DNA from: Basidiobolus meristosporus CBS 931.73
Taxonomy: Eukaryota; Fungi; Basidiobolomycota
Direction: 5' to 3'
Length of the DNA: 64,000 nt
Assembly (NCBI GenBank): GCA_002104905.1
Contig: MCFE01000388.1
Location: 19,075-83,074 of the forward strand
Shown: positions 1 through 64,000 of the stretch, piece after piece
How positions within the stretch are numbered: the stretch's first letter is position 1
Layout: the number at the start of each line of letters is the position of its first letter
Made by a program: the position numbers and the translations under genes
The notes under the pieces: generated by a model
What the model was told of the DNA's origin: nothing
Seen by the model: the letters and a program-made list of their open reading frames with translations, nothing else
Database searches by the model: none

Positions 1-372
1 GGCCTTTTATTAGCTGTAAGCCTTTGATAACATTTTCGAGTAGATGTGCGAACCTCAAAAGCAATAAATATTAACAGCAACAAAGGTCACAAAAGTTGGT
101 AAGGATACGGATTCTAGCATCAGGGAAATCCATGGCCTTAATTCTTGAAAGAGGTAGGGATTACAAAATCCCAAGACCGACTTCTATCCATAAATAAATC
201 ACAAATCAACCCAATGCCAAATCGGCGTGGCGGTTTATCCCGAATAGCAATCCCACTATGTAGATCGGTTAAGCGGATTGGAGTTTTTTTTTGGTTTTTC
301 TTTTTCTTGGAATCCAGGCTGAATAAAATAGAATCCGATGAATGCCGGCCGGTTCCACATCAATCAACCGAA

Positions 373-3300
373 ATGCCCAAAGCCAGCAGTCGTAAGAAGA
401 AGCAGAAGAATGATGATTTCCAAGTGAGTGGACCGCTTGGTGGTTCAATGTCACCCACCCCCAGAGATACTCACCGCACTTCTGTGCAACACTAGAAAAC
501 CAAACTGAAGGTTGGAAAGAAGAAGGTTCAGGCGGATAACTTCACCGACACGAGCTTTAAATCCAAAGGTATTTCGAACCCCACTTCGGACCTTCCCCCA
601 CCACCACCCGGAACCTCACCCACCAACGAAACTTGTAGCGGTATCATTGCCAAACCAAAGCATCGCGCTGGACAAAACCAACGAGCTGACGAATGTTCGA
701 AACCAAACCTTGAACGAACTGATCCCTCAATTGAAACATTACAGTTCCGCGGTTCGTAAAGGTATGGTGATAGCAAGGGTCTGCTAGCAACACCTCCACA
801 TGATTAACCAGCCAATGTTAGATGCCATTCACGGAACCACCGATCTTCTCAACAGATATCCACAAGTGCTTCGTGGCTCACTTGGGACATTAATAAATAC
901 CATGACCAGATTACTGGTGGACGACGTAACTTTCTTCCGGTAATGGTAGTGCGGGGACGCTTGGTTAACTCGGTTTTATTCAGGATGAGGCGGTTCGCAA
1001 AGGGGTGCACACCTTCTTTTCGGAGTTTCTACCACAACTTGACGACTCGGATCTCCACCCATTCCTGCCACTTCTTATCGTTTACACCTGCTCCGCCATG
1101 ACCCATATTCACGAGGATATCCGCACCGATGCCCTCAAGTTCCTAAACCTGTGGATAGATATCGCGCCTCAGGTGGTCATCAAGTACGCAGACAAGGTAG
1201 AATCGGTGTTTATTGGAACTGTTCTTGAGCCGCAGGCTAACCTGGTCCTCAGATTGTCCCCAACTATATCAGCTTACTCAATGTCGACTCCACCTCCACA
1301 AACACCACCAAGAGCACCACTGGTAAGCTGCTCCTGTTCCTGCTCCCGGTTCCATGCCACCCAACCCTGCTAACCACGTAGAGATGCAGGTAGCGCGTTT
1401 ACCTTGTCTAGCAACCGTAGCCAGCTGAGCTATGCTGGGGTAGGGCCCTTCTCTTTACTTCGTGTGCCAACTTGTACTTACCCCACCCTAGTCAAAGATC
1501 AGCACTATGAACAGCTTGTTCAAATTCCTGGAGATCAAGTTGAATTCTCACGAGTCGGCACGTGACACGTAAGTTCCGTCCCCCACCCAGCAGACAGGAA
1601 CGTGCACTGAATTCGCGAATAGGTTTTGGTTTTTAGCGGACTACGCCGGCGGGTATAAGCACAAATCAGCCACCGAGATCGACACGAATATTTTCAGCTG
1701 GAAGCCGGAGGCCCAGGTGAGTCGCAAGCCAGCCAATCGACCCATGGCTCTGGGATTTTGACCTTCTCTCGATCACTAGAACTCTGTCACCCTCTATCCA
1801 TATGCTGGCGAATACACCAGCGTGCCCTCCTTCTCGCATCTGAATCTGTTCGATGCCAGCACCAAGAGCACTCTCAACAAGCCTGAGGAGAAAACGCTCA
1901 ACGAAGCCAAGACCGACGCAGATAATGTCGAGTCCGAAAGCATCCAGGTATAGCTTGTAGTGGTTGTTTCTCCCGGCGCCATGTTAAACCAGGTTAATCT
2001 CCTCACGTAGCTACTAGAAACCTTGAATCCGTTCCTGCTCTCCACATGGTTGGAGGCATCACCTAACGTTTTCACCGCGACCGGATCAGTCAGTATGACT
2101 CCTTCCTTGGAAGCGGTGCACATGGTCCTCAAGCTGATGCAGGTGCTCTGGCGAACTGGCATGAGCGGGAACGCCATCCGTAGGGTGAAGAAGAAGTGGG
2201 TGGAGGAGCATCTCCAGCTGCTTCTCAAGCATTTCATGATCCATTTCCCCTTTGGAAACGATGCGCTCGGGATCCGCGACGCCAAAGTGGAATCGGTGCT
2301 TCAGGATATGAACTCCGCCTTCTGCGAATTGACTTCGTTGTTCCTTATCTCCATCAACTCCCACAATGATCAGGAGCCCACTTTCCCCAAATGGGCTGAC
2401 AGTGTATACAAGTACATCCTGACTGCATTAGGCGAATCGGTTAGTGCTCGGTTCCGTTCACCAGCCGCCCACATGCTTGACTAAACCGAACATCTTGTAG
2501 CCCGAGAAGACCGACACCATCATGACTTCGCAGACCACCGACTTCAAACCTGAGCACTTCGTTGCCCTTATGCCGTCCATCTGGACCTTCTTGAACAGCC
2601 TGGAAACCGAGAGACAAGACATCCTCTTCAAGGTAAACAACGACCGGACTTACTGCCTTGACTTGAGACTTAACCGGGTGATTTCCAGGCACTGTTGAGC
2701 TACTGCAATCGGTCACATATCAACTCGCTTACCAAACGGTTGACCCTAGAGTTCATTACGAATACGCTTACGGTAAATTATGAGCTCAGCGAAATTCAAG
2801 GCCGATCGACATATTCACTGTGGAATTCTTAGATCCAAAACCATCCTCAATACTCTGGATGCTTCAAGCTGACCAAGTCCCCCGAGCTCGCCCAAGCCAT
2901 CAAGACCTGGGTTCTCGGGTTACCGAAGACCTTATGGGCCTTGAGAAACAACTCACCAAACACGAGCCGGGTAACGAGCGATCGATCTGGATTCCGGGAT
3001 CTTGTTCGGTGAACTAACCATCTTTCCACATAGGTGATTTTGAGAGCACTACGGGATCTCATCAACCAAGACAAATCAAGATGGTTGGATACTGCGTTCC
3101 ACAACTCGCTGCAGCTGAACATGGTCCCATTCTTCCATGTCACCATCCCCAACAAAGGTGATTCTGGGTTGACCTTCATCAGCACGGTATTCCTCGGCGA
3201 CTAACCCAATCCTCGATGTCAGGTCCCATTTTTGGTCCGTTCAGCACACTCCCGGAGGACCTTCAACGGCTGACCATTGAATTGCTGTATTACCTCGGAA

Positions 3301-3483
3301 AGCTTAACGAAAAACTCCTACGTAGCATAAGCGCTAGCACTCAAGGTAAATCCTCACCCCCCCCCGGAGTAACCCAATGCTCAGGCTAACCGGGATTTGA
3401 TCACGTCAGGTACCGAATTCAACCCCGAGACCAAGAGATACCTGGACGAGGTGATGAAGCACTGCAATCCGCTCTCGATCTAG
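373..3483 (+). CDS. IPI1: Rix1-complex / pre-rRNA processing protein Ipi1 (TEX10-like), multi-exon
   Basis: Exon 1 MPKASSRKKKQKNDDFQ, then an intron, then KTKLKVGKKK...TNTSFKSK-like sequence. Later exons read FLPLLIVYTCSAMTHIHEDIRTDALKFLNLW, the Ipi1_N signature. About 15 short GT-AG introns; last exon ends NPLSI-TAG at 3481-3483. Confidence 0.85.
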
Positions 3484-3918
3484 CAGAGTTCCGGATTTCG
3501 GGGATCCGCGTGAAGGGAATGTCCTTAGAATACGCCAATCTTCCTTCGGTGGTTTATATTATAAATAGATTTTCTCATTTCCAACGTTCAACCCCTTAGT
3601 CGTTAGAAAACAGGCCTTCCATTTTTGACAAGCACGAGAGACACAGTGATCGAACTATTAATATCGGATAAAAATTCCCTTGTCAGTAAGCTTCTACTTG
3701 ATACATGTGTTTGTGATCATTGATATTCGTTGTGAGCTACCCAGTGACTTGGTTCGATGGAATTCGGTTAGTTGTCGGGAACGTCATATTGCAAACCATT
3801 ATAGAACCAGCATCTATCATGCAGATCCACTCTACATTGATCTTTGTCCCAATGCGAACCATTACTGGCACCGGTTTACCCTGGTCTAATTTATCTTTGT
3901 TGTTGGTGGAGAATAGAG

Positions 3919-4086
3919 ATATGGTCAACGCTTCGGCACAATTTCCCACAGACCAAATGAATGGTTACTGGTAGTTGGTTCCTAATTGTTGACTTGCCAT
4001 CTAGAGCACTTGGATAGCTATGTTAGCTATCATGGCAGTGACTTGGCCGTAAGATACCTAATCACCGTGGCATGTGCACATGATCC
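3919..4086 (-). repeat. 168-bp conserved core, copy A (candidate structured ncRNA)
   Basis: Identical (reverse complement) to 14546-14713 by direct comparison. Confidence 0.9.
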
Positions 4087-4596
4087 AACTTCTCCTCACT
4101 GCCAGAGTCTCCATTTTGTTGGAAATCTCCGTTGATGGGAAATGGCTGATTTCCGAGCGAGTGTGGAATTTCCATATCTACCATTCAACCTGCTGTTGAG
4201 CAGTTTATCTGCACTAGACACCGAGTTGCAATTTGATGATCCCCGTTTGAGGCATCGCTGCATACATTGAAAGGATGTGCTGAAGAAAGGGATGGATTGA
4301 GTTGATGGGGGAACGTACTCAAGTCGTAAGGACCAAGGTCAAGTGAGATGATTTGCAACAAGGCCTAGTGGATATAATGTCTTGCCTTTGGCAAACGATC
4401 AGTTATTGCTGTGATCGCCAGCATTTGGCCTACGCTTTACGAGGCTTGGTGTTGAATGGACTCCCGGTGGTTGGATTCGAAGCTGGAGTACAATATGGAT
4501 ATAACGTTGTGACATGTTAAGGAATGGAACTTGGAGGTGCAAGAGTAGCTGTGGTGGAGGAGAGAGTGTATGTGAGGGACAAAAGAAAAAGGGACT

Positions 4597-4668
4597 GGGC
4601 TCAACCGGGAATTGAACCCGGGACCTCCTCGACCCGAACGAGGAATCATACTACTAGACCATTGAGCC
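4597..4668 (-). tRNA. tRNA-Pro(CGG), copy A
   Basis: Cloverleaf: acceptor GGCTCAA/TTGAGCC, anticodon arm CCTCG-TTCGGGT-CGAGG, T arm CCGGG-TTCAATT-CCCGG. A T5 run follows on the coding strand. Confidence 0.9.
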
Positions 4669-5723
4669 TTTGCTGCTTCCCTATCCCTTCCTCTCCTCAC
4701 CTCTCCATTCTCGCCACCCATACACCCCTCTCATCACCCGGTGATTTGTCGATTCTACCCCCCTCCCCTCGCTTGGCTCGAGAATGTATCGAGCATCTCT
4801 GGTATGCTGGGTGGTAATGCTTGCACTCAATGCCAACAATGACGATCGTAGGTCAGACAACTGGCATATACCATTAGACTGGGGCCTTCGAACGAACGCC
4901 AGGCCGATATCATCACCATTGACAATAATGATCGGAGGGAGTATAGGGTTGCATACATGCACCGATTGTTGTCTTACCTCAGAACATGAATGATATGTAT
5001 GTTGCAACATTGGAATCCATGTAAACGGTGGGCAGGATTGCGTGGCGATACAAAGATTCTCAGAGGTTAGTCAAGGAGATCTGCCAAAACCCAACGAGAG
5101 CATTTTCAATGAAGCTCGGAGGTTATGGTTCATGTAGATATCGAGTAAGATCCACCCTGTAACCCAACATTAGTGGATTTGTTGATGAATGCTTTGATCC
5201 ATGTTATTAAATCAGAAGATCATCATCTCGCCAACCAATCTTGGTGGGATATGGTTCAGGTGTGCGGTGCGATAATGATCAGGATACAAATGAGCCGCAA
5301 TTATGTATCATTTGGTAGATCACCAACAGTAACCATTGTATAAAAATCGCTGCCATTGTTTACCCATGAATTTTCTATTTGGTTTTCTCTCTGATACAGC
5401 TTGAAGTAAGTTCGTCTGCTTCGAACCGGTGTTTGACATGTTCAAGGTTGGACCAATGCCCCTCCGTTCCTCTCCAGACCTTTCCCTAAACTGGCTCACC
5501 CTTTTTTACAGAACCTGCAGGCAGCACTTTCCAAACTACGCGAAACTCAACATGTCCCGCCTCAGCCCACTTTAGAAAAAAGCGAGGTACGTTGTCCTTT
5601 GGTTCACTTGTTCATAGGGCCAACCCGATTGACAGCTCTTCCTCTTGAAAGAAAGTTCCGCTTAAGCCTCCGGCTGAGACCTTGCCTAAATCGAACCAGG
5701 ATTTCAAAGAGGACTTCGAGGTG

Positions 5724-7669
5724 ATGGAAGCTGACCAAGATCTGTTGGATTTATTAGACGAGATAGAAGAGCAGCAATCCCAGCAATCACAATTGAAGGT
5801 TCCTGAGGATGTACTAGAGATAGAGAACGATTCGAATGTAGTTGGTACTTTGCCGACCCCCAAGTTTCTTCGCACTGGACATACTTCCAAATCCAACGGA
5901 CCTGCGCCAGCCAGCCCTTCGATTGGTGGCGCACCTTCTAGTTCAAACAGGCATTTCCCAATTTCGGCCACCAACCTTTCGAATGGACCATCCCCTTCCC
6001 CCAAAGTTCAACCCACTTCCTCAGCTCCGACCCATTCTCAAGTAACTAGCACCAGTCAAGCACAGCCGCAATCCGGGAGTCAAAAGCTTAAAGGGTTTTT
6101 GTATACGAAGTCGAAGAATTCCCAAGTCTCTTCCAAAAATACGAGCATCCATAATCACCCCACTTCCAAGAAGGATGCTGACCAGCCACCGAACCCTAAT
6201 ACCGCTGTGAAATCTCCCAGCTGCGCTACAGAGACGGCACCTGCTCAGAACCGCACGAATGCTACCTCGGCTCTTCTACCAGCCAACCATCGACCAGTAC
6301 ACGAATCCCCAAATTCCCAGCAGAACAGCATCCCTAAGACGCCATCAAAACCCCAAACAGACTTCACGGCATCGTTCAATGCCAATCGTGTGGAAACGCC
6401 GACGAATCAATTACTTTCCAGATCGGCTTCTGAGCCGCGCCAAAACATTCAAAGCGCCAGCGCAGCAGCCGCCTCGCACATCGACAGGAGAAATTTCAGC
6501 ACCGGAAAGATCAATTCAAGAACGCGTAGATTACCAGGGCCTGCCGGGGATATTCTAGCCCTGGGTTCGTTCGACTCCAAGGCCAAGCCGATCCATCAAA
6601 GTGCCCCAGGCATCAGCCATCTTAGCACGCCGAAGACACCCTCGAGCAACCGACTTTCCACTTTCCAGGAGGACGATTTTATATCCGGGGCATGGTCGAA
6701 GATGCTGACCACGCTAAAGCTCCCCAAATACACCCCGGCCACCGCCCCATTCGTCAAGAACACCTCGCCTTTCCTCAACTACAACATCCAGTATATCTTG
6801 GAGCACGGGTTCCAAAAGAAAATCCCTTACGTGGTGTTGATGATAAAGGAAACAAGGTCAAACGAGATCAACGTCGGGGTGACGTTTATTGATCCTACCG
6901 GGGAGATTAGTGGGACCATTCATCGGAAAGTGGTCGAACTGTATCCAGATGATATCACCACCGGCACAGTACTGGTGCTGCAACAAGTAGGATGAATGCC
7001 ACCAAGGTCGCGAATATCCCCCAATGCTAATGGACCCTTTTGTTTCTAGGTATCTGTGTTTAGCCCCAGTCTGCACTCGCATTACCTCAATGTCACCCCG
7101 AAGAATATTGTCCATCTATTCCCGTCCAGCCGGGAGGAAATCCTTTCCCCCAATGGAACTCAGCCCGAACACCAGTATGGCGATCCTTCTGCATCCCCGC
7201 TGAAAGAGAAATCGAAATCGAAGCCCACCGACTCGATTTTCCATTCGCCAAAATCCCTTCCTAAAGAGGGTCAGCAGAATGTCGATGGATCATTGATGCA
7301 GACGAACCCCGCCATCGACTCGCCCTCCCGCAGCACAGATCTCCCGCTCTTTCTCAAACGCAAGAACTCCGAGTCGTTGAACGTCCTGGATGAGCCCAGG
7401 TTACCTGAGCCGAAGAGACAGCTGTTTACCGACCGACTGTTTAGTAAAAGTATCGAATCGCCCAAGCCCAAGCCCAAGCCCGAGCCGAGCCGATAGCTAG
7501 CACCACTGCGAACCAAAAGACCAGCTTCCTAAGCGTCGAGAAGTCCTCGCCGGACACGCCCGCGGCCTCGCAAATGCTGTTCTCGACCAGCCAACCGGTG
7601 GCGGAGGAGGATCTAGAATGTCTACTGGACGGCATCGAAGAGTCGTTTTTTGAAGACGATCTGATTTAG
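5724..7669 (+). CDS. HROB: Homologous-recombination OB-fold protein (HROB/MCM8IP, DUF4539-like); apparent frameshift near 7485
   Basis: Long low-complexity N-terminus, RRLPGPAG motif, then FIDPTGEISGTIHRKVV...GTVLVLQQ|VSVFSPSLHSHYLNVTPKNIVHLFP. One intron at about 6989-7050. The frame stops at 7496, but an acidic tail (EEDLECLLDGIEESFFEDDLI*) continues in another frame to 7669. Confidence 0.75.
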
Positions 7670-8118
7670 AGTCGTCGTCGTCGTCGTCGGCGGCGGCATC
7701 TGTTTTGTTTTTGACTTTTTGTATATAGAACCTATTGTTGAAAGTCGAGCCATTTTCATAACCATGTATTGTTTACTAGCGCGAGACCCTGTTGATGGTG
7801 AAGCACACTTCGACCCTGACCCCGTTCCTCCCCCTTCCTCACCGCCAAAGCCATGATCCATTCATTTGCTTCAAGCGAACTTGCCCTCATCCCCGCATCT
7901 ATCCATTAGAAATACTGTAGAATAAAATACCTATCAACAGACGCATCGATCCCAGCTCCGACTCGAAATCCTTAGACAAAACCTGATGCGATTCGATTCG
8001 ATCCGATCGGATCGGATTGGATTCAAGGGAAAAAAGAAATTCTGAAGCCCAACGGGCCAGTAAGAAAAAAAAGGGATCGCCAACCTGCGAGCGAGCGTAC
8101 GCCAACGAAGAGAGAGAC

Positions 8119-9482
8119 ATGGGAAAAACCTCCAAAGACAAGAGAGACGTGTACTACCGTCTGGCGAAGGAGCAGGGCTGGAGAGCTCGTAGCGCGTTCA
8201 AGCTGCTTCAGGTCGACGAGGAGTTCAACTTATTCGAAGGTGGGTGGTCGTTCTTCACCGTCCCCCAGTGATTTGCAGGGGGGATCGTGCACGGCGGTAG
8301 TGTTTACTGGTATCAACGGAAGTCCTGTGGGCTGACAACCCTTCTCGGAAATGGTTCTTAGGCGTGAAACGTGCGGTGGATCTATGTGCGGCCCCTGGAA
8401 GTTGGTCCCAGGTCCTCAGCCAGAAACTAAGGTAAAGACCAGGTTGTTGCGGGCACTTACGATATGCGACAGTAGAGTGATGCTTGTTTTTCACAGTCAG
8501 AATGTAGGGGAAGGGGAAGGCGAAGAGCAGGCCAAGATCGTGGCGGTGGATTTGCAAGCAATGGTAACGGCTCCTTGGCGGTTGAAAAGTGTATGTTCTT
8601 CTCGGACTCATCCCGCGCTCATCGCTATTAGGCTCCACTTCCTGGAGTGATCCAGCTTCAAGGAGATATCACCAAGGTTTCCACGGCGGAGCAGATCATC
8701 TCGCACTTTGAAGGCGAGTTGGCGGACCTAGTGGTGTGTGACGGAGCGCCAGATGGTAGTCGTCTAGCTAAGCATCCGCCCCTTTTACAACCAGGGTCGT
8801 ATTAATCAATTCGATATTTCCCTAGTGACTGGACTTCACGACATGGATGAGTACATCCAGGCCCAATTACTACTAGCCGTAAGCTCGACCCTTGTTATGG
8901 ACCGCCGGTTGATCCCCGAGATTCACCCTTCTTTCTCTTCACCAGGCTCTAAATATCACCACGCATGTACTGCGCCCGGGAGGCGCCTTTGTCGCCAAGA
9001 TCTTCCGTGGTAAGGACATCACCCTGCTGTATGCTCAGCTCAAGATCTTCTTCAAGACGGTTACCTGCAGCAAACCACGAAGCTCACGTAACTCCAGCAT
9101 CGGTAATTCGTGTGTCACTGTGACTTGTCGGACGATTTACTGATGCAGCATGTTTACTTGCGTAGAGGCGTTCATCGTCTGCCAAGACTATTCCCCTCCA
9201 GAGGGATATCAGCCTACCATGGCCAACCCGTTACTAGACTTATCGTGCGGTGAGTATCCGAATCTATCCTCATCCTCGTCCTCGTCCTCCACCTGGTCCT
9301 CGATACTCATCTTGTAAATGTCAGGTTTGTCCAACGAGCTAGCCGGCCCAAACCGGGAGATCGTCCCGTTCATTGCTTGCGGAGATCTCAGCGGGTTCGA
9401 CTCGGAACAGAGCTCCTCAGCCCCGGCCCAGCCCCCCACTAGCCTTCCCTACAAAACCACCATCAGGCTTCAACGTCAATGA
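8119..9482 (+). CDS. TRM7: tRNA (C32/N34) 2'-O-methyltransferase, FtsJ/RrmJ family, multi-exon
   Basis: [36 protein letters not shown]; [13 protein letters not shown]; IVAVDLQAM; [21 protein letters not shown]; [10 protein letters not shown]; KPRSSRNSS. Confidence 0.95.
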
Positions 9483-9749
9483 CGCGCGAAGGGGCACATA
9501 TGGATGTATATAGACGCTGAGAAGGGAATAAATCTGGACGGAGAGGAAGGGTTTATTTTATATACATTAGCAAGATTGAGTTCCATCGCCTGGATATGGC
9601 GACGATGGTGGATTAGGGATTATTGGGTTGGATTTATGAGAAAAGGCTACGTCGATTCTCTCTAGGATATCTAAGATTTGGCTCTATAAAGGTTTGGTTA
9701 GGAGGCGCGCTAGTTACCCTGTGGCCTCTTTTTTGTTACGCAGGTGGAG

Positions 9750-12700
9750 TTAAGTTAGCGAAACCCTGGATAGGTTTTCTGGTCCAGTGCGGTTAGAATC
9801 CGTAGTAGCCAGAGTAGAACGAGGGCTTGGGAACCCCACCGTTGGCCGGGGTCTCGAATGGGTTGAACCCTTGCTCGGGTACTCGTCGGTTGGGCCAGCC
9901 GGAGAAGTGGCTCCGGAAAGGCTTTCTTTCTTGAGGAACATCTCGAGGCGAGGTGTTGTACAGGCTTCTGGCCGGACCATCTAGTCGTAAGAAGGGTTAG
10001 TCAAGAGAGCACCGAGATGTCCATATTGGGATCATCATACTGTCGGGAGCGTAGTTCGACCACAAGGAGCTCTTGACGTTGTTCTGGTGGAGAAGACGGG
10101 TGGTTATCATCGGGATGATGGGGCAAATCCAACAGGTACTCACTTTGTGATCAAAGAATGATTCGGAGATGGCGCGGGCTGATTGATGGATCTGAAGCTG
10201 GTTGACAAGAAGATTAGCAACATCCAATGGCTGACAAAACCTGTATCGCTTACATTTGAGGTGACCCCTTGGTCTGTTTGGCGTCTCTGTATTCGCCGTG
10301 AACGGTTCGAATTAGTTGCAGTCGTAGGAGTAGGAGTAGGAGTAGAGGGTTTGATGTGGTGTGATGTGGTGGTAAGTACCTGAACCGTAGGCCCGAAAAA
10401 CGAACCAGTGGACCTCTGGTCAAACAGAGAATAGCTTCGCTGATCCCTCATATGGCCTGGATTAGAAGAGGGTTAGGAAATGTATAGATGTGGCTTTCGG
10501 GGAATATTCACCTGCAAGCGCAGTGGGGTTGTGTCTGCCGGGTGAAAGGTAGGAGTCGTCCTCACAGAAGCCAAAGTTGGGGTTTCCAAAGGGAATCTAT
10601 GGAGCTGCATTAGATGATAAGGTAAAGATATGTTGATCACCGGAGCTTACGTGGTTTGCAGCCAGAAAATCTTGAAGCATCTGTTGGGCTCGTGGTACTA
10701 AGCTAGCTTCACTCGACTCGTATCTCATAATGAATGTGTAAAAGCCCTGATCTAGTGTGTTGCTCCTCATGGGGGAGAGGTCATTGAAGTCACAGGGAGA
10801 CGCCAACAAGATAATGTTCAGCTCATGCTTGATTCGTTTCACCAGATACCTGAACGCCTCGGAATCAACCGCAAGGTGTAGAGCAGTAGACAACGGGTAG
10901 CGAATGCGGTTCTCGTTCAGTGCGAGATCTTGAAGTCTCTGAGAAACATGCATGGCTGGGTCGTTGCCCACCAGTGTAGAGTGGGAATAGCCCGAATCCT
11001 GGCGGGTGTAATTGCTCTTTGGCATTGGCAGAGGCTCCGCCACGAGGCCAGAAGCAAAGCACTCGTTAGAGCTCATCAGCCATTCTTGATCCTGCAGCAT
11101 ATACATGGTTAATGATCATCCGTGGGAGAGATTGAAGCTGGCCACATACCTTGCTCTCGACCATGTCAGTGATGGTTTTTTTGAAGTTGGCTAGATTCTG
11201 GATATTCTTGGCAGGAGTCCTGGCAACAACATTGTCCCCTGAATCCACACACACCCCTTGGGCGGCAAACTCCTCTGCCGTCGAGAACTTGACATAGACA
11301 CCAAACTGCTTCATAATCCTTTGGATATTTTTCCCGCCTACGCCGATGATGCGTTTGTGATAATTCTCGGGCACATAGAAAGAGATCTCCGCGGGCAGCT
11401 CCTCCTAAGTTTCACGGTGGAATCAGAGTGCGTCCGGGGATACCACCGTAAGGAATACGTACCTGAAGAAGCTTCAGTCCCTCGAGAGTTTTGCTGCACT
11501 CCGGGCTGTAGATGTTGATGAAGAAATTGAACTCGTTCAAATTCTCGTAGCCGATCTTGGTATTGGTCACCTTCATGATCTTGTTGATCTTTCCGTTCTT
11601 CTTACCGCTGATGAACTCCCTATGCTCAGAGGCCAGTTCCACCTGGAATTTCGTCTCTCGCTGGAAAAGCTGGGAGGGGTCAGCTGCGGGGTCTTGCAAG
11701 GGTGGGGCCGGAGATCACTTACTTGGAAGGAATACTCGTTGCCAATCAGCCTGAACGCCGTTCTCAGCTGATCAGGCCCGCCACACACTTCGAAGCAGTG
11801 GTTACGAAAAGCTATCTCTGCGCCAGAAGCCATACAGATCCGGCTCATCAACTGTTCAGTCTCTTCTCTGGAAGGCAACTGAATGGCCTGGCTACTAGGT
11901 ATATTGTTCTCTAACCAAAGCGACCCAGAGAACATACCACTAGTCTGTGGCCAGGTGAGTACTAGGGAGGATAACCGCAGTATTGAGTTCACTTACCATC
12001 TGCATGATAGTTTTTGTTGTCCTAGATACTTCTACTTCATTCTGACCGTACACGGTGATGTATGGATGCACCTGGTTGGCATCAGGGAACACAACAGAAG
12101 TGCCTGACAACATTGCCTATCTTAATTCCCATCCCGACTAAACAAACGGACCTTTCGAACACTTACCGTTAGCAGCTATGGTGGACATTAGCTCCGTGTA
12201 CTTCAGAATGGGCAACCAATCGAACTTTCTTGATTGCAAGGTGATGTGCCTCTTGATCAGGTCCGTATTCTAAAAGCACAGGTAAGTTATACGGCACGAC
12301 CCACCCGACGACGAGGAGCGTAAAGTCCTACCGCTTTGTGTACAGAATTGGCCAACATCAGCAGTGCCTTTTCCACCTGGACCTTCTCGCCCAACACGAG
12401 AACGCCTCGGGGAGAGGTCGATGTGGAGTGGGTTTCCAAGAAATTGCCGTACGGTGTGGGTACCACAATTTTGGTCTGGGTCTCCTTTTCAATGGACCTG
12501 ATGTACGAGTGATTCGGACCCGACACGATTCCCAACAGGTGTACGTCAACCTTCAATTCTTCGCAATACATGTTGCCCTGGGGTGTTTAGAGGTTATCTT
12601 AGTAAGGGGCAAGCTAATTGTAGAGCTGATGGGAGCCCCTTACCTGACGTAGGATCACCTGTCGAACTCTGTCAACCACATTCGGCTTGCCCTGTATCGA

Positions 12701-13244
12701 GACGCCGACCTCACTTCTCTTACTTTCGGCGGCGGGGGATCCGCGTACATCTGTAGAAGTTAGGTTGATAACAATGTCTTCATCTCGAATGATATCATCG
12801 ATTTTGGCCTGGATCTCCGACTTCCATGCATTGCCTTCAAATAAGCCACCGTCGCAACGAATCTTTAGTGTCACTCCCGCCTGAATAGAGCGATCGGGTT
12901 TAGCGTGGAAGTGGATGGGTGACGGGACGGTCGCTTACCTCGGAAGGGTATCTTTCTAGGAGGGTTCTTTGGGTAACCATGAGCTGTTGGGACGGACCTG
13001 ACAAGAGAACCACATAACGAGGGGCGGAACCTTGCTCTTCAGGGGCATGTTTATTTAAGTTAATGGGTTTGATTTCGTAAGAGCAAGGATCCTTCACAAT
13101 CTGCTCACAGAATTGAGTCAGCTTGCTCAAGGGCATGCCGCTGGGCTCATAGTGGCATTCAATTTCGGTTGGGACTGTGAAGAGGTTATGGGTATGGCTT
13201 AAGGCAGGTTGGACAAGGCAGAAAGCGACCGATGCGGAATCCAT
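9750..13244 (-). CDS. Multi-KH-domain RNA-binding protein (Mug60/YLL032C-like), multi-exon; 3' end approximate
   Basis: KH motifs HREFISGKKNGKINKIMK, YHKRIIGVGGKNIQRIMKQFGVYVKFS and VSGPNHSYIRSIEKETQTKI. Probable start MDSASVAFCL at 13244. Confidence 0.8.
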
Positions 13245-14327
13245 TACGGGTAAGCAAAAACGGGGAGATATTTCGAAAGAAGCAATTGCTAATGAGTTTG
13301 GAACTCTCATGACCCACATTCCCTTATATATTCCCACCAAAAATCGCGCCAGAATACAAATGACAAGCATTAATAACAACGATACCCACGGAAAAACAGA
13401 AAATAACAGATGTGAGGATAATTTCCTTAACAGTCGCATCGGCAATCTAAACATTGTTCTATTCCCCAGGTCTCTGTTTCGCTGGCAATCATTATCTTGT
13501 TGCGACCAGATCCTTTCAATGTTGTCGCTTTTCCTGATCTGCAGGTGAAGAGAGATTGGCGGTCTTGCCTGATGGGTAATTGTTAGGGCGAAGGCTTCAT
13601 TGTAGCCATTATACTAGCCATGTACTCTGGATTTCGAATGATCATCCGCCGTCATTGCATCTCAAAATCATCCTAGCCATTGTCTCCATTCACGTATTGT
13701 CCTCCAGGTGTTTCGAATGAAACACATATTACTAGAGCTGCTACACATCTCTAACCACGGTCTGCATAAAAACATCGTTTCAACATACATATCATTCATA
13801 TTCTAAGGTAAGACAACAATCGGTGCATGTATGCAACCCTATACTCCCTCCGATCATTATTGTCAATGGTGATGATATCGGCCTGGCGTTCGTTCGAAGG
13901 CCCCAGTCTAATGGTATATGCCAGTTGTCTGACCTACGATCGTCATTGTTGGCATTGAGTGCAAGCATTACCACCCAGCATACCAGAGATGCTCGATACA
14001 TTCTCGAGCCAAGCGAGGGGAGGGGGGTAGAATCGACAAATCACCGGGTGATGAGAGGGGTGTATGGGTGGCGAGAATGGAGACGTGAGGAGAGGAAGGG
14101 ATAGGGAAGCTGTATGAAGTCTGAATCCGACCAGAACAGGCAGCAAGTGTCGCATATAGAGATGCGTCAACACAAAAATCATCAAAGATGATCAAAGACT
14201 GATGGCTAAAGTAAGACAAGTGTATGCAAATGATCGAGAAATGTATAAAAAGTAGATCTACGCTAAATAAAGACAGACTGTACACAAACAGAAGGACGGA
14301 ACTGCTGGATTCATAACAAGCAGCAAG

Positions 14328-14399
14328 GGCTCAATGGTCTAGTAGTATGATTCCTCGTTCGGGTCGAGGAGGTCCCGGGTTCAATTCCCGGTTGAGCCC
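14328..14399 (+). tRNA. tRNA-Pro(CGG), copy B
   Basis: Same 72-nt sequence as copies A, C and D. Followed only by a T4 run (GTTTTGCTACAC). Confidence 0.9.
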
Positions 14400-14545
14400 G
14401 TTTTGCTACACTAGTTTACGTATGCTTTTGTCAGCCATAATTTCATTCTTGGACCCATGAATATTCCTATGCCCTCCTAAAATCAGTGACTTCCCACTAT
14501 CAAGAATTCCCTTTAAATAGGCGATGCTGTTCACCCGAAAACCTT

Positions 14546-14713
14546 GGATCATGTGCACATGCCACGGTGATTAGGTATCTTACGGCCAAGTCACTGCCAT
14601 GATAGCTAACATAGCTATCCAAGTGCTCTAGATGGCAAGTCAACAATTAGGAACCAACTACCAGTAACCATTCATTTGGTCTGTGGGAAATTGTGCCGAA
14701 GCGTTGACCATAT
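14546..14713 (+). repeat. 168-bp conserved core, copy B (candidate structured ncRNA)
   Basis: GGATCATGTGCACATG...GCCGAAGCGTTGACCATAT; five copies in the window. Confidence 0.9.
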
Positions 14714-15103
14714 CTCTATTCTCCACCAACAACAAAGATAAATTAGCCAGGGAAACCGGTTCCATAATGGTTCGCATTGGGACAAAGATCAATGTAGACT
14801 GGATCTACATAATAGGTGCTCTACTGCAAGAGAATTCCACGAGCCATGCGGATGAATCGTCTGTGATGTGGCATGGCTTCAAGACCACTGCTGCACATAC
14901 ACAGATTGAGGGGGAATTGATCCGAGACCCTCGGTGCGCGAAATCCAGTTCCCGCGAGAACCAAATGAAAAACTGCCATTCTTGTGTAAGATTGATGGCC
15001 TAATAAAGAAATCCCTAAGCGGGACGGGGGTCAGCCAGCACAACCCTGGATCAACCCAACCTTTGCGGCCCGGCCTTCCTTTCACTTCACCCAGCCAGCC
15101 AAC

Positions 15104-16215
15104 ATGTTGGGTGCCAAACTTCACTTCACCAAACCAGGGGTTTTCTTCTTCGATGTGGACAACTGCTTGTACTCGCCGGCGCTCGGGATATACGACATGA
15201 TGTGCACCAGGTTCGGCCCTTGTTTTTCTTTTGCATTCCGAAGGAAAACCGACTAATCGATTACTCCCCTTCCCTGGATTCCCTCTTTCCCGCAACCCCC
15301 CTCCCAATGGACCGAACAGAATCCGCAGCTTTGTCAAGGAGCTGGGTATCCCTGAGGAGGAGGTCATCCCTTTGTGCAGCTCGTATTCGAAAACGTACGG
15401 GATGACGGTTCGTGGGTTGCTCAAATTTCACAGTAAGTAAATCAGCTCACGTCGCAGAACCTCCAAACCTTAATAGTTGGCCAACTAATCTGTTAACGGG
15501 TGTTCTTGTTGCTAGATATTGATCCTATGGAGTATGGTACAGTGGTTTCTAAACTGTGTTGGGAACCATGGTGAAGCTACTTCCAGCTAACTTGGATCGT
15601 TTTGGCAGACCGAAAGGTGGACGGAAGCTTGCCTTTAGAAGAATTGATTTCGCCTAATCCTGAGCTTCGTGCAATGTTACAATCGCTTCCCATGAAAAAA
15701 TGGGCCTTCACGAACGCAGCCCTTCCGGTATGGCTCGAGTCACATGACCTCACCCCCTCAACACTGAACCACGACTAACCTATGGACATGTAGCATGCCA
15801 AGCGCGTATTGAGCTTACTGGGCATAGAGGATCAGTTTCAGGGCATCACCTATTGTGACTACGCGATACCCAACTTTCTCGCCAAACCAGGTAACTTCAT
15901 AGAGAGGCGTGAGAAAATGCTGGTCGAATTCTGACCCATTCTCGTAGATCCTGAGCAATACCATGTTGCCATGGCGATGGCAGATATTCAGGACCCCAAA
16001 TTGTGCTACCTGGTGGACGATTCGGAGCCGAACATTTGCACAGCCAAGGTAAGCGCACCAAATGATGGATACATCCCAGCCTTTATTCAGATTATTCTCA
16101 GAAACTTGGCTGGACCGCTGTACGGGTTGCTACGCACGCGACGAAAACTGTTGGGGACCATCAGATCTCCGAGATAACCGAGTTGCCCAAAGTCCTGCCT
16201 GAATTGTGGGAATGA
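15104..16215 (+). CDS. SDT1: Pyrimidine 5'-nucleotidase, HAD superfamily (Sdt1/Phm8-like), multi-exon
   Basis: HAD motif I FFFDVDNCLY; YSKTYGMTVRGL; WAFTNA; GITYCDY; AKP; YLVDDSEPNICTA; ends ELPKVLPELWE*. Confidence 0.9.
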
Positions 16216-16268
16216 TGGGTGGATGGTTCAATAGACATAGGTGACATGGAATAAATAAATCCACTGGT

Positions 16269-17466
16269 TCAAGCAAAGACCTGTAGATACTCGGCAACGA
16301 ACAGCCTCATGATGAGGCTAAAATCGACCACGGAGTCGTGGTCAATGGCGCTGGCATCGTCCTAAGAATGCTCGGTGTGAATAGAGCGGTGCTGGCGAGC
16401 AGCAATGAATATCCACATTACCTTTGTTGTGTGCCATACATGGGGGAACGGTATAGGGATCAGGTGTAGAACTGGGACCCCTTTTTCAAGGAACGGCCTA
16501 TGGTCGTCATCGATCCCCGCCTCAATCACGGTGAGGGGCCCAAAGTATCCTTCGTTTTCCTCCATCAGCTCTAAATCCGCGTTCGACAGTAGTGAAAGGG
16601 CGGAGAGTTTGCGCTCGATCACCTTCAATCTTTGAAAGAAGTAGCTAGTATTGAATTGAGTGTTCAAGATATTCGACCCTTTGGCCCCGATTAGATCCAG
16701 CAACACGAAGAGCTCAATTGTTTGTAGACGAGACACTGCATCGCTTCCGATTGGATTGTGGATGTCTTGAAGCTTCGTGTTCTCCCATTTCTCCGCCAAG
16801 TGTCTGAAGGAGGCAAACGAACGTGAATAAAATAGGCAGGGGATTGGAGTGCACCGCAGAGACTACTTACCTGGCTCCATATAATGAGTCTGTTTGGGTC
16901 CAAGTTTGGAACGCCTCTTCCCCATCCAAGAAAACAAGCTCCAGAGCCAGTTCGTTGTAGCGCATTTTTTCTGAGCTCAGTAACTCGTTCAAAGCGTGGG
17001 CTATATCCAGCAGTATTGCACAGGGAACAGCAGAATCCGTGGCACCAATAAAGGTATCCGGTGGTGGAAAATACTTGGAATCAAAATGGGCGGCCAAGAC
17101 CAGCTTTCTCTTGGCGTTGGGGTTATTGGTAGCAACTATGTTGTTGAAGCTGACCACACCCATAGGGGTAGTGTCATTGAACCTATCCTCCTCTACGTGC
17201 CAATCTAACTTACGTAATTCCTCAATTAAGAAATTCTGTACCTTTAGGTTCCCCTCGGTACCAGACACCCTGGGCACCAATAAAGGCTTCAGTAGCTCCC
17301 CTTCAATACTTAGTCTTTCAGGGACAGAAAGCTTAGTGAGCTCTACAATCTGCTCGTTGGTTAGACTTACACTCTGCGAGGCATTCAGCCAGGTAAAACC
17401 AAATACTCCACTGGCAAACCAGATTGCCACCAAGAATATACTTTGACCCAAGCTTTTCGTTATCAT
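16269..17466 (-). CDS. QPCT: Glutaminyl-peptide cyclotransferase / M28 family, with N-terminal signal or anchor
   Basis: LVLAAHFDSK, GATDSAVPCA, FLDGEEAF, DSLYGAR, LFVLLDLIG, IDDDHRPF, PFPHVWHT. ATG at 17466 (the ORF-track start at 17487 is TTG). Confidence 0.92.
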
Positions 17467-17702
17467 GACCAAGAAAATACGAGCCAAGGTCTACAGGACT
17501 TGGGAATTCTTATACCTGTTAATGCTGATCGTCACACCTCCATATGACTGATTAATTGGGTAGCTAACGTGCTTGAATGTTGATTAACTCGGTGAAACAA
17601 AACGAATGTTGATCAGAAGTGACAAATTCTGGAAGATAGGCCAGTAAATGAGCGCAATAAATAAAAAATATTCGATGAGTCAGTGAGTCCACTCAAACCT
17701 CT

Positions 17703-19757
17703 ATGAACGCGTTGAGTGCCTTGGTAAAGAACAAGCAGTTCACCCGACTGAATATGAAACCATTATTTGCGGTCATCGGAACTACGGGGGTTGGAAAATC
17801 ACAGCTATCTATTGAATTGAGTAAATGTCTCGACGGAGAAGTGATAAACGGAGATTCTATGCAAGTAATGCTTCCACCAACACCGCCTGTGTGTTCTGTC
17901 GATATACAAGAGAGAGAAAAACTAACGTGGATTTGTAAGGTTTATAAAGGATATCCTATCATAACAAATAAAGTTACTACGGAAGAACAAGAGAACATCC
18001 CACACCATTTATTGGATTTTCTGGATGTTCAAAAAGAATACTCGGTGGTAGACTTTGAAAAAGACGCCCTCAAAAGTGTATCCTTTTTTACGAAATCCCG
18101 GAGTATAAATCTTGAAGCAAGATTCCCCCGATTATTCTCCTGAGAGGTAACAGATCGACTCCATCCATTCTTCAGGAAAAACACCCGTTCTTGTTGGCGG
18201 CACTCATTACTACATTCAATCGGTTATCTGGAACCAATCTCTGCTGCCGAGCAATAGCAAAACCAAGGGTGTTGAGCGAGGAAGTGGATCCGATGAAGAA
18301 TATGACCAAATCGACACAAATACCTTGTACAATAGACTAAAAGAAATAGACCCTACCATGGCGGAATACTGGCATCCGAACAATCGACGAAAAATCATTA
18401 GAAGTTTAAAGGTTGTATGCAATTGATTCGGCGTGATCCAACACTATGCTAAATAGATGCTTCTAGGTATTCGAGGAAACGGGGAAAAAACACAGCGAGT
18501 GGATCCAAGAGCAACAAAAGCTGGGAGTGCAGGAAAATAGATTAAGGTCCTGCTAATGGTTTTGATGGTCGCATGCTTGTACTAAAGGCGTACCTCTAGA
18601 TTCCCCACATGCATATTCTGGTTGTATTCTGAACCAGAAAAGCTATTCCAAAGGCTTGACGACCGGGTCGATAAGATGATCAATGTAGGGCGTTCACTCT
18701 CGTGGCTTTATTGCTATGGAAACTAACTGTGGTGCTATTTCTGAAGATGGGTTTATTTGATGAATTGGAATCAATGCGGGAGCTCATCAAGGGCAGCGAC
18801 GTAGATTTCCTTCGAGATGAGGAGGACTTTAGTCGTGGAATCAAGCAAGCAATTGGTAGTGGTTACTCGCGATGCTCCAATTGGTTCCCAGCTAACCGGG
18901 CAGCTTCCGAGATTAGGGTTCAGAGAATTCAATGAGTATTTCAAAGAATTCGAGGCAAACGGCGATTCGGGTAATTTCATTCAAGCCTCTGGCGGCCCAA
19001 GAAACCTCACCAAAGCTCATCACCCTTTTAGAGAAGTTGAGTATTCTAAAGGAGGAGGCGGTAGAGGCCATGAAGCAGAATACAAGGAAGTACTCCAAGA
19101 GGCAGATCCACTGGATTCAGAATAAGCTGATCCCCGTATATGAGAAATCCATGCACGATAGAGTCAAACTGTATCTGCTGGACGCGACAGGTATCCTAGG
19201 AAGGCTATAGCACACATGTCCATTCCTTGTATTCATGCGTTCCTTCTTGTCCCTTAGACCTTGAGAAGTGGGATGTCAATGTCAGAGAGCAAGCGATCAA
19301 GATTGCCAAAGGTACATAATAGGTATTTCCGCCACCCGCTCTCGTTCAAACGACTAATTACCTTGACAGATTTCATGGACGGCAAAGAAACACCTGAGCC
19401 CACCACTTTGAATCAATTTGCCAAAGAGCTTCTCAAGTCAAGAGAATTGAGGTAATTTTAGCGAGCCATCGCGGTCCCAGTTGCATGCTAATCAATCCCA
19501 AATATCGTAGACACGCAGGATCGGTAACGGAATGGAAGAAATATACATGCGACATATGCAAAGACTCCAAGGCCTCGAACACCCCACTAATCATCAACGG
19601 TACCATTGAATGGGAGCAACACTTAAAATCACGTAGACATCGCAAGCAACTACAGTACAACTCAAAGATTGCCAAGCTAGGCTATGATCCAAAGGAGTTT
19701 TACAAAAGCAAAAAGCGTCAGAGAGAAGTCGAGGAGCAAGAAAAGGGAGAAAGCTAG
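17703..19757 (+). CDS. MOD5: tRNA dimethylallyltransferase (i6A37) with C-terminal zinc finger, multi-exon
   Basis: P-loop VIGTTGVGKS, GEVINGDSMQ, IPHHLLDF, VGGTHYYIQS, WHPNNRRKI, TRKYSKRQIHWI; zinc finger CDIC...WEQHLKSRRH. Confidence 0.95.
18078..18153 (+). other. Probable U12-type (minor spliceosome) GT-AG intron in MOD5
   Basis: Donor GTATCCTTT matches the RTATCCTTT consensus. Removing it joins DALKS|IDSIHSSGKTPVLVGGT in frame; the alternative upstream GT does not. Confidence 0.65.
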
Positions 19758-19916
19758 AGATGCTTGATTGGAGCGAATATGGCATTCATACAGACTTGCG
19801 TTTAGTGATTAACATGAATAAAGCATTCATTCAAACTTGCGTTTAATGATTAACATCGGAATATACATACATATATAATAAACTACCAGCCAGCAATAAT
19901 TGGGTGGGTGCAGTGA

Positions 19917-21206
19917 TTAAATCAAGCCAGCTTCCAGCTGTCTCTTGAAGTACTCTACAGTCTCCTGTATCCCCTGCACCACGCTGAAGCGTGGCTCCCA
20001 ACCCAACGACTGCCTAGCTCTGGTAATATCTGGTTTGCGCCTTTGCGGGTCATCTACGGTGGCTGGCAACAACTTCAACGCCGCCTTTTTGTCAACCTGA
20101 TCACGGATAAGCTCGGCAAACTGGAGGATCGTGTACTCATCGGGATTGCCCAAGTTACAAGGCTCGGTTTGGTTCGAGTTCATTAGTAGAATCAAACCAT
20201 CCACCAGATCATGGATGTACTGGAATGATCGGGTTTGCGTGCCGCCACCGTAGATTGTGAGCTCTTCTCCCCTAAGCGCCTGCATGATGAAGTTACTTAC
20301 GACTCGTCCATCATTCTCGTTCATTCGAGGCCCGAAAGTGTTGAAGATTCGAGCCACTCGCACCTCAACATCCGCTTGGTACATGTAGGAATAAGTGAGC
20401 GTTTCTGCTACTCTCTTGCCTTCGTCGTAGCACGCACGAGGCCCGCTATGAACTCAAGTTAGCCGAGAACAAACCAAATACCACTTCGACTGAAGCTTAC
20501 ATAGGATTCACATTTCCCCAGTATTCTTCTTTCTGAGGATGCATCTCTGGGTCTCCATAAATCTCTACAAACCAACCACTCGGTTAAAACTGGTCCAAGA
20601 CCGGGATTGTAAGCGCATACCTGAGGTTGAAGCTAGCAAAAATCGGGCCTTCACTCTCTTGGCCAAGCCTAGCATATTCATGGTTCCCAACACACTTGTC
20701 TTCACAGTCTTGATAGGGTTATACTGATAGTGTGGTGGCGAGGCTGGGCAGGCCAAATGATAGATTTGGTCAACTTCGATCATGAAGGGGTCCACGACAT
20801 CGTGTCTTACGAGCTCAAAATGTGGGTGGCCAATCCAGTGCTGGACATTCCTCTTGTTGCCGGTAAAAAAATTATCTACTACGATTACCTCATGACCCAT
20901 TATCATTAGTCTGTCTACAAGATGGGAGCCTACAAAGCCTGCCCCGCCGGTAACTAGGATACGCTTCTTTTCAGAGGCTTTCAGCATCCTGATTGGTGGG
21001 AAATTTTGAAACCTGGGTAACGCCACGAGCTCTTCCGTGTTGACGGGAGCAGAGACCTTTGGTGGAAGATAGATATTCTGGAGAACAGCATGTGGCACTG
21101 TAGATTCGCCATGATCGTAGCCAACACTTTCTATGAGGCTCACGTACCCGTTCGAGTCCTGAGGGGTATTTTCAGAATCGGCCTTTGTTTGGTCTGAATA
21201 CACCAT
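19917..21206 (-). CDS. UXS1: UDP-glucuronate decarboxylase (UDP-xylose synthase)
   Basis: [45 protein letters not shown]|[35 protein letters not shown]. Confidence 0.95.
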
Positions 21207-21802
21207 GGTTTAAGTTTTGGAGTGTGTCGACTTCAGGTCGGTATGTCTTGCGTACGATCAAGTTGAGTGTACAGCCTATTGTTAAGATGACAGGAAACTG
21301 ACTAAACGATATGTAATATAGGCGGCACAGGAAGTATAGTTCTTGCAGCACAAATAGCTTGGATATGTAAGCCTGAGAGAATCGAAGTGGTGTGGGCAGC
21401 AAGTAAGGGGTTACTTGGAGGTAGAACTATATATATCAAATCACCCGAAGAGGAGCTGTATAATGATGAAGACAACAGATGAATCAATCAGACAGGATTA
21501 GCATTGTATCTAGAATATCCAAAATTCCAAATGCGTTAACTAAGCCTGATCAGGGAAATAATTCATCCACCAATGTAAATGGGAAGACAAGCTTATTGAT
21601 AGGTGATTATTGTTCACTTAAGAACGGCTTCTTCACTTCTATTTTTCATTGATAAACCATTTGAAGATTCACTGTTTTCATTTTGATGTTGAAAGATGAA
21701 ATAAGCTAGTTTCTCAGGATACGCAAGTAGTTTACTCGGGTAACCATACATAATGACCCCTGGTGTGTAGTGTTGTATATTGATAAATTTTATGAAGTAT
21801 AA

Positions 21803-21970
21803 ATATAGTCAACGCTTCGGCACAATTTCCCACAGACCAAATGAATGGTTACTGGTAGTTGGTTCCTAATTGTTGACTTGCCATCTAGAGCACTTGGATA
21901 GCTATGTTAGCTATCATGGCAGTGACTTGGCCGTAAGATACCTAATCACCGTGGCATGTGCACATGATCC
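21803..21970 (-). repeat. 168-bp conserved core, solo copy E (no tRNA nearby)
   Basis: One edge mismatch versus copy B; flanks unrelated on both sides. Confidence 0.9.
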
Positions 21971-22130
21971 GAATTGTAATAGAGTGATTTGATCATCTTT
22001 TATAATGAATGTCTACGTGAGCAGGGTATGGGATAGCAAAGAAATCATTCAATACGAATAATAAATGAGTCGGAAATATTTACATATCGCATCAATCATA
22101 TCAGATTCAGATTTAGGCTCACGATCAGAA

Positions 22131-25100
22131 TCAGAATGTTGATGTGTTGAGGGCAAATTGCGAGGGTGCTTCGTAGTCCATTTGACTGAAGGCAACCACA
22201 TATCTAAGTAAATGAAGCTGTAACCAGTCTGGAATATACTCCTCGGTGTGCGAAAAGGTCATCTTTTGTACGAGTTTGGCAATACCATATGTATCTATGG
22301 GTATATCTACAGGCAAGAGAATCTCGTCCGGCTTTTCCGAAAGCTCACAGCATTCGGTGATTTCGGCCACAAGAGTTGCTGGCAAAGGCTCCTCGTAGTC
22401 GGAGACTGAGTAAAGAAGTGTGATCTTCTTGATTTGGCCAGGATTCAGGAGTTCGCATGCTTGAAACAGGACATCGATATCTTGTACAGTATTTAACAAC
22501 GTCAACAACTTCGTGGCTTGGCGGAGTTGATCCAAATGTTGCAAATCAAGTTGCTCATAAGGAAGCCGTGAGGTCCATTCTTGCAGTTGAGTGATATTAG
22601 CTTGAATTTGGGTTCCTCGTTTCCACGAGCAGAAATTACGTCTATTCAGAGAAGGTTCAATATATATATATATTCGAGGTCTACTTTATAAAATGCCACT
22701 TACCTGGTGACGATGTTGTTAAACGCGGTGGCGCCTACGTAGTTCAGTAACTCTTCGATGATACGCTTCGCCATGGCTGGATCGACGAAGTAGCAATCCA
22801 ACAAGTTTCTCTCATGCTCCAAGAATTCAGAGACTATCTTCACAGTTGGTGGTATCATACTGTTTCTAGCATTGGTCATGATTTTCTTGAAAAAGCCCGA
22901 CTCCTGAACAAAGTACTCCATCAAAGGTTGGCTCTCGATGATTCCTGGGACAATGAGTCGACTAATACGTTTCTTCAGATCTTGCAGGAGAAGATTGTAG
23001 ATTTTCACAATTAGTTCCTCTAGCGTCTCCTTCATCTTGATCACCACCTTGGCTGGGTCCAGATAATCGGAGCTGTATCTCACGGAGTTCGGGTTCTGAC
23101 TCTGATAACGCTGATCTATGTCGACAATCCCTTGCAGCAAATACACACTATTTGCAAGCCAGTAATGAGCAACGTTTTCAAATTTGGCCGGCTCAGCTTT
23201 CAGGATCAACCCCTCGATGATTTGAGTCGATTGAGTCAGCAGCCTTCTCATCTCAAGCCCCAAATTATACACCCAGAACTGCTCCACACAAGTGCATATG
23301 AGATGTGCCGGGTACAATATCTCGGAGCGGGAAAGTGCTGATCGAGGTCCATCTTGGATCGGGATTTCCGATTCTCGCAGCAACTCTTCAATCTCGTTGA
23401 CTAGGCCCTCACTCTCCAAGATCGATGCAGTGTGTGCACTATTTCTAATGCCTGTAAGGGCTCCAAATGTCGCTCTTCTAGCAGATGCAATTTCCTCGTT
23501 GTACAGAGCTGCCGTCTGAGGGTTACTGAATTCTGGCAGCACTATTTCCTCACATGATTTCGTGGATTCAGTAGAGCCACTCTGCCACGAGTTGTGGCCA
23601 TCGTGAATCACTTCTGAGGTCAGCACCTCTTCTTGGCCATTCACTCCGTTCACACTTTCATAACTTGAATCACCCGTCATGCCAGACATCCTCTTTGTCT
23701 TCTGCAGCTCTTTTTTGATATTGGCGAATTCAGCCTTGAGCAAACTCAATTCCTCTTCTCTCAGCTCCAGGCTCTCGATCAATTGCTGACGCTCCAGAGA
23801 TAAGGCGGTGTTTTCGTTCTGAAGGCAGATCTTTTCTTCGATGTGTCTGGCAATCTCCTCCTCCAACTCACCGTTTCTGGCGGCAAAATCGTCACATCTG
23901 TGTTTCCAATGATCAACTTGATCATTTTCAATCTGGGTTTTAGAAATCTCGTCACGGTCCACTGCTTCAACATTGTCAGCGATTTCAATGAACGGAACGG
24001 AGGCTAATTCTATGGTAGGCGACTTGGGCTCTTCCGAAGATGCAGAGGTGCTCTCTGCATCTCTGCGAAGCCCATCCAAGTGGGCTTGAGCTAGAGAACG
24101 TCGGATGCAAGATTGAAGTAGCACAACGAGCCTGACCTGCCTTGCATAATCGCGTTCAGCAGTCAACCGACGATAATGTTTTTGGATTGTCGTAGCTGCC
24201 TTGTGCTGTTTAAGCTCAAGGACCTGTTTGACAGCGAAGTGCCTTCGAACAACGGTCTGAACCCTCGATATGGAGCGTAGATCATGCCGGAACTGTGACC
24301 TCTGGTGCACCATTTTCCAGTTCTTTTGTATACGTGTGGCAGCTTGGTTTTCACGCAGTTTCCGTACGAACAAACGCGCCAGTTTACAACGTGCATGTGA
24401 TTGTAAGATAATGGTATGTGCTCGGAGGACCTTATAATTTCTTTGAGCAAAATACCGGCGGATGTTGCTCTGTATTCTGCACGCAGAGCTGTTCAATTTC
24501 GTTGACCTTAATTTCTCCAGGTAAGCTAACTGGCCTGCCTGGAAAAATACTTTGGTGCGTCCAAGCTGATACTTTTCCTCGTCCTTTAGAGTAGACACCA
24601 AAAGGCTTTTAGAAAATTTGGTTGTATCCTTGAAATTCCACTGTGATGATGGGGCCAGCAGGTAGTAACGGTCCACAAACTCGTTTAAGGATCTTCTAGA
24701 CGGATAACCTTGACAACTGATACGAATTGTCTCCAATACACCGCAGGCTCTCAGTTGTGAAAGAACCATCTGGGAGTCAAAATGCCAAGGCTTCTTTTCC
24801 TCATTGGGCTTTATGCAACGAATATAGTGGACATTGGTAGAGCTAATGGTCTCCATCAGGTTGACAAGTGAGCCTTTGAACGTAGAACCTAGAGTTTTCT
24901 TGACGTTCCCGGTGGTAGGGCTTCTTCCATTCTTTGGAGAGTTAGAAGGGGGCTCGTTGTTGGCCGTAATGATCTCCTTCAAGAAACCGAACTTGGTGGC
25001 CATCAAAACCTGGATCAACTCATCGGAGATGGTGTCCTTGTTCTTCTCCAAGAATCCGTTCACTTCGTAGGTAACATCGTGAGCGTAGTGGCAAATGGTA

Positions 25101-27227
25101 AAGGCCTCGTTGGAGAATTTCGGTTTCTTGAAAAACGCATTTTTCTCTGGAACATCGAGCTGCTTGTAGAGCTTAGATACTAAAGATAGATCTGAGCCCT
25201 TTGGCATTCTGCTTTCCTCGTCCAACAGCGCCAGCACACCCAATTTCCCCTCTATCACATCGATACAAGGCTGATTATCACTGAACTCAATAAACTGCCA
25301 GCCAATCTCCTCCTTTATATACTCTTCCTGTTCCAGCTTGAAGACATGCTTGTTAAACTCTTGTTGGAGTTTTTCGTTCGCATAGTTGATGCAGAATTGT
25401 TCAAACGAGTTCTTTTCGAAGTGCTCAAACCCGTATATATCCAGCACTCCGATAAATGATGCCACGGTACTGGGATCGGTTTCGCTGCACAGGCTTTGGT
25501 TGATAATCTTGATCAGCCATCCAAAAAGGTTGGTATAGATGTACTTGGAGACCGCGTCTCGTGCGGTTATTGACTCCAAAGGGGATAAGGAATTGGTAAT
25601 CCTCTCGGATCGCATGATGATTTGTTTCTTCATCAGCCATTTTCGAAATTCGGCTGGATCAAGACCCAACAGAGCTGTAGCGGTCGTGAAGGCCAGATCC
25701 TCGACATCAATCGCAGCGCCATGCTTCTCAGAGCCAGCAATGTTAATATTACCAAGGTGCAGTATGGCGGCCAGGATCTTGAGTATGTTCTTCTGAGCAT
25801 CCTGCGTAACCCCAACTAGCTCCAGCTGATTTGCGTGTTTGTTCAAACTCCTCTTTGTCGTCCACCCCGTTGATTGTTCCTAGTCCACCTTGATTTAAAT
25901 AGTGGTATGTGCTGTAATCATCCAGCGATAGTTCCTCCTTCTCTTCTGAGGAGGCGCCTGCACATAGCTACATCCACGACGCATTAATAACTAGCAGTTA
26001 CTCCGAAAGATATGGCTCACCTACCTGATAAAATATGTGGTAATTACGCTCAGTGTAAGGCTGGTGAATCAGACGGGATCTTTCTAGAAGATAAGTACGT
26101 ATCCGAGCGCCAACAATGTTGGTTGTTTGGTCAAACAAGATCTGTTTTCAAGCCGTGAGTTTCTTATACGAGACTGAAGTAGTGTGTGTTGCGTACCTCA
26201 ATATATTTCCCAAAACGGGAGCTGTTGTCATTTCTAGTAGTTTTGGCGTTACCGAAAGCCTCGAGTATGGGATTGGTAGCTAACAGAAATTCAAATGGTA
26301 AGTACACTTAGCCTCACACCACCCGGTGAATGCCTTACCTAATATCTGTTCCTCCACTTCGCTTAGATCTGACCCGCCTGCTCAACAAAAGAATCAACGA
26401 AATGTAATTGTTTTGATGAGATGTAGAGCATGATTACCATTTCCTTCGGAGTCTTTGACTGAAGCAAAGTAACGCATGATAAACTTGGCGCTCACCGTTT
26501 TACCAGCCCCACTAGCGAGGAGGCACCCGGATTAGCATCTGGATGACAGTAATATTTTCCAACCATGCACGAACCTCTCTCCAGAAACAACTATCGTCTG
26601 GTTTTGATTCTCTCGCAACATACACCTGTAGGCATCTTCCGAGATGGCGAACAGATGTGGCTTCAGCTCACCTCGCGCTTTCCCCGAATATTCCTGGATG
26701 ACTTCAGGCGAATACAGAGAAACTTTATGAAATGGATTGCATGCAATCAGAACTATTCCCGAGTATGTATAGATTTCTCGCTGTGTATAGCGAGTATGGA
26801 TGTTGTGAAGTACTGGGATGAAAGTTAATCCATGCTCGAGCAATCCTTTGTGGAAAATACGCACCAGCTGGCTCATGCAAGTAACTTAGATTCGTCAAGT
26901 CGTCAATCCCTTCCAGAATCGGAGGATTACACAATGGGGGTAGGTCTGCTTGCTTGCATTTGACTTTCTCGAGGCTATACTGTTGGTTTACAAGCTTGGA
27001 CATGGCGAAGAGATAACACCATATGTGAATATGGGAAATCGAGAGAGGGCGAGCTATATCAAAGGACTTACTTGATCCCCGTCGGTTTTCATTTCAAAAT
27101 ATACAGTAGAATCTTCTATCCTTTTAGAGACTATCTGTCCCTTCACCCAGCCGTCTTCCTGGTCTGCCAGCCATACTTGGGTATCCTGTTCAAAGGTATG
27201 ATTCAATACGATGTTTTCACAGCTCAT
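22131..27227 (-). CDS. MYO2: Class V myosin (SH3-like N-terminus, motor, IQ repeats, coiled coil, DIL domain)
   Basis: Exon 1 [30 protein letters not shown]; [12 protein letters not shown]; [15 protein letters not shown]; TIVVSGE|SGAGKT; LDIYGFE; YIRCIKPN; IQ motifs; DIL-type [19 protein letters not shown]. Confidence 0.95.
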
Positions 27228-28715
27228 CAAGAAAGAATAGAACCTTTTCGTATGCCTCTAGAATCTGAAGATTATCCATTTCCCGTTATGTTTAGGCGAA
27301 ACGATATATTTTTTGGACCAAAGATGAAGTACAGAGCCGGCGCTTATATGAGGGTGGGTGGGCTAACGGTATTCCAAATCGAAAATAAGGCCAAAGGTTC
27401 ATAAACAAGGAACCTTGCTATCAATGAAATAAACAAGCTCACTCAGGGCGTGTACGGAGTATAAATGAAGGATAAAGAGTCCGTAGAATTCAAGGGGTAG
27501 AAGTCACAAAAATTCGCGATCACACCCGGCTACACAGGAACGCACCTGTCACAGCCTCCTCACAGCATCTTCAGATACTTCATTCCGGTTCACATGCACT
27601 AATCGTGCTACCGCTTTCATTGATGGATACATATAGTGAAGATTTGGTAACTCATTTAGTCCTCCTTTGTATTGATCCAATGACCTGAATATGAGTACGT
27701 TCTCTGATAAACATTGTGTAAAACCTCTCAGGTGTATAAAGTGTGAAAAGGGTGCAATTTGAGTGTCGCATATGTATGCCACTCTTGATTTGCTCCAATC
27801 AACTTGGATGCATGTACTACTATTTGACAACGTCAATGATGTTGTATGCATTGCTGTAGTGAGGGAATTCGACAGTGATTGGCTTGTACTTCCCATCCAT
27901 CTATTAAAGACTATTATCCATTAAAAGACCATGAAACTTGCGATGTCCTCGATAATGCACCTCATGTTAAAATAATCCTCCGATACCAGTACGTCAACCT
28001 TTATTAACTCCACAAGTTCCATGCATGAACAAGGTGCAGGTATTGCTCTTTACACGGTCTAATGAATCTGACACATGAACGTGTGCACCTTCCAGTACTC
28101 GGGATTATTTTCTATCCGATACCACATACCTGATGACCTGACTCTCCCTTTTACCATTCAGTCATAAATTTCTCGTTTGACCTCTAAGTAATCAGACGAT
28201 TCAAATATTGAAGCAATTAGGATCTAAACCCAATCTGGACTGGAATAGAATTTCCTTACTGCAGTCCTGTAGCGGTCATCTTGTTGACAAACCAACAAAT
28301 AATTCAAGTGTTCAAAGGAAAATTCTACAACATAGTACAAGTTTGCCGATATTCAGGGGGGATTAATTGTTCGTTGATGCGATCTCTTGAAGGCGGTGGT
28401 AATTGGCTTAATGCACATCAAGACCCTAATGTAACTTTCGAGATGCATACTGATTAAGAGGTATGCAGCCGCATGGATCCACTAATTATCGTATAAAGAA
28501 AAAGGAAAACCGAGGTTAAAACATGATTCAGTTACTGTTCAATAACAAAATGAGTAGCAGGAAATTGCATATGTTTGCAAAAACATATAAATACCTGTCA
28601 AGCAAAGCTACAAATTGAATTTGCAACAAGGAATATCACAATGATATTTTTCAAACGCACAACGAAGATACCTCAAGGAGTAATGACTCTTAATGATATG
28701 CCAAATCAAATGTAT

Positions 28716-28787
28716 GGCTCAATGGTCTAGTAGTATGATTCCTCGTTCGGGTCGAGGAGGTCCCGGGTTCAATTCCCGGTTGAGCCC
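28716..28787 (+). tRNA. tRNA-Pro(CGG), copy C
   Basis: Identical 72-nt sequence; upstream flank unrelated to copy B. Confidence 0.9.
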
Positions 28788-29107
28788 GTTTTGCTACACA
28801 AGCTTACGTATGCTTTTGTCAGCCATATTTTCATATCTTGAACCCATGAATATTCCTATGCCCTCCTAAAATCAGTGACTTCCCACTATCAAGAATTCCC
28901 TTTAAATAGGCGATGCTGTTCACCCGAAAACCTTGGATCATGTGCACATGCCACGGTGATTAGGTATCTTACGGCCAAGTCACTGCCATGATAGCTAACA
29001 TAGTTATCCAAGTGCTCTAGATGGCAAGTCAACAATTAGGAACCAACTACCAGTAACCATTTATTTGGTCTGTGGGAAATTGTGCCGAAGCGTTGACCAT
29101 ATTTCTA
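28716..29107 (+). repeat. Copy C: tRNA-Pro head + spacer + 168-bp core (core 28935-29102)
   Basis: Colinear with 14328-14718. Similarity begins at the tRNA first base and ends just after the core; two C-to-T changes in the core. Confidence 0.9.
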
Positions 29108-29533
29108 TTTTATTTATCCACAACTTTGAAATTCCCAAATATGATAATTTGATACATAAATATTCTTGGTAATTATTGGAAGAATTCGTCAAGTAACTTG
29201 GTATATTCTTGGAAAAATAGCATTGTCTATTCGGCAACCTACGTAACTGGTGTCGGATAGATAGTGTAGCAGATTGAGAAATTTTACATCATACGTCTCA
29301 CATAGAAAGTCATGGAATTATCCCTTGGGCGCAATGACACGGCAGGAACCATCATGGGATTGCCATAGTCAGGAGTGTGCATCCTGCAAGGGGCATGGAA
29401 CATCGCCAAATGGGTGGCAGTAGAGAGGGTTGATTTATTCATTGATTGACATGTATGAGGAGGAATAGAATCGAATAAAACTCAAGGTAAACGAAACGAA
29501 ACGAAACGAAAAGGGAATGTTAATTATATTACA

Positions 29534-32500
29534 TTAATTCATGAAGACGTCCAACCGGTTCAACTGTGCGTAAGTATCGGCTGGCATTCTGAACTGAATC
29601 ATTCCGGCGAACACCATGAGCGCCCTAGCCTTCTGACGGATGAGAAGCATTTTCTACATGGATCAACAGGTTAATGTGGGTCATGTCCGGAATAGTTGAA
29701 GGTAGGGTTCACTTACGTTTTGTCGAGCAGAGTCGCTGTAAGGGGAGTTCTTGAGTGGCCCGTAGATCTTGGAGAGCACATTCATGGTGGTCAAAAGGAT
29801 ATCGGGGAAATGGCGGCCAATATTTTCATCCAATCCCTTGAATTCATCGACCTTCCTGCTGATGAGGCTCATGTCATTCTCAAGAGGGATGATATTTAAG
29901 GCCTCGATAGCCTAAAATGTTGAACGTGGTTAGTGTTTGCAAGAAAACCCCCTGAACGATCCCGGGTTACCATTAATGCGTCTTCCCAACGGTTGCTTTC
30001 GGCCAATGACTTGAACTCCAACAACTTGAGTAGGATGCCGCAGGTTTCTTTGCTCTTCTCGGAAACCTTGGAGATCTTTTCTGGACTCTGCATGTAGTGT
30101 GAGATCACCTCTTCGGCAGTGGTTTTGATGTTGGAGGTGCTGGACAAACCAACCACTCCGGAAACGTCGTTGGCGAAGGTTTGCTGCTTTTGAAGAGGCG
30201 CGGCAAGAGAGTCGGAGAGTTGCTTGATTATCACCATGATGACAGTATCATAGTCCTCGGCCAAATCATAGAGTCGGAGGGCATCTGAGAACTTGCCTTC
30301 GGTGTAGTTCCTCTCAGCAGTGCGCTTGGTAAGATCTCTGACGAAATCCTTCTCGTTCTGGATTGAAATAAGCGGAAGGTATTTTTCGATGGAGCCAGGT
30401 TGGTGGGTTCCATCAGGTCTTAGGTCGCCCAACAGAGTTTGGTAGTCTCCAGTCTCCATGACCAGATCACAGATGTAGTCGTGACAAAGGGTGATGTAGT
30501 CCTGACCAACTGAGTGGCCAAAGAGACAGAGGATGCACAGGTAATGCAGGGCCTCCAATGGGTCGGAGCGTGCAAACATATTGGTGTATTGGTGAATCAT
30601 GCGAGGGATGTTGAATGAGACAGAGTCGAAGCCAGTGGAATCTGTGTCCTTGATCAAGAAGTCCATACTCAAGTTCTGCAGGTCTCTGGGGACCTTGAGA
30701 AGACCATAATAAGCGAGAGCAATGGCAAAGTGAACAGCCTCCACCTGGTATCTGTTAGACACATAGAGGTAATGGACAGCTCTCTCAAATTGGCAACTGA
30801 GCAGCAGGACTTGGAAGTAATGGATGGGGTTGTTCCCCTTAGGGTTGAAATGTGCTGCTCCGAACTTGAGTAAGAGTGTTTGGAGGTCACGTAGAGAATA
30901 TCTTTCGTGGACCAGGTCGCTGGGATCAATGGATTCTCTGATCAGAGTCAATTGCAACCAGAGGTAGTCCTCGGTGGTTTGAATGACATCTGCCACTGTC
31001 TTCTGCTTCAGTTCGCATCTGCCAAGAATCTTGTAAACGGCGATTTTGTATGGATCGGGAATGTCTCTAACGTTACGTGTTTGCTGAGTGTACTCAGCAA
31101 GCAGATATTCACGCATATTGTTGGGAAGAAGATGGTTTTCGTCGTTAAGATATGCCTTGAAATAGGCGACGAAAGAGCTTTCGGAGTTTTGAAGGTAGTT
31201 TTGATGCTCCAAGGCAAACTTGTAGGCTTCTTGAGCATGACCGGATCTCAATAAATAATAGATGTGTGCCCAGATGGGTGTGTTGTTGTAAACCTCAAGG
31301 TGAGGAGGGAAAACGTTTCCGGGTCTCCAAAGCTTCAGGTTAATATAAGCACGGATTTTGTTATGAATGGATGGAATACCGCCCAGGTTGGCATCTTGAG
31401 GACGCATAATAATAGTCTTTTCGATGTGCTCCAGGAATTGATCTTCCAAATATTTGCGCGAGTTATCAACAAGCTCCTGTCGGAGTTTAACTGCCTGAGA
31501 ACTGCTATAGTTTTCGTTCAGATAAGCTCTGGAATATTGCCCTTCCTCGAGGGTCTGTCGCTGGAAAACGCCATTGATAACGTGTTGCTCTCCAACAACT
31601 GTAGCCAATAGCTTCCAGCTGTCAATGATTTGTTGGGCTTTCATGTCCCCGCTCAAGCTTTTAGCGATTTCCTCGAATGCATGAACAACACCGTAGGCCT
31701 CCTTATTAAGACGATGATCGTTCAGCACCTTAACAACATTGGCGTAACGGATCATTCTTGAATGGGCTTGAAGGCCAGAGGCGGACTGGTTGCCCGAGCG
31801 CACACTTCTACCCAAGGTAGAAGCTCCCAGTTTCGAGCTGCTCAAGAAGTTAGAAGCAATCTCAGAGGAGCCGAAATCGGTTTCCATCCCCTCGACGCTT
31901 CTGCCCTTATGCTGGCCAAGTTCCTCGAATATCTTCTTCTTGGATCTTTCCCATTCGAGTGAGAGGAGGCGCTCGCAAGTGGAATCGAAATCTTTGAGTG
32001 ACTAAATTCAAAAGGTTGGTGATCCCGTATTTACTGACGTGGCTACCACAAACACCAACCTGCTTACGCCCTTCTTCTATGGCACTGATGATAATCTGTT
32101 CATATTCATGACGTAGATGACCCTATAACGTGTTTGTTTTTAGGAATTGACGTGGTATGGCGAACAGGGGAGTTTCTAGTACCTCGATATCTGTATCATG
32201 AATAGGCTTCAATGGCTCGAAAGTTGTAAGAGGATTGATGGAATTGAGCGTTTGTGTAAGTTCATCAGCATTAAAACCACCATCGGCAAGAAGATAATGT
32301 CTTTTCAGAGAGAGGGAGAAGAAAAGTTTGAGTTAAGCCCAGAAGATACGTTCCCTAACAACCAAGAACGGACTTACGCTTTACTATCGATTCCGTCACC
32401 AGTTCTAGCAGCCTTCGCGGCAAGTTTTCTAGAAGAATTTTCGATCTGACCAAGGCCGCGCTCTATCTGCGGTAAATCAACAGAAGAAGAAATTTGGTCG

Positions 32501-32547
32501 GTCAAACGACGCGATTGCTCCAACAGTTGCTTAAGATTAGCCGCCAT
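29534..32547 (-). CDS. NIC96: Nucleoporin Nic96/Nup93, multi-exon
   Basis: MAANLKQLLEQSRRLT...LPQIERGLGQIE; TTFEPL..DTDIE; IWAHIYYLLRSGH; DPYKIAVYKILGRC; EDYLWLQL; FQVLLLSCQFERAV; EAVHFAIALAYYGLL; ends RMPADTYAQLNRLDVFMN*. Confidence 0.95.
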
Positions 32548-32888
32548 GATGGTGTGTATATTCCAAGATTGACCGAGGTGACCGTAGTCGTCTAAAGGCT
32601 TGCTAAGGAATAAGAGATGAGAGATTTCAAGAATTGATTTGTTTTGATGATTTTTCTTTTTTCAATCATTACCATAAATTTTTCGTAGGTTACTTTGGGT
32701 ATGATCTTGAGCAATTATCGGTTTATCCCAATTTACAAGCATTGATTCGAACCTTGTACGCGAAATTCCAATGTAATTCACCAAAATGCTAAACCGCAGT
32801 ATCCTAGCATTTGTTGACATAAGCTATGTTTAATGGGTAGGGAGGGTAACATGCGTAAGAGCCAGATACTCCTTGGTTATTAAAGAGA

Positions 32889-33975
32889 ATGGCACCTGCC
32901 AAAAAGAAGGCCAAAGTCGAGAGCAGCGACGATGGTATAGTAATATCTGCTACTATAGTCCGCTAGTCGAGATGTTCATACTTGCTTTTGTGGAAGCTGA
33001 ACAAACCGTACTTGAATACCTACACAAAACTAACAGGCCTTACAGTGCCAGTATGAACGTCTATCTATTTCCTTTTATTGCTCTCACTCACTCGGCCTTT
33101 GTTGTCCTCAGCCGATATTTTCAACAATCTTCACGGGGCAGTTGGGAAAACCGCGATTCAGAAGATCCTGACGCAGCTTGTAGAGAAAGAGGAGATTATG
33201 GGGAAGGTGTACGGGAAGCAGTGGGTTTATTGTATTAGTCAGGTAAAACAGGACTCTGGATCCACCCTTCGTAGCGGAAAACTGGCAACTCCAGCGTTCC
33301 ATATTTAGGACAAGTTTGAAACACCTTCTCAAGGAGATTTAGACAATATGGATGAAATCATTGAGGACCTGAAGCAGAAGCTGGAGCAACAGAAAGAGAA
33401 AAACAAACAGCTGGCCTCAGGTAATGGGGAAGTTCGTTAACAACAGATATGCTGGTGATTCAGTTCGCGTTGTTTAGTTTTAAGCGGGCTCAATAACTCG
33501 CTCACAAATGGGGAGATCGAAGCAAAATTAAGCTCACTCGAGGATGAGGTAAACTGAAATAGATAAAGGCAGTCATGTTATTCGATGCTAATTATTTTGC
33601 CAGAATAAGCGGTATGCGGAGAGGCTGGCCAATTTACGAGAGGGCGGTAAGCAAATGAGCCTGGAGGAAAAAAACAAGATCGACTCCGAATACGATGGTA
33701 ACCGAAAAGTCTGGAGGGCGCGAAAAAGAATGGTATGTCTTCAGCCCTTACATACAATGCGAGACAGATGGTAATATCCACAGTTTACCGATATATTCAA
33801 CACCATCACGGAATTTATGCCTGGCAAACCAAAGGATCTGCTGGTAAGTGTGTGCGCTTACCTAGCTTGATGCGGTATGAGTAATCGTACGTGCTATCCA
33901 TAGGTGGAGCAAGGGATAGAAACCGATGCGGATGTTGGTGTAGATGTCAATGCTGATCCGCTGGCCGGCATGTAG
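32889..33975 (+). CDS. HOP2: Meiotic recombination factor Hop2 (TBPIP/PSMC3IP), multi-exon
   Basis: EQTVLEYLHKTNRPYSA|DIFNNLHGAVGKTAIQKILTQL...GKVYGKQWVYC (winged helix), then coiled coil; WRARKR near the C-terminus. Confidence 0.9.
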
Positions 33976-34224
33976 GCAAGATTGGTTGAGCAGCATTGCT
34001 ACAAGGAATTGTACTTACTTGCTAAAGAAATTGATTTGCTATATAAATAACGAATAAATCCAACAACTTGGGAAGTAAAATCCTACCAATCATTCCATGA
34101 AGTATGATGTCAATGGGTCTGCGGATTGGTCCGTTATAAAGCCTATTTTGCAAGATATGTGAAGAGATATAGTTTCTGGTCTAAAACCCACATTATTGCA
34201 TACCATCCTTAATTTTATCAGTTT

Positions 34225-36909
34225 ATGGCTACTCAGCATTCGAAGCCTTGGGAGGCTAATCTTCTTACTCAGTTCCAAAACAGAGATGCCACTGTTCAGG
34301 CGTTCAGAAGTATATTCGATTCCTGTAAGTATAACAAACCCCCAAGCACGGTACTTGAACTGACAGTTTGTGTGGATTCCCAATGCAGACTACCGACTAG
34401 AACAGAAATTGCTCAGCCTGAAAAAAGAGCATGCAGAGGAGGTTTCTAGTTTAAGAGTGCAACAACAGCAGGCAGACCTTCAAAAATTAGACAAAGGGAG
34501 ACTTGAAGAAAGGTCAGCTTATATATAGGGATAGTGGGCAGATATTGAAATGTTGAAATAGGGCTCTACTTGTGGATCAAAATCGTTTCAAGGAGCTGGA
34601 AAAACAAATTCTGGACCTGAAGGAGGAACGAGGCGAGCTATACAAAACCCAAGGACAGAATGCACAAAGATTGCTAGAGGCAAACGAGACTATGAAGAGA
34701 TTGGAACAGAAAAGCAAATCAGATGAGCAAAAGTAGAGAGCCTGTCCAAAATAGCATGTATTGCGACAATATCTAATGAGATTGAGCGGTATCCAGGATA
34801 GAAAAGTTGACTGCAGAGGTGGAGAAGCTGGTTGTCAAAGTACAGCATCAGGTTGAAGTAATACGTGAGAAAGATTCAACAATTCAAGTGTGTTTGTTTG
34901 CTAGCCTCTTCCAACGCGACCATCATTACTCACCACTCTGTACAGTTTATTCACGATGAGATGACAGCGTTGCAACTGGAGCTGACCAAGACCGATGAGA
35001 AAATGGCCGAAATAAAGAAGGAGAATTCAGAGCTGCTTGATCGCTGGATAAAAAAGAAGAATGAGGAGGTGGAGCGCATGAACGAAGCAAATCTATACTC
35101 AGAAAGGCATTGACGCTCAAATAAGCCTTTATGCAACCGGCTGTTGTTAACAGATTTTCAATGGCCATAGGTCGTCTCGCCACGAAAAGAGCCTCTCTGG
35201 TTCTAGTTATTTAGCGGATGCGATTTGGAAGTAAGTGTCAAGGCATTAGCCATGCCATGCCATTGCACGGGATTCACAGTTGTTTCCAGGCTTCGCAGAT
35301 CGACCATCGGCTCCCCTCAGATCAGCCCCACGCCACTTCCAAAGCAATTGAACGAAGTCTATGCAGAGTCTATCATGCCCTCCGAGCTCAAGCTTAAATT
35401 CGTGAGTGCCCTCTCTCGTAGCACTCGTCTTGCGATTTCACCAAATTGACTGCGAGTGTTTTGAGCCTGCACACACAGATGTTATAAATACCATCCAAAT
35501 ATCACCCGATGGGGCCATGATAGCAACTGGTGGTGAAGATAAGAAAGTCAAAATATTTGACAGCCGAAAAGGTGTTGTGTCTATGGTTGAGTACCGGCAT
35601 GTAGCGGGCCTTGACGTGTCTATTGATAGGGAGCTTGATTCACAACTTTGGTGGCTCAATTCAATCGGTGATGTGCGTTGACTTCAGCTATACGGATGAT
35701 ATGGTTCTTGGTACTTCAAACGATAACTCGACTCGTCTGTGGAGCACCAGCACGGGCCGTCTGAAGGTTTGACTCTGGATTTCGGCTGGTGAATCTTCTC
35801 CCTGATTTTGACAACAATCTGCAGATGACCTTGACCGGCCACATCGGCAAAGTTTTCTCGGCGAGATTCAACGGAGACTCTTCACGAGTGGTATGTGACA
35901 AAATGACGCTACGGAATTCAAATACTTACACTTCAGCATCAGATCTCCGGCAGCCACGATCGTACCATAAAGATATGGGATCTACACCGGGGATATTGTA
36001 AGATGCTCCTGTCACGTAAAAATTCGTAGGAATTCCACTAATCAAGCATTCCAGGTGTCCGGACAATCTTCTCCTTCTCTAGTTGTAATGATGTCTGCCT
36101 TGCTGACAGTGATGGGTATGTGCTTGCCGTGTGCTTGTTCCATGCCAATACTAATCGAATGACCCTGTGCAGCTCAACAATAGTCAGCGGGCATTTGGAC
36201 AATAATGTTCGCATATGGGATGCACGGAGCGGAAAATGCATCAAGGACTTGGGTGGAATCCACCAAGCCCAGATTACCTCGGTTGGCGTTACGCCAGGTA
36301 AAATCGAATCTTCCGGTTGGTGTTGCATGGTGATTAACCTTATTCATTAGACGGGTCCAAAATGCTGACTAGCTCCAGAGACAACACGCTAAAGCTTGTA
36401 GACCTGAAAAACTATGAGACGCTCCATACCTATCAGTAAGCCTATCTGTCTTCACGCCTCTTTCAGCTGAGACTCACATTCTCCTTAGGGCCGAAGGCTA
36501 TGTCAGTGGGATGAATTGGGCTAAAGCAGCAATCAGGTTTGTTAGGTCAACTCGCCTTGTTGGGCAAATGGCTAACCTTCGTTGTGCCTTAGTCGAGATG
36601 GAAGATATGTCGCTGCGGGGTCGGCAGGTACGAAACCGGAGAGCAACATAGCCAGCTTACCGTCACCAATCACTAACACCACTCGTTTGACTAGACGGAA
36701 CGATCTATTTCTGGGACATGGAGTCGAGCAGCCTGATCAAGAAACTCAAGGAACACACGTAGGCCACTTCACTCGTTTGCACTTTGATGTGAGCCTCAGC
36801 CACTAACAAACGTTTGCCCAGCTCGGCTATATGTGGTGTCGTCTGGAGTCCTTTGGGAGATCACGTATTTAGTGCGGATCGCGATCGGACTGTGTGCATT
36901 TGGAACTAG
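34225..36909 (+). CDS. ATG16: Autophagy protein Atg16 with C-terminal WD40 propeller (ATG16L1-like), multi-exon
   Basis: N-terminal W...L..RD helix; coiled coil ending IHDEMTALQLEL...ENSELLDRWIKKKNEEVERMNEAN; WD repeats (IATGGEDKKVKIFD, LTGHIGKVFS, SGHLDNNVRIWD, SRDNTLKL). Confidence 0.85.
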
Positions 36910-37117
36910 GCACATGCAATCTGACTTCTATCAATCATGGGTGCTTTATAGATGGTACAGATATAAAATTGGGGAAATAAACGGGCGAAGAGGCGGGTGA
37001 ATATTACAACTAAGCTCTCCGGAGAGTAGTATAGATAAGAAGAGAAGAGATTGGTATGGGCCTATGTCGGGGTGTGATGGGTGGTATAGAGTGGTAGGAT
37101 CAGGGTGGTGAAGGAAG

Positions 37118-39606
37118 CTAATAGCTTGAGACGACATCCTGAGCATGTCTCAATGTTTGCGCGAATTGTGTGGTGTCATCACTCTCTTCCTCTAGAAAAT
37201 TGTAGTTGTCCTCTTGCGTGTACTCCTCTTCACAATCGTCTTCGGCACCGTAGACTAATCGGTCGTATTCCACCTCCACATACTCGTCCCAGGGGCTAAT
37301 TGAAGCAGTTATTAGGGTTGGCTCTGATGCTTTGGGGTCAACACTTCGCTACTCACCTGACCGTCTCTTCGAAAAGACCCATTCTTCGCTTCCGGCGCAA
37401 GTGTCGTGGTCTACTTTCGTAATCGATAAAGCGGGATAGATTGAAGAACATGTCGAAAAATACATTGGCTTCGGGGCAATTTTTTAGATCCATCAAGGTG
37501 ATTACCCCCTCCTTCTTGGGATTGACGAGGTCCGACCTATTGGGCCACACATTGATTAGCATTCAAGGTTTCCGAGATGGCTGGACTGAACACCACTTAC
37601 ATCTGACAGAAACAATCGTCCAAGGAAACATACTCTACGCCGGCATATTCCATCCGGCTTAGCTGCTCTTCGTAGAAATACTCCAACTCAAACACCGTAA
37701 GTAAGCCATCTCCGTCTATATCCAAGCAACGGAACCAGTATTCAATGGCAGTGGGCGTGCTTTTGTTGACTTCAGATAGGATGAACCCTATAATCAATAC
37801 GACATTAGGAAATCGCCCTCAGAACCAAGTCCGCACTTGCACTTGCACTTACAAACAAAGTCTCTGTAGCTCATCTTGGGCTCTGGATAGTCGGCAAGCG
37901 GCAAGTCACTGATTTTGCCGTATCCATCGATGACACGTCTTATGATCTTGTCAGTTAATGAGCCCTCCATATAGCAGGCTAGTTGATCCTCGTTGATTTC
38001 CAGATCGTGGTCCTCGTCCAATTCCCAGAATTTGCAGTAAATCACGTAGAAATCTTTGTAAGAAAAGCATGTTTTGCTCTGTAGAGAGTGTTAAGCCACA
38101 TGTCGCATCGTCGGTTTTCGCAGAATATGGCTTACCTCGTCGGAGTCGATTCCATTCTCAATCGAGTGAATGGTTTCCATGATCTTTCCGCGTTTGAATT
38201 CCTCAAATCGGAGTTTTCCTGTCCAGCTGCGGTTGTGGTCATAAAATAGACGGGAAACGACAGTTTCGGCTTGTGAGGTAGAATTCCTGGTTAATGTGCC
38301 ATTCATCCGATAGAAATGAAAGTTGCTTGAAGTACCATATCTATCCTGAAAAGTGGTGTTCCCGTTCAAAAATTCCAACTCTGGATGGCCACAGATGATG
38401 TCTGTTGGGGATTGTTAACTTTGCTCCATAAGTGATGATGAGGTGGATTACCATACCTTCTAATACGACGTAGAAGTCTTCGGGCACCAGGTAGTTGCTG
38501 TCGTCCTGCTTTAATAGGTAGAATCCAAGCGACGCCTCATCCTTGGCCTCTTTCTGAATAAGCCTCCATCCTCTGAGAAGCAACATGATTAATAGGTATA
38601 ATATACCTTTAGCATAGTATATACATACCTCATCAACTGATTGTAATTGATGGAGTTTTCGCAGTCCAATATCACCTCCAATTTCCGGAACAAGGCAAAA
38701 GTGAAATATCGGGGAAGTAGAAAAGCCTCTGTAACGGGAACGAACGTCTCATCAGTTAGAGAGCCTTGCTGATCGAAGATCGATTTCAGCTTTTCCTGTA
38801 GAAGTTGAAACCTGCCGTGTTAGCTCTGCACCACCAGTTGATCAGTAATAAACAGAACTAACCAGGTTGCAGGTAATCTGGTTGTGGTATGTAGAAATAA
38901 GCTCAGGATTTCCACGGGGAAAATAAAACTGTGGAATGGATCTTGGTGCCACTTGTGCTGGTACGGAACGCTCTGAACCCTCTATTTTTCTACTAGAGGT
39001 TTTCTTTAAAGCAGTGGCACTAGCCGCTATGTCATTGTCTTCGGCTTCTTGGAAAATGAGCTTCTTCGGTTTTTGTGGCGAAAGGAAAAAACTGTCTTCC
39101 TCTTCCGGTGGATACTCGGCACTTTCATCGGAGATGGGTGATAACGCCTCAAATTTGAGTCGAGTAGACCGAGTTGGTGAATATACCTCGACGGGTGAGC
39201 GAATACGTGTAAGTGGCGAGGAAGGTGAGCCTACAACATCTGCTGTTTGTCATTAAAGATTGGCCTTTACAAAAAAAAATATCCTCAAATTCCAAGGGTA
39301 TGTACCTGAATCGAAAATAAATGATTTTGGAGATTTTCTTGCACAGATAGGACTAATTGGTGCTGGGGAGCGTGGAGAATTAGCAGGCTTATATGGCGAG
39401 CCAGCCTTTGAAAGCTTTTCGGGGCTATTAGAGCTGGCCAGCTTTTGCTTGAGGATATCGTTGTACCTTGGCGAATAGGACGCTCTGTTAATTTCATCAC
39501 GATTTGGGCTTTGAATGAATCGGTCTGATACTTCGTCCACTTGGGGTAACGACGAAGATAGCATTTTGCTGCTCTTGGGGGTTCTTATTGGACTTGTGAG
39601 CGACAT
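37118..39606 (-). CDS. Protein phosphatase 2A regulatory subunit B'' (PR72/PPP2R3 family, EF-hand), multi-exon
   Basis: YLVPEDFYVVLE..HPGLEFL; FQDRY..AETVVSRLFY; FWELDEDHD; KSTPTAIEYWFRCLDIDGDG; DCFCQM; FFDMFFNLSRF. ATG at 39606. Confidence 0.88.
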
Positions 39607-41730
39607 GGTAGACAAGTAGGGAAACGAGCAAAATTGCTTCTAATAGAAAATTTGTTCAAGAGAGTGGACTATCCGCGGTAACAAGACACTGGAGTAGCGT
39701 TTTTGATGTCTCCAAGTGTAACCAAACGTCAAAGTATATAATACAATCAGTTGTTTTTTACAGCTTTGTTTACCTTTTGCCATGAGAATCATAATATTGG
39801 GAGTAGAATCTATTGGGTTACCGTCGAGTGCTAAATGGTAATTAAACCGTGACTAGCTTATAACCATAATGCCTAAATTGAACAAGGGTTTAAACATCAT
39901 GCGTTTCGGGGAAAATGGTTAAGTTTAAACAACAATCGTGTTTGGAGGAAATCAGTGGTTTGACATCATGACCTGCCTGACTCTTACAACAAGACCCCAT
40001 GATTGCAGAAACGAATCATCAATGTGCTTTTTCTTCCTTGATTCGTGTCTAGTCGCTTCTGTTTCGGCTATTCTGATTCATCATGGACCATATGTGTACT
40101 TATGTTTCACTAGCTCAGCGGTTATTATATTTGGCCATATGTCTTAAACCTCACGGGTGTGGTTTGTGAGCTATTGGATTGGATTTAAACTCTTGAGTCA
40201 CCCGTGATGCCTAGTCCATCGGAAACGGATTTTTCAACTGATATATAATCGGGATTGCCTTGGTGATATTCAACATGATCTAGCCAGGGCATTATGACAT
40301 CCAGTATTGCTAACTGCTTTATCTTATAGTATCTACAGCTTGCGAGCACCCAGTAAGCTCCTTTCTCTTGCGGGTTTTGTAACTAACTAGTTGCTGCTAG
40401 GTCCTACCTTAGCCCATCCTACCGCTAAATCTTTTCACATATCGCCCACCATGCAGCTCACGCCTTTTCGATCAGCGTATTTGGACTACCTTTCTTCGTT
40501 CTGGCCATTAGCTCATACAACAAACGCTGCCAGTTAGACTGCTGCCGTGCCTCCCCTTCGCGTCTGTCCACAAAGGAATTAGCTACCCGGGCATTTTCAG
40601 CGTATTGTCCCAATCGTCGAAGCCTCATTTATTTGTGTCAATATGTCAAGCTTACTGTGGAATAGCCATGTTTACTTGGGTTCTAATCAAATTTAGTATT
40701 CCAATGATGACCGCAAGCTGGTGACTCTGGAGTGATCGATGTGCGCACGCCAATCGTGGCTTTGGTGTGAATTCATGTAATGATTAGTTGTATACATAGA
40801 TAATGTAATTTTGGTTCTTGTAAATATATTATATCTTTGAACACCAACTCTATTAAAATGACTTCAGACAATGTCAGCATACTTGAAGATCTATTTAAAT
40901 ACTCGTAATGTACTGTGTTCTCATGTTGAGATGGATACTTCAGAATCCGATGTTCATGCACTGGACGGTTCGCTTACGATGAACTGTTTGCCAGCACATC
41001 TGCTTACACAAGCACCAGTTCCGAGGAACACTCTTGGGATAGGGCTAGATAGAAGAATAGACAGGGATAGTGTGGATTACAAAAAGGTATAAAGAGGTTG
41101 CATGAGATATGCTAGTAGTCATTGCTAAACCAATATAGCCCTGGTGTTTTTTTACTCCCTCAAAGCAGTCCGATGCCATGCGAAGTCTAAACCGAGGTGG
41201 CCAGAGTCAGGCTAGAGTAAACTTGCACATCTGCACCCAAGGAATCTACCCGGAACAAGCCAGCTCCCTTTGGGCCACGCTTTGTCGTCTTATATCTGAC
41301 GGGAAGTTGGGGTGTACTAACGGTAGAACTACAGGTAATCACATAGTTCTTTACTGTGATTGGGGCGATCTTTATCAGGTAACACAGTTGCGTAGGAGCA
41401 TATTTGGTTGATAGAACTGAAGGCAGCTTTCCTAGGTGCGGCAGATTTTGAATAGTGTTGAGCAGGGGTTGCTAAAAGAAACGACGCTTGGTATCTGGAG
41501 ATTGGGGGAGTTCTTAGGGTGCATGTAGCAGAGTGTAACAACAATAAACTATTGCCAACTAGGTGGGTGAAGTGCAACTCGTCAGGCAAATGATATGTAG
41601 CTAACCAAACCAAGTGGCATGTACCAATGCATATTACATTTAGTCCGAACAAATCAATCATATCGCCATTAAGCAGTTTAGATCCGAAAATTGGGTGTCG
41701 AGGGGCTGCTACAATGTCGGCGAAGGATGC

Positions 41731-41796
41731 CAGTGTCAACCATTGGAGTGCTGGTGCAGTGTCAACCATTGGAGTGCTGGTGCAGTGTCAACCATT
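41731..41796. repeat. Tandem direct repeat, 26-bp unit x2.5
   Basis: CAGTGTCAACCATTGGAGTGCTGGTG twice plus CAGTGTCAACCATT; no spacers. Confidence 0.9.
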
Positions 41797-42166
41797 AGGA
41801 TTAGCGTTTAGGCAGATTGGTTAGAGTTTGTGGAAACAGTTCAGGGTGATGTTCAATACGAGCTAGGATAGCCATAGCCTCGAACATGGGTCAACTTCCT
41901 TTCCCTATTTGGATTCATTGAAGTCCAATCAAAGCCAATTGCTCATAACGATTAGCCGAGAACCAGTGAGACTGTTTGACTGGGTCAATTTTGACCCCCT
42001 GAACATTTTGTATATATGACCGCTTGCATGTACAGGTGCTCATCTTGATTCTACAAAAATCCTCATCTTTGCATATCTGCCAAGTCTTTGGAGTTTCGGA
42101 TAACATAGCTACGGTCACGTTTCAACCAGTCTATACCATCGTATACCCTTCACTATCTTTGCTGGT

Positions 42167-43465
42167 ATGGACGTAAAACACCACTCTTTCGATAACTTAG
42201 AGACCGAGTCTTTTTGGCAAAAAAAGCCCGCTTTAAAGCGCAATGGTTTCGGTGAAGAAAGAGGGTTTAACCACCTTAGTATCAAGGTGTCCGAGCCTCA
42301 AGGCGACCCAGCCTTGCTTTTCAAATATGACGACTTCTCACCAATGATCGAATCGTTTGCCAATACCCTGGCGGCGCCTATTCCTTCGGACAACCAGTTC
42401 CCTTCACCAACACCAACACCTACCTTTTCCAAGTTTGTGAAGTCGCCGTACCAACAACACCCCTTAAGCCAAGTCGTAAACCAATCTGACATCAACTTGG
42501 CGGCCAGTATGTTGGCCGCTAACACTCCGACCAACCCGACTTTTGCCAACCTTCAATCACCCGCATTTTCAGCTTGGCCATACTCTTCGCCCATATCACC
42601 GGCTTTCCCAACAGCGTTGAACGATATGGGTTTCAACAATTCAATGGCCACTAGCCCCACCAGTCTCGCCATGGATCCGCTCTATACCAGCATGCATCTT
42701 CCTACTACCCTGCCATATGGAATAGACTCTGATCTGCAGAAGATCGATGCTAGCGCGCCAATTCATCCCGAGAATTTTGTTTCTGAGCTTGCCACCAATG
42801 TTAGCCCTTTCCTGCTACAAAGCCCCGGATTTATGACCGGATCGCCGTCACCTCAGATAGTTCCGGACCAGCCATCCCCTACGTTCACCTCCACCTTAAT
42901 CACGCCAACCACATACGTACCTTGGGAAGTAGGACTCGTAAATCCACAGAGTGGGATCATCGACTTCTCCACTCCGCAAACCCCCATTAAGTTTGAGATC
43001 CCAGAGCTGCCCAAAGGTTCCTCTGTACCTGGTCAACATTCGTACGAGAAAAAACCCGAATCCTACCAGACCCCAAGCTCCAGTACCACCGACAACCCGC
43101 AAATATACACCTGTAACTATCCAAATTGTAAGAAGATCTTTTCGTGTGTATACAACTTGAGATCGCATTATCGCATCCATTCTACGGAGCGACCATTCAA
43201 ATGTGACTCCTGTCGACAGAGCTTCAGCCGTAACCACGATCTGAAGCGCCACCAGAAGATCCACCTGGGCATCAAACCGTACCGGTGCACCAAATGCGAC
43301 CGCACCTTTGGAAGGTTGGATGCGTTGAAAAGGCACACACTGGTCAAGAGGTGCGCGGAGAAGTGCAACAAGGAGAAGCCACGCACGGCCCATGTAGAAG
43401 CGAATCTGGTGGCGAAGCCAGACACCACATCTAACCCTGCCAACTCTTCACCATCGGATTCGTAA
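42167..43465 (+). CDS. C2H2 zinc-finger transcription factor (three fingers, Crz1-like C-terminus), single exon
   Basis: CNYPNCKKIFSCVYNLRSHYRIH-STERPF-KCDSCRQSFSRNHDLKRHQKIH-LGIKPY-RCTKCDRTFGRLDALKRH; Ser/Pro-rich N-terminus. Confidence 0.85.
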   Translation: MDVKHHSFDNLETESFWQKKPALKRNGFGEERGFNHLSIKVSEPQGDPALLFKYDDFSPMIESFANTLAAPIPSDNQFPSPTPTPTFSKFVKSPYQQHPLSQVVNQSDINLAASMLAANTPTNPTFANLQSPAFSAWPYSSPISPAFPTALNDMGFNNSMATSPTSLAMDPLYTSMHLPTTLPYGIDSDLQKIDASAPIHPENFVSELATNVSPFLLQSPGFMTGSPSPQIVPDQPSPTFTSTLITPTTYVPWEVGLVNPQSGIIDFSTPQTPIKFEIPELPKGSSVPGQHSYEKKPESYQTPSSSTTDNPQIYTCNYPNCKKIFSCVYNLRSHYRIHSTERPFKCDSCRQSFSRNHDLKRHQKIHLGIKPYRCTKCDRTFGRLDALKRHTLVKRCAEKCNKEKPRTAHVEANLVAKPDTTSNPANSSPSDS

Positions 43466-45375
43466 CTTTAACCTTGGTCATGTATGATTAGCGAGCGCTT
43501 GGTGCGTTTGCGGCCTGATTGTTCGACCATATTACTCTTGTACATATTCTTTGAATAGAATCTGACTTCCCATCACTGCATGTATACCTCCTGACATTTT
43601 GACCAAATCCTATAAAATCTAGACCTGCACTTTTGCAACCGCATCACGCCCATATATGTTAGTAGAGTTATGGGGAATATACTAGACTAGCTTCATTCGG
43701 TGCTTGCTGAATGGAGAATGATAAATATATCCAGATTGTCTGGAGAGTGTTCTTGTTCTGCACAAGTATTTATTTGGCAATGATACGCATACTTTCTTGA
43801 GCCCCTGATTGACCATGATTGGCCACGATTGGGCTTTGGAATGTCGGAAATTGTTCGAGCAGCAGTGTTACATTTGAGGTAGGTTCTAGTCAATCGAATA
43901 AGGCGCCAGGTGAATCAGTGCAGTGAAGCTTCAGTTCCTCAGACTTCTAACCTGATTCCTAAACTTTACTGCAATCCCAGGAAATACGCTAATTCGGGTT
44001 TATCAGCGTTGTTGTGGGGGGGGGTATGGCATCTACTCACTTGCCATTGGCACGCTCCGATCATTAGCCACGCACCACCTTTTCTCAACTACGCACCATA
44101 ACCTTTTACCAAATTCAAATGGTAATAACACTGGGATTGGCTTATTGTTATAATTAATACTCTCATTTATTAATTGTAATACAGATGTTCAACACCATCA
44201 TGTATCCGACTAGACCAACCTCCCGCCAGCTCTGGTTGAACCTTCGGTGCAAGGAATCTTCCAAGTGGTGGAAAATCCAGATTCCCAGCTTGGTTAGTTG
44301 TTGGAATATTGGCTTGTAGGATATATACTTGTGCAAGTTATCAAATGAGCCCCAAGCCTGCATCAGCTATCAGGGTCCTCAAAATACACTTAATCTACTT
44401 CCACCCAATAAATCAATGGGCCAGTTTCATACAAATCTTCTAGCCCTCCAAATCACCCTCAATACTCACAAAATCTCTCAGTAGACCTTTCATATTGCTC
44501 AAGTAGCTCTATGACTCCAAATACTATCATACGAAGTTCCCGCCGAACGGGGGAAATTTTGGTATTTCAAAGCAGCCCCCATTCCCGTTTCCACTTCTGT
44601 ACCAACTGCATGTTGATTGTCAGTAGAGTTACTCTTGAGACTGAGTGCTTTGAAAGGATCAGAACAAGCAGAATGGCTCACTGCATTGAAATGGAGATGA
44701 CATAGTGTTGTGCTGCTGTTGGACATCCTCATTCAATAAGGTGCAATGATCCAAAATAAGGATCTGATGAATTTACAAGGTTCGGTGAAGTCCCTATGTA
44801 TTGGTTTTGTCAGCACAAGTCAGACTTGTGTAATTTCGGTCGATATTCCTGCCAAGTTAGCACTCGAACATAGTTTAGTCGGTGGTATAAATAACCTGAC
44901 AAAGCTGGCTTCACCATGGTAATAAATTGTATATATTCCGGAAAAAGCCATCATAAGCGTTAAAATAGATTCCCGAAAAAGCAATTTTTGAGGATGAAGA
45001 TGCATGCCGAACGTTTCATCCTCATTGATTGTGCACAGTGTGAGCGGCACGGGTTCACAAATTTAGAGTTTAAGCTTAGATGTATCTAAAGGTGGCCCGT
45101 AATGCAACCTCCAACCTGTTTTCCTTGTTCCGCACGAGAGACTCCAACGAATGCGAGCTACAGACCAGGGAATTCAGCTCTGGTTTTGGATCCCACGCCT
45201 CTCCAATCCAGCACAGTCGGAGCGAAGTAGAGTTAACAATTGAAAATTCGTACCACTCGCCCGTTTTAATTTATATAATTTTGGAAGAACGTGTCCAGGG
45301 AAGTTGGTATAAATGCCGCACGACCACTGTATGGCGAGAGCATCTCTCTACGTATCCAAGACACATCCGAGTGCA

Positions 45376-46677
45376 ATGAGATTCAATTCTCCCATGATGC
45401 AGGTCCTATTAGTGGGCTTTGCATGCTTCTGCTGCCCTGGTATGTTCAATGTCATCAACAGTTTGGGCGCTGGGGGCCAAATGGACGACAATACAGCCAA
45501 GAATGGAAATGTCGCCCTCTACGCTTGCTTTGCCATCTTCGGAGTCTTCGGTGGTGCTATTCATAACGTCCTTGGTAGCCGTTGGACTATGGTTTGTGGT
45601 GGCCTCACATACGCTCTTTACTCGGGATCCCTTGTTCACTACAGTCAATATCATCAACCTGCTTTCGTTATCATTGCCAGTGCTATCCTTGGTATCGGTG
45701 CTGGGATGTTCTGGACTGCTCAAGGAACAATCATGATGTCCTACCCATCAGAGAATCAGAAAGGCCGCGCTGTCGGAATCTTTTGGATTGTCTTCAATCT
45801 GGGCTCCGTTCTCGGCTCGTTCATTCCTTTCGGCCTGAACTTTCACTCTACTCTTGACCACGTCAGTACTGCTACATACTACGTATTGATGGTTATTATG
45901 ATTATCGGTGCCTTGTTGGGCTTCGGGTTGATCCCCCCGGAGAGAGTAGTCCGTGAGGATGGCTCGCGTGTACAAGTCTCCAAGTTTGAAAATGTTGGCG
46001 GTGAGATCGTTGAGATCCTCAAGCTATTCAAAAACAAGAATATGCTTCTCCTCTTCCCAATGTTCATCGCCTCCAACTGGTTCTACTCTTATCAGTTTGG
46101 TGCCGTCAACGGTGTTCTATTCAACGTTCGTACGCGCTCTTTCAACAACGCTTTCTACTGGGGCAGTCAAATGATCGGTGCCTATGGAATGGGTTGGTTA
46201 CTGGATAACACCAAGATTAACCGCCGCACTCGCGCCCTTTACGGCCTGACTGTTCTTGCTGTTCTCGCCACTGCTACTTGGGGCGGGGGCCTCGCTTTGC
46301 AGCTACAATATACCAGAGAAGATCATCCAAAAGATATTGACTTCATCAATGGCCCAGGCTGGGGTGGTAAATTCGTCTTGTACCTGTTTTATGGCCTTGT
46401 GGATGCTATCCTTCAAACATACGCCTACTGGTTGATGGGTGCTCTATCCAACGATACACATGTCCTTGCCCGTTATGCCGGATATTACAAGGGAATTCAA
46501 TCTGCCGGTGGTGCCATCTCTTGGGACATTGATGCCAAGGGTGGAGCATTCATGACCCAGTTGATTATCAATTGGGTGCTATGCACTATCTCCTTCCCCT
46601 TCTCATTCATAGTTGCAAAGAATATCCGCGATACCACTGAAGAGGATCATGAGAAGCACGACCTTGATCATTCTTAA
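45376..46677 (+). CDS. MFS transporter, UNC-93-like family, intronless
   Basis: FCCPGMFNVINSLGAGG, GGLTYALYSGS, GIGAGMFWTAQG, SYPSENQKGR, FNVRTRSFN, YAGYYKGIQSAG; about 11-12 hydrophobic segments. Confidence 0.88.
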   Translation: MRFNSPMMQVLLVGFACFCCPGMFNVINSLGAGGQMDDNTAKNGNVALYACFAIFGVFGGAIHNVLGSRWTMVCGGLTYALYSGSLVHYSQYHQPAFVIIASAILGIGAGMFWTAQGTIMMSYPSENQKGRAVGIFWIVFNLGSVLGSFIPFGLNFHSTLDHVSTATYYVLMVIMIIGALLGFGLIPPERVVREDGSRVQVSKFENVGGEIVEILKLFKNKNMLLLFPMFIASNWFYSYQFGAVNGVLFNVRTRSFNNAFYWGSQMIGAYGMGWLLDNTKINRRTRALYGLTVLAVLATATWGGGLALQLQYTREDHPKDIDFINGPGWGGKFVLYLFYGLVDAILQTYAYWLMGALSNDTHVLARYAGYYKGIQSAGGAISWDIDAKGGAFMTQLIINWVLCTISFPFSFIVAKNIRDTTEEDHEKHDLDHS

Positions 46678-47789
46678 TCTATATGAATAATATATAATAA
46701 AATTAATCTCTAGAATTTTGGTCAACTGCATATCATGAATGTTGAGATTTATAAACAATATAGGTGCTAAACTAGATAGCCCTAAGTTTTTGTTCAGCCA
46801 ATGTCTTAGTCCTGACAAAGAATTTGGACAGTAGGACTCATAAGCTATGATCTCAGTGACCAAGCTAATGGAATGTATATATGAAATCTGCAACAAGGCC
46901 ACCAGAGTCATCCTGTTCATCCCACAAGAATTTAACAAGGTAAAACTCATTCTTCTCAAACTACCTATACTACACGCTAGAGTTCTTATTTGGCCTACTG
47001 AGTTAGTGTTACGTTCAGTCTTGATTGCCTCAATTTATTATCACAGTAAAAAAGCTATTCATTATATAATCACATAGTTTGATTCTGTATTTGGGATTTT
47101 GGAGATGTTGGAAGTGACTGGAAAACCTTGTTTGTCATGTAATCTTCACTTAATAGTCTATTAAATGCAAAAGAGGTATTTATACTTTTGAAGGTTTCGG
47201 CAAGGAAATATGCGGAACATGTCCTTAGAACAATAAGGCTCGTAAATTAGGCTTTAAGTGACGAAGTTAATGTAACTATTTCTGCATAAACATGAAATTT
47301 ATAACAGATTCAACTAAGTACTACTTTGTATTCTATGCTCCAATACAAAAGCCATCAATTTCAGCGCTCTACTATTCTCAAAGGAACTTAGCTGTGCGCA
47401 GTATATGTATTATCGTAGCTAGTAACCGCAACGGCTTGAAATTTCGCATACTACTTCCTGGGGCATTCCTGAAAGTATCTCTAGCCCCACTATATTTCCA
47501 CTCAATAAATTCAAGAAGTGAAAATCACACTTTTTAATACCGCAGATCACTTACAGGTTTCCTAATCGATTTGCTATAACTACCTGATTAAGACCGATAA
47601 TTAAATAATGATCAGTGGCATTTGTTTCCCATGCCAAGTGAGACATTGGCTAGTCCAATGATTCCAGGGCTGTGGATTTAAGGTTTGGCTACGGAATTTC
47701 CCACACGTCATCGCTGCTCTCGACTATTTAAAAGTCTGTTTCCCGACCTGCCACTCACAAATCATTCCATTCAACCATCTAAAATCGTA

Positions 47790-50495
47790 ATGAATACTCA
47801 AGCAAAGCGAGCTGGTTCCTCGTATGAAGGAGCCCTGAGTGCGGTTACTGCGGTGAAGTTAAAGGAATTAGAGATCCAGAAGTTCAAACTCGATGCACAC
47901 TACAACCAAGTTCTAAAAGAGGCGGAGGAATGTCCCGAACTTCTGAAAAAACTGGATATCCTCTACAAAGGTATCAAGCAGGCTCCAGTCCCACAGCAGG
48001 ATTCTGCGCTTGAACTGGACAATGTAGAGATTCTGCTCGAACAAATCTCTGATGACCCTTCAACGAGTACCCAATTTATGCAATACTGGAGCGACCGGTT
48101 GACAAATGAAATTCAGTGCGCACAGCGACGTAGCGAATACGCGTTTCTCTACGGACGGCTCATATCGGAGTGGATATCCTCTGGTTCGGGTTTCACCGAT
48201 AATGCCACCACACCGGAAGACATGAAGCCGGAAACCCTAGCGGAGGAGGCCTCTGCGAAACTGGAGACGGAACAGCAGCTTCGGAGCATGATTTTCGCAC
48301 CCGCCAAGATTGAAGTGGAAAATGTCCAAGCTTTCCTACACAACGAGATCTTCAACTTCGACAGCAAAGAAGACAAGGAATTCCTAGAGACCATCCGCGA
48401 GGACGTGAGGCAATTTGGGGACAGCCTTTGCAATATAGTGGTATCGCAGGATACGGTCAAACACACTATCGATGGATTGCTGAAAACAGATCTCTTGTCG
48501 GCTGACAATCAGTCAATGCTACGGGAAGTCCGTACCAATGAGATGATCTTAATGGAGTTTGCATCGGTTTTGAATGTTTTGCTGCGCAACCTTAAGAACT
48601 GGCATTGGCCTGAAGAGGGTTTGCCCATAGAGCTTCGTCGAGGTATAAACGGGAAGTACCGCGCTTTCATGATGGAGGATATCATCACTGCCTTGTTTCT
48701 GCAGTACATCGGTGCCGAATGGTGTGTGTTTCTGAAGCAGAAATTCATTTCCATCTATGAATCGAATTTGTGGAGCAAACCAGATGTGCTTCACAAAGGT
48801 ACCATCGAAGGACATCGGCAGGCCCTCCAACGATCCACTTTCCTCTTATCATCGCTTCCTAATTCTGTCGAGGAGCAGGCTGTTAATGCCTACAGCGACG
48901 ACCACAACGACGCCACAGATGAAAAGGGTGGTGCAAAGAGTGCAATGGATATCAAGCATGGCCTTCTCCACTTGCTGAACGTGGAAGCTCGCCTACACCA
49001 AACGTTGAAGCCTGACCAGGCGTTCACTATAGTTCGTTCAGATTTCGAATGGTTCGGCCCCTCTATCCCGCATCAGGTGATCCTGGTATTTCTAGAATTC
49101 CTTGGTGTTCCCAAGCTATGGGTGGATTTCTTTCATCAATACCTAAAAACACCTGTGCTGCTCCCCTCAGACAAGACTATGCATGTGCGCCAGCGAGGAG
49201 TGCCGATTTCCTACTTGTTGTCCACCGTGTTTTCGGAGACCTTGCTATTTGGATTGGATCTGTACGTCAACCGCTCAACCGGCATCTTCCTTTACCGCAT
49301 CCACGATGACCTATGGTTCTGGGACAGCGACACCGAGAAGGTTGAGTTGGCATGGAACAACATCAACAGGTTCTCTGATGTTATGGGTCTTAAGCTTAAC
49401 TTGGAGAAGAGTGGCTCGGTGTCGATTTTCTCGAAAGAGAAGCTCAGCGAAATTGCCACCTCCGACGTCCCGATAAGCGGTTTGCCATCTCCCTCGCCAG
49501 TATATTATGGGCAAGGATCGCTTCCACAGGACACAGTGAAATGGGGATTTCTTGTTTTACACTCCGATGGAGCGTTCCATGTTGATCATTCGAGTATGAG
49601 AACGTACATTGAAGAGATGGAGGGCCGGCTAGCCGCTGCGAGCTCCATCATTGAATGGGTGAACACATTCAACAAATACATTGCGTTCTTTTTGCGGAAC
49701 TTTGGCAAATACGCTAATGTGTTCGGTACACAACACGCGGACCAAATCATCGAAGCGCTGAAGATGATCGAGTCTACAATCTTTAGAGAGTACAACGGCA
49801 ATATGCTCGCCCATGTGTCCTCCATGATCAAGGATCATATACCCTCGTTCCAGGAATGCAATATTCCCGACGCCTGGATGTACTGGCCCCTTACTTCCGG
49901 GGGACTGGGCCTAATCAGTCCGTTCCTAATGATAGTATTACTTCGGGCATCGTTGAAGTCCAACAAGTGTCCCGAGGGATTCAATCACCTACTGGAGAAG
50001 GATGCCATGCTGTATAATAAGCAAAAGGCTGCGTATGAGAAAGCTAGAGGTCCTGTATATCGCTATGCAGACAGTGAATGGGACGAGCTCGATGATGTCG
50101 ATTCCGACGACAAACAATTCGCAGGGATACTTGTGGAGGAGAGAGCAGAAGATGGCCACAAGGTCAAAAGAATGCTCTCCTTTGAAGAATACTGCGAGGG
50201 TCGCGAGTCTAGACTTGCGCATTGGTATGCATTGTATGAAGAACTACTCTCGAATACACAATTTGAAGTGCCATCGTTGCCAATGCCAATGTCCGAAAAC
50301 TACTATGACCTTACCAGTCGAATGGATGGTGGCGATTCCGACGGAGATCTAGGCACTTATTGGAAATGGATCGTGTGCCATTATTCCAGCCAGCTCCTTA
50401 GCATGTTTGGAAATCTTCACTTCATGAATTCAGAGTTGGTTCCCATGGGCTTATTGTCTGTACTGAAGACCATGAAAGTGAAGTTTGAGGAGTAA
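47790..50495 (+). CDS. rvt: Cellular reverse-transcriptase-related protein of the rvt family (about 901 aa), intronless
   Basis: N-terminal LSAVTAVKLKELE coiled coil; GKYRAFMMEDIITALFLQYIG; RT motifs SDFEWFGPSIPH, RGVPISYLLS and LYRIHDDLWFW (HDD catalytic variant); WMYWPLTSGGLGL; C-terminal YWKW. No endonuclease, RNase H, integrase or LTR/TSD seen. First ATG at 47790 (the ORF-track start is TTG). Confidence 0.88.
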   Translation: MNTQAKRAGSSYEGALSAVTAVKLKELEIQKFKLDAHYNQVLKEAEECPELLKKLDILYKGIKQAPVPQQDSALELDNVEILLEQISDDPSTSTQFMQYWSDRLTNEIQCAQRRSEYAFLYGRLISEWISSGSGFTDNATTPEDMKPETLAEEASAKLETEQQLRSMIFAPAKIEVENVQAFLHNEIFNFDSKEDKEFLETIREDVRQFGDSLCNIVVSQDTVKHTIDGLLKTDLLSADNQSMLREVRTNEMILMEFASVLNVLLRNLKNWHWPEEGLPIELRRGINGKYRAFMMEDIITALFLQYIGAEWCVFLKQKFISIYESNLWSKPDVLHKGTIEGHRQALQRSTFLLSSLPNSVEEQAVNAYSDDHNDATDEKGGAKSAMDIKHGLLHLLNVEARLHQTLKPDQAFTIVRSDFEWFGPSIPHQVILVFLEFLGVPKLWVDFFHQYLKTPVLLPSDKTMHVRQRGVPISYLLSTVFSETLLFGLDLYVNRSTGIFLYRIHDDLWFWDSDTEKVELAWNNINRFSDVMGLKLNLEKSGSVSIFSKEKLSEIATSDVPISGLPSPSPVYYGQGSLPQDTVKWGFLVLHSDGAFHVDHSSMRTYIEEMEGRLAAASSIIEWVNTFNKYIAFFLRNFGKYANVFGTQHADQIIEALKMIESTIFREYNGNMLAHVSSMIKDHIPSFQECNIPDAWMYWPLTSGGLGLISPFLMIVLLRASLKSNKCPEGFNHLLEKDAMLYNKQKAAYEKARGPVYRYADSEWDELDDVDSDDKQFAGILVEERAEDGHKVKRMLSFEEYCEGRESRLAHWYALYEELLSNTQFEVPSLPMPMSENYYDLTSRMDGGDSDGDLGTYWKWIVCHYSSQLLSMFGNLHFMNSELVPMGLLSVLKTMKVKFEE

Positions 50496-51098
50496 GTGTC
50501 TGTGTAGATGGTGTTGGTGTTATATACCCTACCTTTTTGTAATAAATCCTCCCTATTTTGTCTTATTTGACAAAATCCAATCCATACTAATATTAATCCA
50601 TTTCAGCTGTACGTAAATCTGCAGTATTATTCACAGAAATATAATGAATTTCTCCCTTCTCTGTAATTTTTGCCCTATTATGAAGAAAAGCAAGTAATGG
50701 TTCTTCACCGATGGTTAACATCAGTATATGTTGATTATATGGATGAGCTAATCATTAATAAGGCAATCATTCAGAATTCATGTTGCTAACTAGATCTTCA
50801 CTCACTCTAATTTCCTACTAACCAAGCCACTGTGTTTGTAATCTTGTGCACCACTCAGTTGATTATTACGTGATAGAATTTACGGTTCATTGGAAATTTT
50901 GGTGGAAAATGCCATCAGTTAAGGTGGCTTAGATAGACTGCTCGACTACCTACCTCTAAACCCCATTCTCGGTATAAAATGCCCATCTTGGTAGCTCTAC
51001 TTATCATCAACTGACTATTTCCACAGCACATTTCCAACAGGCCCTTCAACAGACAGCATCTTGAATTTGACGGTGAATACCAAGATGGCTTGACCGGT

Positions 51099-51419
51099 AG
51101 AAATAGCCAACAGAACTACCCTCGCTCTCGCTATGGACGTCAGTATGAGCAAGATGAGTGTGATAACGAGTACCAAAGAGAAAGAAATGACCAACAAAAC
51201 TATCCCTGTTCTCGCTTTGGTCGCCAATATGAGGAGGATGAATACGATGATTACGAAATAGGAGTTTCCCGCAGAAATGGTCAACAGTACTATCCTCGCT
51301 CTTGCCATGAACGCCAGTATGACCAGGATGAGCTTGACAACGAGCATGAGAGAGGGGTTTACCGCAGAAATGGTCAACAGAACTATCCTTGTTCTCGATT
51401 CGATCGTCAGTATGAGTAA
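51099..51419 (+). repeat. Four degenerate 84-93-bp tandem units encoding an RNxQQNYPxSRxxRQYExDE peptide repeat
   Basis: Units start at 51099, 51183, 51273 and 51366. Length differences are multiples of 3, many differences are synonymous in the + frame, and the frame is open from about 51018 to TAA at 51419. Confidence 0.8.
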
Positions 51420-51720
51420 GCTTTTTATGTAAGAAGAAATGAGTATTACAGTCCCTCCTATTGTATCTTAAAATGTGATGAACTTGACACTTGCTAGGAA
51501 TTATTCCCAATAAATAGCATATTTGTCCTAAGAAATTGATCTTGTGTGGTCAACCATCCAATGAGAATCGATGGAACGAAGGAGGCTTTTTTGATTCAGT
51601 GCATGTGTAGCACTCCATAAGCTTTTGATCATTAATGCTACATCGAAGTCTTTATGGTGTTACTCTTGAGTGTATGAAGTGGACAAGGATGGTGCGAATG
51701 CTGCTTGTCTATGACCTCAA

Positions 51721-54000
51721 TTCATTAAACATGTGATTGCACTCCAAATCAGAAATATTTGCATATATCTCTAACCATAACACCAGAACTTTGTTAGTTC
51801 TTTCACACTGACATAAAATCCTACTCTTGATCAATGTTTCTCTGAATTTCAGTTGTTCATTGACTCACCTTTCATTAAACATTCTTGTGCTATATGGTGA
51901 TTACTTTACATACCAGACTGTAGCAAAGAGCTGCTCATTATCTTGGTGAAAGTAATTCTTACTTCCACAATAATATCCCTGTATAAAAATAAAATGTTCC
52001 TAAACAGTTGTCCATAGTTTCAGTACATCAGCATCATCTATTTGATTGATGCAATACCAAATGATATCAAGATCCCATGGGGTAGCGGGGATTAGTCAGC
52101 AGTTGCTGGTTCTTCATGCACTGCCCAACTTGGACATCCTGGGTATTGAGGAGTTGTCAAAGGCAACTGGCATTATAAATATCATTTGACAATCCATCAA
52201 AACAACTCAGAGTCCATTACAAGCTGCATTTTGGTGACTACCATATACAGTAAATCCTTGACATACCTCAACTGCTCCAGTCTTTCTTCACACATGTCTC
52301 AATCAGGTCAAGGCAACTACTCCTCAAATTACTCCAACCTCCTGGCCCAAGCCTACAAATTGGTATTAGTGTCTTGATCTATTTCTTATAAATTGGCATT
52401 CTGTGGATTAATTAGCTCCAAAGTACAGCATGCAAGGATGATCCTTTGAATCACCAACATACCTGTTGTGGTTTCCTCAAAGTGAGCAATGGATGAGGAT
52501 CTAACTACAGTTGAGCAAAAGTCAGTGATACACTTTCCCCACAACATCTGAGTATTTGTTGCTCAGGAGCAACCACAAATACTGCTATGAGATCTTGATA
52601 TATGATCCAAACAAGCGTATAATTTCAGATTTATGCAAATGTGTTAAATACCTAATTCTTAGCCAAAATGAAGACATAACTTGTTACTGTGCAAAAATTC
52701 GGAATTCCACCTAAAGATTTACCTAACTTAGCCACTTAGATCATTACCTTCAAATCCTAGAGAATACTGACCAAAATCCTTGTCAGGATTTACTTGGAAT
52801 ATTTACCCAGAGCATAAAAATTCTCAAAGTTGTCCAAACAGCCCCAAACTTTGCACACACTTCTTGGGACCTTTCTAAACTTATTCTATGTGTTTGTTAT
52901 GCTAAGATCATGTAGAAGTATAAGTACTACTTTTACATTCTATATGTCATTAAGTGAAAACCATGTTATCTACTTGCTCTCCCAATCACTCCCAATATCT
53001 CCAAGACTCTTACAACAGAAACTAGATCAGAATTGTCAAATTCTGAATTTTACTGAGACATAATCTTAATTTCATTAAGACACACTAAACCAAAAGGTTA
53101 GGTAAGCTATATATATACTTTTTGATTGAGTTGAATTAATAAGCCCCTAGAGACTGGATTAATTGGAATCAATTTGGGTAATTGCTAAGTGGTTGGTTTG
53201 ATCTCAGATGACTAATCACCTGGAAAGGCTTGGCAGATTAGTAGATAATGTAATGACCACACAAAAACTGATCAGGTGTGACAGCTAAAAGTAGATTCTG
53301 AGATGGGATAAAATAAACTATAACTGGGATCAGTTATGTTTGGGTTAGGGAAAATCAGTTAGGGTTCTAGTTTTCTAACTTGGCAGAAATAGCTAAGTTT
53401 TAAATGTTTATGCACAACACAAGTATTACCTACTTCAAGCTTGATTAGACCAGAAGCCAACAACTCTATACAATTACAGAAGGCCATGATGTTGTCAAAA
53501 TTCTTGAGCTCAATAATGCAATAACTCAGTAGTTCTTTTAGTTCCTCATATCAGTCCTATATGCTACAGAAGTGTGCCAAACTGGGGCTTTTGAATGGGA
53601 TCCAGCATAGCATTTATACATTAACTGGCAACATTGGATGGGCATATTGACCAACATGCTAAAAGAGTGTAGATGGATAGTGGCAACATGGTCATCCTAT
53701 CAGCTTGTGTTGCTCCAATGGCTAAACTTCATGGAGTGATGGCGGTGTGCTATGTTTCATATTATAATAAGCTATTTCCAATCACTTTATACACTACTGA
53801 TTAAGCACGTTGGAAGTGCACACTGCTGATAATGTTATAAGAGCTCTGGGAATATTGGAAGTGGATGGGAAACATGAGTAGAATACATGGTTCACATTCA
53901 ATGATTTGTTGAATGTAAAATGATACTTATACTTCTACAGGGTCTTGGCAAAACAGCACGTAGAATATGTTTAGAAAGGACCCAAGAACATGTATGCAAA
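51721..54000. other. AT-rich, strongly CpG-depleted block (probable methylation-decayed repeat relic)
   Basis: About six CG dinucleotides in about 2.3 kb by manual count; no recognisable ORF. Confidence 0.6.
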
Positions 54001-54555
54001 GTTTGCGGCTGTTTGGACAACCTATCAATATTTCATGTTCTGGGTACCTGATGTTTTGGTGAAATTATTCTAAGTATATCCCAACAAGGAATTTAGCCAG
54101 AATTCTCTAAGATTTGTAAATGATGATCTAAGAGACCAAGTTAAGTGAATATTTCGGTGTGATTACAAAACTTACAATAGATGATAGAACAGCGGTTGAT
54201 TAACATGAGTACTTTAGTCAAGGAGAAATATACAACAATCCTTTGTAGCACTATTACACCACAATAAAAGTATGCATATATTGCGTATACATTCATTGCT
54301 ATGGCACAGTACAGTACATCCCATTATGTTAACCCCCACCGGAGAAAATACAGAAGTACAATACTGCAATAAGCCAGAGGTGTTATTTCTTTTCGGCACT
54401 CTATGGCATTCAATAGATTTACCATCGTCAGATGCAATAAATCGTTTATCATGGTTGAAGCTCAAATGTAGCGCAGTATTCCGAGTTAGAATTGATACTG
54501 AACAAGTACAAGAGTTTATTGAATGTCTATCTACTTTATACACTGATATAGCCCT

Positions 54556-55283
54556 CTAGAGACTTGAGAACACCTTGATGGCATCCTCGGCGGTGGATCT
54601 TGCGCTTGCTGGGTTAGCTCCGGTGACAACTCGGCCGTCAGTTTGCGTGAAATCGGCAAATGGAGTAGGAGGTGCCACGTACTCGGCCCCAACGGCAGCC
54701 GCTCCTTCTTCGATTGTAGCCACATTGGCTGACTTGATAATGTCAAGCAGGCTCAACATCACCTCACCCTCGGTGGTGAACCCGGTGACCTTCTTGCCAG
54801 CGATGATGGATTTGCCTGTGGTGCTGTCAATGATGCCAGGGAGAATGGCTGGCCCATGGCACACGGCTGAAACAACCCCTCCACGCTTGTATATGTCCTC
54901 GGCAATATGCTGCAGGCCACGAGCCGTAGGGTAATCCCACAAGGTCGCGTGCCGGCAGAAGCAAAGAATAGGCCATAGTCGGCAGGGTTGAGGTCCGACG
55001 CCTTGCGAAGCTGTGAGTTCAGTTTGACATTGAAAGGATGCTCTGGATCGTCTAGCACTTTTTGGTCATCCTCGGTGAGAAAGTCTTCGACAATGGAGTG
55101 CTCGTCCACTCCGTAAGTGCCAGTCTCGGAGGCGAAGTCGACCTCGAACCCGGCCTCGACCAGTGCTTCGTATGGATGCAACGCTTCCGTATAGAAGAGC
55201 CCAGTCTTGCTGCCATTGGCGTAGAAGGGCTCGTTATAGCTGGTGATGGCAAGTAGTGCTCTGCGTGGAAGATTGGCTGGCAT
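54556..55283 (-). pseudogene. DJ-1/PfpI (Hsp31-like glyoxalase III), frameshifted copy
   Basis: Near-identical to 62056-62784, but GTGCCGGC replaces GTGCCCGGC at about 54952. The gene is split into two ORFs, leaving the AVCHG nucleophile out of frame. Confidence 0.75.
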
Positions 55284-56203
55284 TGTTGTGTTGTGCTGAA
55301 TACCTACCTGAACCCATTGTGTCGCTTTTTTTATACTGGGTTCTTGCAGTTGGATGACAAATGCTTGGAAATTTCTGGTTAATTTCCAAGATTTTCACCT
55401 GACGCGTAACTCATTTGGCAATCGAGTTATCAATCCATTTATAGTCAGGGATGGTGTTGCTCCGAACGCATGCTGATAAATGGCATAAATAGCGGGTGGC
55501 AGTAACAATAAGTAGCGATTAAACAGACGTGAGAATACGGATGATATGACACTTTTGTGCTAACCATATTAAGTTATCTACACCACTTCAACGGGTATTT
55601 TTATTAATCTAATCGGGAATTATGTTCCACCGTAGAATTCAGGGATAGTGAAGCCACTCTAGTGCAGTAATTTATGCTCACTGGACTATATCATTGGCCA
55701 AGTAGACGAGAAACACAAGCTGGTAAAATGCAAAATACCTGTTGAACCCTAATGCGAGATACCCAGATCGGGCCAGTATAAAATAGAATTTCACACTTTC
55801 GGGTTTCTAACACTATCGAGCGCTGTTGCTAGGAATTAAGGCCTGTGTGATATTACAAGACCCACATTTATTTTCAAGCTCACCACCGTTTAGTATATGA
55901 TCATTACCATGCAGCTTTGGCTTTGGTTTGAACATACACTCTTGAGCCTCGCTACATCATATATTTGCGCTAAAATTTTGTTATGAAACCCAAGTCAAAC
56001 CTGTCATCGTTTTGGTGTACTAAGACCTTCCTTCATTTTGAGCGTAGAACCTGCTTTTAAGCTCACTTCTTGTTTTACTTGCAGTTATAAATTTCCATCT
56101 TTTAGCATTCATGCAGGCGAGATTATGGGCTAACATACCTATATGTGTTTCGATCACCTGCACATTCTGGTCAGGTTTAAGAGTGCATCGATGGCTTGCA
56201 ACT

Positions 56204-56276
56204 GGGGCGTTGGCCTAATGGATAAGGCATCAGACTTCGGATCTGGGGATTGTGGGTTCGAGTCCCATGCGCCTCG
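56204..56276 (+). tRNA. tRNA-Arg(TCG)
   Basis: GGGGCGT/GCGCCTC acceptor, D arm GCCTAATGGATAAGGC, anticodon arm TCAGA-CTTCGGA-TCTGG, T arm GTGGG-TTCGAGT-CCCAT. Confidence 0.88.
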
Positions 56277-57262
56277 TGAATATTTTGTAACCTTCATGAA
56301 ATACCAGTCCTGCTCTAACGCTCAGCAATAGCTTTGCGAGTTTGTTTTCACCTCTTTGTTTACTGAGAATGTTTATAGCGATATACATGGTAAAATGATG
56401 GATCTCATTCGATCTCTGTCAAAAGTGTAGTTCTTGTAGAGGGTTTGAAATCATGATCTCACCGAAGATAATGACTGAACCTTTCAAAAGGGGTTTGTAT
56501 TCTCAAAGAGCTCAAAAACAGCGATAAGTTCTGGCAGACCGGGCTTTGACAAACATCCAGGCATAATTGGGATGAGGTGGTTCTCTGAAATTGTTGGATG
56601 GTGGCAATTACTTTGTCAGAATGTTGTGCACGCTATATAATGAACGGTTAAGCACAGGCCTGACTACAGAAGCTATGCATATACAGCATTCCCAAACTAA
56701 ACCTGATCCATTTAATGCAGTTACATTAGGATGTTAACAAACTCAATATGGAGTACAAGTAGAATGTGCAAGATCACGTAGTTTGAGTTGGTCTACAATA
56801 CTTGGAGTTTATATGGATTCTAGAGGTTATCAGTTTCAAAGCATAAAGCCTGGACCTTACTAAAACTTAAAGAGCAGATTGAATTGGTATTTTGGTGGTT
56901 TGGAAGCTAAGCTTGAGAGTGGTTTATTTTTGTTACATGCTTAAAAGAATAATGTCCTTTAAAAAGAATGGAATTAGATAACATGTATGTTATCTTATAG
57001 ATTTGATGGGGTAGTGTAAGAATATCTCTTAAAAGGTTAGGATGGTGACCTGTAGAAATATGTTCAAAATAATACTTGTTTCTACTGCTCTTCTTACTTC
57101 TAACTAAACTTCGACTCTATTTGATTGGTATTTATACCTTATTGTGAGTCTAGTGATTTGTCTTATTTTGCTTTTCCCTGGCTACTAAGTCATCTTTGTA
57201 TGCGTTGATATCACTTAATATTGGGTGACTCGTTACTCTGTAATAATAACAATTTATACGGG

Positions 57263-57334
57263 GGCTCAATGGTCTAGTAGTATGATTCCTCGTTCGGGTC
57301 GAGGAGGTCCCGGGTTCAATTCCCGGTTGAGCCC
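57263..57334 (+). tRNA. tRNA-Pro(CGG), copy D
   Basis: Identical 72-nt sequence; upstream flank unrelated to copies B and C. Confidence 0.9.
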
Positions 57335-57989
57335 GTTTTGCTACACAAGTACAAGTATGCATTTATCAGTCGATGTTTTTATACATGGACTTATGATAAT
57401 TCCCCAACCCTCCCAAAATCAGTGACTTCCCACTAACAAAAACTCCTGACAAATAAGCGATGCCTTTCCCGGAAAACGTCGGATCATGTGCACATGCCAC
57501 GGTGATTAGGTATCTTACGGCCAAGTCACTGCCATGATAGCTAACATAGTTATCCAAGTGCTCTAGATGGCAAGTCAACAATTAGGAACCAACTACCAGC
57601 AACCATTCATTTGGTCTGTGGGAAATTGTGCCGAAGCGTTGACCATATCTCTATTCTCCACCAACTACAAAGATAAATAGCCAAGGAAACCGGTTCCATA
57701 ATAGTCCGCAATGCAACCCAATCCATAGTGGAGCTACATAATAGGTGCTCTGCTGTAAGAGAGCCCCATGAACCATACTTCTGCGATATAATATGGCTTT
57801 AGGGCTACTGTTGTGCATACCCAGAAGGAGGGGAATTGATCCAAAATCCAAGTGAAAAGCCAGCATGCTTGTGAAAGATGGATGAGCTAAAAAAGAAATC
57901 CCTCAACGGGACGGAGTTCGCAACCACAATCCTGGATCAACCCATTCTCCGCGGCCCGACATTCTTTTCACTTCACCCAGCCAACCATC

Positions 57990-58073
57990 ATGTTGACCAA
58001 GCCACGGGATTTCTTCTTCGGTGCGGACAACTGCTTGTACCCGCCGGCGCTCGGAGTATACGATGAGGTGTGA
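57990..58073 (+). pseudogene. SDT1 exon-1 relic
   Basis: MLTKPRDFFFGADNCLYPPALGVYDEV* versus MLGAKLHFTKPGVFFFDVDNCLYSPALGIYDMMCT: 18-nt deletion, catalytic Asp to Gly, premature TGA. Confidence 0.85.
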
Positions 58074-58793
58074 ATCAGGTTCGGCCCATGATTCTTTTTT
58101 ACCCCGAAGGAAGACAGGCCAATCATAATCCACAAGCAAAGTTCCGGAATAATCTGCAATGTATATCTATGATTACCAACGTATATTTCAAGCTGATGCT
58201 AAGCAACCTGGGCGTATTTACAGTATTTAATCGCCTTATCCACTTTAGTTTTGGGCCTGAATATTAAAGTCAACTATATATCCTCAAATCCATCTTTAAA
58301 TTAAGAGACTATGTAAGTATCAGATTCTGCATGTTGCCGCTACAGGCCATTGTTCACGCAAATGCTCCCAGTCTCTCTTTTGCTGTTTCCACTATTGAGC
58401 AGTTTGTAGGTCTGAAGGCAAGCATGTGCAAGCCTGGGTTTTCTAATTAAATTTACCAGGTCATTGGACATCTATTAATAAAATTGATGCGAGCTTTGTC
58501 CCTACATGGTAACATTCTTATGAACCCAATATTGCATGGAACCCCCACTTCGCTATCAGCTTCTGTATCACTGGTTTAAGAAGATTCAGGCTGGTATGAT
58601 AAATTGCCTTCGCTTGTGTCAGAGTCACTATCATTTGCCAGAGCTTCCTCATTGATATTGATATTTTGCGATGGGTCCATCGCGGGTAACCCAAATACGT
58701 TTCTAGACATTATTTGAGCATTTTCTATCAAGTGAGGTTTTATTCGTATAGCATGAATATATGCCAGTCGATTGGCGGTTACATGCTTAAAGA

Positions 58794-60035
58794 TCAACTG
58801 GACAGCTTCTCCAGCAGCCAGTCAAATGTCACCTGTGCCAACCGTGATCCCGCACCAATATGACAATGCAAGCTGCCTCCTTCTTCTTGTGTTATCGTGA
58901 TGAGACCTTTTTCACACTGCAACTTCTTATAGATCTCTTCCGGCTGACCCTTAAGGAAGTGGTCATCCGGGGCATCCAGGACAAGCGTCGGGGTCTTGAC
59001 CTGGTCTATTATGGCCTCCATTGTGTACTTCTGTGCCCGACGAATCGCCTCCACTTCCGAATCTACTCCAAACACCCATTTCGCGTTGGACAAAGCCCAC
59101 TTGGTCCCTGTATTTTCCTGTTGCATTTTGCGAATAAAAGCGTTGACTTCGTCATCCCACTCATTGCTAATGAGGAAATTCCCGATCTGCGGGCCGCCAT
59201 CCTGGGAGTTATCCATGTCCATGCCCTTGCGAAAAACGCTGCCAAAATCGAACACACCGTCGTTGAGTACGACTGCAGCGAGGCGGTGCTCAAATGCGCT
59301 GGCGCGAGCAGCAAGGTACCCACCCATACTGATGCCAATTAGGGCAATCTTATTCTTCTCGACGAATGGCTGAGCGAGGCAGTAGTCAACGACGGGGGTG
59401 ACAACCTTTTCCCAATCTGGACGGAAGAGGAGCTTTTGGTGACGGACAGCACTTCCTTGGCCCGGGCCATCGAAGGCGAGTACATTCATGCCGAGCTCGA
59501 GGGCGGTGGCGCCAACAGAGTAGCTGACTTCTTCCATGGTCGAATCAAACCCTCCATTGACAATAATGAGTGGTCTAAGAGTGTCGCTGTTGTCTGGACG
59601 CATCAAGATACCAGGTAGCGTTGTTCCCTCATACGGTATCTTCACCTTCTCCGTCACATGCCGCATCAGCCTTGTCGCCTTGTAAAACATCTCGGAGCTT
59701 AAATCCGCCAACTTGTTGCTTAGGTCATCCTCCCACGGATTATCACGACGATAAAACTCAGCGGTGCGATAATAATTTGATGCGCGAAGAAACGCCTCTC
59801 TTGCGGCGGGGGTGTTGCCCTTGGTAAGACTAGTATTCGCATTTGCCACGGCACGGTCAGCAGCTGTCTGCCATTCGAGTAGCCAGCAGTCTGTGTCACC
59901 AGCAGGTATGCGTGAGCAAATTTGGATGACTTCGCCAATATCTGCTCCACCACAGTTGGCATACGCGGCTGCGCGAAGGGCCTCGAATCCAAAGGACTCG
60001 TCTTCAGGAAAGAGGAATTTAAGTAGATGCGCCAT
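58794..60035 (-). CDS. Alpha/beta-fold hydrolase (2,6-dihydropseudooxynicotine hydrolase / FrsA-like esterase group), intronless
   Basis: FGFEALRAAAY..GGADIGEV; AFLRASNYYRTAEF; IPYEGTTLPG; NGGFDSTMEE; FDGPGQG; nucleophile GISMGGYLA; DAPDDHF; HCHIG. Confidence 0.85.
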   Translation of the reverse strand: MAHLLKFLFPEDESFGFEALRAAAYANCGGADIGEVIQICSRIPAGDTDCWLLEWQTAADRAVANANTSLTKGNTPAAREAFLRASNYYRTAEFYRRDNPWEDDLSNKLADLSSEMFYKATRLMRHVTEKVKIPYEGTTLPGILMRPDNSDTLRPLIIVNGGFDSTMEEVSYSVGATALELGMNVLAFDGPGQGSAVRHQKLLFRPDWEKVVTPVVDYCLAQPFVEKNKIALIGISMGGYLAARASAFEHRLAAVVLNDGVFDFGSVFRKGMDMDNSQDGGPQIGNFLISNEWDDEVNAFIRKMQQENTGTKWALSNAKWVFGVDSEVEAIRRAQKYTMEAIIDQVKTPTLVLDAPDDHFLKGQPEEIYKKLQCEKGLITITQEEGGSLHCHIGAGSRLAQVTFDWLLEKLSS

Positions 60036-61642
60036 GGTTGAGATGAAATACACTGGAATGCTACCATCGATGGCTTATTTATAGTGCATATGAGAACACT
60101 TCGCTCACAATATATTTTCTAGGGCTTCACATCTACTGCCATATTTGGCGCATTAAAGTAATCAACGGGTATTCGGCGTCAGCACAGATGCCGGTGGAGG
60201 AAATCGCTTGTTTTCCTTTTCGTATTGCGATTGATCAGAACCCTGCTCAGTCGCAGTTTGGGTTAGGGTTTGATGGCACGCCAGGTAACCAATGCATTGG
60301 ACGAGTTTTAAAACACAATCACATGCCAACAAAGCTTCCAAAATAGTAGACATTGAACCAAGTATTATGGGCAATAATGGGCAATAATGGGCAATATCCC
60401 GGGCTTTCGATAATGGAAAATCGCTGATTGGAGTTGGAATGGACAGATGTGAAAGTACGTGGTTCAGCACATTGTTAAACTTGAGAACGATAAATATTGC
60501 GGACACGTGAAGGAAATAAGGCTGACCATGCGATTTCCAATATACGGAATAATAATGACAAAGTAGTTGGTGAGGATGGTCGATCCATCCTGTGAAAGCA
60601 CATCTCCTTTGATATCCTATAATATCACATTGTTTGTTACCACTGTTGGTGGTTCAGTCAATGATGGTGTCGATTCATTATAAAGGCTTGGGTCAAGTAC
60701 ACTGTTTTACAGGTGATGCATACTCTTAGCTTACCAAATAATGCGAAGACACACTTTCATTGAATTATCACCAATTCCACTATTGGTATAGCGGCGTGAA
60801 ATGTGTGTAATGGGCCGAAGTTGAACTCCAACATGGCTCACTATATATGGATAAGTGGGTTTCGTAATGCTAGCAATGAACAGAGTGGTGATCATTCAAG
60901 AAAGTAGGTGTGTTCCTGATGCCTGAGAGATCAAGCCATTGGGAGGCGCGTTACCCACAGATGAAGCAAGCATTCGCTAACCTAATAAAGAAGCCGTAAT
61001 ATATAGCATGATACATAACAACATGTATCTATTATGTCATTCTTCTAGCCTCCAGAGCACTTCCAATACTCCCTAGAGTATTGCAATATCTATGTCCATC
61101 AAATTTCTACAAGCTTATACTTTCACCTTCCAGCTCAATGTTATGCAAATTTGAAGGTATGCTAATGAGGTATGCACATAACTAGTCTTATTCAATCGCT
61201 GAAAACACTGCTGATTAAACACCTCAGAATTCACTCTTGATAAAAACGCACAAGTTACTTGACATGTCTTGAGCACTACTTTGGGAAGCTTATCCTACAT
61301 TACCAGAACCCTTTCTTCCAGAACTGTCTCTGTATAAACCTTGTAAAAGATCATAATTAGTTGTTAACATTCACAGTTTCTCAGCTCTCCACATTTGCAT
61401 AAGATTCCATTTAGATATGTCTCTCACTTCACTGCTTTCCCTTGATTCATGACAGCAGGAGAAAATGGCCTTGTAACTCGGCAGAAAGAGTGTCCGCCTC
61501 CAGAGGAGAAAGTTGTGGGCTTCACCCCCACTTGAGTCACAAATATTTTATCTAATGAGATTAGTTGAGAGGTATTTCTGGTACAGTCGAAATCATTTCA
61601 ACATCTCTGTTGGCATAAGTTATCTACCAGTTTCCTAGTATC

Positions 61643-61835
61643 TATGGGGATATATTCCAGAGAATATGGTTCCGACTGGCATTATCATTGATTTGAGTCG
61701 AGAAAAAGTATACAACAACCCTTTGTAGTACTACTACGCTACAGTAAAAGCATGCGTCTGGTCCATATACATGGAGGAGGTTTCATTGCTATGGCACAGC
61801 ACAGTACATCCCATTATTTCAACTCTCGCCAGTGA
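61643..61835 (+). pseudogene. Possible relic of a hormone-sensitive-lipase-type alpha/beta hydrolase
   Basis: VHIHGGGFIAM at 61761-61793 followed by a stop at 61833. The paralogous segment near 54290 has deleted the GGAGGAGGT core. Confidence 0.3.
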
Positions 61836-62055
61836 AAATGTGGTAGTCCAATGCTGCTATAGGTGGTCAGAAGTGTAGCCCGCTATTTCTTTTTGGTACT
61901 CTATGGCATTCAACAGGTTTAGCATTGTCAGATGCAAGAAATCGTTCATCATGGTCGAAGCTCAAATGTATTGCAGTATTGCGAGTTAGAATTGATACTG
62001 AACAAGTACAAGAATTTATTGAATGTCTATCTACTTTATACACTGATATAGCCCT

Positions 62056-62784
62056 CTAGAGGCTTGAGAACACCTTGATGGCATCCTCAGCGGTGGATCT
62101 TGCGCTTGCTGGGTTAGCTCCGGTGACAACTCGGCCGTCAGTTTGCGTGAAGTCGGCAAATGGAGTAGGTGGTGCCACGTACTCGGCCCCAACGGCAGCC
62201 GCTCCTTCTTCGATTGTAGCCACATTGGCTGACTTGATAATGTCAAGCAGGCTCAACATCACCTCACCCTCGGTGGTGAACCCGGTGACCTTCTTGCCAG
62301 CGATGATGGATTTGCCTGTGGTGCTGTCAATGATGCCAGGGAGAATGGCTGGCCCATGGCACACGGCTGAAACAACCCCTCCACGCTTGTATATGTCCTC
62401 GGCAATATGCTGCAGGCCACGAGCCGTAGGGTAATCCCACAGGGTCGCGTGCCCGGCAGAAGCAAAGAATAGGCCATAGTCGGCAGGGTTGAGGTCCGCC
62501 GCCTTGCGAAGCTGTGAGTTCAGTTTGACATTGAAAGGATGCTCTGGATCGTCTAGCACTTTTTGGTCATCCTCGGTGAGAAAGTCTTTCGACAAGGAGT
62601 GCTCATCCACTCCGTAAGTGCCAGTCTCGGAGGCGAAGTCGACCTCGAACCCGGCCTCGACCAGTGCTTCGTATGGATGCAACGCTTCCGTATAGAAGAG
62701 TCCAGTCTTGCTGCCATTGGCGTAGAAGGGCTCGTTATAGCTGGTGATGGCAAGTAGTGCTCTGCGTGGAAGATTGGCTGGCAT
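62056..62784 (-). CDS. HSP31: DJ-1/PfpI family, Hsp31-like glutathione-independent glyoxalase, intact and intronless
   Basis: TGLFYTEALHP (catalytic Glu), FFASAGHATLWDY, VSAVCHGPA (Cys-His), GKKVTGFT, GRVVTGANPASA. Confidence 0.92.
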   Translation of the reverse strand: MPANLPRRALLAITSYNEPFYANGSKTGLFYTEALHPYEALVEAGFEVDFASETGTYGVDEHSLSKDFLTEDDQKVLDDPEHPFNVKLNSQLRKAADLNPADYGLFFASAGHATLWDYPTARGLQHIAEDIYKRGGVVSAVCHGPAILPGIIDSTTGKSIIAGKKVTGFTTEGEVMLSLLDIIKSANVATIEEGAAAVGAEYVAPPTPFADFTQTDGRVVTGANPASARSTAEDAIKVFSSL

Positions 62785-63766
62785 TGTTGTGTTGTGCTGA
62801 ATACCTACCTGAACCCATTGTGTCGCTTTTTTTATACTGGGTTCTTGCAGTTGGATGACAAATGCTTGGAAATTTCTGGTTAATTTTCAAGATTTTCACC
62901 TGACGCGTAACTCATTTGGCAATCGAGTTATCAATCCATTTATAGTCAGGGATGATGTTGCTCTGAACGCATGCTGATAATTGGCATAAATAGCGGGTAG
63001 CAGTAACAATAAGTAGCGATTAAACAGACGTGAGAATACGGATGATATGACACTTTTGTGCTAACCATATTAAGTTATCTACACCACTTCAACGGGTATT
63101 TTTATTAATCTAATCGGGAATTATGTTCCACCGTAGAATTCAGGGGTAGTGAAGCCACTCTAGTGCTGTAATTTATGCTCACTGGACTATATCATTGGCC
63201 AAGTAGACGAGAAACACAAGCTGGTAAAATGCAAAATACCTGTTGAACCCTAATGCGAGATACCCAGATCGGGCCAGTATAAAATAGAATTCCACCCTTT
63301 CGCAACAAATGCTGCATTATTGGTCATCAACATCCATCAAAAGGTATTTCTTCTACGCACTTTCGGGTTTCTAACACTATCGAGCGCTGTTGCTAGGAAT
63401 TAAGACCTATGTGATATTACAAGACCCACATTTATTTTCAAGCTCACCACCGTTTAGTATATGATCATTACCATACAGCTTTGGCTTTGATTTGAGCATG
63501 TACTCTTGAGCCTCGCTACTCCATATATTTGCGCTAAAATTTTGTTATGAAACCCAAGTCAATCCCGGCATCGTTTTGGTGTACCAAGACCTTCCTTCAT
63601 TTTGAGCGTAGAACCTGATTTTAGCTCACTTCTTGTTTTACTTGCAGTTATAAATTTCCATCTTTTAGCATTCATGCAGGCGAGATTATGGGCTAACATA
63701 CCTATATGTGTTTCGATCACCTGCACATTTTGGTCAGGTTTAAGAGTGCATCGATGGCTTGCAACT

Positions 63767-63839
63767 GGGGCGTTGGCCTAATGGATAAGGCATCAGACTT
63801 CGGATCTGGGGATTGTGGGTTCGAGTCCCATGCGCCTCG
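63767..63839 (+). tRNA. tRNA-Arg(TCG), second copy
   Basis: Identical to 56204-56276. Confidence 0.88.
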
Positions 63840-64000
63840 TGAATATTTTGTAACCTTCATGAAATACCAGTCCTGCCCTAACGCTCAGCAATAGCTCTGC
63901 GAGTTTGTTTTCACCTCTTTGTTTACTGAGAATGTTTATAGCGATATACATGGTAAAATGATGGATCTCATCGATTCTCTATCAAGAGTGTAGTTCTTGT

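Follow-up and report, generated by a model that had tools for sequence, protein, structure and literature searches.

The locus described here is a 168-bp module that recurs within a 64,000-nucleotide stretch of the Basidiobolus meristosporus CBS 931.73 genome (hereafter the window). The Nic96 open reading frame of the window shows 100% identity to a protein of this strain, encoded on contig MCFE01000388.1. With the copy at 14546–14713 on the plus strand as query (copy B, our reference), BLAST returns exactly five full-length matches in the window, and the five 168-bp copies listed in the original prediction—with 0, 0, 1, 2 and 2 substitutions relative to copy B—were all recovered where they had been placed. 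Copy A (3919–4086, minus strand) has the same sequence as copy B (100% by BLAST), copy C (21803–21970, minus strand; 99.4%) has a single change (14709 C>T in copy B numbering), and copies D (28935–29102, plus strand) and E (57481–57648, plus strand), both 98.8% identical to copy B, each have two: 14615 C>T and 14673 C>T in D, and 14615 C>T and 14665 T>C in E. Copy C has no associated tRNA gene, is surrounded by unrelated flanks, and lies between myosin and epimerase genes; this copy and copy D were compared with gene models, and both are intergenic with no model overlapping them. The recurring sharp boundaries reported earlier are also seen in a multiple alignment of the five copies, in which common similarity runs from (T/C)|GGATC to just past GTTGAC(C/T)ATAT and ends abruptly at both edges; we refer to this segment as the core, and presume that in copy B it corresponds to a mature RNA of ~168 nt. 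Protein coding was considered and rejected, there being stop codons in all six frames and no relatives of the small open reading frames over the core. A sixth core copy, also with a tRNA-Pro gene, is present on contig MCFE01000466.1 of the same assembly (L003, 6352–6519); this contig holds an 8.2-kb twin of window positions 55794–64000 that is 98% identical and may be either a paralogue or an uncollapsed haplotype.

Four of the five window copies (five of the six in the assembly) lie downstream of, and in the same orientation as, a tRNA-Pro(CGG) gene, identified with both ARAGORN and Rfam at 4597–4668 (minus strand, copy A), 14328–14399 (plus, copy B), 28716–28787 (plus, copy D) and 57263–57334 (plus, copy E); copy C has none, so that the count of four given in the original prediction holds. 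The tRNA, which scores 56 bits, is of canonical form and does not vary among the copies. Copy A had been said to keep the tRNA-then-core order across a different spacer of about 510 bp, and indeed its spacer is 508 bp compared with 146 bp, with the order kept and with resemblance to the other spacers confined to the last ~70 bp, next to the core. One organism B contig also joins the two elements: the 3′ end of the tRNA runs directly into the 5′ end of a core that points the same way (joint 14399>14546), so the linkage is old.

Exactly four T residues (T4) stand behind every tRNA gene seen: five tRNA-Pro (four in the window and one in L003), three tRNA-Arg(TCG)—two of which sit on the L003 twin of the window—and one each of tRNA-Arg(CCG) and tRNA-Leu(CAG). 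Since all of these genes end in this way, we take T4 to be a working Pol III terminator here. Behind tRNA-Pro the T4 is at +2 (14401–14404 on the plus strand for copy B, directly 3′ of the tRNA), with an extra T4 at +27 in copies B (14426–14429, plus strand) and D, and a T5 plus a T4 in copy A. Within the core no T4 occurs on the plus strand, and the first T4 on the 3′ side of the core lies at +245 in copy A, +428 in B, +279 in C and +317 in E; in copy D it lies at +6.

This layout bears on the earlier suggestion that the core is co-transcribed with the tRNA, that is, that Pol III produces a dicistronic precursor from which the core is freed by RNase Z and trimming. Such a reading draws on the position of the core behind tRNA-Pro in most copies, on the organism B contig, and on the lack of an internal terminator in the core, but it has to contend with one or two terminators immediately behind each tRNA, with at least 245 nt free of T4 behind four of the five cores, with a spacer that varies from 146 to 508 bp, and with an intact copy C that has no tRNA at all; we regard it as highly improbable. 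In the dicistronic tRNA-5S and tRNA-Trp-RUF70 genes of Yarrowia the two RNAs are not separated by a T-tract, whereas the second RNA is followed by one (PMC2566860). These genes, together with plant tRNA-snoRNA genes, resemble the present arrangement in having a small RNA, whether of known function or not, just downstream, in the same orientation and in many copies, and RUF70 is like the core in showing compensatory changes; they are unlike it in that the terminator layout of the core is reversed, its spacer is of 146–508 bp, and one copy is tRNA-less. Both a dicistronic Pol III tRNA-RNA gene (T4 after the tRNA and none right after the core) and a U6-type Pol III gene (no T4 close behind the core) were thus rejected as candidates, copy D excepted in each case with regard to the T4 behind the core.

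Copies B and E are old paralogues, with a duplication that extends from the 5′ end of the tRNA to ~545 bp beyond the core and with flanks that are ~70% identical. When the two are compared in 40-nt bins, identity is 97–100% in the tRNA and 97–100% in the core, 72–80% in the spacer and 20–82% in the distal flank; the corresponding totals are 166/168 for the core, 79/80 for the tRNA, and 421/601 for spacer and downstream DNA (core versus flanks, Fisher p=1e-19). The core is thus far better conserved than its flanks. The ~50 nt just downstream of the core (14714–14765, plus strand) are ~93% kept between B and E and are common to A, and are absent from C, D and the other organisms; that they help to form the 3′ end is a guess. 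Similarity between B and D (98%) is limited to the segment from the 5′ end of the tRNA to 7 nt beyond the core, ahead of a T4, and the B–D and B–E homology blocks both begin within 1–2 nt of the tRNA 5′ end. A and B have in common the tRNA together with 334 bp on its upstream side, and the core plus 110 bp, but differ in the spacer. The tRNA and the core could serve as anchors for conversion or recombination tracts, which would account both for the block edges and for the mosaic composition of copy A. Because within-genome gene conversion could also yield the contrast between B and E, the cross-species comparisons carry more weight.

In a sequencing-run index, runs from at least seven other organisms contain the core, as does a soil metatranscriptome. 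Four of the runs (organisms B, E and H, and the soil metatranscriptome) were compared with window positions 14100–15100 at an 80% identity threshold: in each the core is ~91–98% identical to the window version, and at this threshold the similarity begins at 14544–14546, ends at 14713–14720, and gives way to unrelated sequence. The foreign versions differ from that of the window at 3–13 positions, mostly within 14601–14627; coding DNA of Nic96, at one locus, is 69% identical between B. ranarum and B. meristosporus. In DNA run X3 the core assembles as a 170-nt contig with a depth of 24.7, and as single-copy-looking contigs in the same run have depths of 3–8, this suggests about five copies with differing flanks, resembling the situation in the window. 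The tRNA-Pro(CGG) gene is highly amplified in X3, with a depth of 269–732 relative to the same 3–8. The core is absent from the 2.8 kb downstream of Nic96 on a 4.5-kb contig of B. ranarum, and for the hydrolase gene adjoining copy E no Basidiobolus orthologue was found outside this assembly, the closest Logan contigs being GC-rich, non-Basidiobolus, and without a core. Conserved 20–24-mers searched against viral contigs, bacterial and archaeal genomes, and JGI metagenomes gave only three chance 20-mers, in coding-like DNA.

The core had been described as hairpin-rich, which calls for correction: its folding energy does not differ significantly from that of shuffled sequences (MFE z = −1.0 on each strand), and only one hairpin has real covariation support. 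This is the variable-tip hairpin GAUAGCUA-ACA-UAGCUAUC at 14601–14619 on the plus strand, nested within a pairing of 14595–14600 with 14632–14637, and it is here that the substitutions among foreign versions cluster. Four foreign versions of the hairpin were rebuilt from the listed differences; these read GAUAACUG-AUA-CAGUUAUC in X16, GACAACU-AUUU-AGUUGUC in X13, GAUAGCUA-CCAAG-UAGCUAUC in X3, and GAUAACU-AAACC-AGUUAUC in X17. Double-sided changes that keep the pairing are observed at 14603/14617, 14605/14615 and 14608/14612, and copies D and E of the window carry the G·U intermediate of pair 14605/14615. A shared C>T change giving a G·U pair on the plus strand had been predicted and is present, although the copies that carry it are those at 28935 and 57481 and not the pair originally named. 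Together these changes provide good evidence for one helix in a single-stranded molecule.

Elsewhere in the core the structure is predicted. The 5′ tail contains a 12-nt palindrome, CATGTGCACATG (14550–14561, plus strand), that is invariant in all copies covering it; a predicted stem-loop 1 (14565–14596, plus strand) presents an invariant AUCUUAC loop; the outer stem of the variable hairpin would be formed by UGCCAU and AUGGCA; and a predicted long irregular stem-loop 3 (14639–14708, plus strand) is closed by GUCAAC and GUUGAC. All three of these stems are predictions that lie in invariant sequence, stem-loop 1 falling in a region free of covariation. An Sm-like stretch, AUUUGG (14674–14679, plus strand), is situated inside predicted stem-loop 3.

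The tRNA gene at the head of most copies raises a second alternative, in which the core is the central domain of a tRNA-Pro-headed SINE or similar retroposed unit, spread through Pol III transcripts and with selection acting on master copies. CORE-, V- and Deu-SINEs are tRNA-derived elements that have a conserved central domain and are present in thousands of copies; the likeness lies in a tRNA head followed by a species-conserved domain, with linking sequence that varies. Homology blocks that start at the tRNA 5′ end in both the B–D and B–E comparisons, a B–D block that stops 7 nt beyond the core before a T4, and the amplification of tRNA-Pro(CGG) in X3 would all fit a unit of this type. However, the head is a working, canonical tRNA gene, identical among copies and equipped with one or two T4 terminators, the flanks of copy D have neither a target-site duplication or other direct repeat nor a tail, and the number of core copies is about five in two genomes, with five or six near-identical copies found here. 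Copy C and the foreign copies have the core without head or spacer, so that the core also occurs alone and with promoter-like motifs of its own; neutral copies would not hold a 99% identical core at 30% flank divergence; compensatory changes point to a working RNA; and boundaries at tRNA and core are equally expected from gene conversion anchored in conserved segments. We consider a SINE origin very unlikely and rejected it, as we did a DNA transposon or MITE, for which one would look for terminal inverted repeats and target-site duplications: GGATCATG... and ...GACCATAT, at the two ends, do not form inverted repeats, and no duplication is common to the flanks.

Evidence that the core is present in RNA comes from two runs. 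In the soil metatranscriptome the contig is a 138-nt insert corresponding to 14571–14708, with Illumina adapters on both sides, and the depth of tRNA-Pro is zero, though this gene is conserved and highly multicopy. In X17, a probable RNA run, the core has a depth of 146–387 and the tRNA a depth of 2.7, a tRNA:core ratio of ~1:60–140; in the X3 DNA run the ratio is ~25:1. DNA contamination is disfavored for X17 because DNA would give the opposite ratio. The RNA status of X17 is the guess of the search tool, and if the run were instead low-coverage DNA, the depth would imply a high-copy repeat in that organism.

These observations also bear on whether the module acts purely as DNA—as a protein site, an insulator, or a recombination hot spot—or is a segment homogenized by conversion, with no RNA of its own. 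The palindrome CATGTGCACATG can be read as two E-box-like half sites, and the mosaic homology among copies shows active conversion or recombination. But conversion within one genome cannot explain conservation in four other organisms or samples with unrelated flanks, compensatory changes that preserve a hairpin are unexpected for a duplex site, and the depth in RNA libraries is out of proportion to that of the neighboring multicopy tRNA. The mobile or protein-binding DNA unit entertained in the original prediction is disfavored: the module lacks terminal inverted repeats, target-site duplications and a tail, occurs in few copies, and has promoter-like motifs at constant spacings in upstream DNA that is otherwise unrelated. 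We give a DNA-level role hardly any credence.

Which strand would be transcribed is less clear-cut. The adapter behind position 14708 in X16 reads AGATCGGAAGAGCG, the read-2 read-through form, and read 1 is hence the minus strand; if the library was dUTP-stranded this points weakly, from a single molecule, to an RNA on the plus strand. G·U intermediates on the plus strand are seen at pairs 14605/14615 and 14595/14637, and changes that are wobble-compatible on the minus strand only are seen at 14608/14612 in X17 and 14639/14708 in X13, so that the wobble-pair tally is two cases each way. A functional RNA from the minus strand, for example one of a two-hairpin guide type, for which the promoter-like motifs on the plus side would be coincidental, can further call on a cUUCGg loop (GC-UUCG-GC), on an AGAGCA of the ANANNA type at nt 85–90 with an ACA at nt 160–162 near its 3′ end, and on an MFE that is the same for both strands. 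Yet AGAGCA falls in the internal loop of the covariation-supported hairpin and not in a hinge; two hairpins, and no single pocket hairpin, form in the 3′ part; the distance of the ACA from the conserved end is 6 nt where 3 would be expected; no conserved motif lies upstream of the minus-strand start, where the flanks differ between copies and species; and the X16 adapter and two of the G·U cases favor the plus strand. We judge a minus-strand RNA unlikely. The plus strand is favored, with reasonable but not strong confidence, by the adapter orientation, the plus-strand G·U pairs, the promoter-like motifs upstream, and a 3′ end resembling that of U6 (see below).

All five copies have a TCCCAY motif upstream of the core, at −54 except in C, where it is at about −63, and an A/T box within −36 to −27, with weaker forms in A and E. 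In copy B the first of these putative promoter elements is CTTCCCAC (14490–14497, plus strand, with TCCCA at −54), which A, D and E have at an identical position, and the second is TTTAAATA (14512–14519, plus strand, −34 to −27), also seen in copy D as a putative TATA box. The corresponding elements of copy C are ATCCCATA at −64 to −57 (22027–22034, minus strand) and TATAAAA (21998–22004, minus strand), in upstream DNA that is otherwise unrelated to that of the other copies, and two upstream flanks from organism B read TATAG at −32 to −28. The pattern [AT]TCCCAYA occurs only 16 times in 128 kb with both strands counted, five of these within cores and one being the copy C site; because of this rarity, the chance of its falling in the right 20-nt window is ~1 in 500. 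We infer that TCCCAY and the A/T box constitute a promoter.

The core was compared with known RNA families. Rfam 15 gave no match, either at the gathering score or at E≤10, in searches with 651-, 186- and 89-nt segments covering it, the only matches in the window being tRNAs, in agreement with the earlier failure to match it by eye to known snRNAs. Features of box C/D RNAs (a 5′-proximal RUGAUGA and a 3′-proximal CUGA) were not found, there being no CUGA on either strand and the nearest C box being GUGAUUA at nt 22, and for box H/ACA RNAs (an ANANNA hinge and ACA 3 nt from the end) the plus strand has no ANANNA and the minus-strand layout is unconvincing. No A or B boxes were found in the core. 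Comparison by eye with sequences of U1, U2, U4, U5, U11, U12, U4atac and U6atac, and of U3, U7, 5S, Y RNA, RNase P/MRP and the telomerase template, yielded only 7–9-nt coincidences. U4atac was additionally rejected as a candidate: by eye the core has no K-turn and no complementarity to the conserved U6atac segments, and there is no model match.

With U6 the picture is mixed. ACAGAGA is absent from the core even with one mismatch, as are the AGC triad context and internal stem-loop of U6 and U6atac and a U-run at the end, four of the five cores being followed by no T4 for at least 245 nt. The 3′ segment AAAUU-GUG-GAAGCGUU-CCAUAU (14688–14713, plus strand) nevertheless resembles the tail of U6: over the last 27 nt, alignment to that tail gives 21 matches with three small gaps, and the score of 27 compares with 13.4 ± 2.3 for shuffled sequences, none of 2,000 of which reaches 27. 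In each of the two RNAs the segment would form the extreme 3′ terminus; in U6, its GAAGCG part pairs with the 5′ end of U2 (U2/U6 helix II). U6 genes (RF00026) also have a TATA-like box at −30; the core is unlike U6 in the missing elements listed above and in matching no Rfam model. As many RNAs were compared by eye, we treat the likeness as a lead only.

Sm-class snRNA genes (U1, U2, U4, U5, U11, U12 and U4atac) offer a general parallel, being ~170 nt long without a T-run terminator, having an external upstream element and an A/T box at about −30 (both putative for the core), and showing extreme conservation with variable hairpin tips; the AUUUGG of the core is an Sm-like stretch. They differ in that the core has no model match and no 5′ splice-site or branch-site recognition sequence. 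An Sm site has the form RAU(3–6)GR and is single-stranded between two stem-loops. The core AUUUGG (nt 129–134) is preceded by C and not by a purine; its predicted location is the tip of a hairpin, and its middle varies among versions (UUCAUUUGG, UUUAUUUGG and UUUGUUUGG).

The original prediction of a selected, multicopy, structured non-coding RNA is supported by the paralogue contrast, the sharp-edged core shared across species, the compensatory pairs, and the presence of the core in RNA libraries. The reading that we prefer, and consider somewhat probable, is that the 168-bp module represents an orphan, snRNA-type, multicopy family of small RNA genes, transcribed from the plus strand in transcription units of their own. 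The module would encode a small RNA that is abundant and structured, has five to six genes in B. meristosporus and is kept in its relatives, and each copy would start at the G of GGAUC under an external snRNA-type promoter composed of TCCCAY ~55–63 bp upstream and the TATA-like A/T box near −30. Since the RNA is not followed by a T-run, Pol II is the probable polymerase, and the 3′ end would be produced by processing near ...GUUGACCAUAU. The RNA is envisaged as a 5′ tail containing the palindrome followed by three stem-loops, of which the middle one varies at its tip while its pairing is kept; the near-invariance of the remainder would then reflect closely spaced contacts with protein or RNA, of the sort made in small nuclear ribonucleoproteins. 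We see the upstream tRNA-Pro as a separate Pol III gene; its linkage to the core would be an inheritance that has been duplicated and made partly uniform through recombination between the repeated anchors. Judged by its sequence, this snRNA-like small RNA appears to match no known RNA family.

A nuclear ribonucleoprotein role, perhaps connected with splicing, is our best guess for its function. Basidiobolus is an early-diverging fungal genus with a very large genome and heavy gene duplication. B. meristosporus is reported to be the fungus richest in minor introns (PMC10639083), and U11, U12 and U6atac have been found in zoopagomycote and mucoromycote fungi, with the U4atac of B. meristosporus described only as 'putative divergent' (PMC11347168); our search for literature on Basidiobolus small RNAs found none beyond such minor-intron surveys. 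One specific version of the splicing connection is a lineage-specific splicing snRNA whose U6-like 3′ end (GAAGCG...CCAUAU) pairs with a U2-type 5′ end or binds the proteins of the U6 3′ end, and which might replace U4atac; we regard this version as distinctly unlikely.

Abundant small RNAs that are conserved like tRNA and yet belong to no family are rare in fungi, and a multicopy snRNA-like RNA could mark an undescribed ribonucleoprotein. At the minimum, the module would add a family to Rfam and give a way into how the promoters of small-RNA genes are encoded in this lineage, and it shows cleanly how a functioning RNA gene can be told apart from a repeat linked to a tRNA; should the RNA prove to be confined to this lineage and to play no central part, it would be of modest interest.

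One further observation concerns the 5′ part of the core. Spliced-leader RNAs have a 5′ mini-exon that becomes joined to many mRNAs, a donor GU and an Sm site; trans-splicing is not known in fungi, and for this reason the prior for a spliced-leader RNA is very low. The core contains a UUAG|GUAUCU sequence at nt 29/30, alongside the Sm-like site.

Exactly four T residues follow every tRNA gene seen in the window and in L003, the DNA from a second contig (MCFE01000466.1) of the same assembly; these genes are tRNA-Pro, tRNA-Arg(TCG), tRNA-Arg(CCG) and tRNA-Leu(CAG). The T4 sites lie at window positions 14400-14404, 56277-56290 and 63840-63853 and in the tRNA flanks of L003, often within ATATTTTG, and Pol III thus appears to use T4 as its standard terminator in Basidiobolus meristosporus. 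The tRNA-Pro(CGG) gene at 14328-14399 has a depth of 269-732 in X3, a DNA sequencing run from another organism, as compared with 3-8 for single-copy contigs; it is therefore amplified there too, to perhaps 50-100 copies.

Immediately 3' of the 168-bp core, a presumed small ncRNA gene, about 50 nt (14714-14765) are ~93% identical between the old paralogues B and E, as against about 70% in the farther flank. Neither copies C and D nor the versions in other organisms have this stretch. It may serve as a signal for 3' end formation, or it may just be DNA that decays more slowly.

Window positions 55794-64000 match L003 1-8205 with 98% identity over 8.2 kb, and both versions contain tRNA-Arg(TCG), tRNA-Pro, a copy of the core, a hydrolase gene and DJ-1/PfpI genes. 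The pair may have arisen by segmental duplication in the recent past, or may be two haplotypes left uncollapsed in the assembly. The hydrolase (58794-60053, minus strand) is an alpha/beta hydrolase of FrsA-like/FUS2/psoB-like type, whose top non-self matches are in Hypocreales ascomycetes (Pochonia, 68%) and Streptomyces/Kitasatospora (~49%); the relatives listed include no orthologue from B. ranarum. The gene is a candidate horizontal acquisition. Elsewhere in the window, a 936-aa ORF (47685-50495, plus strand) matches no Pfam family at E<=1e-3.

A tandem duplication of ~1.6 kb (94%) is also present, at 54213-55801 and 61693-63302; its units carry DJ-1/PfpI-type genes, each of which adjoins a tRNA-Arg(TCG), and a third and fourth unit are found in L003.
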